Of a stretch of DNA of 64,000 bases, positions 1-64,000 are shown one piece after another. The notes beneath the pieces are model-generated. The model did no database searches, was not told where the DNA came from, and saw only the letters and a program-made list of their open reading frames with translations. How positions within the stretch are numbered: position 1 is the first letter of the stretch; each line of letters starts with the position of its first letter. Origin of the DNA: Trichosphaerium sp. ATCC 40318. Taxonomy: Eukaryota; Protista; Tubulinea. A program made the position numbers and the translations under genes. The stretch is taken from positions 443,095 to 507,094 of the forward strand of contig JALMLS010000579.1 of assembly GCA_038496445.1 (NCBI GenBank), written 5' to 3'.

Positions 1-950
1 CGTTTGTACTTTGTTGTTATAGTTTCTTATTAGCGTTGTAGCACAATTATAAAACTCCAGACCATCTTGTAATAAATGAACAGCATGAAGCTTGCCCAAA
101 CCTGAGAAAAAACATTTTTCGTCAAAAAAGTTGAAAACCTTGACTTTTAAAAATACCTCCAGCGTTAAACTTTTCTCGTCGAGATCCTTTCTTGTATTTA
201 CAACTAGTACTAGCGCCAAAACCTCTATAATCAAGACTCAATACCTAATTTTATAATAACTATTTCAGTCCACAATAAAAACGTTTAAAAACACGTGCTT
301 TACAACCAAGATGAACGTATTCAACTGAAATATCTCTCATCTGCTCTTCAGAGGAACCAGCTGACCCAGAATATGTAATGACTAGTATATTTCTCTTATT
401 CTTACATGAATCTCTAGGCTCATATAGACGCCCTCTTAATACCCTGCCCTCTGAAGGCCACTCTATAACCTTCGAAAAAAAATCAACAAAAAAGAAGATT
501 ATTCTCACTAAACTAACGTACTCTGACTCTCACGAGCGGTGACTTGATTTTAGTATCCTAAAACACCATTAATACTATTTGGGTACTTGTAGTTTTTTTT
601 ATTTTTTGTCACGTGCCGTGATGACCGTATTGTGTTTATTTATATACCAGTCCCAATACTCCATTGTATTATGATCATGTCTATCTTTTGAGTCGCCGAA
701 GAGTGCTTCATTCATCAGAGGCACTGTTTTATGTAATGCCGAACGAAATGGAGAAACAATATGAGAGGAGCGTAAGAACCTCTTTGTTACATCCCTACAT
801 CAATTGCGTCAGCATTAAAGAAGAATTGTATTTCAGACAGTTTAAATACCCTTGACCCGCCTCTGGATACTCTAAATCGTCGTGAATATCACCTTCGAAT
901 GCCATGGATGGCCCTGTAGTTTTCCAGACGCTCTTAGTGGATTCAGCCAT
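1..950 (-). CDS. Alpha/beta-hydrolase (ABHD12/13-like), multi-exon, 3' end runs off the window
   Basis: Spliced translation from ATG 950 (MAESTKSVW...). Exons give VIEWPSEGRVLRGRLYEP...ILVITYSGSAGS and VLSLDYRGFGAST, the DYRG(F/Y)GxS hydrolase motif. The nucleophile motif would lie outside the window. Confidence 0.7.
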
Positions 951-1578
951 TTGGATAGGATTGTTCGTCTAAATGCACTTTACTTTGGGTTAATGTTGAT
1001 GTCACCAGAGTAGAGTTGTGAAGTATTTTTTCGGTACTGTACTTCCCTTAATTACTGTTCACTTAAAAGAGATTCTTAAGCATGTAAGCTTGGCGTTCTA
1101 ACTAATTTGCCGAAGGTTTACTGAACAACAGTTTTGCCCCGAAACTTTCAATTACAACGGTTATTTGGATACTGCGTTATTGAGGTAATTTCGTCAGCTG
1201 TGATTTCCAGTAAGTTTTGTAGTGCAATTTACCTCATTGTACACCGTTTTGAACACACAAGTTCTCTTTAGATGCTTGTAGAAAGTGGTGAAGACTCAAC
1301 GTAATAATGTTACACAACAGAAAAAGATAAGAGGTGGTCATCTTTTGCGATGTACGGTATGCATAAATCAATATTAATTCTTGGAGTGGCATTATCCAAA
1401 CTTAAACGTATGGTATCACGTGACAAACACAACAGAAGGTTTTGAGGTAGAGCAATAAGAGACTAAGAAATGTAATCTAGGTGAGTAGCGCTTATTTGTA
1501 AACAATAATAGCTTTTTATTGTTTTAAGATGTGGAAAGTAATTCAAACTCTTTCTATGCTACTGCAAGTGTCACATTT

Positions 1579-2239
1579 CTAATTATGCCAAGTAGGAGCG
1601 AATACACAAGGATCAATCTAAATAAACATCAGTATCAGTATAAAGGCAATAGTGATCGAAACACAAGTCGAGAAAAAAAAGGTCATACATCAAAATCAGA
1701 CATCTTTACTTCTTGATTTTCCATTGTGTTAATACCATCTGTTATGTACACAGGATATCCTTCTACTATTGACCACATTTTTTTAATGTTGTTGGTACCT
1801 AAAAGATAGCCTGTTAAAAACCATTTGGGTGAAGTAACTCATCGAAAATAACAATACCTTTGTCAAGTACAATCTCCCATGCTCGAATGAGCTTGAATAA
1901 GTTCGAAAACATGTGAATATGGGACAACGAAGAGTAACGTACAGTTGTAGAATTCATGTCGTACATAGTAATACGATTAAGTTCTAGCTTCCCAAATTCT
2001 GTCCGCGTATTTGTAGTATTCACCTTGGAGAGGACACGTCCGTCTGGAAGTTGAATCTGTGAATGGTATTCGACATACCATCTAGTAGGTAAACGACCTG
2101 GGAAGCCTTGACCTGGTATCTCGTATGTTAACGAAACAAAGTTGTTTATCTTGAAAGGCTAGTTAACTGGGAAGTCTTCATCTTGAGATGCTACTATGGC
2201 AACGCATATAACAACAACGAGTACTAAGAGTTGTTGCAT
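1579..2239 (-). CDS. Small secreted protein of unknown family with one in-frame TAG at codon 27 (pseudogene or 18-nt intron)
   Basis: Signal peptide MQQLLVLVVVICVAIVASQ. The frame continues past TAG (2159-2161) into PFKINNFVSLTYEIPG... Three normal GT-AG introns follow, and the protein ends ...IDPCVFAPTWHN*. Confidence 0.55.
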
Positions 2240-2643
2240 AGCAAAGGAAACTGTGAAAGAAAAGTTGAGCGTCACTTAAACATTGTGGTTACTAAAAAAG
2301 GGCAAGTTCACTAAATCAAGGCATACTTATTAAAAAAACGAATTCACTGTCAGCTTAAGTGACTAAGCGAACAGCACTCTTGGTTGCATTGGCTGTTCTA
2401 TTTTTAACGCTAAAAGCCAGATATGACAAAGAATCCACTGCTAGTGCGCCTCATTCCATAATTTCTAAATACAGCTCGCTAGATTGTGCACAACCTTCAC
2501 ATATAATAAGTTACCGATAATATTGAGCGAGTTCAAGACTGTATTTTTTATTATTTTCAGTACCTAAAATACAAATTACATAAACTAACCAGTACACCGT
2601 TTCACTTTCTTAGTTTGGTTGTAAGGGCCCGTGATTCTTCTTT

Positions 2644-5168
2644 TTAATCCCACATATAGTCAAGGCAATGCCTAACTACCTCTGAACCACTAATAGCTTG
2701 AAAATAATCGCCGTGAGGAAATTTCGCCTTATCCTTTCTCATAATAATCTGAGAATCAAATACGCTTTCAGCCTTATCATCAAAGTAAACAGCCAAATCG
2801 CAATTTGTCTCATAGAACATAGTTGATAACTGATATTGTACTAGTCTCTTAGATCGCAATGCTGTCATTTCTTCCTTCTTTTCAACGTAAGCAGTAACCA
2901 ACCTACGGTTCTCATCACTCTCAAAATTTTCTGCAAGTTCATGAGCACAGTAAAAAAAAAAAAGCAACAAAAACATACCAAGGTGCGCTATGTCCTTCAG
3001 GAACATAATAAACTCTTCTATGCTGGCTATACCATTATTGATGCCTACTCCTAAACGATAGTGTGCTGTTACTTGAGCGTCACCTACTATAAATACAGGA
3101 AGAGGCGGAAAGAGGTCTTTAACGATTAGTTTCGAAGAGGTAGCCCTGTTACTTGTTAAAAAATGTTCACAGGACTAAGTCGTACGCTTTGTTAATAACA
3201 ATGTCTATCACATCTATATTAAGAGTTCCGTCTTTCTTGATATCAATACTGTCTATTAAGCTATTGATATTGTCGAATGGCTCAGCAAACAATGTACTAG
3301 TAACCTCAAATAACTTGGACAAAATTATATTTCTAGAAAAAAGTAAGAAAATAATTACTACAACATTTATGAACCGCATACGTATTATCAGGGTCATTAG
3401 ATGCGTAACTATCTATTGAATCTAAAGAACCTATGACATCCTTGAAATAACACTGTTAGCAGTTTATTGTGGAACAATATCACACCTTGCCAGTGTCACC
3501 ATCAAACACTATATGAAAAAAGAGTAAGAAAATGATATCTTTCATGTTCTTATGTGTACGTATTTGTAAATGACAGATACCATGATAAAATCTTGTGAAA
3601 ACAATAGAAACACCTTATAAAGTATATAAATAATATTATGAGGACAAAAAAAATAGCTTACCATCCACGACAAATCCAATCATAGCTTGGTTTATTTTTT
3701 TTGATAATTGAGGACATTTATCATTAAACGACTTGAAGTACACAAGCAAGGTCGTTTGTTTCAAGTCTAAAAACCTTTAGCTGCTACAAAGCAAACAAAC
3801 AACTTGAAGCCAATGAGTACCTTCTACTGTACGTTCTATACCGTTCTCAATGAAAAACTCACTTTGTTGTGTAAATGGTATATCAGCCCACTGACGCACG
3901 GCACTTTGTGTACCATCAGCACCTATATAAAATAATCTTAGTACTTAATATACCACCAAGTGAGCATTCATACCAACAAGAATATCAAACTTCAAAGTAG
4001 CTGAAGTCTCACTACAGTCTGGTTCTTTGATATCGTTATCTTTCAAATCCTTCAGCAGAGCTTCATATTTATTGTTGTTGCCTCGTTACAAAGTTAAAAG
4101 AAAAACAAAGGTTAAAAATGTGTTACCTGTCTTCTCACATACTCCTATGAATGACGTATTGAAACGTATGTCTACACCAATAGCAAAAGCTATTTTTGCT
4201 AGAAAACGTTCTAATTCATTGCACCTGAAAGTACGTATTTTGTGACCGCCAAACATCTCTTCTGTGTACTTTAGGTGTTGATGTGAGATACCTAGATCAT
4301 CTAACAAAGTGACCGCAGGATACCTGCACATTATAAGCCATCACTTCAACAATAATAAAAAGCACAAACCACGCTTTTGGCCCGACATCAAACCACGTGT
4401 TACGCGTATAAGCACCACGTTTTTCAATAAGAGTCACTTTATAACCTTCTCTCCTAGCTGCTATAGCATGTACAAGACCTATCGGGCCTCCACCTTACTG
4501 GAGTTATCGAATTAGATATCTGCTGTAAAAGCATACCGACAACGAGTATGTGTTTGTTGTGTACGCTCAATAACTCTGTTGGAAGTTTCTGAGGGTGTTA
4601 GCGAGCGTTAGGGAAGAACTGATTACCACATAAGCGATCAGCTGAAGAACAAATTGGCGAAGTTGTTGAAGAGCCAGTGAAAGGTCCACCAGAGATTCAG
4701 ACGCAACAGTTTCGCGTTCTTCACTTAAGACACAGTCATTGAGGTCGTTTTGGAGCTGTTCAACTACGCTATCGCTTGTTTCTGGTACACATTTAACTCA
4801 TTGTGTGACTAGAGGCCGTACGTGATAAGAAGACGCGTAAAACAGTATGTTTGCTGGGATTCTTAAATAGCGCCAGAAATAAGTCCTGTATCAAATGGTT
4901 GAGTGCGCACATTAGCTCACTGTACGCACACGCAAAACCCTCAAAGATTTTAAAGCTGGTGGAGGTTAAATTTCAGTTATAAAATACTCAGTACCATCTG
5001 TATCTACGTTCAGAGCCGCACGAACGTTATCGTACAACTTGTTTTGTGTAATAAAGTCACTAACCTGATACTTAGCGTTAATGTACCACAAACAATACGC
5101 CGGCGTGCCCATGTACAGTTTTGAGCGTTGACAACTGTAAAAATTACTACAAAGAGCAATAGTCTCAT
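2644..5168 (-). CDS. FAD-dependent monooxygenase (MICAL/PHBH-like), multi-exon, with N-terminal signal peptide
   Basis: GGGPIGLVHAIAARREGYKVTLIEKRGAYTRN (Rossmann GxGxxG), LERFLAKIAFAIGVDIRFNTSF, FDILVGADG (DG motif) and VFIVGDAQVTAHYRLGVGINNG (GD motif). ATG 5168 gives MRLLLFVVIFTVVNAQ. 5' exon joins are uncertain. Confidence 0.8.
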
Positions 5169-5325
5169 AGCGGGTCCTAATTAAATTCTACGCTCAGGAG
5201 ATGCTCCTCACCCTTTTATTTGTTTATCTAGTTTTGAGTATTTTCTCTGATCAAAAACTGTGCTTCGCTTAAAGTTAGTACGCAAATTACTCTAATACGC
5301 ACAAGACTAAGCACAAGAATATAAA

Positions 5326-7243
5326 ATGGCAAAGTTCGTTGATGGTACGCACCTGTAATGTTGTCTTTCGTTAACGCAAACAGTTGGATTTGTTTGGCCC
5401 TATGGAGGCAAAAAAGTACTTCTAGCAGGAAGCTGGGACTGGTCCAAACGCATACAAACTAAAAAAGGCCGTAAGTGGATAAAAATAACGTGCCAGTTGC
5501 GTTGTTCTTCTTACAATCTATAAGGTGGTGCACATACAGCAATAATGAGCTTGTCAGCAGCTAATCCGATTCAATACAAGTTCATTGTTGATGACGTTTG
5601 GTACGTAGATTGACAGTGTCCCCATAGCGTTTCTGTAGCGACAAAGACCTAACTCAAGACATACAGGTGCTACGATATTACAAAACCAACGATTAGAGCT
5701 CCGAATGGAGCTATAAATAACATACTCACTAAAGAAAAACTTGCTAAAAAAAGGACAACAGACGATGGCTCTTTAAAGTTCCGTGTACGAGTTTACTTGT
5801 AATTTACTCTACCACGTGTTGACATGTGATTATTAGCGATTCCCAAGCATAGAGAACTCTTCATTGCAAGAATTTTACGAACAAGTAAGTATAAAACACA
5901 ACCAACAGCTCCGGCTTGTGCTAACGAGCTGGTTTAGATTATGATTGAAAACAAAGATGGTGGCGAGTGGGTGATGACAGAAAAAGGTGCGGATGAGAAT
6001 AATCCTACGTCGTAGTGTGCCTAACAGCTGTATAGTACACGGAGCTAATTTCTCATTTGCAACAAATGGAGAAGAAATTTTGAGTTGCAAACGTACTTCT
6101 TCCCTTACCGACAAAGACAGGTTCTACCCTGGTACGGCAATGCTAATATGGCTTCTAAACACTCAAATTTATATTAAAACTTCTGAAGGTTGGGAGAAAA
6201 TTTTACAGGCTCATTCAGAGCGCCTTAAAAAATTGTTTTCTTTGGTTAAAGAAGAGCTTTCTGAAGAAAAGGATGAAGTCAAATCAATAGTGGTATACGG
6301 AGAATTTTGCGGTGGATTTTATCCGCACAAGGACGTTCAAAATATTGAAGGTATCAAATATGTACAAAAAGGCCTTTGGTACGTAGTACAGCAATATGAA
6401 AAATAAGTTTTCTCACACTTTGTCAAAAGGTATTCTCCAAAGTTCGAATTCTATGGGTTTGACATCTATGTGCCTCGTCATAGCTTCCTTAACTATGACC
6501 TTACAACAAAACTATTTGAGAAAGCTGGATTTTTGTATAATAAAGCTCTACAAAGAGGTACATACCAATAGATGATAAAAAAACTAAATGTACCAGGCAC
6601 TCTAAAAGAATTACTAAAGTTCGATGTTGAAACTTTTGAAAGTGTGATTCCAAGTTACCTTGGGCTTCCAAAGATTGAAGGAAACTTGGCTGAAGGTGTT
6701 GTCATCAAACCTGTAATTAACCGGTATTTGAATAAGGGTATGTAAAGTATTGATAACGTTGTAGAACTGACACATCAAACAAAATAGGATCACGTATTAT
6801 TTTAAAGAAAAAGAGGTCTTCTTTTGGAGAAGTCTCAAAAGTAAAGAAAGTCAAGCCTCTAAAAGAATTCGTAAAGCTTCCAAAGGAAGCACAGGAACAC
6901 TATGATAATTTAATACGTTATATCACTGAAAATAGGCTAAATGCAGTCATGTCAAAGGTACGACAAAGTCGAATAAAATGAATATTTGTAACAAAATCTA
7001 GGTTGGTCCTCCACAAAATAGGAAAGAAATCGGAAGGCTTGTAGGCATGTTTGGTTCAGGTTCGTTTGAATAATTTTTGCTTAGCTGCTTGCTTACGCAC
7101 TTCTAGACGCCCTTACAGACTTTAAAAAAGACTATCCTTCATTCGCACTGCTGGACAAGCCACTTCAAAAACGCATTACGAAACCATTCAATTCCCGCGT
7201 TGCAAACATGGTAATGAAAATATTCCTTCAATCCAAGGAGTAG
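5326..7243 (+). CDS. CBM48 (AMPK-beta-type glycogen-binding domain) fused to an Rnl2-family ATP-dependent RNA ligase
   Basis: Spliced: MAKFVDVGFVWPYGGKKVLLAGSWDW...QYKFIVDDVWCYDITKP...NGAINNIL (CBM48), then FRRFPSIENS, motif I EWVMTEKVHGANF, Ia SCKRT, III VYGEFCG, VQKGLWYSP, IIIa FYGFDI, IV EGVVIKP, V ILKKKRSSFGE and the C-domain YITENRLNAVMSK...GSDALTDF. All introns are GT-AG and preserve frame. Confidence 0.9.
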
Positions 7244-8717
7244 ATATTTTTATTCACAAAAAAAGTAAACGCCAAACCGTACTTTGTCAAAATAAAGTAG
7301 CGAAAAAAAAATCACAGAAAAAAACGCCTTTGTTGACTTTACTTGATTTGCCCTAAAATTCAGTTTATCGCCATCAAAACACCTAACACAACACATAATG
7401 ACTACAAAATAATTAAGAGAGTGTACTCTTGACAACACTCGGTACGTAGTTCTTTTCTGCCTTTTTCTCAAACGGAAAAAACCGCTGTCGATGATTAGAA
7501 ATACCAATCCGACAGCTTCATACGGTGTTGCTTACGAGGAGATATTGATAATAGTCTTAGACTAATTTTCATCCATCATCGCCCTTTATTCTTCGTCGGC
7601 TTTGTTCGGCTCTTGAACACCTCTCTTACGTCTTATAGGACCATCTCTAAACGATACCGAGCGATTGCATGTTGATTTAACCCAAACAAACCGCAAAAAG
7701 GTACGGAAAGTTTTTCGAAAACAAAACTCTTTCTTTTTGCACGCACCACTACCCAGGAACAAAGAAATAAATTCTTTTTTACCTGTCGTTGGATGCAATA
7801 GAAAAATACGGCATCTAGCGAGACAAGTATGCAATGATATAAACGTTGGCTTGTCCTCATACGTAATCCACATTCTCAAACAAGAAAACTAAAGATTCTC
7901 AATCTTTTTCTCAATATCGTTTTCTTACTCTACAAAAGGTTTGTCCAACGCAAAGTGCCACCACTGCGCTCCGCACTGATCACTACGTGACATAGCGCCT
8001 TTTTAGCCACTTGAAGCGCTTACTTATCCACACGTTGGCTGATGGTTGTCTACTCGCACATAATATTGCGTAGTAGCTCCCTCAGTTATCGTTGGTGGTG
8101 TAGGTAGCCTTCCTTGCTTTGTAACACCCTCTAACTTGAAACTAAAACGTACGTGCTCCTTTTGGTTTGAAATCGCTTTTCTTCCTTCTTCTTCAAACAT
8201 GCAGTCTATGATGTGCTATTCGCCATGATCCTCTGAATCTAATGAAGTGACTTACGAAGGCTGAGACCATAAAACATCCCTTTGAAAACAATTCTTGCTT
8301 TACTCGAACTTTGCATCTTTTCAACTGTTCGGCAGTATTTCTTAGATATTGTTTAGGATATCCTTGTCAGCCTACATAAAAGATGCTCATCTAGAAGATT
8401 TACATCGTTCATTCAACTGAAATGAATTGATAATAATCTGTCTTGAAAAAGGACGTTTCGGTCAAACATACTTGTATTTATTTGTTATGATAAAATAAAA
8501 CTAGTCACCAAACTGTTGCCTTTTTTATCTGTGCCTTACTGTATCGACTGTTACTATGCGACAAAAGACCTATTTTATTTTGATTCTCAATTTTCTCATG
8601 TGTAAAGTATTGGTGACCCGGTTACTCTGTTCTGCATCATTTTTCTGTTGTCTTGTTGGTCGCAAAAAGGCTTCGCCGAGAATGATATTGATTTTGTCTG
8701 GTTTGTAAAAAAAGTGT

Positions 8718-11700
8718 ATGGAACCAAAAGTGGATCGCATACACATGTAATAAATACCTGTTAGGTTTATTTAATGGATAGGTATTGGACTGTGGGCGAG
8801 GTATGCGGATGGCTAGAAAGTGTGGGTCTTGGACAAATCTCCAATGACGCAAGGTAAGCATAGTCGCTTAAAACGACTAAAAACAACAAGGAGACTTGAA
8901 TTAAACGGGAAACAATTGCTGGAGTTAACGAGTGCTAAAATAAGCGAAACAATGTCTATTAACGCTAGTACGCACTTAAAACGTAATGACTGCTTGCATG
9001 TTTATGTTTATATTAGCTTTGCACGTGTCTCTGTTACGAGAAATTTCAAAGCTACAAAACGTCCTGAACTCGAAGCAAACACAAGTCTTTAGCTTTCAAG
9101 TGCGTGTTACGGCTCAACATAATTATTTGCGCTTAGCTGGCCCATTTTTTTTTTGAGAATCGACTTCATTGCTCACACTGTTACCAAAAAACTCGCTTTA
9201 CTTTTGGGTTATTTCGGCTATTTGGTCACTTGTAAAGCGCAATATCACATGCAACAAAAGCTTATTGACAAAATATTCATAGGAGAACACCACAATCAAC
9301 GAGACACCAGATGTACAACCAATCACACAGAGAAAACACCAAACTTCAACAAACACACCCACATCAGCGTCAGATGAAGAACTAAATCCATCTACTAATC
9401 CAAATGCAAACAGAGCACAGTCACTAGATACTCAGCAACCTAAAAAAAAGAGAAAACACCTATTTTCACCTACAGCGAGAGCTCCAAGTTCAATTGCATG
9501 TGTACGGTATTATTTTTCGATTTAGAAAAACTTACTTGTTCACAAGGTAAATGACAAAGTACCATTGGAAGTGCTTGTACACATATTAAACTTTGTAACA
9601 ATATATGAGCATGAGACGTGTAAATTAACATGCCACTACTGGCTTGATATATGCCAACGATACCTCTTTAAAAGAATTACTCTTTCAGGCAAGCTGTTGT
9701 GTGAACTTTTAAGTATCACTCTAATAATGTGTAAGGAAATGATACACTTGCGTCTGCTACTAAAAATATAAACAAGTCATCAATTAATTATCTATGTTTT
9801 ATTCTGAAACGAAGGAACATTGATTTCTTGAACGAGTTGAGCAAAATGGCAGTGGACTTTAAACATCTTCAATCACTGGTATGAAAAACAGCTAGTTACA
9901 AAAGCGCAGCTCTTTTGAGTGTACTCTCTAACAATCAAGTATAGACGATCAAGGATAATTCATTTGCATGTCTTGTACAACTTGTTTGATTTGAAAAAAA
10001 AATAAGTATACTTACTCTTACGAAGACTTCATGGCATTGGCTTAATGGAGTAATGACCAGGTGCCCTATAACATCTCTTAAAGCTGTGAGTCCTCGTCCT
10101 TTGGGCGATAAGCTTCTTGGATATGGCAAAGGGTACACTTCAAGGTGAAACGTAACAACTGAATGTTTTTGTAAAAAGGCAGCTGAGTCGTTTAAAACAG
10201 TTGATATGCACTATACGTACCACAAATAGGGATCTGTTTAGAAAGCTTTCTTTGAAGGAGTATGTTTTTTTTTGGTTTTGAGTAATGAACTAACTTCAAA
10301 TAGGTTGGTTCACTTGGAAATAGACACAAGAGATATGACAATAAGTCAAACGTCAATGCTTGATTCATTCAAAAAAATGTCAAAACTTAAACTGCTTCAG
10401 TTTCATTTAAATGACAAGGCTCGAGTCAGTTCTACATTAATTCTACCTAAAGTAACGTAAGTGTATTTCCTGTATGTAGATACATGTTTACATTTCTTAG
10501 AGCGCTAAAGATATCAGCTAGTTTTTCAGTCATAATAACACAGTTTATTGTGCCAAACTTAATTATATTGGCACTTGATAACATTAAAAGCAATGCCCTG
10601 ATACAAGTGAGTCATAGATTTTACATTGCCAATATTCAAAGTTGCATTGCAGGTATTCCCACAGCTCATGAGACAAATTAAGATATTGCAAGTAAGGAAA
10701 AGCAAACTACCAGAAAGTATTGGATCAAATACACTTGAGACGTTCAACTGTGACCACTGTCCAGAGCTTGTAAGTTTTAACTAGTACTCCCTGTTAATTA
10801 TTTAATAGAAAAAGCTGTATACACCACATCTCAAACAAGTTCATCTGGAACACAAGTTGGATGTGTATTATCCTCTTTTACAAATCGGTTCATTCAATAC
10901 AACATTGTTTTCCCCTATAGACTTGCTTTCACCGTCTCTCAAAGTTATGCACTGGCACTCAATATCACTTTGTGAAGAGTGGTGGCATGCTTTATCATTG
11001 TTACCATTAGAATATATTTCAGTGCAACATGGAGATGGCATAAGTAACATTAAGAACTTGCCAACATTGAAGTACCTTTCTTTCATATCCACGTCACAAG
11101 ACACGATATCTCATGACAAACTTGAGTATATTCACAAAAAAAAGTATGGCGGACAACAGCCATTCACACTTTTTGATTGTCCTTTGTTGGTATGTTAGTT
11201 CTTATCAAGGGTTTTTTGTGGCTAACATTGTCTACTTAGAGGGAGTTATGTGTTGAACGCTCTGTATTTCCTAGCTTCTCACGGAGAACAAGAAATATAA
11301 GACACCTTGAGATCAAAAACACATCTCACTACAAGTGCCGAGCAATCCAAAAACTTTTACAACTTGAAGTACTTATTATTAAAACAGTTGTTTGTGGATG
11401 TGAAATGTTCATTGCCAATACAACTCTCAAAACCTTAAGTACAAGCAAAATACAATTATTTGACTCTTTCACTACTAATGTGATTAACCAATGGTAGAAC
11501 TTGAAGACATTTCTGCAGAAACCGTGGAATTAAACACACCTCAGTTGTGCTTTTTGTCTTTAACTGGGTCAGACTGTGTCACAAACATTATTTGGGGTAC
11601 AGAACCTATGACTAATCTAAAGACAATGTTACTTGGTAACAATGACTCTCTTGATGACAGATCGTTTGTGGGACCTTTTGATAAATTCCCATTCCCTTCT

Positions 11701-12135
11701 TTATCGTTCTTGAGTCTAAAATATACACAAATCACGTCACTAACTTTGAATCAAATTGAAACAAATTGTCCTAATATAAACATGGTATGCTTGACTCAAA
11801 TTTGTAATTTACACCTTAGTCTCTGGATCAATTCCACTGGTCTTATTTAACATCGTAATAGATAGAGTATTGTTATTATGAGAACAACAAGCAAAACATT
11901 CAAAAACTTAAAGCATTTCAAGCGATTATCAAAAGGATAACTGGCAAAGAAAAAATAGAGGATAGAGACAAACCAAAAGCACCAATAGCTGAATATACAA
12001 AAGCACACGAGTATGTCAAGATGTTGGACACAAACACTTGGACACCATTCACCACTTTTACTAAGCCTTGACAGCAAAGGTGTACTATCGACTGGCGTCC
12101 TTAAACGATATGTCAACCGATATAATGCAAAATAA
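8718..12135 (+). CDS. SAM domain + F-box + leucine-rich repeat protein, multi-exon
   Basis: WTVGEVCGWLESVGLGQ...LNGKQLLELTS...LLREISKL (SAM), VPLEVLVHILNFVT...CKLTCHYWLDIC (F-box), then many LxxLxL exons (LPTLKYLSF, MTNLKTMLL, FPSLSFLSL). The exon near 9157-9280 is uncertain. Confidence 0.75.
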
Positions 12136-12230
12136 CCAGATTTTGTGGCCAAAAGTCTCTGCACGTGGACAATAAATTGTACAGTTCTAATTAATTGGCT
12201 TTTTTGTTTTAATTGAGTACAATCAATTCA

Positions 12231-13023
12231 CTAAACATATGAACTGGTTATTTTTACACTTGAGCTAGCGCCTGTTGTTGTAACAAGCAACCTCCAGGTT
12301 TCTGTTGGAATAGTAATAACATTAAATTGTTCATCATGTTCAATACCAAGTGTGTTTCCTATGATGCTCAATGTCATTTGACCTTTTGTAAACCGTATAT
12401 TTGTAAAGCCTATGTTTAATCCTTGCTTATACTCATAATTGTTGTGCCATCCATAAAATGAAGGCAATAAATGGGATTGTTTAACATCTAAAACACGGTC
12501 CTTTTCAAAGTCGCTTAGAATGCCTACAGACTTCACACCGTACTGGATTGCTAATTTCCAAATCACTCTCTTGTACACATTTGTCCCAAGTAATTTGTGT
12601 ACCTTTATGGCTTTGTGGGTTTCCTTGTTTGAGTACGAAGTTGTATATTGCTTAGAGAATGTGTCCACAGTGAGTAGCTTTGTCTTGGCCAGTCCTAGGA
12701 AGTCTACAAGTTTCGCAAACTCTTCATCTCCGCTGAAAGAAGCAAACGCTAGAGCTATTTCGCTTGTACTCTTCTTTTGCCATGCAGATGATCTGAGCAC
12801 TCGCAAAATTGAGGTAAAGTAGTCTGGGTCCAAGTCCAAAAAGATAGCACCGTTCTTGTCATGTCTATGCTTGTTCCATCGCCCGCTGAACATAATTTCG
12901 AGAAAAGAGCTGGGAACGATACAAAGAGGTAGTAAAGAGCTTGCCTCCAACGTTTAACTCTACAATATCGTCATCGCTTATTGTCTCTTCAAGAACCTTG
13001 TTTTCCTTGTGTTGCTGCGCCAT
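12231..13023 (-). pseudogene. Intronless BTB/POZ (KCTD-type) protein with a frameshift near 12925
   Basis: The ATG 13023 frame reads DDIVELNVGGKLFTTS and then stops. The rest of the BTB (LCIVPSSFLEIMFSGRW...DKNGAIFLDLDPDYFTSILRVLR) is in another frame, with no intron to reconcile them. Confidence 0.75.
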
Positions 13024-13382
13024 TTGTAAGATTGTGTTTATTTGGTTGCGCTAGTTACTTTTCTCTCAGAGACGTCACGAAAAGTCTACAACAAAACAGC
13101 CACCATTACACCTACTGTCGTACCTGAGTTGTCTGCAATAGGACAATGAATGGAACTAGGGATAAAGCAACTGGTAGTAATGTTTATGTGACTAAATACT
13201 GAGAAATACAAGTGAATCTCCATGCGAAAAAGCACCTTTGAAACCACGTGGTATTGAGAACAATTACTCGTATTTTGTCTTTACCCGCTATTCACTCTGT
13301 TACGGAAGCGTGCACCTTTAGTGACTAAGTTGTTACTTACCTAAATAAGTCGTTTAAGCGTCAAACTCATTTTTTACACAAA

Positions 13383-14688
13383 ATGACGCATGCTTGCGTG
13401 CCTACAAAATATGATCCTGTCACGCTATCTATTGGTTACATAGTACTCATTGGCACTTTCTTAATCTATATTCCGCAGGTACGAAGGCCAATAGAGAGGC
13501 TAAAAAAACTTTTTTTCGAAAAAAATTCTAAAAGGGAAGTAGTTTGTTCTTTTGTTTATGAAACGCTCTAGCTATGGTAAGCCGCAGTAATACGTTATAT
13601 TTGAAACTGATGTATTGCCTTTTTCAGGCATTTCTGATTTTAATCGATTTATATTCGCTGTTATGACAGCTTCTTCGCTTGGAAGTGTACGTGAAATGTT
13701 AAAAGAAAGGTTATTATTGAAAATACAAGATTTTTTTTTACAAACGAGTTTTTTTAGGTTGTTGTCTTGGAATATTACAAGTTTTCTTGCTGTACGGACT
13801 GGAGTACTTCTAATTGTTTCGATACTATGATGAATATTGGTCAGAACTTTATGACTTTTTATAGTAGCTTCACTTTTGCTCTTTTGTATTTTATGTTTTA
13901 TGAGATAAAACGCGATGGTAAATTAGTTCACGTGTATACGAAACGGTACGGCTGAAATTTCAGAATTTTATTTGTTCCCTGTTTAGGGTAGGAGTGCGTT
14001 TTACCAACGTCCGGTGAGGACTAAATTCGTTGTTGGTGGGGAGAAAATTTGCATTCCTTCCAGATTTTACTATCCCCATTTTTTTTGGTTTTGACACTTA
14101 ACTTCTAGTGTGCTTATCTTAGCTTCGTTATTGATTATATGGTATTTGACTATCATAATTGTTGCATATGTTACAATTACGTTTTGGGGTCAGGATAGTA
14201 CCGTAACAAAGTACTACGGTAAAAACAACAAGTTTATTTTTCTGCTTTAACACTCAATTAAGGCGAGGGGCTCGGTATTATTGCATCTATTTGTAATGTT
14301 GCTGGAAATTTACCACAGATTTATGAGACATGGCGTTTAAAGGATACAGGATCTTATTCAATAATAACACAATTACTCAGCGTATGCTTAAAGAAAATCG
14401 AAAACTTTAATTTTTTTATTGGTATTTTTTTATGACGTTTCGATTTAGACTCCTGGTACATTCATGCTTGCGTACTTTCAGTTCAAGAGTGACCCAAAGA
14501 AATTCGGAGTTTGGTTACCTTGGTGGGTCGGTGCATTCTTGACTTTCGTACTCTGTGTTGAGCTATGCTATTATGCTACTCTGAAGCGACTACGAGAAAG
14601 ACGTTTAAGAAAGCAAGGAATTATACCAAGAAAGACTATGGATGTAGCACCTTTATTAGGGAGTGGTACAACGGTACAAATAGAATAA
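13383..14688 (+). CDS. PQ-loop repeat membrane transporter, probably lysosomal
   Basis: YIPQ|FVLLFMKRSSYGIS and LPQIYETWRLKDTGSYS PQ-loop motifs, hydrophobic exons, and a C-terminal acidic dileucine DVAPLL. Confidence 0.85.
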
Positions 14689-15194
14689 ACCTACTTTCAA
14701 ACAAAACGGCTTTATAGTTGGTGACCCTACCATCGCTTATTGATGCTTACATAGAGCGCCACTCTATTTTCCCTACATTATGCAAACTTTTTGTGACAAA
14801 ATCGCTAGTTCTGCTTTATTTCATCAAAAAACATTTTAAATTTGCAACATTTATCATGATTCCGAACCCGCAGACATGGACTCCAAGCGCCTTGTAGAGC
14901 AACCAAAAAAAGTCATAAAATCGCCAATTGTTGAGTAAATACTTTCCATGACGTCTCTAACCTCAGCAATCTTTTTTTATAGCTCAGGCTAACACAACTT
15001 GCCTCTTCTCCCGGGTTGAATTATTATTGTAATACAATAATGACACAACAGTGCTGTCTGATCTCATGAACATGAAACAATTTTCACTGAACAAACCAAC
15101 GTGTTAGTTTCAAAACGCATGAACATCAAAGTGCTTGACACGCAACTCCAGTACTCACTCCGTTACCGCTTTACAAAATACTATTGCGTACAAC

Positions 15195-16352
15195 ATGAAG
15201 ACATTGTCAACGCTTTCTATTGCTTTAGCGCTCTTTGTGTGCTCTATTGTTGCCAACCCCTACTGGCTTCCAACAAATGGCTCCACTACTCCTACGCACA
15301 TAAGAGGAGTTAGGCGCTATGGTAGCCTCACGCCGCAATACTATACGTGGATTGTGCAACCAACTGATAAAATCCTTCGATTCAGCTACACGCCAAACCA
15401 AGACCGCTTAGTGCTTTTTATTAAACCAGGTCAAAAATGGATGATAGCGCAGTTTACGAGCAACTTTATCTCTCCAAACGGTGAGTGGCTCATTATAGGC
15501 CTTGGAAGTGGTGCAATAAGCACATCATGGACGACTCAGGCCAATGACCAAGTCGTTGCGGGAAGATTCGTTGCCACAAATCAACAACAACTCTTGATTT
15601 CGAATCCTGATGGACGATACACCCTCCTGTGGCCTGTACTCACATTCCAAGGCGGGTTTAGTACAATGATATTCCATCCTGTCCACTTCGCATCGAACGC
15701 AGCTGTAACTGCCGCCGACACGCTTCTTGTAGGCGATTTTGCCAATGTCGGAAAAGACTACGTTGTTCTTATCAAACCGTCCTTCGGATACTACGTAATG
15801 ACGTTTGATACCAACCTTCAATGGCAGATCCTATCAACAACAGCTGGACCTATTCACTGGTGGAACATCAACGCGAATGATAAATATGTTGTAGGCAACT
15901 TCCATGTTCCTTCCCAGACAGATGTCACTCCAGAGCTCCTAGCCGTTAATCCAAACGGATTTCACCATGTCATGACTTTTAATGCTAATACAAACAAGTT
16001 TACTTTTCTCTCAGGTGGAGGTAACGGTAAAATTGGGACTTGGACTATCGGACCAAACAATCGTTTCCTTGCTGGACAGTACTTGGGTAATCAGATTTAT
16101 AGCAGGGATTTTCTGCTTGCGATTGATCCGAGTGGCGATTCTCATACCTTGGGTTACTCTGTAGGTAACTGGATTCATGCTGACGAGAATTACAATGACG
16201 GAAAGATAGCAGGATGGCAGATAAATCCTAATCCTAACAGGGATTTTTATATTACCATGGAGTTCAAACAAGCACCTTATCAACATGACCGAGTATTAGC
16301 ACTCAATACTCAAGGATCGTGGAAGTATATGAGAGCAACATGGGCTACATAG
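15195..16352 (+). CDS. Intronless secreted beta-propeller-like protein with FG-GAP/VCBS-like repeats
   Basis: Signal peptide MKTLSTLSIALALFVCSIVA. Repeats DQVVAGRF, DTLLVGDFANVGKDYVVLI, DKYVVGNF, GKIGTWTIGPNNRFLAG, GKIAGWQI. Visibly higher GC than the flanks. Confidence 0.7.
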   Translation: MKTLSTLSIALALFVCSIVANPYWLPTNGSTTPTHIRGVRRYGSLTPQYYTWIVQPTDKILRFSYTPNQDRLVLFIKPGQKWMIAQFTSNFISPNGEWLIIGLGSGAISTSWTTQANDQVVAGRFVATNQQQLLISNPDGRYTLLWPVLTFQGGFSTMIFHPVHFASNAAVTAADTLLVGDFANVGKDYVVLIKPSFGYYVMTFDTNLQWQILSTTAGPIHWWNINANDKYVVGNFHVPSQTDVTPELLAVNPNGFHHVMTFNANTNKFTFLSGGGNGKIGTWTIGPNNRFLAGQYLGNQIYSRDFLLAIDPSGDSHTLGYSVGNWIHADENYNDGKIAGWQINPNPNRDFYITMEFKQAPYQHDRVLALNTQGSWKYMRATWAT

Positions 16353-16508
16353 GTAGTAAAAAGAAAGTCGCAATAAAATAGTTCTCTTATGAGTTGTCGT
16401 TGTTGTTTACAGTTTTGGTTGAGCGAAATTGCAAATAGATTCTAAGTGTTCTCACGTGGTCTAGTTAAGCTTTGTTTTGCCATTGTTTCCTGTGTAAGCG
16501 CAAGCAGA

Positions 16509-17921
16509 ATGGAGAGGGTCTTTAAACAGTGCTCCAAATGCGCAAAGCCACAAGATACGCTTAAACGATGTACTGCTTGTTATTGTGTTGCCTATTGTAA
16601 TGCTGCATGCCAAAAATCCCATTGGTGCGCTCTTTAGCTAAATTACTACAATCACGCTAGATATTTTGGTAAAATAAGTCTAAAAACGTACCTGACGCTA
16701 ATATAGGGCGGACCATAAAGCTTCATGTGCTATTGTTCATAGTCCAATCAAATTCGTGTCAAGATTCAGTACAATGTCTGAAACACAGATAAATACATGG
16801 CTCAATAACCGTATGGCGTTCCTGGCAGTAAAGGTACGATTTATTACGCGATTATGTTTAAAGAGCTAAAAACGCGCTAGAGCTCTCGCAGTGAGCGTCA
16901 AAACGCTAAAAAAATTCGTGCAGAACCTCCAGAAGGAGATAACGGTAAAAAATAGCAAACTCAACATTTTTTTTTGTTTCGTTGAAATCATCCTCACAGT
17001 CGTTTAGAAAAGTACCAAGGACCACGTAGAGACCCTCTAAAGAAGCGCGAAAAAGAATATAAGCCACGTGTTGCCTTTTTAAAGGTACAACACTGGCCTC
17101 AATTCGTCAGATTTTAATTTAATTAAATTTACTGTCTATTTAGAAGCTTGGTGATACACCTAAGTTGCCTGGCTCAACTGAGTCTTATAAGGCAGATGAC
17201 ATCCCAGATTTAATAGATATGGTATTTGATCAAGAGTGTTGGACTTCTCCACCACCTCTCAATGACGCACCTTTTTGGGTAAGTGCTTGCACCGTTTTAG
17301 CAAATAACGTTAATGATTTTTTTTTCAGGCTATGAGCATCTTTGACAATGGTCCACATCTCCGCTCTGCTGTAATACCCCACCTACCCCAGCTATTCCGT
17401 GTCTGTGATATAAACTCTCCTCTTATTGATCCGTTTAAAGTGTTTCGTAAGCTTTGGCATCTGACTTTTCCTAAAAGGTACGTTGTGAACATCTTATGAA
17501 CTTTTTAATCTTTCACTCTCCTTTCTGTACTCAACCTATTTTTACCAAAAGTTTTCACGTTGCTTTCCAATATATAAGTGATCCTGGGAACCAACACGGA
17601 TTCCCTTACGCTCTTCGTATAATGGTAGACATGGTCAAAAATTCGAAAGGATTGAAGGCGCTTCTTATCGGCATTTTGGCTGATCACATAGCAAGAGCGT
17701 GGGAATACAGTCCAGCGCATGTAACAGATGTTATAAGACATCTCATCGCAGTACGTTTGAAGAGTAATTTTATATTACAGTTTCTTACTTTTACTCAGAT
17801 GGAAGCGTCATCTACAGAGCATTTGATTCGTAAAGCTTATAATTTGAATGCTGTTAATGATAAAGCACATGGTGGAGTAGAAGACGCTGTTAGTAAACTT
17901 CTCAACTGCAATAAAGCTTGA
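16509..17921 (+). CDS. MYND-type zinc-finger protein, multi-exon
   Basis: CSKC...LKRCTACYCVAYCNAACQKSHW|ADHKASC, with downstream exons continuing to TGA at 17921. Confidence 0.8.
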
Positions 17922-18305
17922 CACCTTCTTGTTCTAAACAGCCTTGAAGCCAGCTTTTAAACAAAAACAGTTATCGTTTCCGCTATATTCAGTATCACAA
18001 CTCCTTCAACGTAGCTATTAGACGGGGTTATTATTTCAGCCTTTAGCGGGCGTCGTGGAATTAAGTGTAAATTCTAAAAGGTACGAAAAGTGTTCTAGTT
18101 TGGGTAGTTTTTGTTCACAGAAGTCGCGCTTTACAAGTTAGTTTATCGGTTTATTTACACAAAACCACTCCGTGTGGATTAATTACAATGTTGGTAGGTC
18201 TATTACTTCTTTAGGCCTTTTAAATAAAAATTGTTGTTCCGTCATGGAAAAACAGTGCACGTGCTTAATCAGCGATGACTCTATTTTTGGGTACTTTCTT
18301 CTTTT

Positions 18306-18719
18306 TCAGTAGTTTAAGGACGACAAATATGCGTTATATAACTTCCTTGATACCTCTGGAAACAGTGATATACACGGCATAGGACCCTCTGTTAGTATTA
18401 CATCGAAAGAAGCTTTGACTTTTTCTTCAGTTACACCAGCAAACTCCCAAGCTCCTTCTTCGTTCAACTCTTCAGAAACAAGGTGTTCGTACAGCATGAA
18501 CTTTAATAGAGTCTCCACGTGATGAAAGGGATCGCCAAGCATCTTCCAAGCTGGTGTCTTTGACTTGCTTACAATGCGAATAAATATACGATATTCAGGT
18601 TTTGATGATATCCTCATAGGTGTTTGTATTTTTGAGTGCTTTTCTTTTGATTCGGAGCATCTCAAGCTCTTTGAACTTCTTACTTTGCGTAAATATTTGC
18701 GGACGAGCCTCTTGAACAT
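18306..18719 (-). CDS. Hypothetical intronless protein, 137 aa
   Basis: ATG-initiated ORF with protein-like composition; no recognised motif. Confidence 0.45.
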   Translation of the reverse strand: MFKRLVRKYLRKVRSSKSLRCSESKEKHSKIQTPMRISSKPEYRIFIRIVSKSKTPAWKMLGDPFHHVETLLKFMLYEHLVSEELNEEGAWEFAGVTEEKVKASFDVILTEGPMPCISLFPEVSRKLYNAYLSSLNY

Positions 18720-19236
18720 TGTAGTTGTTTTGGTTATAATATAATAGACGTTCCGCTTTCCTTTCGTTATGTACGTAGTACTACCATGAAGTATGTCAAT
18801 AACGACAAGCGTACTTCATCAAAATTAGATTTTGATAGTCAAAATCAGGTATAGCGCAATAACTACACTTCCAACTAATCTCCGTGTTACCAGTGGCGTG
18901 TATATTACAGAGGTTAATTAGTAGCTGATTTGTTGGTACTTCCTTTACTCCTGTTGTACGAAATTCCTAACAAGTAGCGTATGTTCCAAATATTGATAAA
19001 GTAGTGTTCTCAAAAATAGTTTAAACACGTGATCAGTAATCCGCTTTTATACAACAAAATGTCGCTTCAAGGACTTTTAACAGTTTAAAACTGCATAACG
19101 AACACTGTGTACAACATGAATATTCTAAAGAGCGCTTGTTAGTACTACTTGGAAGATGGCTTCTGGCGATGAACGTTTTAAGTTGATTTGAATAGTTTTT
19201 GACTTGTTAGTCGTAATTCAAGTCTGTGAGGTGAAG

Positions 19237-22200
19237 ATGTCGCTCAACAAATGGAATGACAGCGATGCGGAGGAGTATACAAAAACTTTCAGCAATGTTC
19301 ACCCTGATATTGCCCTACGGTGTTACACAAGCAACCTTATTGGTAGAAATAGCGAGTACGTTACGTTTTATGTATATTGCGATGGTTGACGCTTTATGCC
19401 ACTTGTTAATTGTAAGAATAGTCTTGTAATGCATGGTGGCGGCAATACATCCGTAAAATTGACTATTACAAACAAAGTAGGCGAAAGCGTTGAAGTACGT
19501 CTAATATCAATAAAAACGCATCTAATCGCCTACACTACGAAGGTTATTGCTGTTAAAGGGTCAGGATGGAACTTGGATACAATAAAACCACCAGGATTCC
19601 CACTTGTAGATTTGACACACTGTCGTAAACTAAGGTACGTCACGTCGAACTTACTAAGCTAATTAAACGCCTAATTGAGGCATACTCGCTTTTTCTGATT
19701 GATGTTCGTTTTAGAAACCTTGACGCGTTGTCAGACGAGGACATGGTGAATCAACTTCGCACCCACATGTTGGATCATAAATCACCAAATCCGTAAGTTG
19801 AGGAAAACATGCCAATAGATTTTTCCTCACCTTTCCAATAGTTCTGTCGAAACCCTGTTACATGCCTTCCTACCCCATAAATTTGTTGACCATTCACATG
19901 CTGATGCTATATTGGCACTGGCAGATCAGAAAGATGATTCTTTAGTACGAAAGGTAAGCGACATAAACTCTGTTATTTTTGTCCTTTTGTATTAATATAT
20001 GCTTAGGTTTTCGGGAAGGAATTTGGCATAGTACCATACATCATGCCTGGTTTTGCGTTGTCCAAAAAAGCATATGAAGTGTACATGCAAGATACGAGTG
20101 TTAAGGGTAATACCTTTAATATCACGTGATGTTAAGGTACAAATAACTAATTTTTCTATTTTTAGGCTTGGTTTTAATGCGCCATGGTTTGTTTACTTTT
20201 GGAAGCACTGCCAAGGAATCATATGATGAACACATCGCTGCTGTTGAAAAGGCAATGGCTTACATCAAAACGCAAAAACCAATACAACTTACAGCTCTTC
20301 CTAACGTCAAAATACCGCAATACAGCCTTGTAGCCCCTGTACGTACCAAGTATTTAAACATGCTCTTTTTTTGTTTATTTTCTGTAGTTGCTTCGTGGTA
20401 TCTTGTATGGAATATCAGGCAATACATGGGTTTTAACACGTACAGATTCTGAAGAAATATCGGCTTTTGTGAATTCAGAGCAAGCCAAGATGTGGTCTCA
20501 AAGAGGCACAATGACACCAGATCATGTCATTCGTACAAAGGTAGTTGCTATAATCTGTTACCGAACTTTACATGTAACATGTGCTTAGGCTCTTCCTCTA
20601 CTTCTTAATGATTGGCCAACTGATGTTGAATCTCCAAGTGTACTTGCTAAGTACCTCAATGACAAAATCGTGGAGTACACAAACAATTATCATGCGTACT
20701 TTCAAAAGCATAATGATATGTATGTTCTGCTTTTGCTGTTGTTTTTTTACTAACTGTAACCAAGATCTTCTGTAAAGAAAAAAGAACTTGACAACCTACC
20801 ACGTGTTGTATTGATGAGAGGTATTGGACTTGTAACACTTGGTAAAAAGGTACTCTACCTTTAATTCTGTTTAAAAGTTAATATTGCTTTGTACAGGTTG
20901 TTGAAACTCACGTGTCACGTGATATATACTGTCACACAATAACGACTATTCAAAAAGCTATGAGTGTAGGAGATTATACTCCTTGCTCAATGAGTGACCT
21001 CTGGGATATGGAGTACTGTACTGCTGAATGAGAAAGTCAATATTGAAACCTAATGGCATGTGTTTAGGGACACTAGAGCAAGCAAAACTAGGCCGTGCAA
21101 AACCTCGAACTTTTGAAGGGAAGGTTACAGTTGTCACTGGAGCAGCATCAGGCATAGGTAGACATGTAGCAGAGGTATTTATATATCATGTTCATAGTAA
21201 CGAAATAATGCTAATACAACAACTTAGTCTTTCGCAAAAGCTGGCAGCAACTTGTTTCTAATGGATGTCGATAATGCCAAACTTACCGAAACTAAAAAAG
21301 CCATTGATAGCACGTGCATAAAAGGTAGTTCTATATTAACGAATAACTAGGTTTGTCGCTAAAGATTGGCGTTGCTACAGCAACAGTCGATATTACCAGC
21401 GAAGTTGATGTACATAAAGCAATACAGCAATGTGCTGAGACGTTCGGAGGGTATGTATAGGACTTCATGCCATAATATTCGACTGCTAACACACTGTAAG
21501 TGTTGATTACGTTATTAATAATGCTGGAAAAGCTATTCAAGGCGAGCGTATAGGTGAAGCTAGTGGTCTAGGATCTAGTATGAATATCAATTTTTTTGGA
21601 CACCATTACACCTCAAAGAGCGTAGTATCACTTCTTTTATTACAAAACACAGGTTCCAGACGTACGTAATAGTCTACAAAACGTAACGATAGTTTGTGAG
21701 CCTGATGTTATTCATAGAAGAAGCCTCTACCAGCACAACACCGATGGGTGGTTGTCTTTTGTTTAACATTTCTAAAGCAGCTGTAAATCCAGGTTACTTG
21801 TTTGGTCCTTATGGTAAGTAAAAGAAGGCTATTTGATATAATAACACAGTTATAGCAGTAGCAAAAGCTGCTACTCTAGCGTTAATGAAGCAATACGCTG
21901 TAGACTATGGAAAGGTACTTTATTTTTTTTTGGTGACCTTTTTTACTTGTATTGACTTTCGATTTATAGGATAATATCCGTGCTAATGCTGTTAATCCTG
22001 ATCGTATAAGAACGAATTTATTCACTCCTGAACTTGTTAGTTCAAGAGCAAAAGCAAGGGGAGTTACAGAAGATGAGTACTTCAAATGTAATCTGTTAAA
22101 ACAAGAGGTAACATTTGGTGTTTTTATTTTTTGTTTTGTTTTTTAATTTTTTTCTCTACAATTAGGTAACTGTTGAAGATGTTTCAAAAGCGTTTATTGC

Positions 22201-22276
22201 TATGGCGCTTTCTTATAAAACATCTGGTTGTATGATAACAGTTGATGGAGGAAATATTTCTGCTGCACCAAGGTAG
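19237..22276 (+). CDS. Bifunctional class II aldolase / short-chain dehydrogenase (RhaD-SDR, YuxG/RhaEW-like), multi-exon
   Basis: LVMHGGGNTSVK, VKGSGWNL, SVETLLHAFLPHKFVDHSHAD, PYIMPGFAL, LMRHGLFTFG, TPDHVIRTK, WDMEYWTLEQAKLG, VTGAASGIG, NNAG, YxxxK (PYAVAKAA), IRANAVNPD and TVDGGNISAAPR*. Confidence 0.92.
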
Positions 22277-22331
22277 ATGCGACAAATAAATCACGTGATC
22301 ACTTCCAAAAACTTGCCTTTTTTTTTTTATC

Positions 22332-23141
22332 TCACCTTGTAATTCCTGGATTCAGCCAAACTATACCCAATTCTTCAACAGCCTCTTTTGTTACCCTGGT
22401 GCCGAGTATAGATTTAAGAGAAGTCAAATACGGCAAGCAATCATTTGTTATGTTGGGACAACGTTTGAGTTCTAGACGTTCAAGATTTGTCAAGTTCTTA
22501 AAACCTGAGTTTGTGTAAAGACCTGCAAAAATTCTCAAATCTTTGACATTTGTCAATTTTCTGAGTTTTTCATCTGATCTTCCTCCATAAATACAAACTG
22601 TATGAACATCACTGAGATGGTCAAGCCAACCTGATTTTGGAAAAGATATTGTAATATTATGAACATCCCTAAGAGCTTTTACTCCCTCTAACTCTAAATT
22701 CGGACACCCTCTAATGTTAATGGTGTGTACAGACTTAAGAGCTTTCAAAGACTCATCAGAAATATATGTATAAGCCAATGAAATACTATGAATGCTGTGT
22801 TTTTCTCCACTTCTTAATAAAGCAAGAATTTGCTTGTCGCCAACATTTGTACCTTCTAGGTCTATATTGCGAACTCCAGACAAGCAAGAAATATGTACCT
22901 CTGATAAGGCTATAACCTTGCATTTTATCTGAGTGTTTTTAAGCAACGGACTGCCTTTGAGAATACGACATTCGGAACCTTTTGTTACTTTGAGGGAAAC
23001 AAAGCCGACATTGTAACGAATGATGTTATTGAACAGATGAGAGACTGTAGAAGCAGTAAATCGATGTGTTCTGCTTAAATTACTTAGTATTTGTGTTAAT
23101 GTCTCTGGTGGAAACTGTTCAATCGATAGACGTCGTTTCAT
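22332..23141 (-). CDS. Intronless F-box + LRR protein
   Basis: IEQFPPETLTQILSNLS...ASTVSHLF F-box, and LRRs such as LKSVHTINIRGC and LTNLERLELKRCPNITNDCL. Confidence 0.85.
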   Translation of the reverse strand: MKRRLSIEQFPPETLTQILSNLSRTHRFTASTVSHLFNNIIRYNVGFVSLKVTKGSECRILKGSPLLKNTQIKCKVIALSEVHISCLSGVRNIDLEGTNVGDKQILALLRSGEKHSIHSISLAYTYISDESLKALKSVHTINIRGCPNLELEGVKALRDVHNITISFPKSGWLDHLSDVHTVCIYGGRSDEKLRKLTNVKDLRIFAGLYTNSGFKNLTNLERLELKRCPNITNDCLPYLTSLKSILGTRVTKEAVEELGIVWLNPGITR

Positions 23142-23959
23142 ACTGTATTGTATCGATTGGGTAACGTCTACAATGTTCAGAAGCCACTTCCGTTTGTCAA
23201 AAAGTATTTTAATGTTGACGTCGGTTTACTTTACTACGAACGAAAATAACGTTTTGTTACAAGGACAACCAGATAAGTATCTAGCACTTTAAGTCACAAA
23301 ATGGGTTCCTCAACTTAGTATGCAGTTCATTTCTTGTCACTTCAATAGCAGCTCTTTCTCAACTGTCTAGACCAAACCCTAAAAGCTCCATAAAACCACA
23401 ACCACTTGTTTGAGCAGTAGTGGAATGAAGTGCTCGCGCTACAATACCCTAATATTATGTGCCATATTATCAATCAGGTTTGATTCCTGCTTGGAGCTCC
23501 TGGGTAGGTCTGGTTCTTTAGGAGTAATGGTTTCTGTTGGAGGCATAATATTTTCCACCAGAATAACACTAAAAATCCACTCAAGTGGATTTTGGTACCT
23601 AGCACATATTAACCTGTGCTGCCACACCCACCAATGGATGACATTTTGTGAGCGAAGGTCGGGTTCTTGTCCCGAGCAAAGTGACGGGCCCGACTGTAAG
23701 CGAACAGTGCTCTATATTAGCTTGCATTCGCTGTCCCATACTCGAATAGTGTAAAACCAAAACTGGGAATACAAATAATCCACTTGAGTGGATTTTGGCC
23801 CATATTTTGTGGAAAATGTGTCGTCTGCGTTTCTGTTGGCAATTAATGTACAGACAAATAAAATCAACAAATCAACAATCAAAAACAAATGGAATATTGT
23901 CTGTTTCATTCAAGTTTTGAGACAGACTGACTTTTAGCATAAAAAATCCAGTTTCTGCC

Positions 23960-24605
23960 TGATCTGTCAGATCTGACGGATTTGACACTTCTGACAGATC
24001 TTGCAAATTGTCATTTTTTAAATGTGATCTACCCTCACGCCTGTCCAGTGACTCCAACCGTTTCAAACCCACGTGATTTAACAAACCCCAGAGCAAACTT
24101 TTTTATTTACATATTTGACGCCTAGCGGCGTTTACAAAGCCTACAGCAACGCTGGTGGTGTTTTGGGGCGGTTTTGACGTTGTTACTCCTTCATTGCTGC
24201 TTGGATGATACCATAGCGCTTCTGTTAGCGTGGGGTAGGCGCTAGCGTAGCGCTAGTAAGTTATACACGTACGTTGATTTTTTGAAGCAAAACATACAGC
24301 AAACAGTGTTTGAGGCATTCATACTGTGTTTGGCGGTAATGCGATAGCTTTGTAGGACATCATACCTTTTTAATTCGCTTTTAGCGCATTGAACACCTCT
24401 GTGGCTTGATCGTACCGTGTACAGTTGGCGTAGGTAAAATACTGCGATCATCTTCCATGGTCTGTTGAAACTTACATTGAAAATTTTGCCATCGCTTACT
24501 TAAGGCATACAATGAAGGACAACATTGTAACACAAATAGTTCACATTGTGATAGATCTACACCATTTGACAGAAGTGTCAGATCTTGCTAGATCTGCTAA
24601 AAGTG
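23960..24605. repeat. Two arrays of GATCTGACA-like 9-mers (23960-24005 and 24553-24605) forming an imperfect inverted repeat
   Basis: Left gatctgtca-gatctgacg-gatttgaca-cttctgaca-gatcttgca; reverse complement of right gatctagcaa-gatctgaca-cttctgtca. Confidence 0.5.
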
Positions 24606-24715
24606 CTAAAAACTCACTTTCTAGAAAATATTAGTAAAACTTGAATGAAACATACAATAGTTTATTTATTGATTATCGATGATATTGAAACCCTTTAGTT
24701 TAGTTCTAAAATACT

Positions 24716-26792
24716 TTATGTTTCATTCTTTTTAACAAGTTCATAAGGTTCCCCATCATTGAAGTACCCATACATCATAGAATTACTGTCTTCATCCCAT
24801 ACCATACACGCTCCTTGAAGTACTCCATTTACAAATTGATGTAGCTGTTGTAGTTGTCTATTTTCATACCAACTTTTGCTTACGCCATGCTCTTTACCAT
24901 CAACCCAATTAGATTGGTCCTTAAGTGTACCATTCTCATACCAACTTTTTCTTTCACCGTGCTGTTTACCATCAACCCAATTAGACTGTTCTTGAAGCTT
25001 TCCACTCTCATACCAACTTTTGCTTTCACCATGCTCTTTACCATCAACCCAATTAGACTGGTGCTCAAGTACTCCATTCTCATGCCATGTCTTTCTTTCA
25101 CCTTCCAGCATATTATCTTTGTAGTTTGTTGTAAAACACAATTTTCCATTTTCAAACCAATGTGTAGCTGTCCCAGTAAGTTTACCATTAAGATGAAATG
25201 CATGTAGTTTCAATTGTCCATTTTCATACCACTTTTTGCTTTCGCCATGATTTTTACCATCAACCCAATTAGAATGGCCCTGAAGTGTACCATCGTCATA
25301 CCAACTTTTGCTTTCACCGTGCTCTTTACCATCAGCCCAATTAGACTGGTCTTGAAGTATTCCATTCTCATACCAACATTTACTTTCTCCATGTTGTTTA
25401 CCATCAACCCAATTAAATTGGCCCTGAAGTGCTCCATTCTCATACCAACATTTACTTTCGCCATGCTGTTTACCAACAACCAAATTAGCTTGGCTCTCAA
25501 GTGTACCATCATCATACCAACATTTACTTTCACCATGCTGTTTACCATCAACCCAATTAGACTGTTCCTTTAGTATTCCATTCTTATACCACCTTTTTGC
25601 TTCTCCTTCTTGCTTACCTTTCTTGTAATGAGATTGTTCTCTCAACTCCCCACTGTCATACCACTCTTTACCCTCTCCATCAAGTTCACCGTTACAAAAA
25701 TAACATTGTCGGATCAATTGGCCTGTAGTGTTCCATTCAATGAACTTTCCATGCAACTTGTCATTGACATAAAAAGACTTACTTTCCATTTGTCCATTTG
25801 CATACCATTTTGTTGACTCTCCTTCTAGTTTGCCATCAGCATGAGTAGACAGATCTTGCAGTTGTCCATTGTCATGCCATGATTTGATTATCGATCGTTC
25901 GTTACTACTAGAAATCTGCATTCGCAACTGTCCGTTATCATGCCACTGCTTGAAATCACCTACAAGCAAACCATTACTAAACACACCCTTTCCATCAATC
26001 GATCCATTTTCTTTCCAAGAAATGTGCTCTCCATGTCGTTTACCATCAACAAAATTAATAATTTCTTTCAGTTGGCCGTTTTTGTGCCACACCTTGTAAA
26101 CTCCTTCTTTTTTACCATTGATATTATGACAGAGTGTGTTCAATTGTCCGTTGTCATACCAATGTTTTTCCTCTCCGTTTAGCTTATTGTTTTCGAAATT
26201 TTTTTCCACAGTTAAGTTACCATTTTCGCTCCATACCTTATATAACCCTTCGACTTTTCCATTTACGCACGTGAAAGCTGCACAAAGTTTTCCATTTTTA
26301 TGAAAGTTCTTTTGATCTCCTTCTCGCTTTCCTTTGACAAACTGACGTAGATTTTTTAGTTCTCCATTGTCGTACCACATCTTGGACTCCCCGTCAATCG
26401 AACCCTTATGGTAGTAGCACTGTTTCTCCATATTACCGCCTTTGTAGAATTTCTTGAAAATTCCTTGACCTTTACCATTTTCCCAATGTGCAATACACGT
26501 GATTTGTCGCCTTGAAGTCTCTTCGAAGAATTTTTGTTTTATCCATTTTCCGTGTTTTCTCAGTCTTTCATCAAACCTTGTAGCTGTTGCCGTTTGTTTA
26601 GATAGGAGCGGCCATTTGTTATACACCTCTTCTAGGTCTAGTTCCGCTATTTCATATTGTAAATCGCCAGGAAGGCTTAAAAGGCTTGCTTTGGGTCTAT
26701 GGTGTTCAGAATCCGCGGTGTGTTGCTGTGTTTAGCGTGTTAGCGAATGTTTGTTCATGTTACAATTGGACTACCTCGCGTTTGGATTCCAT
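24716..26792 (-). CDS. F-box-like + MORN2-variant (YwqK-type) repeat protein, about 675 aa
   Basis: Exon 1 MESKRE, 49-nt intron 26726-26774, then LLSLPGDLQYEIAELDLEEVYNKWPLLSK (F-box-like) and more than 20 repeats of WYxNGxL...Y/WxxGxxxG. Confidence 0.85.
24850..25600 (-). repeat. Intragenic 72-bp (24-aa) tandem repeat array, about 10 units
   Basis: accatcaacccaattaga recurs at multiples of 72 bp; unit QSNWVDGKxHGESKxWYENGxLxx. Confidence 0.9.
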
Positions 26793-28351
26793 ACTGATGA
26801 ATGCAAGAAATAAAAGGTTTCCAACGATGCGAAATTGTAAAGTGCTTTTCAAAGTTTGTCACGTGTCATGAGCGTATCTGCGACTAGTGTTGACCAGTTT
26901 TCTTCAACTTTTCGTCACATGGAAAGAGGTTTTCCAGCTAAGGCTTGTGCTGTACTATGTAACGCGAAGCGTGCGCGACTAAAGTAAAACACAGTCCAAA
27001 TGAACCAACCAAACTTTTCATCATGTGGCTTGTTGTTTGCAAAGGCATTCAGGTTAGTATTGTTCAACCCTTATACCCACTCTTACGGCTTTGTGACAAA
27101 ACTATGTCACGTTTATCAATAGCATTTTATTTTGGGCAATAGTGCGATCAAAGTTCGCCACTTGGATTTCTTCTATTTCAAGCACTCCCACCTACAACGG
27201 ATCCTCTACCTAGTATGAAGAATTATCTATTGCTTTGTAACTATAATGGTTTGCCTACATTACGCCATTGTCACGAACTTGTTTGGATATTTAAGCAGCG
27301 TTGCTTGTGCAGGTAATACCATTTTGCCAATGGGTATTTTTCTTGTTCTTATCATAATTTTACTTCTGTAGATAAATAAAAGCAGCCACTACCCTTTTTA
27401 TAACTCCGGAAGATCTTATTGTAATAATAACGCAAGGGTACGTCCAAAGAAAAAACAACCTTTTTTCGAAGAGCATAATAGACGGGCCAAGTAAGAATAA
27501 ACTAAGAACGTGATTTCTGATTTATGCTTCACGCAAAGGTGATTTTGGGAGGTTTGGCTAGAGAAGGTACTTATTGCTACAGCCTTGCTGTACCTTTGCT
27601 TTACAACTTTTTTTTAAAGGTAGTTACGTAGTGCTTCACTCCCTAACATTGAAGCAATATGACTATGCAACGTAAAATACATTACTTACATACTAACTTA
27701 AATGCAGTGGAGCTGGGCAAGTGTGCCGCTAACTTATTCAAGGTGGATATGTTTACCGTGGTCCTGATGACAAAACCAAGCTTGACGAGCAATTTTAGAG
27801 TTATTGCAGTTGGTACGTAAATCTTAATCTATCTGCGTTCTCTTTCTTGTCCAAATAAAACAGGCCAATACAGAACTGCTAGATTATATATCCGTACAAC
27901 GCAAAGACCACAGCGCGTTGTATCACCAAGTAGTTTACTTCTCCTCCAGTTAGAGTCTCACCCTGGGCAAGGATCGTTGCCTGTTCTCAGACGATTTTTT
28001 CCCTAGATGCAAATCGTTCTACTTTATCTCTCGCAATAAAATCTTAGAAAAAATATTAACATTGTGACTGTCCTTAGCACGTATTTAATTTGTTGGTTTT
28101 GGTACACATCTCCTTACCTTACACATCATTTGTTACACCACGCATTCAAGTGTAGTGTACACGTGTTCGAAGGTTTTAAACTTAAAAATCGTCCTTGAGC
28201 AGCATTGTGGTTTAGAAAATAACACCAACACTTTATGCGGTTGCTTAGCAGGTAACTAATGGTGTTTGGTGGCATTGAAGTGTATTTGTGTAAGTACGAT
28301 CACATTTTTTTATGTTTCACTTAGCGACTCAATAGCCAACCAAAGCAACAA

Positions 28352-31300
28352 ATGAGTATCTCATTTCATCTCGCGTTGATAGTATTATGCTATGTAACTA
28401 CTTCTTTTGCTTGTAATACTATCCCTATCCCAGCGAACGCCACAGGATCCTGCTGTGTTCCTTTTACCAGACAAGACGGCTTACCCGGTACTGGTTGTAT
28501 AGATACAACAAACGGTGAATGTACAGCACAAAACGGCGCATTCCAACTGGGTACCTAAAATTTTGTCCAGCGTTATTATAATCTGACCCTTTGATAATCA
28601 GGAACAACATGTGCCCAAGGCGAATGCGGTAAGTATTAGGAGTTTCAGTTTTTCTATCAGGACGAAAACTTTAACTGGCTTTTTTTTTTATGAGCCCACG
28701 TGTTTATTTTTTGTAGGCTCTTCCTGTCAGCGTGGTTTTTGCGTTGAATTCTTTTCTACTGGCGATAATTGTAACTTCTTGCCGGGATATGGTTGTGGTG
28801 ATGCACCGTTGGGCCAAGAGCTCGCAGATTGTCCAATGGGTACTTTAAAAGCCTTTTAAGATTGATTTTTTAACAAAGGCTAGTACTTGGCGCTTGCTGC
28901 AGTATGACAGATGGTTGTAGGGATAGTGTACCTGCCTATAATTGTAGCTCTATAATGGATGGCGTGTTTATTCCAGGTTCGCATTAAAAACAAAACACGA
29001 CTTGTCTTTTCCATCACGTGTCAAGAAACAACATTAATCTTATTGTTTCAGGTGGTACATGCGCTGAAGACTGCGGCGGGAATTGTTGTAATCCTATGGG
29101 TATGCTCGTACCAGGAGTCAACACAAGGTGTGGCTGTGGCAGAGATTCAGGTATTTCCGGCGAATACACCTTCTGCAGAGCCGGAGCAGACTGTACTACT
29201 GATATGGCTGATGGTGTTAACTGTTATACAATTGAACGAAGCTTTCAAGACCAAGCAAAAAAAGACGCAGAATTTGATGAAGAAGATGAAGAAGAGTTAT
29301 ACAGTAAGCGCGCTTTTCTAGGGGATTTGGGAATTGATCCTTCTGTGATGATATGTGCGTTTAAAGATTCAAGAAAAAAACCTGAAACTTAACCAAAAAC
29401 AACTTTAGTTGGCAATCGCTACTGTATCCCAACGTTGACCTTCGCTCCAACTGCTGGTGAAACTTGCTCTTGTGGTATAGGATTCAGTGACTCCGCCGTC
29501 ATGGTTAGTACACATAATATACAAAGCTCGTTGATAAGATACTAATCTCCTTTTTTTTTAAAAAGGTAAATGGTGTGGATATCTACTGCAATCTCGCGTC
29601 AGGAATAGGTCCAGATTTTATGAACAGATTGCCTTTTGATTTTGGTCCAAGCGTTACATCAGCTAACGGGTTTGATGATACCAATTCTCCATTGAACCTC
29701 AATAACTGGAACGGGTTTGCGGGTCCAGTAAGTTTTTTGAAACAGAAAAAAGATCACTTAGCTGAGTCTCTTTTAGTTTAGTGGAAATCCTGCTGCTATA
29801 CCTGCCGATCAAACTGTATGGCTTTGTTTCGATTTGACCGTACCAGTCGGTACCCAAGGACCTGTACAAGTAGAAATTGGCGCAGGTTAGTTCAATTAAC
29901 CCAGAATGTTTTGTAACAGGTTTGCTTAGGTGCTGGTTTCCCAAATGGTGCTCCACAAACAACTGGCCCACATGCTGCTTCATTTTTCGCATCTTTGATC
30001 GCACCTATTGTAATTACAGAAAATAATGACACAGTACGTTCACAAACTTCTAAATTTGAAAAATCACGGTTTTTTTTCCATTTCTTGAATAAGCTGCTAA
30101 AGGCTCATTTAGGTCTTTATTATGAATATTACTTTATCTGATGGCATGACAACTATTGATCTTGAAGAGAATGATGTGATTCCTATCAGTGTATTCAGCG
30201 ATATAAACAACCTTTTCCTTGGCGCGCTTGTAGCAGTAAACGAAACGATTAGCAGCGTTTTCTTTTTAATCAATCGCCCTACTTTAGCAGATGTTTCGTA
30301 CGTTCTATATTTATCTAACTTAAAACTTATTAATCTACCAAAGTGTTACTGATCTCACTGATCCTTATGCCGTTGGACCTTTTGTGGGTGAACCTGGTAC
30401 ACTCTTAATTTTTTTAGCTTTTCTGGTTTTTTACCAAAGATTAGGTTCGTACAGTGCGAATATTAATATTCAATTATCGACTGGTACTATATTGCGTCTA
30501 GAAAACTTTGCATTCGCGCTACAACAACAACCACAAGTTAGTGGTGATCCTCATTTCAAGGGACTCAAAGGACAAGTACGTAAAACCAACGCCTTTTCAA
30601 AAAAACAAAAACTGTTTTACATTCTCAAAGTACCACGTGGTTTTAAACAAAAGTGGTTTTTAACAAAAGCATTCGAGATGTAGCTCGGAATCTAAAAATA
30701 ATTAAACAAGTATTTAATCTCATTGATTTTTTTCTCCTAGAAATACGATTTCCATGGTGTTCCAAATAAAATCTTCAAGTAAGTTCAAACGACCTCACGT
30801 GTTTGTTTAATAATTTTTACTATCCAGTTTGATCACAGATGATGCTGTAACTGTAAACGCTTTGTTCGTAGACGCTGATTTGAGACCTCAAAAGAACAAG
30901 ACATATATTGGTGCACTTGGGTTTACTGTTTGTGATCCAAACGGAATATCATTGAAACTTGTCTTTAAATGTAACAGAGACAGTGAAAACACCAAGTCTA
31001 TCTTGCTTAACGGTAAGGAAGTAGCAGAAGGATCATTCACCGATCTTGGTGTAGCTACAGTTGTACAGTACGTATAGTTGAGATACAACGAAGCGCTTTA
31101 TTTCAAAACTTTACAAGGCTGGACTTTTTGTTTTGTAGTTTTCTTGCTGTTTATTGAATATTGTTCAGGACTGGTCTTAAAAATGGAAAGACACGTATTA
31201 CCACTAAACACGGATACAAATTCTCAATGAGATTCTCTTCGAGCAGACACTCTACATGCCACATCAACTTTAAGGTAATAACTTAACAACATAAACTAAC

Positions 31301-31610
31301 AACTTGCTAACTTTTTTAGACTTCGTACCAACCTATCCAAGGACATTCACTACCTCACGGTATGCGCTCTATTGATGCATAAAGTCTAACATACTTTATA
31401 GGAGTTTTGGGACAAACTGCTGGTCTACCAAGTAATCTTGTTGGTGATGACATGAACAGTCCAAATATTGTCGAAGGAAATGTTGAAGATTACATTGTTC
31501 AAGAAGGAGACTTGTTTGGAACTACTTTTAAGTTCAACAAGTATACCGAAGGTAAATGTCCATCTACAATCGAGATCGAAGATGCGTCATTATCAGGAAT
31601 GGCTGAGTAA
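28352..31610 (+). CDS. Secreted Cys-rich (GxCC-repeat) protein with a C-terminal vWD/root-cap-like domain, multi-exon
   Basis: Signal peptide MSISFHLALIVLCYVTTSFA; GSCC, GACC and GNCC repeats; acidic linker ending YSKR; SGDPHFKGLKGQ|KYDFHG and PHG|VLGQT motifs. Confidence 0.75.
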
Positions 31611-32033
31611 TTAAGAAACAAGAAGGGAACACAAGAGCCATCAATTGTTTCGCTTGTTTTTATGTAGTACTGTTTGTTTGAAAAAAAATTAAAACAGTTT
31701 GTTTTTCTTTCGTCGTCTTGTCCAAGTAATGCAAAGATGGATTTAACAAGCAACGCGCTTTATTTGCTTACGTCGAGTGCTTTCGCCTACGCGAACTTTT
31801 CGGTTTACGTTTAACAGAAATCACGTGCGAAAAACTTTGTCTGCTACTATATTCTTCTATGCACTATTATTGTCCGTAGTTACCCTTGTACTATAAAAAA
31901 ACAGTATGATAAATGCAACACAAAAGTGCCTTCTGTTACATGAACATTTTGAAGTAATTCGACGAACGCTAGCCCGAAGGCCATATTATAAACATACGTA
32001 TTAACTTAAAGTTAAAACCAATCTTACAAATGA

Positions 32034-32846
32034 CGCACGAAACAAGCTGAAGAGAGGACTGTAAAATCAGATAATTGCAATGTATTATTACACCTTCCAC
32101 ATGAGATTCAGCTTGATATTATCGATCTAGACACATCAGTGTATTTACTTTGGCCACTTCTTTCTAAACAAGCAGCAATGACCACAAGGTTTGACCATGA
32201 GATGAAAAAGCATGGGAAATGGCAAAGAAGAGATGTCAGTAAAGTTATAGTTCGCCAAGGGTTTTGGAAACATGCTATGAAACATGGAGAGTTCAAGCGA
32301 TGGTATGAAAACGGGTGCTTGGCGGATCACAAGAAATACATCAATGGCAAGCGAGAAGGAGATTCCAAGTATTGGTATGACAAAGGACAATTGAGGGAGC
32401 AGCGTGCATATGTCAACGGTAAACGACATGGCGAGAATAAACATTGGCATAAAAGTGGCCAATTGGGCGTGCTCCGAAGCTATGTTAATGATTTACAAGA
32501 AGGAAAGAATAAGGCATGGCATAAAAATGGCATATTGGCGCTTGAGTGTAATTATGTTAATGATAAGATTGAAGGAGAGAGCAAGAGTTGGTATGATAAT
32601 GGTCAAATGTCGAAGCAGTGTACTTTTGTAGGTGGTAACATTCACGGAGAGAGTAAAAGTTGGTATGATAATGGTCAGCTATGGGAGTGCATTCATTGGA
32701 CAAATGGTAAGCGTCACGGAGAGTACAAGAGTTGGTATACCAATGGGCAACTATGTAACTTTTGGAATTTTGCCAAAGGTGAACTAGAAGGAGAGTGCAA
32801 GGCTTGGAGTAACAATGGTGAATTGTTACAACATCGCATATACTGA
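32034..32846 (+). CDS. Second F-box-like + MORN2-repeat paralog (start codon unresolved)
   Basis: Open frame LLHLPHEIQLDIIDLDTSVYLLWPLLSKQAAMTTRFD...KHGKW is homologous to the N-terminus of the 26792 gene, followed by about 8 MORN2 repeats. No in-frame ATG precedes the F-box. Confidence 0.75.
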   Translation, partial: RTKQAEERTVKSDNCNVLLHLPHEIQLDIIDLDTSVYLLWPLLSKQAAMTTRFDHEMKKHGKWQRRDVSKVIVRQGFWKHAMKHGEFKRWYENGCLADHKKYINGKREGDSKYWYDKGQLREQRAYVNGKRHGENKHWHKSGQLGVLRSYVNDLQEGKNKAWHKNGILALECNYVNDKIEGESKSWYDNGQMSKQCTFVGGNIHGESKSWYDNGQLWECIHWTNGKRHGEYKSWYTNGQLCNFWNFAKGELEGECKAWSNNGELLQHRIY

Positions 32847-33517
32847 CGGTGAATTAATCAAAGAACCGATATTTTAACAATGACACGAATTGTCAGGTCT
32901 GTTGTAGTAAAGTTAGTCAGATTCTCTTGTTTGTTCGTTCATTCTCAGGAAAACTAAAGGAGAAGACTTGTTCAGAAACAAATCAAATATTTCTCTTTAG
33001 AGAAAGAAAAATCTTGTGTGAACTGATGGCTTTTGGGTTTACCCATTCAACATTCCAAAATGCTGTCAGTTTACAATAAGTTTCGCATAAAGTTCACCTC
33101 GCTCCGACAGCGCGAGCGTTAATATGGTTTTGGTGTAGTCGTTTATATTGTGCGACAAAAGAGAGCTGCAACAAAGCAAAACGGATAGAGCGGACAATAT
33201 GCCCGTTGTTTGAGTTAGTACACATGGTACAAGACGAATACGTATATGGGGACAAAATAAACGCCGGTACGTTACTAAACGACCTTGATACATTTGTGTA
33301 GGCCTCTTCTTGTTGTTCCTCGCGTTGTGTAACAAAAGGCCAAATATTTGTCCGAGAATGCTGGAAGGATACTGAAACCGCTATAGCGCCCTACCCAATA
33401 ATTCTTTTCCCGGTTGAGTAAACTGTGTTCCAACAATAAAAAAAAGTAACTTAATCGCGTGTTTACCCCAAAGTTTTTTCATTATTTTCAAACCCAACAG
33501 ACACAACAACAACAAAA

Positions 33518-35102
33518 ATGGCTGGAGCAATGCTTAAACATCCTGAACGTAAGAGTGGACTCAGTGAGTACCGCCTACTAGGCAAATCAGGTATGACATG
33601 AAAAGGTACAGCTTTTTTCTTAACTTACACTTCAGGTCTTCGCGTATCGCCTCTTTGCTTGGGTACAATGACATGGGGACAAAATTGGAAAGCTTTCGGT
33701 ACGTTTTTCTCTTAGCTTAACCTGATTGATAAATAACGACTTGAAGGTATCCACATGGACAAAGAAGAAGCCAAGAAGGTTTTTACCCATTTCGTTGCTG
33801 AAGGTGGTAATTTCTTTGATACCGCAGTCAATTACCAAAACGGACAATCCGAAGAGTGGTTGGGTGAGTTTATGGAAGAAGCTGGTAACCGCGAAGAGGT
33901 ATGCATTGACGATAAAAAAACTGTATTGTATTTTAAAAAACCGTAAAAACTGCCATTGTATTCATGCGAAAGTTGAAGACTCATTTTCGTATTATAGCTC
34001 GTCATTGCCACTAAGTTTAGTGGCCCAAATCTTGGTACTCCTATGAATATTAACTTCGCTGGTAATGGGCTCAAGAATATGATGTATTCAGTAGACCTAT
34101 CGTTGAAGAGATTGAAAACAACATACATTGTACGTCAAACTACACCTTTTTAAAACATTCACGTGCTAATATTTGTAAGGATCTTCTATATGTACATGTA
34201 TGGGACTACACTACACCTATCGAAGAAGTGATGCGTGGTTTGGATACTTTGGTAAGTAATAAATAATACAAAAATAGATAGAAATTTGTGAATTGTTGTA
34301 TGTTAATTAACAAACTTTCAATGTAGGTTCGCTCTGGTAAAGTTCGATACATTGCGATCTCTGATACACCAGCTTGGGTTGTTTCTTATGCTCAAGCAAT
34401 CGCTGATAAATATGGATGGACGTACGTGTGCTCTTGAGTGTTTTATACCAGTCTTCTGTTTACGACGTTTTGATTTTCTGTTAGCAAGTTTATCGCCTAT
34501 CAAGGCCGCTACAACGTTGGTGATAGAGATTTCGAAGCTGATGTAATACCTATGTCCCTCCAAATGGGTCTTGGTGGAGTACCATGGGCAGTTCTTGGTG
34601 GAGGAAAGTTTACTGGAAGATTTTTGCGTGGACAAGAGGTATGTCTTTGCAATAGTCAGAGAAAAATGTACTAAGGTATCTTAAAGGCAGGAGAAGGTCA
34701 AAGAATGGTTCAAATGAGTGAAAAGGACTACGACATTGCTGATGAACTTGTCAAAATCTCAAAAGAACTTGGATGTACTCCTTCTCAAGTTTCATTGAAC
34801 TGGGCACTTCAACAACGTGGTATCACATCCGCTCTTGTTGGTATTTCAAAAGTTCGTCATTTGAAGGATAACATTGGTGCTTTGGAGAGTAAATTCAGAC
34901 TCACTAAAGGTAACGTTTTTATCTCTTTTTGACAGAAGACTTTGGAACTAACACGTGATTTTTACTATGAATAGATCACATGGAACGTTTGGCTAAGGTT
35001 GTTGACTACAAAGTACCTTTCCCACATAGCATGTTGGGTGGCACTAAAACAAGTGAAATCTATTGGATTAAACCTGCTGGCAAGATTGTTGACGACTATT
35101 AA
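33518..35102 (+). CDS. Aldo-keto reductase (aryl-alcohol dehydrogenase-like), multi-exon
   Basis: YRLLGKSGLRVSPLCLGTM, GGNFFDTAVNYQNGQSEEWLG, VIATKF, SLKRLKTTYIDLLYVHVWD, VRSGKVRYIAISD and PSQVSLNW. Confidence 0.93.
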
Positions 35103-35395
35103 TTAGTGTCTAGACACTAAATAAAACGACCAGTTAAATGTATGGAATGGGCAACAGGCTATGACATAGAATGCAAGTGTAAATCAACACAAGTTCCTAT
35201 ACTTCTTTTAGAGCGATGTCGTGAACAATAAAGCATTTATCTGCCACGTACTTGTTTACCTAAAAATAAGGCTTCTGTTAACAGACTTCCAAAGGTAAAA
35301 TTCTTTCCTAGGCTGCAAATACTAAGTTAAGTCTGGTAAACCTGTATGCCAGCAAAAGACATACCAATTCATTTAAATAATTTTCATCGTGTCTT

Positions 35396-35405
35396 GTCAC
35401 GTGAC
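35396..35405. promoter_or_regulatory. Extended E-box GTCACGTGAC, one example of about 55 dispersed CACGTG sites
   Basis: Perfect 10-bp palindrome between the convergent 3' ends of the AKR and RhoGEF genes; function is inferred only. Confidence 0.35.
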
Positions 35406-35721
35406 TATTTTTATAAACGCGTGCTGAATTTTCCACGTAGGAGCGGTAGTGGTATAACAACAACTGATGGGGTTAAAATAACATCACCATGTATTATCCC
35501 TTTTTTTTTAGAAGTGAGTTTTCTACACTCATAGGTAATAAAATTTCATAACAGCTGCACTCAAGTACAAAATAAATGAAGGCATCATGATGCGCTCATC
35601 TTAGATTATTTCATAGACAACTAAAGCGTTACATAACCCAAATTTAATAGAAAGAGCGCTTTCGTTACTGTAGTGACATTTTGAGCAGCTGGCTTGATGA
35701 TTGTAGTTTGTATTATTACAA

Positions 35722-38700
35722 TCAAGCTGATTGTATCTTAATGTAGTTAGCACTCTTCCCACTCTCTTTTGCTTTATATGTAAGGAATAAGCCTCTTATT
35801 TGGTGTACCCAATTATCTCGTTCCTCCTAAAAGTATTCCGTTCAGGAGCTGAAAAAAGAAGAAAAACTTTTTTATCATACCTGAGAATCAGCAACAAGAA
35901 CGATTTGCTCGTTTTCCTGCAACTTCTGCCCTTCCTTCTTCTTTTCTTTATAAATAAGCTTGAATTTTGTTACAGGTTCCATGTCAGAAGCTACCAAATG
36001 ATTAAGTTAACAACAAATACAAATAAATTAAAAATTGGTTTCTTACCATCTCGATCTCTTGGCAAGTTTACAATGTGAACAAGATCCTTCATGTGGATCT
36101 CAAGTTCGAATTTATATACTCTCTTACCAAATAAGCCTTGTTTCTTCATTGAACCTGTGAAACAGAGTGTTAGTACTAACACAAAGCGTAAAGCGATTTC
36201 AACATAAAAAAGCATGAAAAAAAGAAACCTCCCACCGCTTGGTATGTGTTGACAACAAGACGAAAGAGAATATGTTTATGCAAGAGATATCAAAGGAAGT
36301 AAATAATAGATGACGTACAAATTACAATCAAGTCTGATAGTAGATAGACAAACACGTATCCTGAACCGTCAATAGTATGATGAACAATGAAGGATTTTGA
36401 GTTGATGTACTGTCTTCCTTTTTGAGGAAGAACATCAGGATAACCAACAATCTTTTCTCGTATTTCCATGAGCTTTGTAATACGTGCGGCTTCGACTTTT
36501 GCTTCATTCAAAAAGTTGTCCAGTTCTTAATATATTCTTACTTTTTTCAACTATTTTTCTTTTTCTTTTCTGTAAACAACTTACCTATCATTGCGTCTAA
36601 AGCTTTTGATACCATAGGATAATCTGTGTGATGTCTTGGTGTATATTTGAGGAGTTGACTCAAAAATTGAGTATACCTAACGACAAAAATCTTAGTAGAA
36701 AGAAATAACAAAAAACCGAAATTAAATTTCTTCAAATGATCATTCTTCTCCATCCCCTTTGTGCGAATTTCATAATTTGTGATGTTAAAATACATCCTGA
36801 ATGTCTAAGACATTATATGGGCATAGGATAAAGAACAGCGATCAATTGAAGAACTTGAGTTGACATTCTCTCTTTTTTTTCTTACTTTTTAGTTCGTTCC
36901 ATCGGTTGATACAAGTAAAACTGTAAACCTTCCATAAAATCACGATCTGATGTAACTTCTTGTATAAATGATTTAAAATTACGTCGTTTAATACAACGAG
37001 AATAAGTTAACATTGCTTTTTGATAATTCTGTATGTAAGGACTGTACAACTAAAAAAAGAGGGAAAAAAGTCAGCCAAAGAAAAAGGGAAACATTTAATC
37101 GTCTTATTCTTCTATTAACACGTGCCTTGAGTTTTTGAGACTTTGTTGAAACAAAAGGGTCAGTAGTGTGTTGGTTAAATAAATATTGAAAATTAGCGTA
37201 CCAGTTCCAAGAAGATTTTACCGAGTTCTGTCTTCCAACTCCATTTTGTAACTTTTTCTTCTATAGATTTCAAGAATTGCTGATGAATGGCGTGTATGAC
37301 ATCAAGATGCGAAAAAATATCCATTATCTCTTCTCGAGAAAGTATAGGTCTCTTAGTTTCAAGGGCTTTCCTCAAAGGAAGCAGAAACACCTTTCAAAAA
37401 AAGTAGGTGTTAAAGCGAGAAAGAAGTAAGAAAATATTAATTGATCCTAACAGGAAAACTTACAGAGGTTGCCAAAGCAATGTTTCCAAAATAAAACTGT
37501 TCTGATTGTAACATCTCACATAAAGTTCTATTTCTTCTTGCGTGCATAGACTCTAGATTTGTGAAAAAAGTCAAACAAGATAGTCAAAGTGATAAACAAA
37601 ACATACGGTCTGCAATGCGCTTATTTTTTTTTGGATGAGTTCTTCTGCTTGTTTTGGGTGCACCAACATCCCTCTTTGACGCCTTTTGGTATAGTCAACA
37701 TGAGCAAAACTCACAATTATAAATTAGAATCATCAACACATACCTTTCTGGAGCGCTTAGGTGACTCAACAGCATCAACAATATTTCTCCTAAATCAAAT
37801 AAACAACGTTACAAAAAACTTTGTTTACTGCCATACCTTGTCGATATACGTGGTAGTATCTTTGGAGGTGTTGTTTTACGTCTTTTTGGTGACATTGGAG
37901 GCGATAACATCTGTTCTTCTGGAGTTGCGCTATCCAAGTCATCCAAAAGTTGTTGGAGCTTTTGGGTATCTGTTTCTGGAGCATGACTTTTACCACTTGG
38001 AGAATCAATCTTTGATTGTTGTTAGCGACTGTTGTTGGTGTAGAAGGCTTACCTTTGATAGCAGCGATTTTAGGGACTCTGTTGTAGGTTCTTCTTGTTT
38101 CTTTGGTTTTTCAGGTATTTCTGGAGGTTCTTTCTTTTTTGGTCTCAAACTATCTGGACTTGGAGGAGAACCAGTGAAAGTATATTTTCTAATGACTCGC
38201 GGTTTTCTTCCTTTTCTGGGAGACACTATAAACGGTCAATAAAGATAACGCAACCCTGAAGTTATGCTAAAGGACGTACATCTTTCTTCTGATCTGTCAT
38301 GTTCTGTCTGACCAGCACCTGGCTCTAGACCATGTTTCGGCTTTTCTGGAACAGGCGGAGCCATTTTAGGTACTGGTTCTCCTTTTCCTGTTCTTTCACG
38401 TGTATGCGCCTTCTCAATCTTTAATTTAGTGTGTATCATCTTTGGTGGTTTATCTGTTTTCTCCCTGCTCCTCTTTGTTAGAGGTGAACCCTCAGGTACA
38501 TTAAACTTTGCTAAGCGTTCTTTAAGTCTTTCCATGTCCATTCTTGGAGGAGTTCTTTTTGGCTCTGGTGAGCGGATGCGAGTCTTTGGATCGCGGTCAG
38601 AGGGCTCTTTTATGGCTCTTTTCCTTATACGTTCAGGAGAAGTTGTTGATCTTCTTGGTTCTGGTTCGAATCTATCAACTTTTGTTTTAGGTCTTTTTTC

Positions 38701-41421
38701 TGATTTTCTTCTTGCTTTTTTATCTGTCCTCTTTGCTGATTTTCTTCGAGCTGATTTACGCCTTTTAATTCGCTTCGGTGTTGAAACTGTTACATCACTT
38801 ACTGTACTTTCTCCCTAAGTAATAAATTCAGCGAAAGGTACCCAAAAAATGCTACAACAAAGAGTTGAATGCAACTGTTTTTTCGACTAACCTCTATTTC
38901 TGTGCGTTCTGCCACCTGCGGTGATGTAGGAGCTGATATATCATGACCATCGCTCTTCCCTGAACTTGCAGAGAGTTTATCAGAGCTATAATCAATGTGT
39001 TAATAGCTATAGAATCAGATAAGATAAACATACCTTGTGCTTCTTGAACTAAGGTTGGAATTGCTCTTTTCTATTTTTTTGGGAGGAGTTTTCTCCTCTG
39101 GTTTCTCTGCTTTTTTTACTGGTTTCTCTGGAGTAAATCTCTTGAATCTATCTTTGATATCATGAGCAAGATCAATAACAGGTGCTGCTAAGTCCTTTGG
39201 GGATGTTCGGTGTCTAAAGAAAGAATGTCTTGAAGACTTTTGTTTTCCCAAATGTTGCAAGTCTTCAATCAAATCGTCAATATTTCCGACTTGTAACTCC
39301 TCTTTAGAATCTTTTCTTGTTGCTCCTTTATTCCTTGCTATTATATCTATAAAATACAAGTATTAAATAAATGTCAACGAAGGAGGATAACAAGAAAAAT
39401 ACCATCAATGAGATTTTGCATTTCGTCCAAAGTGTCATCTGATTCTTCTTCTTCCACTTGATCGCCATCTCCTTCACCACTTATAAAAATCTTTAGTAAA
39501 ACTTCTTGTTGTTTATCGTTCACCTTTCGCTTTCTTCATCATTAAAGTACGCATCAAATTGAGACTCTTCACTCTCGTCAATCGGGAAAAACAAGTTTTG
39601 ACTGGCAACTGAAATACTATCTACATAAAAAGTCACTTTTTACTTCCATCCTTTAGTCAGCATACCCTTGACTTCTTCGTCCCCATCCTCAATATTGTCG
39701 AGTATGTGTTGCAGTACTTCTGCAGCACCATGTACTTTGAGAAGTTTTCTACTGAAGGCTGGAGAACAAAAAAGTTACAAACACAACTCCTTACCAATAA
39801 AATTTTGTCACGCACAGTCGAAGCAAATATTAATCACGAATCTAAGACTGTGGGTCCTAAGTTCAATGTCTCGTGATTTACATAAAGCGAGTATGGGTTC
39901 TACCCATCCAAAATGACGTATAGCAATACGTATTGTTTCTAAAGGAGAAGATCAACAAATGTTACTTTTTTACAAACCGAAAAAAACAGCCCTCGATTCG
40001 TTTGACTAGACGGCGTACCATTGATTGATACATTCGCCAAGAACATTACAGCACCTTGTTGGAGCTTGTTTGATTCAGAAGAGAGTAAATCAATAACAGG
40101 AATGAAGGCACCAGACCGAAGAATAGGAATTTCGTTTGCATCTGATAAATGTACAATAAGAAGAAAAAGTTCACTTCAAACAATTACTAAAAAACGCACC
40201 ACAAACAGATAAATTAATAAGCGTCTTCAGAGCCAAAGAACTAATCAAAACGCATAAGTACAAGATCAGACAGATTTCACGTGTTACCTTGCTTTATCCT
40301 CTCGTTGGTCAAATAAGCTTACTATATAAGGCAAAGCACCTTTTTCAACGACTGCTTTTCTGAGCTCGTCTGTATGAATCGATGAGAAAAAAATAGAAAT
40401 TCTACTCTTATACCTAATCCAGATCCAAGCAAATAAATGATATTCATCGCTGTCTTTTTAAGCACTTCATCAGAAGACCGTAGTAACTTAACAAGAGCCT
40501 CTGTATTCTAGTAAATAAAGTAAATTGATACTTAATTTCTTACCAAGAGCTCCTGGAATCAAGAATACAATATGAGTGCGTCCTGTATCAATTTAGTTCA
40601 ACGTAATCAATAGGGCAAGTTTTTCTTACTTTGATGTAATAAATTGCTAAGAGGTTTTAATGTTCCTCTCTTAACCTTATCTCCATCCACGTGAATTAAA
40701 AGCTGAACAAGTACTTTTGGTATCTTTCTATTAATCATATCTGCGCGACCTTCTTTAGTCAATGACAAGTTCGTCAACGCCCTGAAAAGAAAGTTATTAG
40801 CAACAGCTGTAGGAAGGAATATCACGTGCCATAGACTCTTTTCTAAAACGTCATCAGGACTTGAAGAGCTTAATATAGCAGGAAAATTTTCTAAAACACC
40901 AGCTTCTGCAAATTTATGAGAGACGCCAGGGAATCTTCCCATATTTGAAACAAGCCAACACTACAACACGAGTTGTTGTCAAGATATAAGCTTTTTACAA
41001 AAATAGTTTTGTGAATATCTTACCGTTAACATCACTACAACCTAAATACATGAATAAGTAATAAATCACGTGTTTTGCTTGCGAAAAAATTCAACGCGAC
41101 AAAAGTTTTGGTTGAAAAAAAGATAACTCACTGGATTCTGGTGGTATGTCAGTTTTACGAGCGCTTCGACGCTATTTGGCGCCTCCATTATCGTTTCCAC
41201 ATACGGTTCTGTAATTTATTAGTTAAATTCGCATTAAACGCACGCGCAGCTATGGTACGATCACGTGCTCTATGATTTAATTTGGGGCTTTTTCAGTTTC
41301 TAAACGTACGATGTAATGTGGCGTTAATAAGACCGCGAAGGGCCTCTTCCAAAGTATCAGAGTCATCAGTTTGAAGATTACTCAGAGCGCGTAATATCTC
41401 ATGCTTAGTTTTATGTGCCAT
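35722..41421 (-). CDS. Armadillo-repeat RhoGEF (ARM-DH-PH), architecture like Dictyostelium GxcC
   Basis: N-terminal ARM exons (ALTNLSLTKEGRADMI, GALPYIVSL), a Lys/Pro-rich linker, DH (EMLQSEQFY, IFSHLDVIHAIHQQFLKSIEE, LLKYTPRHHTDYPMVSKAL) and PH (YVFVYLLSDLIVIC, EERDNWVHQI). Confidence 0.85.
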
Positions 41422-41777
41422 GAACACGTGATATAAGGCGCCAAAACAAGTATGAGTAAAAAATTCTGGCAAAAAAGCGTACGTAACTTAACATGTCAGT
41501 TCTGTGACTTGTACGTCAAGCTCAGATTTAACGTAAACACTGCAGCTAAATATAGCTAGCTCAAAGTCATTATTCACGTTTTGTTTACAATATAGATAAA
41601 GCTTGGAGCTATTCATAGAGAATCTCTTTTCACTTAGACGCGACATTGGTTGGAGTATCAATAGTTAGTGTTTGTGTAAGGCTAGAATGCTACCCATGTG
41701 CCAAGTATACGGAACTTACTCAGTTCAAAAAAAGTGTAACAAATGTTAAAAAGAGCCTTTATTGCAAATAACACTAT

Positions 41778-44169
41778 TTATGGAGCAATTTCATTGACTA
41801 CATTAGTGAATATCCATTGCCGATCATTAGTCTTAGACGATGACTTTAATCCTAAAACAACAGCCCTACAAGTATTAGTCAGTAGACATGTCAATACGCA
41901 GCTAATAGCAAACCGAAATAAGAAAATAAACAAAAATATACTTACTGTCCATCGGATCCACCACTACCACCGTCAATAGAGAACGTTTGGTCACTCTTCT
42001 TCTCTATACGGAACCTACTGCCACCAGTGTGTACTTTAATCCATTGTTGGTTTTGGTTGTTTGCGCCGCAGGGCCACAATATAACATTTTGATTCCTTGC
42101 TCCTCCATCAAGACAAAAGTTGGTGTCCCTCTTTTGAAATGAAAAGAATCCTCCTGGGCGACTTATCTGTATCCAGTGTTGGTTGATGTTGGATGCATTG
42201 TAAGTATACAATCTCAGTCCTCTTCTAAGGGCTCCACCATCACCGCCATCTAATGCATAACGCATGCTGTTTGCCTTTCGGAGAGTAAAGGTGTTTTGTA
42301 CAGGCCTGGTTATTCCTGTTAAGCAAGCTGCGTTTTGAAGAATATCACATCCTTCAGCTTGACTGGCACGTGAGAAACGGTAGTATTTTGCATCACTTAT
42401 TAAATAAAATATTAGAAAGTGCTATTACTTTTTGCATAGCTTACTCCACACCGGGGTCCCCTGCAAGCATGATACCGTCAGTATCGTGGGCACAACCGAC
42501 AATGTGTCCAAATTCGTGACCAATCACTCTGTTTCTTCTGAAGGTATTACTTTGCCACTGTGATTCTCCAGAGCTATTCTATTATGTTGTTAAATAGAAC
42601 ACTATTGTTCAAGATAGTTACCCTAGCGCCACAGACTTCTCCCACATACGCTGATCCAAGAATAGTTTGGCCGCTTTCAACACGTTCACAATCATGAAGC
42701 AAGAATCCTGCAGCTTCACCAGGGCGGTCACTCAACTTCCAATCTGCGAAATGTTCAATCAGATCAAATCCACCAGCGCAATCGTTGGATGTTACATCCC
42801 AGTTGTCTCCAGCTACTTTTAGGATGTTAGAAACTACCACAAATTAATGATTTTATCTGGTGCCTGCAGTCTGTCTAATGATGAGTTCATCAATTACAAT
42901 TCTCACATTCTAGTACAAATTTAGCACGAGAATCCTACAGAAAACAAAACACTTACAAAATCAGTTTCAAAGAACCTATTAACAATATGGAGTGCTATTA
43001 AAGTGTCAGTACTCTTTATCTTATTAAAACAGTGTACCTATTGCGACATAGTTGGTAGCAGTATTAACGTTACTTCCAACTCTAGCATAGAAACCTGCAT
43101 TCAATGCAAAAACCTTTGTGCACGTGTTAGTTGTTTACATCGTACAAAGCATACCGTGTGTAATTCTCTAAGATTCTGAGGACACGGTATTGGTGGTGGG
43201 TTGAAAGGTAGAGTATTACCTGTGGCGAATTGTTCTGTAGATCTTTTGGAATGCATAAGAAGAGGAAGATAATGAGGATACAAAAAGAAGTACCTTTTGC
43301 TAGATCTGCGTCTGCTATCACTATGTAAGGTTCTATTTCCACTTTCATGTTTACCACGGCAAGCACCACAACCCCATGGTTGGTTAATTGTGCGGTTTTC
43401 CCTATAATAGTCAGTTGTAGAACAGATTGGCTACAAACGTACCTGAACATGACATGCGCAGCATCATCTAGTTTCGATGTATGACGGTCACTCAAGAACC
43501 TCTTGTGGCTAAGGCTGGTTAGTAAAAAAATCACAGGGTCCAAAGCTAAAATCACGTGTTCGAGGATTAACCAAAAACATCAAGACTTTGAAAACAATAC
43601 GCACTGAACTACAGGCTCTATTGCAACTTCTCTATCGTTTATGATGAATGATCCGGATATTGTACCATCATCATGAGCTATAAAACGCAAGTCATAGTGG
43701 TTCTCACCAACAGCTTTGTAGCTGTTTGTGGGCGCAGGAAGATAAGTTTTGTTACCACCATTCTCAACTACAATCTATGTGGTATCAGTAGCGCACTAGG
43801 CAATGTAGTTGAAACGCACATGAGCACCGGCAGAAAAGGGAGAATCTTTGATACAAGAGAATACAAGTTTGGTTCCGTCAGCTTTGTTGATTGTTAAAAC
43901 ATGGTGTTCATCACCAGAATCACGTTTTATTGGCTGACTAAAGTCCACTATTTTGTAGCAATTAGAGTTCGAAAAAAGAGCTAGTTGAAAAAAAACACGT
44001 TATCAGTTTAAACCAGAAAGTTGACTTGCCCTGAGATACAGCCTCGAAATCGTATATATCGTCCCAGAACGTTTTGTCAAGGCAAGATACAGCCGTAGCT
44101 AGTAATACTAAACAGAGTTATATGTTGCAATCGAAAATCTATCATACCAAGTGCTATTAGCTTCCACAT
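41778..44169 (-). CDS. Secreted M12B/reprolysin-type zinc metalloprotease with a C-terminal ricin-B lectin domain
   Basis: Signal MWKLIAL...; ILGSAYVGEVC; HEFGHIVGCAHD plus Met-turn GIM; QxW repeats NQHW, NQQW and DRQW. Confidence 0.88.
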
Positions 44170-44805
44170 CAGAGTTTTGTAGTAAGGTTTGAGTGCTGCT
44201 TCTTACGCTTGTTGTGTTTATAGTTATGTTATAAGTCATAGATCTCATATTTATTGCGCTATACAACATAGCGGAACTTCTGTTAGTTCACATTGCAAAG
44301 AATAAAAACCAACTTTAAGATAAAACAGTACCCCAAAAGTTTGGAATACCTGAGTTAGCTTGTAGCGTGTGGGTACCTGAATATAACTTTTGGCTCAGAA
44401 AACCAACACAACTATTCTTACAACGTAATTTCTTTATGTTGGCAATGCGGTATTTACAGTATTACCTCACAGACGCAGCCAAAGCACTAAGACAAATATA
44501 GCATGTGAAATAAAAAACTGAGTCTAATATGGAATATAGGTTAAAGAGTACGTGATAAAATAGGTGTAATTGCCTGTATCCTGTTATAATGATTTGGGGT
44601 TTTTGAATCACAACCTCGTGATAAGAAAATAACAAAGAGAAATAAAATAGTTTAGGGGTGGAACTACTTTTAGTAAAAAAGACTCACATTTTATTATTGT
44701 TTTCCACAACTTTGATTTACTATAAAAATACTCATGTTACAGGCTAAATTCATAAGCTGTAAACCACGTGATATAAAAGGTAACATGGAAGATATTCAGT
44801 TAATA

Positions 44806-45013
44806 ATCCGAGGCTCAACGGGCTACGTGAGAATCCGAGATCCATAGATTGTAACATCAAGTCATAAAACAAAACGCTACCAGTATTTATCCTTTATTTA
44901 GCTACCTACATTTTATAGATCTACTGGTTCACCAAATGAGTAGATTGTAATATCAACTCATAAATAGCTTGAAAATTATCCGAGACTAATCGGGCTCCGT
45001 GAGAGTTCGAGAT
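44806..45013 (+). repeat. Two interleaved direct-repeat modules in A-B...B-A order
   Basis: A is 36 bp at 44806-44841 and 44978-45013 (30/36 identical). B is tagattgtaa(c/t)atcaa(g/c)tcataaa at 44845 and 44941. Confidence 0.75.
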
Positions 45014-45247
45014 TTTACTCGAATATAAAATTAAACCCCTAGATCATTTATTGTTTGACTATTTTCTATTTTTGCCTCAAAAAAACACGTAACAATTTTT
45101 AAACAGGTTCCTGTAATAGAGTAATGGCTAGTAGGTTAGCCTAAGAATATTCTAATTTATTAAGATACAGGCTGAGTAAAGTACAGTACATGCTTTCCAC
45201 GTGGAACAGCTTGTAAAGTGACAAAAGCAGCTAATAAAAATCAAATG

Positions 45248-46360
45248 CCATATTTTTAGACAAGTACGTGGTAGATAAATGCTTTATTGTTCAGGACATC
45301 GCTCTAAAAGAAGTATAAGAACTTGAGCTGATTTACACTTGCATTCTATGTCATAGCCTATAGACCTGCTCATTCCATACATTTAACTAGACTAATTAAT
45401 AGTTGGCAACAATCTTGCCAGCAGGTTTAATCCAATAGATTTCATTTGTTTTAGTACCACCCAACATGCTATGTGGGAAAGGTACTTTGTAGTCAACAAC
45501 CTTAGCCAAACGTTCCATGTGATCTATTCATAGTAAAAATCACGTGTTAGTTCCGAAGTCTTCTCTCAAAAAGAGATAAAAACGTTACCTTTAGTGAGTC
45601 TGAATTTACTCTCCAAAGCACCAATGTTATCCTTCAAATGACGAACTTTTGAAATACCAACAAGAGCAGATGTGATACCACGTTGTTGAAGTGCCCAGTT
45701 CAATGAAACTTGAGAAGGAGTACATCCAAGTTCTTTTGAGATTTTGACAAGTTCATCAGCAATGTCGTAGTCCTTTTCACTCATTTGAACCATTCTTTGA
45801 CCTTCTCCTGCCTTTGCGATACCTTAGTACATTTTTCTTTGACTATTGCAAAGACATACCTCTTGTCCACGCAAAAATCTTCCAGTAAACTTTCCTCCAC
45901 CAAGAACTGCCCATGGTACTCCACCAAGACCCATTTGGAGGGACATTGGTATTACATCAGCTTCGAAATCTCTATCACCAACGTTGTAGCGGCCTTGATA
46001 GGCGATAAACTTGCTAACAGAAAATCAAAACATCGTAAACAGAAGACTGGTTTAAACTGTATATAAACACTCAAGAGCACACGTACGTCCATCCATATTT
46101 ATCAGCGATTGCTTGAGCATAAGAAACAACCCAAGTTGGTGTATCAGAGATTGCAATATATCGAACTTTACCAGAGCGAACCTACATTGAAAGTTTGTTA
46201 ACAACATACAACAATTCAACAAATTTCTATTTGTATCTAATTTTGTATTATTTATTTCTATATGTACACATATGGGATTACACCACACCTATTGAAGAAG
46301 TGATGCGTGGTTTGGATACTTTGGTAAGTAATAAAATAATATAAAATTAGATAGAAATTT
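45248..46360 (-). pseudogene. Inverted partial duplication of the 3' half of the aldo-keto reductase gene, introns retained
   Basis: 45248-46256 is the reverse complement of about 34258-35272 (same 75-aa ORF in the track). 46258-46360 copies about 34186-34287 in direct orientation. The 5' exons are absent. Confidence 0.93.
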
Positions 46361-46378
46361 TTTATTAAAAGTACACAT

Positions 46379-46402
46379 ACGAATTCGTCATGACGAATTC
46401 GT
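46379..46402. repeat. Perfect 24-bp palindrome ACGAATTCGTCATGACGAATTCGT
   Basis: Identical to its own reverse complement; about 20 bp from the duplication breakpoint. Confidence 0.9.
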
Positions 46403-46586
46403 GACAGTAAACTCTACTTTGAGAGCAGTCAATTAACCTAATGAAACATCCATGCAAGCTCATAGAGGCAGCACTCCATGTTAACTGTGTTGCACCGTAA
46501 GAAATCCCAAAAATCTAAGTGGTTTTCAATGCTTCACATAATAGTAAATATCTAAGACAATCCAGCAACAACAGCAACAGCACCAA

Positions 46587-48991
46587 ATGCTTCTCTCAAG
46601 ATTGTTACTCATTCTTGGTACTTTAACGCTCTTTGACGCACTTGCAACACCTTTCGATCTAAACTCGGATAAATGCGATTACTACATCACTCCAACAGGC
46701 AATGATACTCTAGTACGCATAGATATTGTGTTTTAATACTAATGAACGATGTAATAGAACAACGGAACTAAATCATCTCCATATCAAACGTTGATGGGTG
46801 TAACGAACGCCACAGATGATATTTGCCGAAATGCATCAGAAATATGTAGAGTATGCTTCACAGGTACGATGATATCAGCTTTTAAACCCTTTTATTACAC
46901 TCGTGGTTGTGTCGGGGAAAGATCACAAGATAATGCGTAAAACCACCCGTCAATAAAAAGACCAGACGCAAAGGGGTTGTTTGTTCACTGAATTGTTCTG
47001 ACACAGAAACATACTTATTTGAAATCTAATGCAAAACCGATAGGTGGCGCCTACCCACCCGTTACAGGACCGCAATACTGGAACTCTTCAGCTCGAGGAG
47101 AATTGAATGTATTACATTATGATTGGGATAATGTTACACGTTTAGACCAACTTGTAATGAAACGTGTTTCGTACGTTATTTTTTCAAAATGTGTTGTTTG
47201 TTGTTTGTGTGCGAAAACCTAATTCTTGGTAGTACCTTGAAGGTCAACCTCATGCTGCTGCCAACTTCATTGGTTTTTCTGCTGGAGTAGTTGTTAGAAA
47301 TGCCGATATTACATTTTACGAATGGGACTTTAATGAACACCGTCAATGTAATGCTACTTCTTCTTTTTTTCTTCTTTGTTCCCTCCCATCTATTGACCAT
47401 TATCTTCAGTGGAAGCCGGCTTTGCAGTAAATACTACAATTACTTTAACGAACTGTACATTGAATGGTGACGCTGTGAATAATAATAGACTTAAGTCTTT
47501 TTCTATTGAAAGGTCCACGTGGACAAATCCACAACAAGTACAAGGTACAAGTAATGTATTAATTAAAAACACGATTACTAACTTTTGTTGAAGGAACAAG
47601 TTTAACCCTAGATAGCAATGTATTTCATTTTGAACATAATCAAACATTTGAAGTAGTCCTGGCAACATTGAGCTTGACAGTACATGGAAATAATTTCATC
47701 AATTGTAGCCCTGGAACAAAAACGGTAACCTTCAACTAGTCCTTTTTTATCTCAACTGACTAACGCTATCTTTTCAGGCATGCCTTACAATTGATAATGC
47801 TGACGAAATCTTTGAATGGAAATTTACGGATAATACCTTTATCGGTGAAAGGTCCTTTTATTGACTTTCAATATTATTCTCCCGATAATAAGTCAACAAT
47901 CCAAGTATCTAGTAACGCCTTTGGACCTTCAGTATGTTTTGAGACATTGAAACCTTCTTTTCTATTAAAGATTTAGATACCAACTTAGTTCTTAGGAAAG
48001 TACAGTGCTTATACGTTCTTCACAATTGGATGCTACTATTGACACCAAATTGTTTAAAATCTATGATAACACCATTGCCTCAAAACGTAAGATTCGATTC
48101 ACTGACAGTTTTTTTTTCTATCCTTATTGACTGTTCTTTTAGCACGTTGCGCATTAGGATCTGTTTCATACAAGAGTCTCTTTACATGTGAGAACTGTAC
48201 TTCAGGTACTTATTCCAATTCTACAACAGAGACATGTTTGATTTGTGACCCTGGAACAATGAGTCATGCAGGAGCTGGTAAGTGTACTCCTTGTCCTCCA
48301 TGAGAACATCAGGATAAAGCGTATGAAATACCAAACCAGTACAACAAACTGACTTTACCACAAGTGGACAGGGTTTTTGTGTTCCATGTGGGATTAATAT
48401 GTACTCCTCTAAGGATGGAGCAGTAAATTGTACCAAGTGTTCAGCTGGGTCAATCGTTAATACTAAGTCAGATGGATGTAATATGGTACGAAACAATAAT
48501 GCAAACCTCAAACACTTGTACTCATAAATTCAGCAAGTTGTTTTTTTTTTTCGTATTTTTCCACCCAACTTAATATTTTTTTATAGTGCCCAGCTGGACA
48601 GTACGAACTTGTTGGAAAATGCTTCGATTGTGCTGTATTTTCATCAAAGGAAGGTTCTACATCTTGTAAAATACGTACGCTTGCTCTTCTTTTTTGCTAT
48701 GTGTTAGTGTGTTGAATTCACATTTGTGTCACGTGATTTTGTATTTACTTGTTTATTTGTAGTTCCTATTTGGATGTATGTTCTTATTGGTGTATGTGGT
48801 TTGCTTTTATTAGTTGGTATCAGTACGTGAAGTCTTTTTTTTTGCATTTGCTGTTCTTTTTCATACTGCTATTCTCGTTTTTCATTTATTGCTTGTTCAT
48901 TTTGCCTTATCTTCTTTTAGTTATTGCTATTACTGCTATTGCTTTGTTTGCATCCAAAAAAAAGAAGAGATCAGACTATACTACTGTTTAG
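46587..48991 (+). CDS. Type I membrane glycoprotein: beta-helix-like ectodomain, Cys-rich GCC2/3-like repeats, TM helix, YxxV tail
   Basis: Signal MLLSRLLLILGTLTLFDALA; YYITPTGND..NGTKSSPYQT; CDPGTMS, CGINMYS, CSAGSIV and CPAGQY repeats; tail KKKKRSDYTTV*. Confidence 0.75.
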
Positions 48992-49266
48992 AGTTGACTC
49001 AGGATAGATCCTGAAATAAACTAATTAAACCTGATTAAGAACCCTTAAAAATTGCGTTTTTGACTTAAAACAGTTTACGACTTCATACCGAAACAGTGTT
49101 AATAGGGCCCGTCACAAAAAACTGTATCGTTAACACCTCTAGTCTTACAACAAGTGTGCTTATGGCTGCCATAGGAGTAGATGAGGTCAGCTTTCCTTCA
49201 ACATTTCTTTATTGTAACGTTACAACATACATCTACTTATCATATTTCGCCTCATGGGTGGCAACA

Positions 49267-49992
49267 TCAATGCTCGCTGAGACACGGAATATCACAATTT
49301 CCATGGTTTGTAATAATAGTACTTGATTCACCTTCACTGCTACCGTCAATAACCCGAGCTGGGCCGTTCCAACAAAAATAGTATGAATTATGGATACGAA
49401 CTTCAGAAAACCTCCAACGGTCGTTACCAATAATCTTTACTTCGACACCATATAATCCTCTATGAGGCTCCTGCACTGGTTGATTTCTCAAGTAAAAAAA
49501 ATCACGTGCGCCGACGATAAAATCGTCTTTGTGTGGGTTGTCGATGTTATCACTCCAAGCCGAATTGGATCCATCGTTGTATACGTATCGGTATCTGATA
49601 GGCGAGTCTGAACCGTCACTAGCACCGCTCTCTGTTTGAGTTACAATGAAGGTATCTCCGGTATGTTCTTTGTCATGTTCCTGAGGTCTAATCTTCCTAT
49701 ACAGATCTCCTCTAGTGTCAGTCACCCTCAAATTGCAACTATACTTTAAAAACACATCACAACTACTTCCTCCGTAGCTCCTAAAGAAGCCACAAAGATG
49801 AAGCTCATCGCATATTTTTTGGCACTCTTCTTTAGAAGCAGATGTTGTAAAAAAACACCCTCCTGGATTACTGGAGCAAGGAAAGCACGTGTAATATGAC
49901 CCAATTTTATAACTATAGAAGGCGTTTGTCGCATGGGAGTGCGATAAGTAGATACCAACGAAAATTGAGAATAGTATAGTTGAGACTGTCAT
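49267..49992 (-). CDS. Intronless secreted protein with a PAN/apple-like Cys domain and a PLAT/LH2 domain
   Basis: Signal peptide; EECQKICDELHLCGFF; DGSDSPI...IDNPHKDDFIVGARDFF...GNDRWRFSEVRI PLAT signature. Confidence 0.7.
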   Translation of the reverse strand: MTVSTILFSIFVGIYLSHSHATNAFYSYKIGSYYTCFPCSSNPGGCFFTTSASKEECQKICDELHLCGFFRSYGGSSCDVFLKYSCNLRVTDTRGDLYRKIRPQEHDKEHTGDTFIVTQTESGASDGSDSPIRYRYVYNDGSNSAWSDNIDNPHKDDFIVGARDFFYLRNQPVQEPHRGLYGVEVKIIGNDRWRFSEVRIHNSYYFCWNGPARVIDGSSEGESSTIITNHGNCDIPCLSEH

Positions 49993-50341
49993 CAGAGCTC
50001 TTAGTGCTTTTATGCTTTATGAACTTGCTTCTTTGTAATTTTGGACCGATGTTGAATAATTGGAGTAATTATTTGTGATTTTACCGATTCTTTTCTCTTT
50101 CCTGAATTAAACCGTAGTCTTTATGTAACAAAAAACATGTAATACTGCGGTACATCACGTCATGTTGTCTTATATTTTTCTTTGATTGAACACATTTCCA
50201 GTTTTCAGTTTTTAAATAACTCCGTTTGTGTAGCTATGCTTGGGAGCCACAAAACACCGTGTCTTTCTTCCCAGGTGTATTCCTTATAATGACGCTATAC
50301 TTGTTAACAAAGTTGTGACTCTAGGTTATCAAAAAAAAGCT

Positions 50342-50448
50342 ACATCACCGCCAACAACATCACCTCCTATAACGTCACCGCCCACAACATAGCTTCCTAC
50401 CCTTGTCTCCAACAACAATACCTCCAACAACATCGCTTCCTACAACGC
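50342..50448 (+). repeat. Degenerate 15-bp tandem repeat encoding TSPPT-like units (decayed mucin-like stalk)
   Basis: acatcaccgccaaca / acatcacctcctata / acgtcaccgcccaca / acatagcttcctacc ..., with a stop and a frameshift. Confidence 0.65.
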
Positions 50449-50797
50449 CTTTTTGCTCCTTCCCAACAAAAATGTGTTTGGCTATTCGAAAGGGTTTTCA
50501 CATAATGCCTTGTTGATGCTATGAGTTCTGGTTAGAGTGCCCTATAGCTGTAACATTTGATCAAAAGGCTCCGGGACTTGATAAAATTTTACTCAATGTT
50601 GCTAACATAAGCTCATGTGATGACTTTATTATAATACACAGCTATTCTACATCACAAGAGCACTTAACCAAAAATTCAATTCTGTACACAACATGCATTT
50701 TGAAATCACCTTTAATACAAGAGTAGCATATACTCACGTTAATGAACTTCGCTACACAAGTATAATGATAAACAATCTTTCATTTTAATAAAAGACG

Positions 50798-53700
50798 TTA
50801 ATCCAACTTGATCATGAACGCAACTAAGAAGAATAAGTCAAGGTAACTTAAGTTGGACTGAAGAGAAAAAAAAGAAAAACAGTCGACTTGAACTACGTAC
50901 TATTCTCAGCAACTTGAGAGGTTACAGACCCCTTAACTTGGAGCCTATCTAATGCACCTCTAACCATAGCACATGTTAACCGTAGAAAGTTATCATGATA
51001 CTTGAAAGGTAAGGTGGCTAATGGAGTGAAGTCCTTTATTTGAAGAATAAAAGCTTGTCCATTACTTATCAATCTATCAACTTTAACACCAAAAATCTTA
51101 ACCCAAAACCTCTATTAATACACAATAAGTACACAAGAACCTAAGGTAATAGTATGACGTACCCTACAAATGAACTTGACAACCTTTATTTTATTACCAA
51201 GCCAGTCATCTGAAACTGTTTTATCCCTTCAAAAACAGTCAACAAAAAAAATCAAAACTCTGTTCATCAAACGCACCCATTTGTAACAGATTTACCAAGG
51301 AGATTACCAAGTTCTTCTGTAGCTTTTACTTGTATACTACCAGTCTTTCTTGAGAGAATATCAAAAGCTTTCTCGATAGCATCAAGACTTAAAGCAGAAC
51401 GTTTAAGTTTTAAGTTCAAAGATTTTTTAGCTGCATCACCGACGACTTCCTATAAGAAAAAATACATTGTAAGTACTCACAAGGGAGCAAGAGATAGAGA
51501 AGATACGAATAAAAGCATACGTCTATGTTTATAGTAGCCATATCATGTACTCTGTTGAATACTTGGAACATTGCATGAGATTCTTTGCTTATTTTACCTT
51601 GAGCTACTAAAGAAGAAGCAAGCGCTCTTTTTGTTTCTAAAAATACAAGCTCCTCCATCTCTGACAGTAATGTATGTGCTTTTTGATGTTTCTCATATAT
51701 GAGATCAATATATGTCTCAAAGTATGCGAGAAATAATTGAGTATCAGCAAATCTATCAAAGAAAAGACGATGACTTGATGGAATATTCAAAATAACATTT
51801 TCCAAAGCCTCTTCGTCTCCAACGCTGTAATAAAACGGTCAGTACTATGATCACCACTAATATAATATTAAAGACGTACTCTAGCTTCTCAGAAGTAGGC
51901 ATGGCATCACTAAAGACAGTGATCAAATCAACAAGATATCCTTCAATAATTTTTGTAATTTGTTTAACAGCTTCGTCTTCCTTTGCTGTACATTTAAAAG
52001 GATGCTTTAGCTTATCATCATGTGTAACAGCATCACATATATTTCTTGTAGGTCTTCTTAACTTCTTAAGAAGATCACTACTATTAGGAAGTATTTTAGA
52101 TACTGTAAAATCACTAGGACATCTACAAGTGTCTTTATCAATATCAACAATGATGTGTTCTGAGAATTGCTCGTATTCGACGATAGAAGGCAGAGATGTA
52201 AGGCCAATTACATATGGTACTAAGTTACCAAGTAAGCAAAACAAACCAGCATTATGAAGAAAGAAAAAACATACCAGGAGCCTCCATACAAGTCTGATAT
52301 TTTTCGCTTTCTGGAAGAATAGGAATAAAAGCTCCTTAAAAAATAACTGTAAGTCATCGTTTAAATTATACATGTCACTAAATACCTTGTATAATAAATG
52401 GTCGAACTGCTGGTATCAACGATAGGCTATACAAGTTAGTTATATCGCAAATAGACAGATATTCGAAGAGAACTTAAGTACGGCCTACCTTATAGCTGAT
52501 AATACACCAGGGTGTTCACTAACCAACAGAATCTGACGTTCAAGTAAAGTTGCAGCCAGAAGAAGCAATACATTGTCCAGGGACAATAACCTAAACATTG
52601 CAGCCATAGCAAACTCTGCTGTTAGTTTACTCTCATCACCAGCCTAGAAAGTGTCAGAACATAGAATTCAACAACACGCTAAAGAGTTCCGTACAGGGCA
52701 TTGAAAGTCTATTGTTAAAAGGTCTCCAGGTAGTTGAAAAGACACACTTTGATCTTCAAGAGGCACTTTCTGATTGTGGTACACGGTTAACGTCTCTTTT
52801 ATGCCATCAAAAAATTCTGTAAAAAAAAAGAAATAAGTTAGTTCATAAAACAATGAAAAAACCAACGTACTGCTCTCTACAGTTCGCTCTGATGTCACTG
52901 CCGCACGTGTACCTTTAAGAGCACGTCTACCAGCGTTTACATCAATAACAAGATATCGTTGTTTTGCTGTAAACAAAGAAATTAGACAAAGCAAACAAAA
53001 AAAAAAAAAGATTATTAAAAAAACTGCGTACCAATAATGCTGTAAAGCACTTCAAAGTGAAGTTTAAAGAATGGAAATCTAGTAATAATACAATAACATC
53101 TAGGAGCAAATTTTGCTGTTTCTTGACGGCTCTTTGCGAACTTTGAACGTAAATAATCAGAAGTCGTTTCGTTTGTTTTTGTTTCTTCACAATCTTGAAT
53201 CATGACAGATGTCACTACGCATATACCATAGTATAACTGTTCTCCTCCTGTAAAAAGAAATACATACGACGAGTCGCTATCTTGATACGCGTTTAAATTC
53301 CCATAGAGTGTCTAGAAAGTCGTTACAACGCTATAGAAAATACAACCAAGTAACATACTTCGTTAATAGCGGTATGAGACGCCGTTTTAGGTACAACCTT
53401 TACATTAAATCCTTTCGGGAAACAGAAATCAATTACGTTCGGTAGAGGCTCCCTACGAAGTATATTAACTACTGAAACAGTGCATTCAAAGATTTTACAT
53501 ACACATCACTGGGAAAATGGTGCCGAATCTTTGGTTCGTCTCCTATGCCAGCGCCAATTATAGTGAAATAATCAAAAAACGATCCTCCACGTTCAGGTGT
53601 AAAAGAATTAGCCAAACAATATTTGGATGATGATTTTAACGCCAGATTGCGTGGGCTCTGTAGTTGTTCGGTCAATTGTGCTTGTATCGCGTCCATGCCG

Positions 53701-53977
53701 TCATAAAATTCTGTTGGTGCCCCAACAGTGTCTACATGATCCAAAACTGTTCTTAGCGTATGTGCGCGGTCTCTTGCCTATTATAAATTAGAATTTGCTG
53801 ACATTTTTAAACTTACGGCAGGGGAGAGCTCAGAAAGGTTCGTTACGCTAAATAATAAGAATGAGCGTATAAAATGTAAAAAAGATTGTCCCACCTTTTA
53901 GAAAAACTCGATTCCGTCTTCAACGCTCTGGAGCGTATGGTAGCCATTGAGGCAATGTCCATAGCGACGTTCGTCAT
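50798..53977 (-). CDS. DENN-domain Rab GEF with an in-frame C-terminal TRAPP Bet3-family (Trs33/TRAPPC6-like) domain
   Basis: uDENN FFDYFTIIG, VIDFCFPKG, YYGICV; cDENN PRCYCIITRFPFF, LLERQILLVSEH, PYVIGL; dDENN FFDRFADTQLF; then KVVKFICRRFWVKIFGVKVDRLISN...LRLTCAMVRGALDRL. The start could be ATG 53977, 53962 or 53947. Confidence 0.88.
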
Positions 53978-54599
53978 CTTTAAAACTTGCCCAAAGTATT
54001 TGTTACTGTTCAGGTGAAATCTGTAAGGTTGTTTTACACGACCCAAGGTGACGTCAAGCTGAAGTGGAGTGTATAGCTAATACAGTCTTTCAATTTCACC
54101 TATGTTGACCGATGTAATAACTCAAAGTTCAAAAAAGCGTCTCAAACGAGTGTATTTCAAGCGATCTATTCGACCATAAAGCGTTTGGTTCCTTTCATTA
54201 GTGGCGAGAGATTTTGACCACATTCACGCTTACTTCCCTCGAGATGCTCCTTGCGCTGTAGCAATGTATATTCAAAAGTTCATGAGGTTGCATGAGTGCT
54301 GGTTCACGTGTTTCGATAAGAAAAAGGATGTTTTGCCTAAAATGATCTACGATACAAATTTGACTCAAACGGGCCATCGTAGTAAACTAACGTCTTTCGC
54401 GTAAGCAATAAGTAAATGCTGTCGTACAGGTATTAACATGCGGTTGAGTTTGAATTTCGTTGTTTTTGAAACGTTACAAGTCACGTGGTATCTAAGGTGT
54501 TTGACGTAAAATTATGGTAAGCTAGTTCAGACAAAAAACCAAATTGGATAGTCCAATATTTTCCTTATTCTTTGTAAAGTAATACTAACAAAAGGCGCA

Positions 54600-56904
54600 A
54601 TGAAGCTAATTTCAGCGCTTGTACTAACATTTTGTATCGCTATGGCGCTCGCTGGTATGTTTTACTACAACGAAACGTTTACTGACACATTACAGCACGA
54701 AGCACCGTAGCTCAGCCTTGTCTTAGAGCTGACGGCGATTATTGTCTCACTGTCGAGGCTGATGGGTGCAGCGACTTCTACCTCACCCTTAAAAAGGATC
54801 AAAAGGTAGTAGGGAAGGAACAACACGTCAGGTCCGCAAAATGGAGAATTGCGGGCGTTTACTTAACGGTTGTAGACTCAACACAGGACAGCAACCAGAC
54901 CAATGCGTGTCGATTTCCGATACTTGCACCGTACGTCTCATAATTTGACGTTAAAACAAATTAATTGTAGTAGGGGTGTACCAATTTAGCTGTGTTCGAA
55001 GAGCAGGCCGGTTTGGCGCTATGTATGCGAACGAACATTGATTGTGGGCTAGTTAAATTAAACTACGAAAACTGCACAACAGTACCTAACTGCGCTAACC
55101 GTACGCTTACCAGAATCATCGACGGTTATTTTTTTTGACACTTCAATGCAGTTGATTGTTCCAAAACGGCTTGCCAAGGCCACGGTACTTGTGATGTAAG
55201 CACAGCGCCACCTAAATGCCAGTGCGAGCCTAAAGACGGCGTAACGTATTCCGGGTTGACTTGTGGCATCGGCACTTTCAGTACGCTTCTCAAAACCCCA
55301 CAAAAATTAAAGCAACCTTTTGTGTCTACGTAGTAATGGCGTAGATTATTTTTTTAGCGCCGTTTAGACTCTGATCCATTCTTACCCACTTTTTATTAGC
55401 TATGGAAGACGGACACTCATGTGTTACAACGCCATTTACTGAGGAGAAGCCTTTGTGCTCAATCATTGAAGTAGAAAACTGCAAGGGTGCGCATTTGAGC
55501 ATTTTTTCTTTCACCCGTTTACGGTTTTTTTATTCCTATTTTTTCGGGATTGTTTGGTAATGGCTGCTTACGTCTCTTAGCTGTTCGAGCTGAAATAACA
55601 TATGGGGAGTATAGATTTGGACCTTTAGATTTCGATCTTGATTCTCTTGAGAACCGTCCTGAAACTGTCAAGGAGCAGTGTGTTAAAATCAACTTTTTGG
55701 ATCAATGCAACGTTTGTTTGAAGCCTCATCACGTGACACTTGAAAAAGGGAAGTTTAGATACTGCTCTACAATGCATTTCAACTGTTATGGGTTTACAGT
55801 ACCAGATGTTGACATGGGCTGTGTTGAACGGGTAAGCAGTCAGCGATTTTTAAAATGAAAATTTATTTTATTATTAACAAAGTGTATAGGATCTAGTACA
55901 GGATTGCCAGAATATCAATAATTGTCCTGACGGTTGTGTTCATGGTAAATGCGTTAAAGACGTTTGCCAATGCGAACCTGGTTACTATAAGTCCGATTGC
56001 TCTTACTGTACGTCTCTTTGCAAAAACAGCTAAAGGAAAAAAACTTTACTTGCGATTATTACTATCCTACCCAATTTGATTACCTCTTATTGAACATGTT
56101 ATTGTTGTAGTTAAGAATGAGACTTGCTTAATGATTCCGGACTTTGATGGTAATGCGCTGTGTTTAAAGGCTGATCAAGATTGCAAGACACACGAACTGG
56201 TACTAGGCTTTTTTGGATTATTTTTTGCTCAATTCTTCCTTGTAGTCCACTACTGTAATGTATGGAGGCAATGTCATTGATTCTACTAAAGTGTCCACGC
56301 GTGATCTTACAGACCAAATAGTACGTTTAAACCTTTCGAGTTTTTTCGTAAAAAAAGCTAAAATTTTGTTCTAGATCACTGCTAATTTGGAGGTTGCCAC
56401 TGATTGCACTGTCTTTCGCGATATAGCTAGAGCTGATGGTAGTAAGGTGTGCATTAATATGCGCGTTGTATGCCCTGATGGATCAAATGAGCTTGATCTT
56501 TGCGTAAAGAGTTGTTCGCGTACGTGAACAAGTTAAAACATTTTTTAAGCGAAACACGTTGGCTTCATTTGTTTATTCAACTGCGATTACTACACCGAAT
56601 TCACTCCTACAAACGTAATCATTTGGGGTGGTTTGAGCAGCCCAAAAAAATTCTTGCTTGCTCCGGATTTTCTTTTTTTTTTTTTATTTGATTCTCATCT
56701 TCGTTTCTAGATACAATTGTTTATTTTTTCTGGGCTGTCTTGATTATAATACCTTTGGCATTATTAATGGCATTCGGTGTACTTGTGTACAGACGATTTA
56801 AAAGGAAGAACAACCCACACGATAATGGATTTTCTCTACTCTCTGATATGAACAACGAGTCTGGTTCTGATTATGGTGGAGAAGATGATGATGATGGTTT
56901 GTAG
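54600..56904 (+). CDS. Single-pass membrane protein with EGF-like and other Cys-rich repeats
   Basis: Signal MKLISALVLTFCIAMALA; CQGHGTCD...CQCEP and CVHGKCVKDVCQCEPGYYKSDCS EGF repeats; TM followed by RRFKRK; tail with GFSLL and an acidic cluster. Confidence 0.8.
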
Positions 56905-58215
56905 ATAAAGAGTACTTTTACAAAAAAATTTCAACGTGTTGCGTACGGTTGTACACATAGCAAAATAAAACCTACCAAGAACGTTAAACAGGCTATTGGT
57001 TCAGTGATTCGTCACCTACGCATGATGAAGGTATAAACTGTGGCGCGTAGAGCTGTGATCAATTGATCATGGTTACGCATGTTTTTTTTGTTTGAATCAG
57101 CGAAAGAAACGGTGCTGGTTAGTGTACATGGTTTATCTACATTTTAGTAGTAAGATCACAGTTTAATGCCAAATCCTTTATTCAAGCCAAGAATGTCGGC
57201 CGAAGATACGTCCTCATCAAATCAAGCAAATAAACACCTATAGGTACGGGCCAAACAATTTGCTATCCTCTTCGAGAACTTGTCGCATTTGTTCCTGGTT
57301 TTAGAGTTGTTGGACAAGAAAAAGACTGTTCGGTTGTTTTCTAGTTCCAAGTTGCGTGAAAATGGCTCTCTTTACGCCGTAGTATACGAAAGCCAATCTT
57401 TCGCGAAACTGCGATGCTTTACCATTCTTAAAACAACTATTGGTGCGTAGAGATGTAGTAGAACGGTGCAGATTAGTACTAACAGTATTGCATAGTTAGA
57501 TAGGAAAATGTTAAACCGAGAAAACTGTTTTTAGCCACAGAACTTTTTCTGTACAGAGGTCACTGCGTTGATCCACGTTTGAATGCAATATGAACACAAA
57601 CCTTTCTTTTTGAATTCGGCCAGAAAACCTTTGATACAAAACATGAAATATTCCGTCCTGAAGCGGTTTTTCGCGTACACTAACGCTGCAAAAAAAATAA
57701 CATGATCTATGCCCAAGAATTCATGAGTGGAATTGTCAGAAAAAAGTCAGAGCAAATATTACTACGCAGTCAGCAGACGGATACAAACAATTAATTCTCG
57801 TATTAACAAGTGTTTAGACTTCGTGTAGTGAATCTACAAAATACTCTATACCAATGGTTATTAAACCGAGCCACTACAATTGCAGACGCCATTATAGTAT
57901 GCAGTTGCTCACGAAACACGTCTTTTATAGGTATGAGCACTTGTCTCGGAAAATCACGTTTGTGGAACCCAGGATGAGCCAACAAACGCAAAACACGCTC
58001 GGAACGGTAAGAATGCCTTAGAAAATGTAGTGTAATAATAGAGTACGCTTTGACATTGTGTAGACTCGAATCTGTAGCCTTTCTATTGGGTTGGTGTCTA
58101 ATTCTAGGTTAGCGTGGTTACTGTGCCGTTCTTTTTACTGTTATTTTTCCCACTTTCCAATGTTTGCTCTGCAGGTACTACCTCATACTACAAACCTTTG
58201 TACAACGTTTGCACC

Positions 58216-58770
58216 ATGTTGTCTTTTTTCCGAAACCCTCTCCGCTCTCTGGCTTCCAAATTCTCGAAGAAGCAGCCTCAAACCCTGTCCACCCGTCTCG
58301 CGAAGAAGAGGATAAAGGATACGGCAACGATGGCGGTAATCAAGCTGGTAATCGAGCAGCTCGGCCTCATGCACAACACTGGATACGCACACATGGGCGT
58401 TAACGCTGATAATATCGAGCTAACACCTGAGGGGAAAGTGCAGCTACATTGTTGCAGCTCAACGACTTACTTCGGCCTCACGGAAGATGTAGTCTATGAA
58501 AAAACCTCTAAGACGGTCGATGTGCGATGTGTGGGGTACTTGGCTGCTCAGCTTGTACTTGGTGGCGAATCTTACAGCCTCAAGCCAAATGACTTGCTCG
58601 ACGAAACTAACGCTAAAAAACTCCTAAAACGGCTGAAAGACGCCAACGTAGCAGATTTTTTTATCAGATTCATCAATATATGCCTTGAGCAAAATACATC
58701 GATGGAAGATTTGGATGACTTTGTAAAATATTGGCGTTCAACGCCAAAAATAATAAAAAAAATTCTGTAA
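58216..58770 (+). CDS. Truncated pseudokinase (C-lobe only), apparently intronless
   Basis: QLGLMHNTGYAHMGVNADNIELTPEGKVQLHCCS (HRD and DFG degenerate) and DVRCVGYL (subdomain IX-like); no N-lobe. Confidence 0.6.
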   Translation: MLSFFRNPLRSLASKFSKKQPQTLSTRLAKKRIKDTATMAVIKLVIEQLGLMHNTGYAHMGVNADNIELTPEGKVQLHCCSSTTYFGLTEDVVYEKTSKTVDVRCVGYLAAQLVLGGESYSLKPNDLLDETNAKKLLKRLKDANVADFFIRFINICLEQNTSMEDLDDFVKYWRSTPKIIKKIL

Positions 58771-59358
58771 AGTTGTTTCTTTTTTTTTCGCAAAAGGAAA
58801 GTGTCGCTTCGCATGTTGAATCGTCAAAGATTTGAAGCATATCAAAGTTTTAGCAATGATTTTTTTAGCTCTTCAAAGCGCTGTTACAAGAGTCCAGCCT
58901 TACCTTTTCTTTGTTAGTTGCTGCTGTGTACGGCTAGGCCTTGTAGATGGAAACAACGGTGATAGTTGTAGGTTTAGAAAAGAGATTATGGCAGGGACAA
59001 ACATGGGAACCAAACAGGACATTTTTGCTTCCATTGGTATTAGCGATATGTAAGGAAACTGGGAGGGACTAAAAGCGATTTAGTGAACAAATAGCAACTA
59101 AATGTTGAGTGACACTGTAAGTCAAAACTCAGAAAGCCAGTTTCATTTATTGAAAGATTATCACCACGTAGATACACGTCTCTTGTACTCAGATAAGTAC
59201 AAAACGAAAAGGTACACGTGTAGCTAAGCAAAGCTCTTGTTAAATCTTTGACATTGATGAGTGACTGAAGCGCTTAGTAAACGCTTAAAATCGCGTCTGT
59301 AACTCTTGAAAATGTAGTCTGACACTTTTTACAGAAAGCCATTTTTACGGACTTCAAA

Positions 59359-60042
59359 ATGATTAAAGTCTGTATTGCTACCTCTAAGGACGCACAGGAG
59401 ATATCAGAGCTTAGAAAAACAGCGTACAAACAGTGTACTGGATCGACCATTAGAAACTATGACTTTTTGAAGTGGGATGAAAAAGATGATAAGAGTACTA
59501 TACTCTATATCAAAGATTCCTCAGGAAACTTCGTATCTACGATTAGGTCACAGGTATTTTACTCAAAAGAAGCACTAGAAAAACACCTGGATATTGTTAT
59601 CAATGACCCAATATCGTTTCCTGTGGCTGTTCTTGAAAGAGCTGCTACATTGACTTCACATCGAAGAAAAGGTCATACAGCTCTTCTTAGACTTCTGCTT
59701 GTAGCTCTGCTACCAACCGAAGTTAATCACGTTGTATGTACTATACAGGAAGGTGCATCACGTGTTAAGTTTCTTAAAGGAGCAGGCTACAAGGTTACGA
59801 CAGCTGACTTATCAAAACGTGTTGTTCAAGCAAGTTCTTTCAAAAATTCTAGCTTAGTATTGTTTGGCTACCTTAACCGTGAACTTTTTCATCGGCTCAT
59901 TGAGGAAACTATACATAAATCTACATTACCTGGTGACGTTTTACTATCTACGGAGCTATTGGCTCTGGTGACCAGAAGCCACATGTTCAAGAAGTATCTT
60001 CCACAACTGTTGAGAAAAATCAGTGTAACGTCAAAATTGTAA
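59359..60042 (+). CDS. Intronless GNAT-fold acyltransferase (FeeM/LuxI-like N-terminus) with C-terminal PTS1 SKL
   Basis: ISELRKTAY...WDEKDD...GNFVSTIR; motif A LERAATLTSHRRKGHT; FLKGAGY; ends VTSKL*. Confidence 0.75.
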   Translation: MIKVCIATSKDAQEISELRKTAYKQCTGSTIRNYDFLKWDEKDDKSTILYIKDSSGNFVSTIRSQVFYSKEALEKHLDIVINDPISFPVAVLERAATLTSHRRKGHTALLRLLLVALLPTEVNHVVCTIQEGASRVKFLKGAGYKVTTADLSKRVVQASSFKNSSLVLFGYLNRELFHRLIEETIHKSTLPGDVLLSTELLALVTRSHMFKKYLPQLLRKISVTSKL

Positions 60043-60664
60043 CCAACAAAATAAACTATCCGCAGTCTGCCCCTTATCAACAGTAAAGAAAGATGATACT
60101 GTGTTCCAGGCCTTGACCATGAGGGTATTACAATACAAAGACGTAACAACAATCTACATTATGTTTGCTTTTCTAATAAAAAAGTGAGCATTCGCATGTT
60201 TTGCAGCTTTTAATCATTCCGTGTATTAAAGTTAACTAAATGCTTATATTTATCATGAAAATGTCATAGGCATATTGATTCTACGCAAGGATAAGGTCTA
60301 GAGTCACAGACTACAACTTCAGTCCAACAAAAGTAATTATGAACTGTTGAAAGACAATCACTTGCATATCAACACCAGATACAACTGTTGGGCTTACGCC
60401 GTTACACCCGCATAGGACGTCTTTAATATCGAAAGTATCTTCAGTTTCAAGGCTGTACTTCGCCCTGTATTAACCTCATTAAATAGCTCAAAGTTACATC
60501 TTTGTGGAGCTTAAAATGTAATAGAATTGTGGTCGGCATACTATTATTGTCAACGAATTGCCAGTGTTTAACTTAAGATACAGGAATTAAAAAAGCGTCT
60601 TGTGATTTCTTTGATACACCAAAGTATTGTACATTTTTTTTATTTATTGTTTCTTGGTTTTTTT

Positions 60665-63120
60665 TTAGTATCCAAGCTTTGCATTTAGTGAAGTCTTTCC
60701 ATCACCAGATTGATCTAAAAAAGTGAGTATTATAATATTAGTAGTATTATATTTGTAACATACTCTGTGGAGGAACCCATTCCTCATAATTATGCTCGTC
60801 TGTCCATGTTTCTTCCTTTTTTTTCTTTCTTCTTTTTTTCTTCTTTTTTGGAATAGCACTTCTATCCGGATACAATGCAGGTCCATATATTTCTTTCTTT
60901 GGTTTATCATCAACTTCCATATTATCTTTATTTTCCTTTACTTCTTCAACCTTCTTTTCAACAACCTTAATCTCTTTTGTAGGTACAGGTGATGGCTATT
61001 AAAAAAAATAAGAATAAAATGAGAAAGCGATGAGCGTTACCTTCTCTTTTGGTGCTGGAGCAAACTTTGGTTGTGTCTTTGGTGCACTAGCAAAAGTCCT
61101 TTTAAAAGTACGTTTAGGCTTAGTCTGCTTGACAGCAGTCTTCCGCTTTTTGATCTATGTAGCTCGACTTCTCCGACTTCGGTTTCTTTTTTACGTTTCT
61201 TTAAATTGATAGAAAACGCTTCAAGCTGTCTCTTCTCCCTATAAAAATAAACAACATCAATACACTCATAAATCATACGATAGATTATATTGCAAAATAT
61301 TAAAATAAGGTCACAACAACTGCTCGTGAGCGAGCAAGGTTTTTTTTGATTTTTTTTTAAAGCTTTTGTTTTACCTTTTTGTGTGTTTATGGTGAAGTGG
61401 TTCTAAGGCCGGTTTTACAACCATAATTAAAACCTCTGTTTTTTCAAGTTCCTTAGAGAACTCAGACAACAATTTTTCCTTCTTTTTTATCCTTTCTTTC
61501 TAATACAGGAGTTAATAAGTTGTTTTGTTTAAATAAGGTAACAAATCTTGTCAAGTATAAGACACTTGGACGCACATTTGCTTCTTCATGTACACCATCC
61601 ATAAAAGTATCAATATCGGCTGCTTCATTGCCTTCAGCATCTTAAAAGTCGTAAGTAAGGATGTCCTTGTGTGCGAAGTGCGTTTTTCAAAGTCGACCTA
61701 AAAAGGAAACAAAAAAAAATATGAAAAAGAGTTTACCTGTTTTCTTGGACACTTCTGCAAGTGCATCAATTTCTTTTGTCAAATATTCCATCTCCTTCAT
61801 CAACATATTCTTCTTTGATAATAGAGTTGAGTATGTCTCTACTTCTTGCTTCTTATTCCTCTCTTTTCGTCGCTTTTTCTTTCTTGCTAGTGATTTTTTT
61901 AGTTTTCTCGTAATCCAATAAATAAGCGATTTAATCCGCACCTGTGGCATCTGTTCTATCATAAAAATCATCATCATCGTCACCATACATAGTAGCATAA
62001 TCACCATACTCAACAACATCTACATTATGACGCTATAAGCACAACAAGTCGAAATATAAAAAAAAAGAAAATTAAATAAAAAAATTTGCTTACTCCCTCC
62101 CATGTCCTCTAAACCAAACTCGTCTTCATCTTTATCTTCTTTTTTATCTTTTTCTTGATCTTTAGGCTGTTCTGGACGTGATCGTTCTTCAATACGCGCC
62201 AGAATACGATCAGCAGCATCTCCAGAAAGCTCCTTTCCTTCTTCAAGTTCATCCTCTTCCATTTCATCCTGAGTCTTTGGTTGCTCTCTTTCAAGACCTC
62301 CACATACTATATACAAACGACTAGAACCATTTCCAAACTTTATAACATCACCTGTGGACGAGGTAGGTCAGAAAACGCAACTCAACTTCTTTTTGTTTCG
62401 GCAAGAAAAAAAGCTTCCATGGCTCGTGTACCTGTAAACATCTGGATGTAAGCGCCTTTGCCGAGTTTCTGCTTGTTGATGTAAGTGCCATGAGTACTTC
62501 CTAGGTCGTGCAGATAGCAAGCATCTGATAAAGCGTTAAAAGAAGTTATTTAGTTATTATTGAACATAATTGCCCGTTTGCGTAGAGTTACGATGAGATT
62601 TAGTAAGCGAGCAACGAATTACAGTTAAAATAATACCTGTGCTCCCACGGTGTTGTACTATCGCGTGTTGTCTCGATATTGACTATGTAGAATGAGTTTA
62701 AACTGGATTTGAATTAATTACACGCACTTGATGCTGAAGAGATATATCGCACACGGGAGCGCGTCCAAACAAGTAAAATGGTTGTTTACCGAGGTCTATT
62801 GTGTCAATAACGTTGCCGTTTCTTAAAACTTCAAAGCTGTACGGGAGCTTCGGTTCACTACTCCATATAGGCTCTGTATACTTTAATTGAACGTTTCGAG
62901 CCTTTTTTGCGCGTTCTTGTTCAGCCTTTTGCTCCTCAAGCGCTTCTTTCTCGTATAGTTCATCCTCTTCACTTTTCTTAAAGTGTAGTAGCCCGTAAAC
63001 GTTTTTAGGTAATTTTGAAATGTCGTCCACTACAACGCCTTTTCCTTTGTTGTCTTGACGGTCCTTAGCGTTTGGCATCTTGAACGTAGGTGGTGGCATA
63101 AGAGTATCATCGTCTGCCAT
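60665..63120 (-). CDS. SLC4A1AP: Kanadaptin-like FHA-domain protein, multi-exon
   Basis: YTEPIWS...YSFEVLRNG...YLFGRAPVCDISLQHQSISRQHAIVQH, DLGSTHGTYIN, and C-terminal EEWVPP..DQSGDGKTSLNAKLGY*. Confidence 0.88.
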
Positions 63121-63666
63121 AGTTGGTGGCCGAATACTTCAACAACTCAGATAAATTACACAAAAAAAGTCAAGGTTTGTAAACTATTTTTTGCAATGTT
63201 ATTTTGATTGATACTAGGCTTTGGACCTATGTACCGAACATAAAACGAATTTCAAAGCCATTGAGAGCATGTGGAACTTTAAAAAAGCATGTGGTGCCAT
63301 GGTACAACTCCAACAAAATCGCACATTTTTAAACGGTTTAGCCGATTACAGATTTTGTTGCTGAGTTCTTTACCATTACCCATGTTGATACCATTACGAG
63401 ACTCAGTTGTGTATTTATCACTTGTAAACTATGGCAAAAACAATCCAAAATAGTCGCATTTCTTTGTTCCTTAATGTTGACTCCACTGGGCGTTTAATTG
63501 ATTCTATTGAGTACTTTGTGAACAAAATGACTTGATAAGTATCCGACGTGTAGCATCCACAATGAACCAAAGACATCCAGTACCTGTTTTGCATCCTTTC
63601 TATTATTAGCTACAACCTGGTTTCGATTGAACACAAGTTGCTTCATGCGAGTACATTCCCTGATCA

Positions 63667-64000
63667 CTATTGTTCATGTAAGTGTACAGTATTAGCGAGC
63701 ATAGTTCCTGTAAAAAAAAACTGAATGTTTGAGTGACCTATTTGCATCAGAAATGTAATCTGTATTCTATGTGGTCCTTGAGTAATACGACCCATGTTCA
63801 CATAAAGATCAGTCCACTCTTGCCATCCTAGGAACAAGTGAGAAGAACCAAAACAGTACAACACGTGTCATCACGTTCAGAGACTCTAACAGGTAGAAAT
63901 ATTAGTCTCGTTACCTCCTGATCCACGTAATACTGCTGTATTGCTGACAGAACCAACTTGAACTCCTGATTATACTTTCTGTATTTATTGCAGAAGCAAC
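63667..64000 (-). CDS. 3' end of a gene encoding a CBM6/CBM35-like carbohydrate-binding domain (partial)
   Basis: Spliced GSGGWQEWTDLYVNMGRITQGPHRIQITF matches the CBM6 GGWQxW...GxHxLxLxF signature. Confidence 0.6.

Follow-up and report, generated by a model that had tools for sequence, protein, structure and literature searches.

The three-step mechanism of Rnl2-type RNA ligases, their preference for nicks in duplexes, the role of their C-domain and the signature histidine two residues past the lysine have been described (PMC1807946). T4 RNA ligase 2 (gp24.1/RnlB; PDB 1S68, 2HVQ-2HVS) consists of a nucleotidyltransferase domain and an Rnl2-specific helical C-domain and has no N-terminal module. 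The kinetoplastid ligases REL1 and REL2 (PDB 1XDN) also belong to the Rnl2 family; they are mitochondrial, act in the editosome together with OB-fold partners and possess REL-specific loops (PMC4599027).

A different group of proteins uses modules of the CBM48/CBM20 class as a glycogen or starch address for an otherwise unrelated part. This design is found in the AMPK beta subunit, and the plant proteins SEX4 and PTST as well as laforin likewise combine a starch/glycogen-binding module with an effector. The effectors of these known glucan-targeted proteins are kinase complexes, phosphatases or scaffolds that act on the glucan or on its metabolism. In the stretch of DNA analysed here (64 kb in its whole length, hereafter the window), by contrast, the effector is an RNA ligase: one gene encodes a single, expressed fusion protein with a CBM48-like head and an Rnl2 ligase. 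The protein has the same two-domain core as T4 Rnl2, to which the CBM48 head and a linker, together 97 residues, have been added.

Gene structure and transcript

The gene model, rebuilt from the sequence, has a CDS of 1317 nt, which comprises 438 codons and the TAG stop, and all of its introns (12/12) are of the GT..AG type and 39-66 nt in size (Table 1). The initial annotation had joined CBM and ligase by frame-preserving GT-AG introns and had remarked that the ORF track hides the gene almost entirely. Both statements proved correct. The ORF list contains no single ORF that covers 5326-7243, and all 12 joints occur in spliced contigs. In run X3, a single contig of 1460 nt extends from 5200 to 7239 with 12/12 introns spliced out. 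Runs X1, X2 and X4 yielded subsets of the X3 joints, including 5784>5837, which connects the CBM-bearing exon 4 with the ligase exons. Because all 12 joints lie on one spliced contig, CBM and ligase are parts of one mRNA and not of separate transcripts, which was the outcome of the transcript check proposed with the annotation. The reading that the CBM ends and the ligase starts within exon 4 was correct as well: this exon encodes ...NGAINNIL, the linker and LKFR|RFPSIEN. As the linker (KEKLAKKRTTDDGS-type) sits within this exon, the fusion point does not coincide with an intron.

The transcribed 5' UTR contains an out-of-frame uORF of 23 codons, which starts at 5201, and an in-frame stop five codons 5' of the ATG. 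This stop rules out a longer N-terminus or presequence. Intron 7 is in frame and free of stop codons, and therefore seems to be coding in the ORF list; most phmmer matches are broken into two stretches around it. A coding insert at this position is ruled out, since the intron is spliced out in the mRNA and is missing from all homologues. The divergent upstream neighbour of the fusion gene is a FAD/NAD(P)-Rossmann oxidoreductase, and the downstream neighbouring ORF has a weak, sub-threshold LRR match. No functional link of the fusion gene with either neighbour is apparent.

Table 1. Features of the CBM48-Rnl2 fusion gene (positions in the window)
Feature	Position	Strand	Basis or remark
Transcribed 5' UTR	5200..5325	+	X3 contig unspliced over 5200-5343; upstream translation
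Whole coding gene	5326..7243	+	13 exons, 12 GT-AG introns, 438 aa, TAG stop 7241-7243
Exons 1-5	5326-5344, 5384-5470, 5525-5600, 5667-5784, 5837-5884	+	
Exons 6-9	5938-5986, 6036-6131, 6189-6378, 6430-6557	+	
Exons 10-13	6597-6737, 6788-6957, 7002-7059, 7107-7243	+	
Predicted AMPK-beta-type CBM48, residues 7-82	5344..5730	+	PF16561, PDB, Atlas, motif
Linker, ~15 residues (83-97)	5731..5775	+	within exon 4
Rnl2 nucleotidyltransferase domain, residues ~98-333	5776..6834	+	PF09414, TIGR02307, T4 Rnl2 residue map
Motif I Lys132, predicted AMP acceptor (TEKVHGAN)	5983..5985	+	aligned to T4 Rnl2 K35
Intron 6	5987..6035	+	49 nt, phase 1, between EK and VHG
Intron 7	6132..6188	+	57 nt, in frame, stop-free; removed by X3 joint
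Motif III Glu203 (YGEFCGG)	6302..6304	+	aligned to T4 E99
Intron 9	6558..6596	+	39 nt, phase 1, in Gly codon of QRG|T
Motif IV Glu303 (AEGVVIKP)	6692..6694	+	aligned to T4 E204
Motif V Lys324-Lys325-Lys326 (LKKKR)	6805..6813	+	K324, K326 aligned to T4 K225, K227
Rnl2-specific all-helical C-terminal domain, residues ~345-438	6868..7240	+	PF18043, 2HVQ profile match

The ligase core

The ligase part shares 29.6% identity with T4 Rnl2 over 335 residues (E 3e-32). Nucleotidyltransferase motifs I (KxHGxN), Ia, III, IIIa, IV and V, which the two enzymes have in common, are all present in order, and the residue map against T4 Rnl2 upholds the earlier reading that these motifs and the C-domain Arg/Asp residues are intact. 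T-E-K132-V-H134-G-A-N137 aligns with E34-K35-x-H37-G38-x-N40 of the T4 enzyme and includes the Rnl2-signature histidine; the codon that follows Lys132 is split by intron 6. K151 and R152 of motif Ia correspond to T4 K54 and R55, F238 and D239 of motif IIIa to F119 and D120, and R367 and D394 to the R266-D292 pair of the C-domain. Altogether, the ligase has kept counterparts of T4 E34, K35, H37, G38, N40, K54, R55, F65, E99, Q106, F119, D120, R155, S170, E204, K209, K225, K227, R266 and D292. T4 Arg33 is replaced by Thr, which likewise occurs at this position in other protist enzymes and in the Deinococcus enzyme (PMC1807946). Further differences from T4 Rnl2 are a GGxYPHxDV insert after motif III and, ahead of motif IV, the absence of the long loop of the T4 enzyme.

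The resemblance to stand-alone Rnl2 proteins, which start at model residue 97-98 of the fusion protein, is closer. An end-to-end alignment pairs residues 97-435 with residues 1-340 of these proteins (phmmer E 4e-79), and in blastp the E values reach down to 2e-84 at 40-42% identity. All profile evidence for the fusion protein was drawn from separate exon pieces. PF09414 matched exons 7+8 with 28.1 bits (cut-off 27) and gave weaker, colinear matches on exons 9 and 10. For TIGR02307, colinear matches were obtained with four exon pieces (profile positions 33-110, 113-157, 159-201 and 209-263), whose scores sum to ~105 bits (equivalog cut-off 197); exons 5, 6 and 12 had insufficient length for a scan, and exon 13 did not match this profile. 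The C-domain profile PF18043 was found on the exon 11 piece (E 3e-4, 21.3 bits). In phmmer searches of the PDB, the exon 7+8 piece alone retrieved only chance matches to haemagglutinin. When a profile was built from an alignment that included the exon pieces of the window down to exon 11 (profile A2), the PDB matches were TbREL1 (3e-44) and T4 Rnl2 (1.3e-43, full length; residues 3-334 of chain 2HVQ) and no others. The ligase half thus very probably is an active RNA ligase of the Rnl2 type, and it is expected to share with T4 Rnl2 the ATP-dependent sealing of nicks in duplex RNA.

The CBM48 head

The coding sequence of the head runs from the end of exon 1 through exons 2 and 3 into exon 4, of which it takes up the first half. 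Exon 2 matched Pfam PF16561 at profile positions 5-29 of 85 (E 5e-4, 20.7 bits; gathering score 26.8), whereas the exon 3 and exon 4 pieces had no match in Pfam, PDB or Atlas. In the PDB, 14/14 matches to exon 2 were CBMs of AMPK beta. The top Atlas cluster was AMPK1_CBM (0.95), followed by the CBM48, CBM20 and CBM53 clusters. Residues 7-82 look like a CBM48 of the AMPK beta type according to these matches and to the motif Y-K-F-x-V-D-x-x-W, for which the six-frame translation of all 64 kb of the window contains a single instance, at the CBM site. An AMPK beta subunit proper also has a C-terminal region that binds the alpha and gamma subunits. This region is absent, and the window protein is not an AMPK beta subunit because the 15-residue linker and the ligase directly follow the CBM.

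In AMPK beta1, the exchanges W100G and K126Q abolish glycogen binding, and W133L and G147R weaken it (PMC6274970). The putative counterparts in the head are W26, K54, W61, G75 and N78. W26 stands opposite AMPK beta W100 in the HMMER alignment; K54 and W61 lie within Y-K-F-x-V-D-x-x-W and G75 and N78 within G-x-x-N-N, with K54, W61 and G75 placed by reading of the motifs instead of by an alignment program. Tool output shows that K and W are 7 positions apart in AMPK beta1 as well, and the W-to-N spacing of 17 likewise agrees with the beta1 sequence. On this basis, it is slightly more probable than the contrary that the head binds alpha-glucan and localises the enzyme.

Alternatively, the ligase could be active while the head has lost its affinity for glucan and serves as a protein adaptor or as an additional surface for nucleic-acid binding. 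Such a head would be comparable to the N-terminal OB-like module of Rnl5 or to the OB-fold partners recruited by kinetoplastid RELs. It is situated N-terminal to the nucleotidyltransferase domain, where DraRnl has a nick-sensing module (PMC1807946), and the CBM-containing region of AMPK beta reportedly has a protein partner, the glycogen debranching enzyme, to which it binds without the need for glycogen (PMC6274970). At the corresponding place, other members of the protist clade described below have heads that are unrelated. The head is basic, and its net charge of +6 over residues 1-80 would also suit binding to nucleic acids or proteins. In addition, the counterparts of L146 and T148, which we take to be contact residues of AMPK beta1, are altered to Asn and Ala. 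However, W100, K126, W133 and G147 all have counterparts at identical spacing, and there is no indication that any CBM48 binds RNA. A repurposed head is a rather unlikely alternative to glucan binding.

Relatives, ancestry and novelty

The initial annotation had compared the protein with phage and trypanosome ligases. This placed it in the right family but overlooked its nearest kin, an uncharacterised pan-protist Rnl2 clade with members in Arcella, Rhizamoeba, Balamuthia, Leptophrys, Colponema and Naegleria and among MMETSP transcripts (37-43% identity). Members of this clade share with the window ligase the insert after motif III and the start DG-x-LKF-x-K/R-Y/F-x-SIEN. At the N-terminus they possess short tails of acidic or polar character or unrelated extensions, which differ between lineages, and none of them has a CBM. 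Rnl2 proteins of Bacteroidota (NCBIfam TIGR02307; Prevotella, Draconibacterium, Chryseobacterium) are 40-41% identical along the whole ligase and have the same insert after motif III; they are stand-alone enzymes of about 335-345 aa that possess neither introns nor a head. A recent transfer from Bacteroidota was considered because the first best match, P0003, was bacterial. It is ruled out by the careful tree and by the introns shared with Balamuthia. In the careful tree, the window ligase forms a clade with 12/12 named eukaryotic rows (support 99/92), from which the six named Bacteroidota rows are separated at 99/95. The position and phase of intron 6 are common to the Balamuthia gene and a further relative (L002), and those of intron 9 are the same as in intron 3 of Balamuthia. 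Because of this protist clade and the two introns shared with Balamuthia, the ligase core, as judged from tree and gene structure, is an old eukaryotic gene of the pan-protist Rnl2 clade, and the CBM48 head is a later, lineage-specific addition.

The architecture appears to be new, as had been claimed at the outset: the claim survived a search of 425 Rnl2-family proteins and of the literature. None of the fetched relatives (0/425) contains a CBM, and a survey directed at long Rnl2 proteins with several domains did not find one either; some long members of the family have Thg1, PF10021 or NADAR domains instead. The whole spliced fusion protein is missing from all protein collections searched, no relative with a CBM48-Rnl2 fusion was found in the sequences searched, and a metagenome scan with exon 8 retrieved no relative. 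Nothing relevant was found in literature searches for CBM48, AMPK1_CBM or glycogen in combination with Rnl2 or RNA ligase. We know of no link between RNA ligation and glycogen.

Proposed function

With slightly better than even chances, the fusion protein (nuclear-encoded, 438 aa) is a cytosolic, RNA nick-sealing ligase that is held on alpha-glucan by its CBM48 head. According to the mechanism of the family, Lys132 would take AMP from ATP, and the helical C-domain would help to engage a nick in duplex RNA or in an RNA-DNA hybrid. The AMP would then be passed to the 5'-phosphate at the nick and the RNA 3'-OH would attack, sealing the strand in what would be an activity of RNA repair or processing. 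Meanwhile, the CBM48 head, connected to the first ligase strand through the linker of ~15 residues, would hold the ligase on glycogen-like alpha-glucan particles, and the location or availability of the enzyme may follow the state of the glucan store of the cell. Judging from sequence features, it is plausible that ligation is tethered to glycogen in this manner or gated by energy stores.

A more far-reaching and improbable reading regards the head as an address label common to several enzymes, which would constitute a pathway for RNA end-healing and sealing on glycogen particles. The window Rnl2 ligase would be the sealing enzyme of this pathway, and RNA repair capacity would be stored on the glucan reserve and released in starvation or dormancy. 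In an even wider form of the same reading, the protist Rnl2 clade would represent a single repair core whose interchangeable heads direct it to different cellular sites.

It had also been speculated that the adenylyltransferase acts on a substrate other than RNA that the CBM would hold, either by adenylylating phosphate esters of glucans or by joining RNA to glucan. The only argument in favor of this function, namely that an adenylyltransferase is found next to a glucan-binding module, stands against a core that is 40-42% identical over its full length to ordinary stand-alone Rnl2, and against the conservation of all residues that make nick-recognition or nucleic-acid contacts in the T4 enzyme (K54, R55, F65, S170, R266, D292). 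As these and the C-domain residues of Rnl2 have all been kept, they point to an ordinary RNA substrate; the speculation found no support and is very improbable. To our knowledge, no ligase of the superfamily of Rnl2 acts on carbohydrates.

A mitochondrial ligase for RNA editing or trans-splicing of the kinetoplastid REL type is even harder to reconcile with the data, despite the common family and the fact that TbREL1 represents one of only two PDB families matched: the protein lacks a presequence, with the CBM beginning at residue 7 and the transcript containing an in-frame stop before the ATG, and its nearest kin are not RELs but protist enzymes with short polar tails. Finally, a contig across two genes is, taken alone, no proof of a single transcript, but a small CBM48 protein gene and a ligase gene merged by a wrong gene model or in a chimeric contig are hardly credible in view of an ORF unbroken by stops across 13 exons, an exon 4 that alone codes for the CBM end and the first ligase strand, and the same joints in four runs.

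Implications

Outside the editing system of kinetoplastids, it is not known what Rnl2 ligases do in the cell (PMC4599027). A natural addressing head offers a direct hint of the site of action, and perhaps of the substrate, of a eukaryotic Rnl2. If the head were repurposed, it would represent a CBM48 fold with a job other than sugar binding. In practical terms, this Rnl2 is a ready-made and testable tool: its own domain could serve to immobilise it on amylose or glycogen. Should the head bind glycogen, we would know of no earlier RNA-processing enzyme with a glucan-binding module, and the finding would suggest that RNA repair is linked to energy stores or dormancy. The fusion thus hints at a connection between RNA repair and the glucan stores of the cell.

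Gene structure and expression

Three-frame translation of positions 5326-7300 revealed coding blocks that alternate with short GT..AG stretches. When the blocks are joined, 13 exons form an open reading frame of 1317 nt (438 codons), interrupted by 12 introns of 39-66 nt, which mostly start with GTA(C/A)G. Public transcript runs confirmed all 12 exon joints. In run X3, one 1460-nt contig covers positions 5200-7239 with every intron removed, and runs X1, X2, and X4 each contain subsets of these joints, including 5784>5837, which connects the CBM-bearing exon 4 to the ligase exons. Since exon 4 alone encodes the end of the CBM and the start of the ligase, as the initial annotation had stated and the translation confirmed, the two halves cannot be separate genes. 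The CBM-ligase gene thus is real and is one gene; separate mRNAs for the two parts were not what the transcripts revealed, and an artefactual joining of the halves during assembly is unlikely.

The transcribed leader contains a stop in the frame of the ATG, five codons ahead of it, and the protein therefore starts at M1. Intron 7 is in frame and free of stops, so that the ORF list contains an ORF of 139 aa at this place, yet it is spliced out in the transcripts and its residues are absent from homologues. The contigs of runs X1 and X2, which carry another organism code, show two substitutions relative to the window (G>A at 5557 and G>C at 6331); both runs seem to represent a close strain and not a separate species. 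The contigs also have one additional A in the A-run at 5409, which would break the reading frame and probably is a homopolymer error.

The gene upstream of the ligase seems to encode a flavin-dependent oxidoreductase or monooxygenase. Neither this FAD/NAD(P)-Rossmann oxidoreductase nor the downstream ORF with the sub-threshold LRR match offered a functional clue.

Features of the CBM48-Rnl2 gene, its surroundings, and the second Rnl2 copy of Balamuthia mandrillaris
Feature	Position	Strand	Remarks
Upstream gene	~2650-4560	-	Divergent from the ligase gene, contains introns
Exon of upstream gene	4324-4494	-	GxGxxG Rossmann motif; matches NAD_binding_8 and FAD oxidoreductase families
Upstream ORF in transcribed leader	5201-5272	+	23 codons; frame differs from the main ORF
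CBM48-Rnl2 gene	5326-7243	+	
Exon 4	5667-5784	+	Last CBM strand NGAINNIL, linker of ~15 residues, first ligase residues LKFR
Intron 7		+	57 nt
Stop codon	7241-7243	+	TAG
Downstream ORF	11491-11847		Weak, sub-threshold match (E 0.006) to F-box-associated LRR repeats
Inverted repeat (666 nt)	34442-35107 and 45391-46056		98% complementary, 10283 nt between arms; translated pieces are near-identical peptides on opposite strands
Second Rnl2 copy, B. mandrillaris contig JAVKOQ020000093.1 (L004)	L004:3570-4736		Diverged; directly downstream of the Rnl2 gene (tandem pair); 49-81% identity by tblastn piece; called gene with T4_Rnl2_C

The ligase domain

The exon pieces of the ligase match Pfam and NCBIfam profiles in colinear order. 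On exons 7 and 8, PF09414 reaches 28.1 bits (cut-off 27), with weaker matches on exons 9 and 10; PF18043 (T4_Rnl2_C) matches exon 11, and TIGR02307 (RNA ligase, Rnl2 family) matches four pieces, which correspond to the profile stretches 33-110, 113-157, 159-201, and 209-263. Relatives were sought with the piece from exons 7 and 8 among 1.84 billion representative proteins, and the 150 proteins returned were then aligned locally with the spliced model. The stretch 97-435 of the model pairs with residues 1-340 of Rnl2 proteins that stand alone (E down to 4e-79, 40-42% identity), which indicates a ligase complete from the first strand to the last helix. Judged by this alignment, the residues before 97 are an addition to the stand-alone Rnl2 layout.

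The ligase is 29.6% identical to T4 Rnl2 (sequence from the T4 record) over 335 residues (E 3e-32). The T4 residues reportedly identified as essential by mutational work of the Shuman laboratory are conserved, in line with the intact motifs and C-domain residues described in the initial annotation: E34 (window E131), K35 (K132), H37 (H134), G38 (G135), N40 (N137), K54 (K151), R55 (R152), F65 (F162), E99 (E203), Q106 (Q224), F119 (F238), D120 (D239), R155 (R270), S170 (S286), E204 (E303), K209 (K308), K225 (K324), K227 (K326), and the C-domain pair R266 (R367) and D292 (D394). In a PDB search with a profile of protist homologues and the window's exon pieces, only TbREL1 (1XDN, 3e-44) and T4 Rnl2 (2HVQ, 1.3e-43 over residues 3-334; also 1S68) were matched.

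Ancestry of the ligase

The top initial relative, P0003, is a Bacteroidales protein, and a recent gene transfer was therefore considered. Other relatives, with acidic N-terminal tails, stem from eukaryotic transcriptomes or genomes; the eukaryotic sources comprise Arcella, Colponema, Rhizamoeba, Leptophrys, Balamuthia, Naegleria, and MMETSP transcripts. A careful maximum-likelihood tree (51 rows), which provides the comparison with bacterial ligases proposed earlier, groups the window ligase (support 99/92) with all 12 named eukaryotic rows, whereas the six named Bacteroidota rows all fall outside and are split off at 99/95. A quick tree (140 rows) agrees with this placement, which is to the eukaryotic clade as a whole. 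Intron positions are evidence independent of the tree. The related gene on Logan contig L002 is interrupted between EK and VHG by a 37-nt intron that coincides exactly with window intron 6 in position and phase, and two of the four phase-1 introns in the Balamuthia mandrillaris gene match window introns 6 and 9 in position and phase. These shared introns mark the ligase core as an old eukaryotic gene and, together with the eukaryotic clade, argue against recent transfer from Bacteroidota. In other protists of the Rnl2 clade, the N-terminus differs between lineages.

The CBM48-like head

The CBM was scored exon by exon, exons 3 and 4 alone being too short to score. Exon 2 (28 aa) matches positions 5-29 of the 85 in PF16561 (AMPK1_CBM) with E 5e-4; its 20.7 bits lie below the gathering score of the profile (26.8 bits). 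All 14 PDB matches of exon 2 are CBMs of AMPK beta1 or beta2, and its language-model features lie nearest to an AMPK1_CBM cluster (0.95), followed by CBM48, CBM20, and CBM53 clusters. Exons 3 and 4 carry Y-K-F-I-V-D-D-V-W and, 13 residues on, G-A-I-N-N-I-L; across all six reading frames of the window, a pattern of the former type is present a single time, at the CBM site.

W100 of AMPK beta1 pairs with W26 in the HMMER alignment of exon 2 with PDB, and by motif reading K126, W133, G147, and N150 correspond to K54, W61, G75, and N78. At the W133 position, the PDB output for beta1 shows F-V-D-G-Q-W. The spacings (K to W 7, W to N 17) are the same as in beta1, whose full sequence agrees with the pieces in the PDB output. 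The counterparts of L146 and T148 differ in the head (Asn and Ala). In AMPK beta1, W100G and K126Q abolish and W133L and G147R weaken glycogen binding (PMC6274970); the counterparts of all four mutated positions are present in the head.

Distribution of the fusion

No CBM was found on the Rnl2 proteins returned, ten representatives with long N-termini contain ligase domains only, and PF09414 and PF18043 were the only precomputed Pfam domains in word-indexed searches. A search restricted to Rnl2-containing proteins of 363-1155 aa gave 42 proteins, among them fusions to Thg1 (PF04446; P0394, 567 aa), PF10021 (P0414, 674 aa), and NADAR (PF08719; P0417, 826 aa); PF16561 is absent from these 42, and rescanning ten of them under relaxed settings added nothing further. 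An unassigned N-terminal region of ~325 aa precedes Rnl2 in P0116 and P0389 (an MMETSP protein). All these fusions come from metagenomic and protist data. Residues 1-100 had no match among 425 fetched proteins in a maximum-sensitivity local search and motif scan. The survey covered the best-scoring part of the large Rnl2 family, in collections from which the window's own protein is absent. A metagenome scan found no close relative of the window ligase, and a literature search for Rnl2 or RNA ligase paired with CBM48, AMPK1_CBM, or glycogen yielded nothing relevant. The architecture thus was not already characterised in the sources searched: CBM48-Rnl2 combines an established ligase family with a head that is new to it, so far in a single lineage.

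Proposed function

The structural part of the initial annotation, a fusion with an intact ligase, held, and the glucan-tethered RNA ligation it proposed is plausible. Rnl2 enzymes, for which the motif I histidine is a signature, use a three-step mechanism, prefer nicks in duplex RNA or RNA-DNA hybrids, and require the C-domain for nick recognition and 5' adenylylation (PMC1807946). The intact residues suggest ordinary Rnl2 catalysis: ATP would adenylylate Lys132, the C-domain would help to load the nick, AMP would move to the 5'-phosphate, and the 3'-OH would seal the strand. A substrate other than RNA is unlikely.

The short linker would place the CBM48 near the start of the nucleotidyltransferase domain. 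CBM48 and CBM20 modules address AMPK, SEX4, PTST, and laforin to alpha-glucan and, by analogy, the head most likely would give the ligase an address on a glycogen-like alpha-glucan. The main alternative is that the head, which is basic with a net charge of +6, has been converted into a protein- or nucleic-acid-binding module. A role in mitochondrial editing is unlikely; with the CBM starting at residue 7 of a protein that begins at M1, the N-terminus is too short to hold a targeting peptide. An expressed CBM48-Rnl2 fusion offers a handle on the cellular role of eukaryotic Rnl2 enzymes.

Follow-up and report, generated by a model that had tools for sequence, protein, structure and literature searches.

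No classes of Rab activators are larger than the TRAPP and DENN proteins, which are regarded as working independently of each other. The TRAPP core is a GEF for Rab1 and Rab11, and the known TRAPPC6 proteins are small, stand-alone subunits of this core. A minus-strand locus in the window (the whole stretch of DNA analysed, 64,000 nucleotides long) raises the question of whether the two classes are joined there in one polypeptide, with a DENN protein leading in frame into a TRAPPC6/Trs33-like module. We consider it reasonably probable that this fused DENN-TRAPPC6 protein of 784 aa is made. If real, the architecture would be a new combination of two known Rab-GEF components; no DENN + TRAPPC6/Trs33 fusion was found described in the full-text literature.

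Structure of the locus

The gene was modelled by translating the three minus-strand frames over 54100-50700 and reading the splice sites by eye. The model runs from 53977 to 50798 and contains 16 exons and 15 introns (Table 1), which together give a single open frame of 784 codons (2355 nt of coding sequence, from the ATG at 53977 to the TAA at 50800-50798). Residues 1-627 of this frame correspond to the DENN protein and residues 628-784 to the TRAPPC6/Trs33-like module. All the introns are of the GT..AG type and 39-77 nt long, mostly with GTAYGT-type donors and with pyrimidine-rich 3' ends. The junction intron, which separates the two halves, is indistinguishable in size and splice sites from the other 14. 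A sequence-only reading of this DNA had proposed an uninterrupted frame across an ordinary phase-0 intron at 51450-51520; our model arrived at the same coordinates and the same phase, within a 784-codon frame that carries 15 uniform GT-AG introns.

Table 1. Coordinates of the exons, introns and internal start codon of the DENN-TRAPPC6 locus, with the evidence for each.
Feature	Position	Strand	Evidence or remark
DENN part, exons 1-12, residues 1-627	51521..53977	-	Gene model, Pfam DENN, tblastn/blastp to homologues
Exons 1-4	53977-53895, 53847-53817, 53777-53503, 53452-53359	-	DENN part
Exons 5-8	53311-53032, 52966-52871, 52816-52695, 52643-52489	-	DENN part
Exons 9-12	52426-52386, 52334-52275, 52219-51880, 51824-51521	-	DENN part
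In-frame ATG (M621), 7 codons ahead of the junction donor, G at -3 and +4	51539..51541	-	Sequence reading
Junction intron (intron 12), 71 nt, GTATGC...TTATAG, phase 0	51520..51450	-	Sequence reading
Exon 13, linker and N-terminal helices of the TRAPPC6-like module, residues 628-685	51277..51449	-	Gene model
Intron 13, 50 nt, spliced in RNA	51227..51276	-	X1 contig 2 skips 51226-51275, cut +1
Exon 14, ends in KFICR	51163..51226	-	Gene model; covered by RNA contig
Exon 15, TRAPPC6-like core (RFWVKIF ... VTSQVAEN)	50901..51111	-	Pfam TRAPP, PDB match, RNA contig
Exon 16, last 8 residues (IAFMIKLD) and TAA	50798..50823	-	Splice inferred from frame and resemblance to the TRAPPC6 C-terminus

In the DENN frame, no in-frame stop precedes the donor at 51520. 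A DENN-only ending of the model frame requires that the junction intron be retained. The frame then stays open through the intron for 23 codons (a chance of ~0.27) and ends at 51418-51416, where the sequence-only reading had already placed an unspliced stop (near 51416), after adding a 34-residue hydrophobic tail. Exon 12 is open over 101 codons in the DENN frame only, for which the chance is ~0.003 at the stop frequency of the window. On the coding strand, neither AATAAA nor ATTAAA occurs from 54000 down to 51196, that is, from the start of the gene to exon 14, and an ATTAAA lies at 50789, 6 nt past the final TAA.

As had also been claimed, the exon past the junction has no start codon of its own: exons 13 and 14 hold no in-frame ATG, so translation cannot begin downstream of the acceptor. 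The in-frame ATG at M621, absent from the earlier account, lies upstream of the junction. A start there would yield a stand-alone TRAPPC6-like protein of 164 aa through the same intron, against 152-160 aa for TRAPPC6 chains. M621 is the probable former start codon of a tandem TRAPPC6 gene, and may still be in use as a start.

Three other arrangements around the junction were rejected. A spliced-leader (SL) trans-splice or operon acceptor at 51450 is ruled out by the lack of any ATG past it in these two exons, 13 and 14. An ATG within the junction intron is out of frame. An alternative 46-nt intron in exon 12 (~51597-51552), which would lead to a DENN-only stop, begins with an unfavourable GTAAAA donor and lacks a usable branch site.

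The spacers flanking the gene appear to be at least 800 nt long, which indicates that overlapping genes are not the local habit. On the minus strand, 805 nt downstream of the gene, lies an ATG-started ORF of 241 aa (49267-49992) with a hydrophobic N-terminus and many cysteines, for which no Pfam family was found. Short open stretches with regularly spaced cysteines (of the C..C..G.Y....C..C type) at 48127-48527 on the plus strand resemble the exons of a repeat protein rich in cysteine. Farther away on the minus strand are a 636-aa open frame of MORN_2 repeats (24716-26626; Pfam PF07661, 266 bits), which form a long repeat protein within one exon, in a region that is otherwise rich in introns, and a 269-aa ORF (22332-23141) with an N-terminal F-box and leucine-rich repeats.

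Identity of the two halves

Pfam scans were made on single exons. Exon 8 matched the DENN family (PF02141) with 35.1 bits against a cut-off of 23.4, and the last part of exon 5 aligned with the beginning of that profile. Exon 12 gave a dDENN score of 11.5 bits, below the cut-off of 26.8, and no uDENN match was obtained from single exons. Searches of PDB sequences with DENN exons 5, 8 and 11 returned nothing meaningful. A metagenome scan with exon 5 retrieved distant homologues at ten loci (~24-60% identity in local tblastn alignments), named L001-L011, with L011 being a 10.5-kb contig that recovers L008 again. Residues 84-462 and 529-614 of the fused protein align to these DENN homologues, whose dDENN is likewise weak. 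The DENN identity claimed in the sequence-only reading is thus backed by the above-cut-off match of exon 8 and by homologue alignments that reach residue ~614, and the protein is predicted from its domain matches to be a DENN-type Rab GEF.

For the TRAPPC6-like half, exon 15 alone (50902-51111, minus strand) scored 28.1 bits with Pfam TRAPP (PF04051), for which the cut-off is 27, and the match spans positions 64-135 of the 154 in the profile. Searched against all solved structures, it matched five sequences with E-values from 1.7e-5 to 1.4e-4: TRAPPC6B (2cfh, 2bjn and 3kxc), fly TRAPPC6 (7b6d) and TRAPPC6A (2j3t). The best match was to residues 72-144 of TRAPPC6B (2cfh_C, E 1.7e-5), and no TRAPPC3 (Bet3) or TRAPPC5 (Trs31) chain was retrieved among PDB sequences at E <= 10. 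Identity of exon 15 to human TRAPPC6B was 33%, and the ESM Atlas clusters nearest to this exon were all TRAPP. The TRAPPC6/Trs33-like identity proposed earlier is upheld by these results: the Pfam TRAPP cut-off is passed, and the only significant structure matches are TRAPPC6A/B and fly TRAPPC6.

Exons 13 and 14, taken singly, had no Pfam TRAPP match and no meaningful PDB sequence match. Positions 2-68 of exon 15 align to residues 72-144 of the 158 of TRAPPC6B. This aligned core is flanked by 80 residues before and ~10 after it in the module, compared with 71 and 14 in TRAPPC6B, a fit of lengths by which the module is predicted to be a whole TRAPPC6-sized unit of ~157 aa. The KFICR/RFW motif spans the exon 14/15 splice; that intron 14 splits this KFIC..FW motif supports the splicing of the intron. 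When the 70-residue fragment encoded by exon 15 was folded alone, the model was of moderate quality (pLDDT 75, pTM 0.59), and a Foldseek search of PDB with this fragment returned no TRAPP chain and nothing at E < 0.5; a model of such a fragment is no fair measure of the Bet3 alpha/beta-plait fold.

End of the DENN homology

Only two of the DENN homologues, L002 and L008/L011, reach the 3' end of the gene. In both, dDENN is followed by a charged helical tail of ~110 residues and then by a stop. No TRAPP-like sequence was found in the 2-6 kb downstream of these two DENN genes; in L008/L011, the DENN gene is followed by SET-domain and eIF5-like genes. Compared with these tails by blastp, residues 529-614 of the fused protein aligned with E-values of 6.6e-8 (L008) and 2.8e-7 (L002), and DENN-family homology therefore extends to 13 residues before the junction. 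The likeness between the last 45-60 residues of the homologues and the start of exon 13 was not significant (shuffle p 0.07-0.09). Since the homologous DENN genes end without TRAPP and their last residues have no significant counterpart here, the fusion appears to be lineage-specific, with the TRAPPC6 module replacing the end of the DENN tail. The homologues also carry a low-complexity insert, rich in Ser/Pro or Lys/Glu, between cDENN and dDENN (L002:1724-2554 and L008:1664-2500). It measures at least ~200 residues (~210 in L008 and ~275 in L002) and is not present in the fused protein.

Searches for the same fusion elsewhere, in protein collections that include neither this genome nor close relatives and in metagenomes, returned no relative. 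An HMMER search with exon 15 against 1.84 billion representatives yielded one spurious repeat protein and no self match, and a metagenome scan with the same exon found no relative. Word-indexed protein searches with exons 15 and 12 were blank, a result of little weight given that their length window excludes full-length relatives. The same type of search with the L008 tail returned only that tail itself and one unnamed fragment.

Transcription of the locus

Only one public run (X1), labelled 'RNA?' and with no library type recorded, contains any of this stretch. Aligned to 50700-54100, it provided two error-free contigs that cover 318 nt of TRAPP exons in all. The first covers 50941-51102, within exon 15. 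The second joins 51163-51225 to 51276-51366, skipping intron 13 with no mismatches and with 63 nt on its shorter side. The TRAPP exons are, therefore, transcribed, and intron 13 is spliced as modelled.

No X1 contig lies over the junction intron or over any of the ~1.9 kb of DENN coding sequence, at a depth of ~2-4 on the TRAPP exons. Within the TRAPP part, coverage is likewise missing for the 5' 83 nt of exon 13 and at the 3' end of the gene. Given this depth, and gaps in the TRAPP exons too, the missing DENN coverage is weak evidence. The pattern fits either a 3'-biased library or a separate, more abundant TRAPPC6 transcript. Unrelated high-depth X1 contigs, with three mismatches each, fall on a T-run in intron 5 (52993-53024) and do not represent expression of the gene. 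As for the fused gene put forward in the sequence-only reading, the domain identities and the continuous frame stand, while the X1 contigs lie on the TRAPP exons only and none over the join.

Fused, separate or dual products

Fusion is the simplest and most economical reading of the locus, because the DENN frame lacks a stop of its own and DENN homology continues to 13 residues before the join. Several further features favour it. A DENN-only product needs the junction intron to be retained, yet a TRAPPC6 transcript needs the same donor and acceptor, as exon 13 is startless. The opening of exon 12 in the DENN frame alone, the absence of AATAAA/ATTAAA before exon 14 together with the ATTAAA just past the final TAA, and the lack of an ATG for an operon or trans-splice reading all point in the same direction. 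So does the retained-intron tail, which is hydrophobic and unlike the charged helical tails of the DENN homologues (shuffle p 0.63 with L002 and 0.036, a weak match, with L008), as well as the expectation, from the length of the neighbouring spacers, that genes here do not overlap. Counted against fusion are the unfused state of the DENN genes in L002 and L008/L011, the failure of the searches to find a relative with the same fusion, the normal TRAPPC6 size of the protein that M621 would give and the absence of an RNA contig over the join. The confidence placed in each alternative was judged separately, one by one.

The alternative that survives best is that the locus has two outputs: a stand-alone TRAPPC6 of 164 aa, started at M621 and transcribed from a promoter in the last DENN exon, with the fusion as a minor or conditional isoform and the short, housekeeping protein as the canonical TRAPP subunit. 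The confinement of X1 contigs to the TRAPP exons mildly favours such a short transcript, though at a depth of ~2-4 the absent DENN coverage weighs little. M621 has G at both -3 and +4 and stands seven codons from the donor, its product matches TRAPPC6 chains in size, and the identity of 33% to human TRAPPC6B in exon 15 is what a true orthologue would commonly show. This arrangement, however, needs a promoter and a 5'UTR inside coding sequence, and it leaves the fused frame of transcripts from the DENN promoter in place. We regard two outputs as possible, but clearly less probable than a fused protein as such.

A further alternative accepts the fusion and places the module outside TRAPP, where it would serve the DENN GEF for dimerisation or membrane targeting, with a canonical TRAPPC6 elsewhere in the genome; it overlaps the main fusion reading. 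The modest Pfam score (28 bits on 70 residues) and the lack of a TRAPP match for exon 13 alone lend it some support, as does the crystallisation of TRAPPC6 as a homodimer. The 33% identity to the human TRAPPC6B core is, however, at the level of an orthologue, and no second TRAPPC6 is known, the sequence looked at being the 64-kb window. We judge this alternative improbable.

Least credible, and in our view highly improbable, is that two genes were wrongly joined, with a DENN mRNA that retains the 71-nt intron, an overlapping TRAPPC6 gene and no fused protein: the open read-through of the intron, the unfused distant DENN homologues and the restriction of RNA to the TRAPP part agree with it, but one transcript would have to use a good donor and acceptor that the other one ignores, the tail added by retention looks like hydrophobic junk, and overlap is unexpected with such spacers.

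Possible origin, consequences and comparison with known systems

Under the preferred reading, that of a fused gene, a DENN-family Rab GEF (uDENN-cDENN-dDENN and a helical tail) would have lost its last ~45-60 residues together with its stop, so that its frame now continues, past a 71-nt phase-0 intron of ordinary form, into a complete module of the TRAPPC6/Trs33 type, from the Bet3 family. Read-through or a deletion between two tandem genes is the likely origin, with apparent retention of the former TRAPPC6 start (M621) and first intron. Alongside the fused mRNA, an internal promoter may also yield a shorter one that encodes TRAPPC6 only.

The C-terminal module may pair with Bet3/TRAPPC3 as TRAPPC6 does, which would tether the DENN GEF to the TRAPP core or to Bet3 and place two Rab-activating activities on one scaffold. 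This docking via Bet3, and the hard-wired Rab cascade that could result from it, we infer from the established pairing of TRAPPC6 with TRAPPC3 (Bet3) and from the N-terminal extension carried by yeast Trs33. It is rather doubtful that the organism has no TRAPPC6 other than this one, permanently tied to a DENN GEF, such that its TRAPP core carries a second, covalent Rab GEF. If true, such a core would be a machine that activates Rabs in two hard-wired steps, or else a new TRAPP variant, and would offer a Rosetta-stone clue to a partnership between DENN proteins and TRAPP in other eukaryotes. A DENN GEF that is naturally fused to a subunit of the TRAPP core would provide genetic evidence that both can share one scaffold. 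It would also single out the DENN subfamily worth testing in model organisms for binding to TRAPP and supply a ready-made system for Rab cascades. If the locus instead produces two nested transcripts, it would be a TRAPPC6 gene that is ordinary but for the unusual place of its promoter.

With the DENN-domain Rab GEFs, the fused protein shares a cDENN above the Pfam cut-off; a dDENN-like segment and the helical tail after it are common to it and the metagenomic homologues L002, L008 and L011. Those homologues finish with ~45-60 residues of charged helix and a stop, whereas the fused protein has the TRAPPC6-like module in that place. The module, in turn, shares with TRAPPC6A/TRAPPC6B (Trs33 in yeast) the Pfam TRAPP domain, the KFIC..FW and TC..RG.L motifs and a length of ~157 aa. 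Unlike a stand-alone TRAPPC6, it has no start codon after the first intron and stands in frame behind 627 DENN residues. Conjoined (read-through) genes and Rosetta-stone fusions of tandem genes are the closest precedents for the arrangement: here too, a complete downstream gene, with its probable start and first intron, lies in frame with the upstream one. In contrast to conjoined genes, however, the upstream DENN gene has no stop of its own, which makes the fused frame obligatory for its transcripts.
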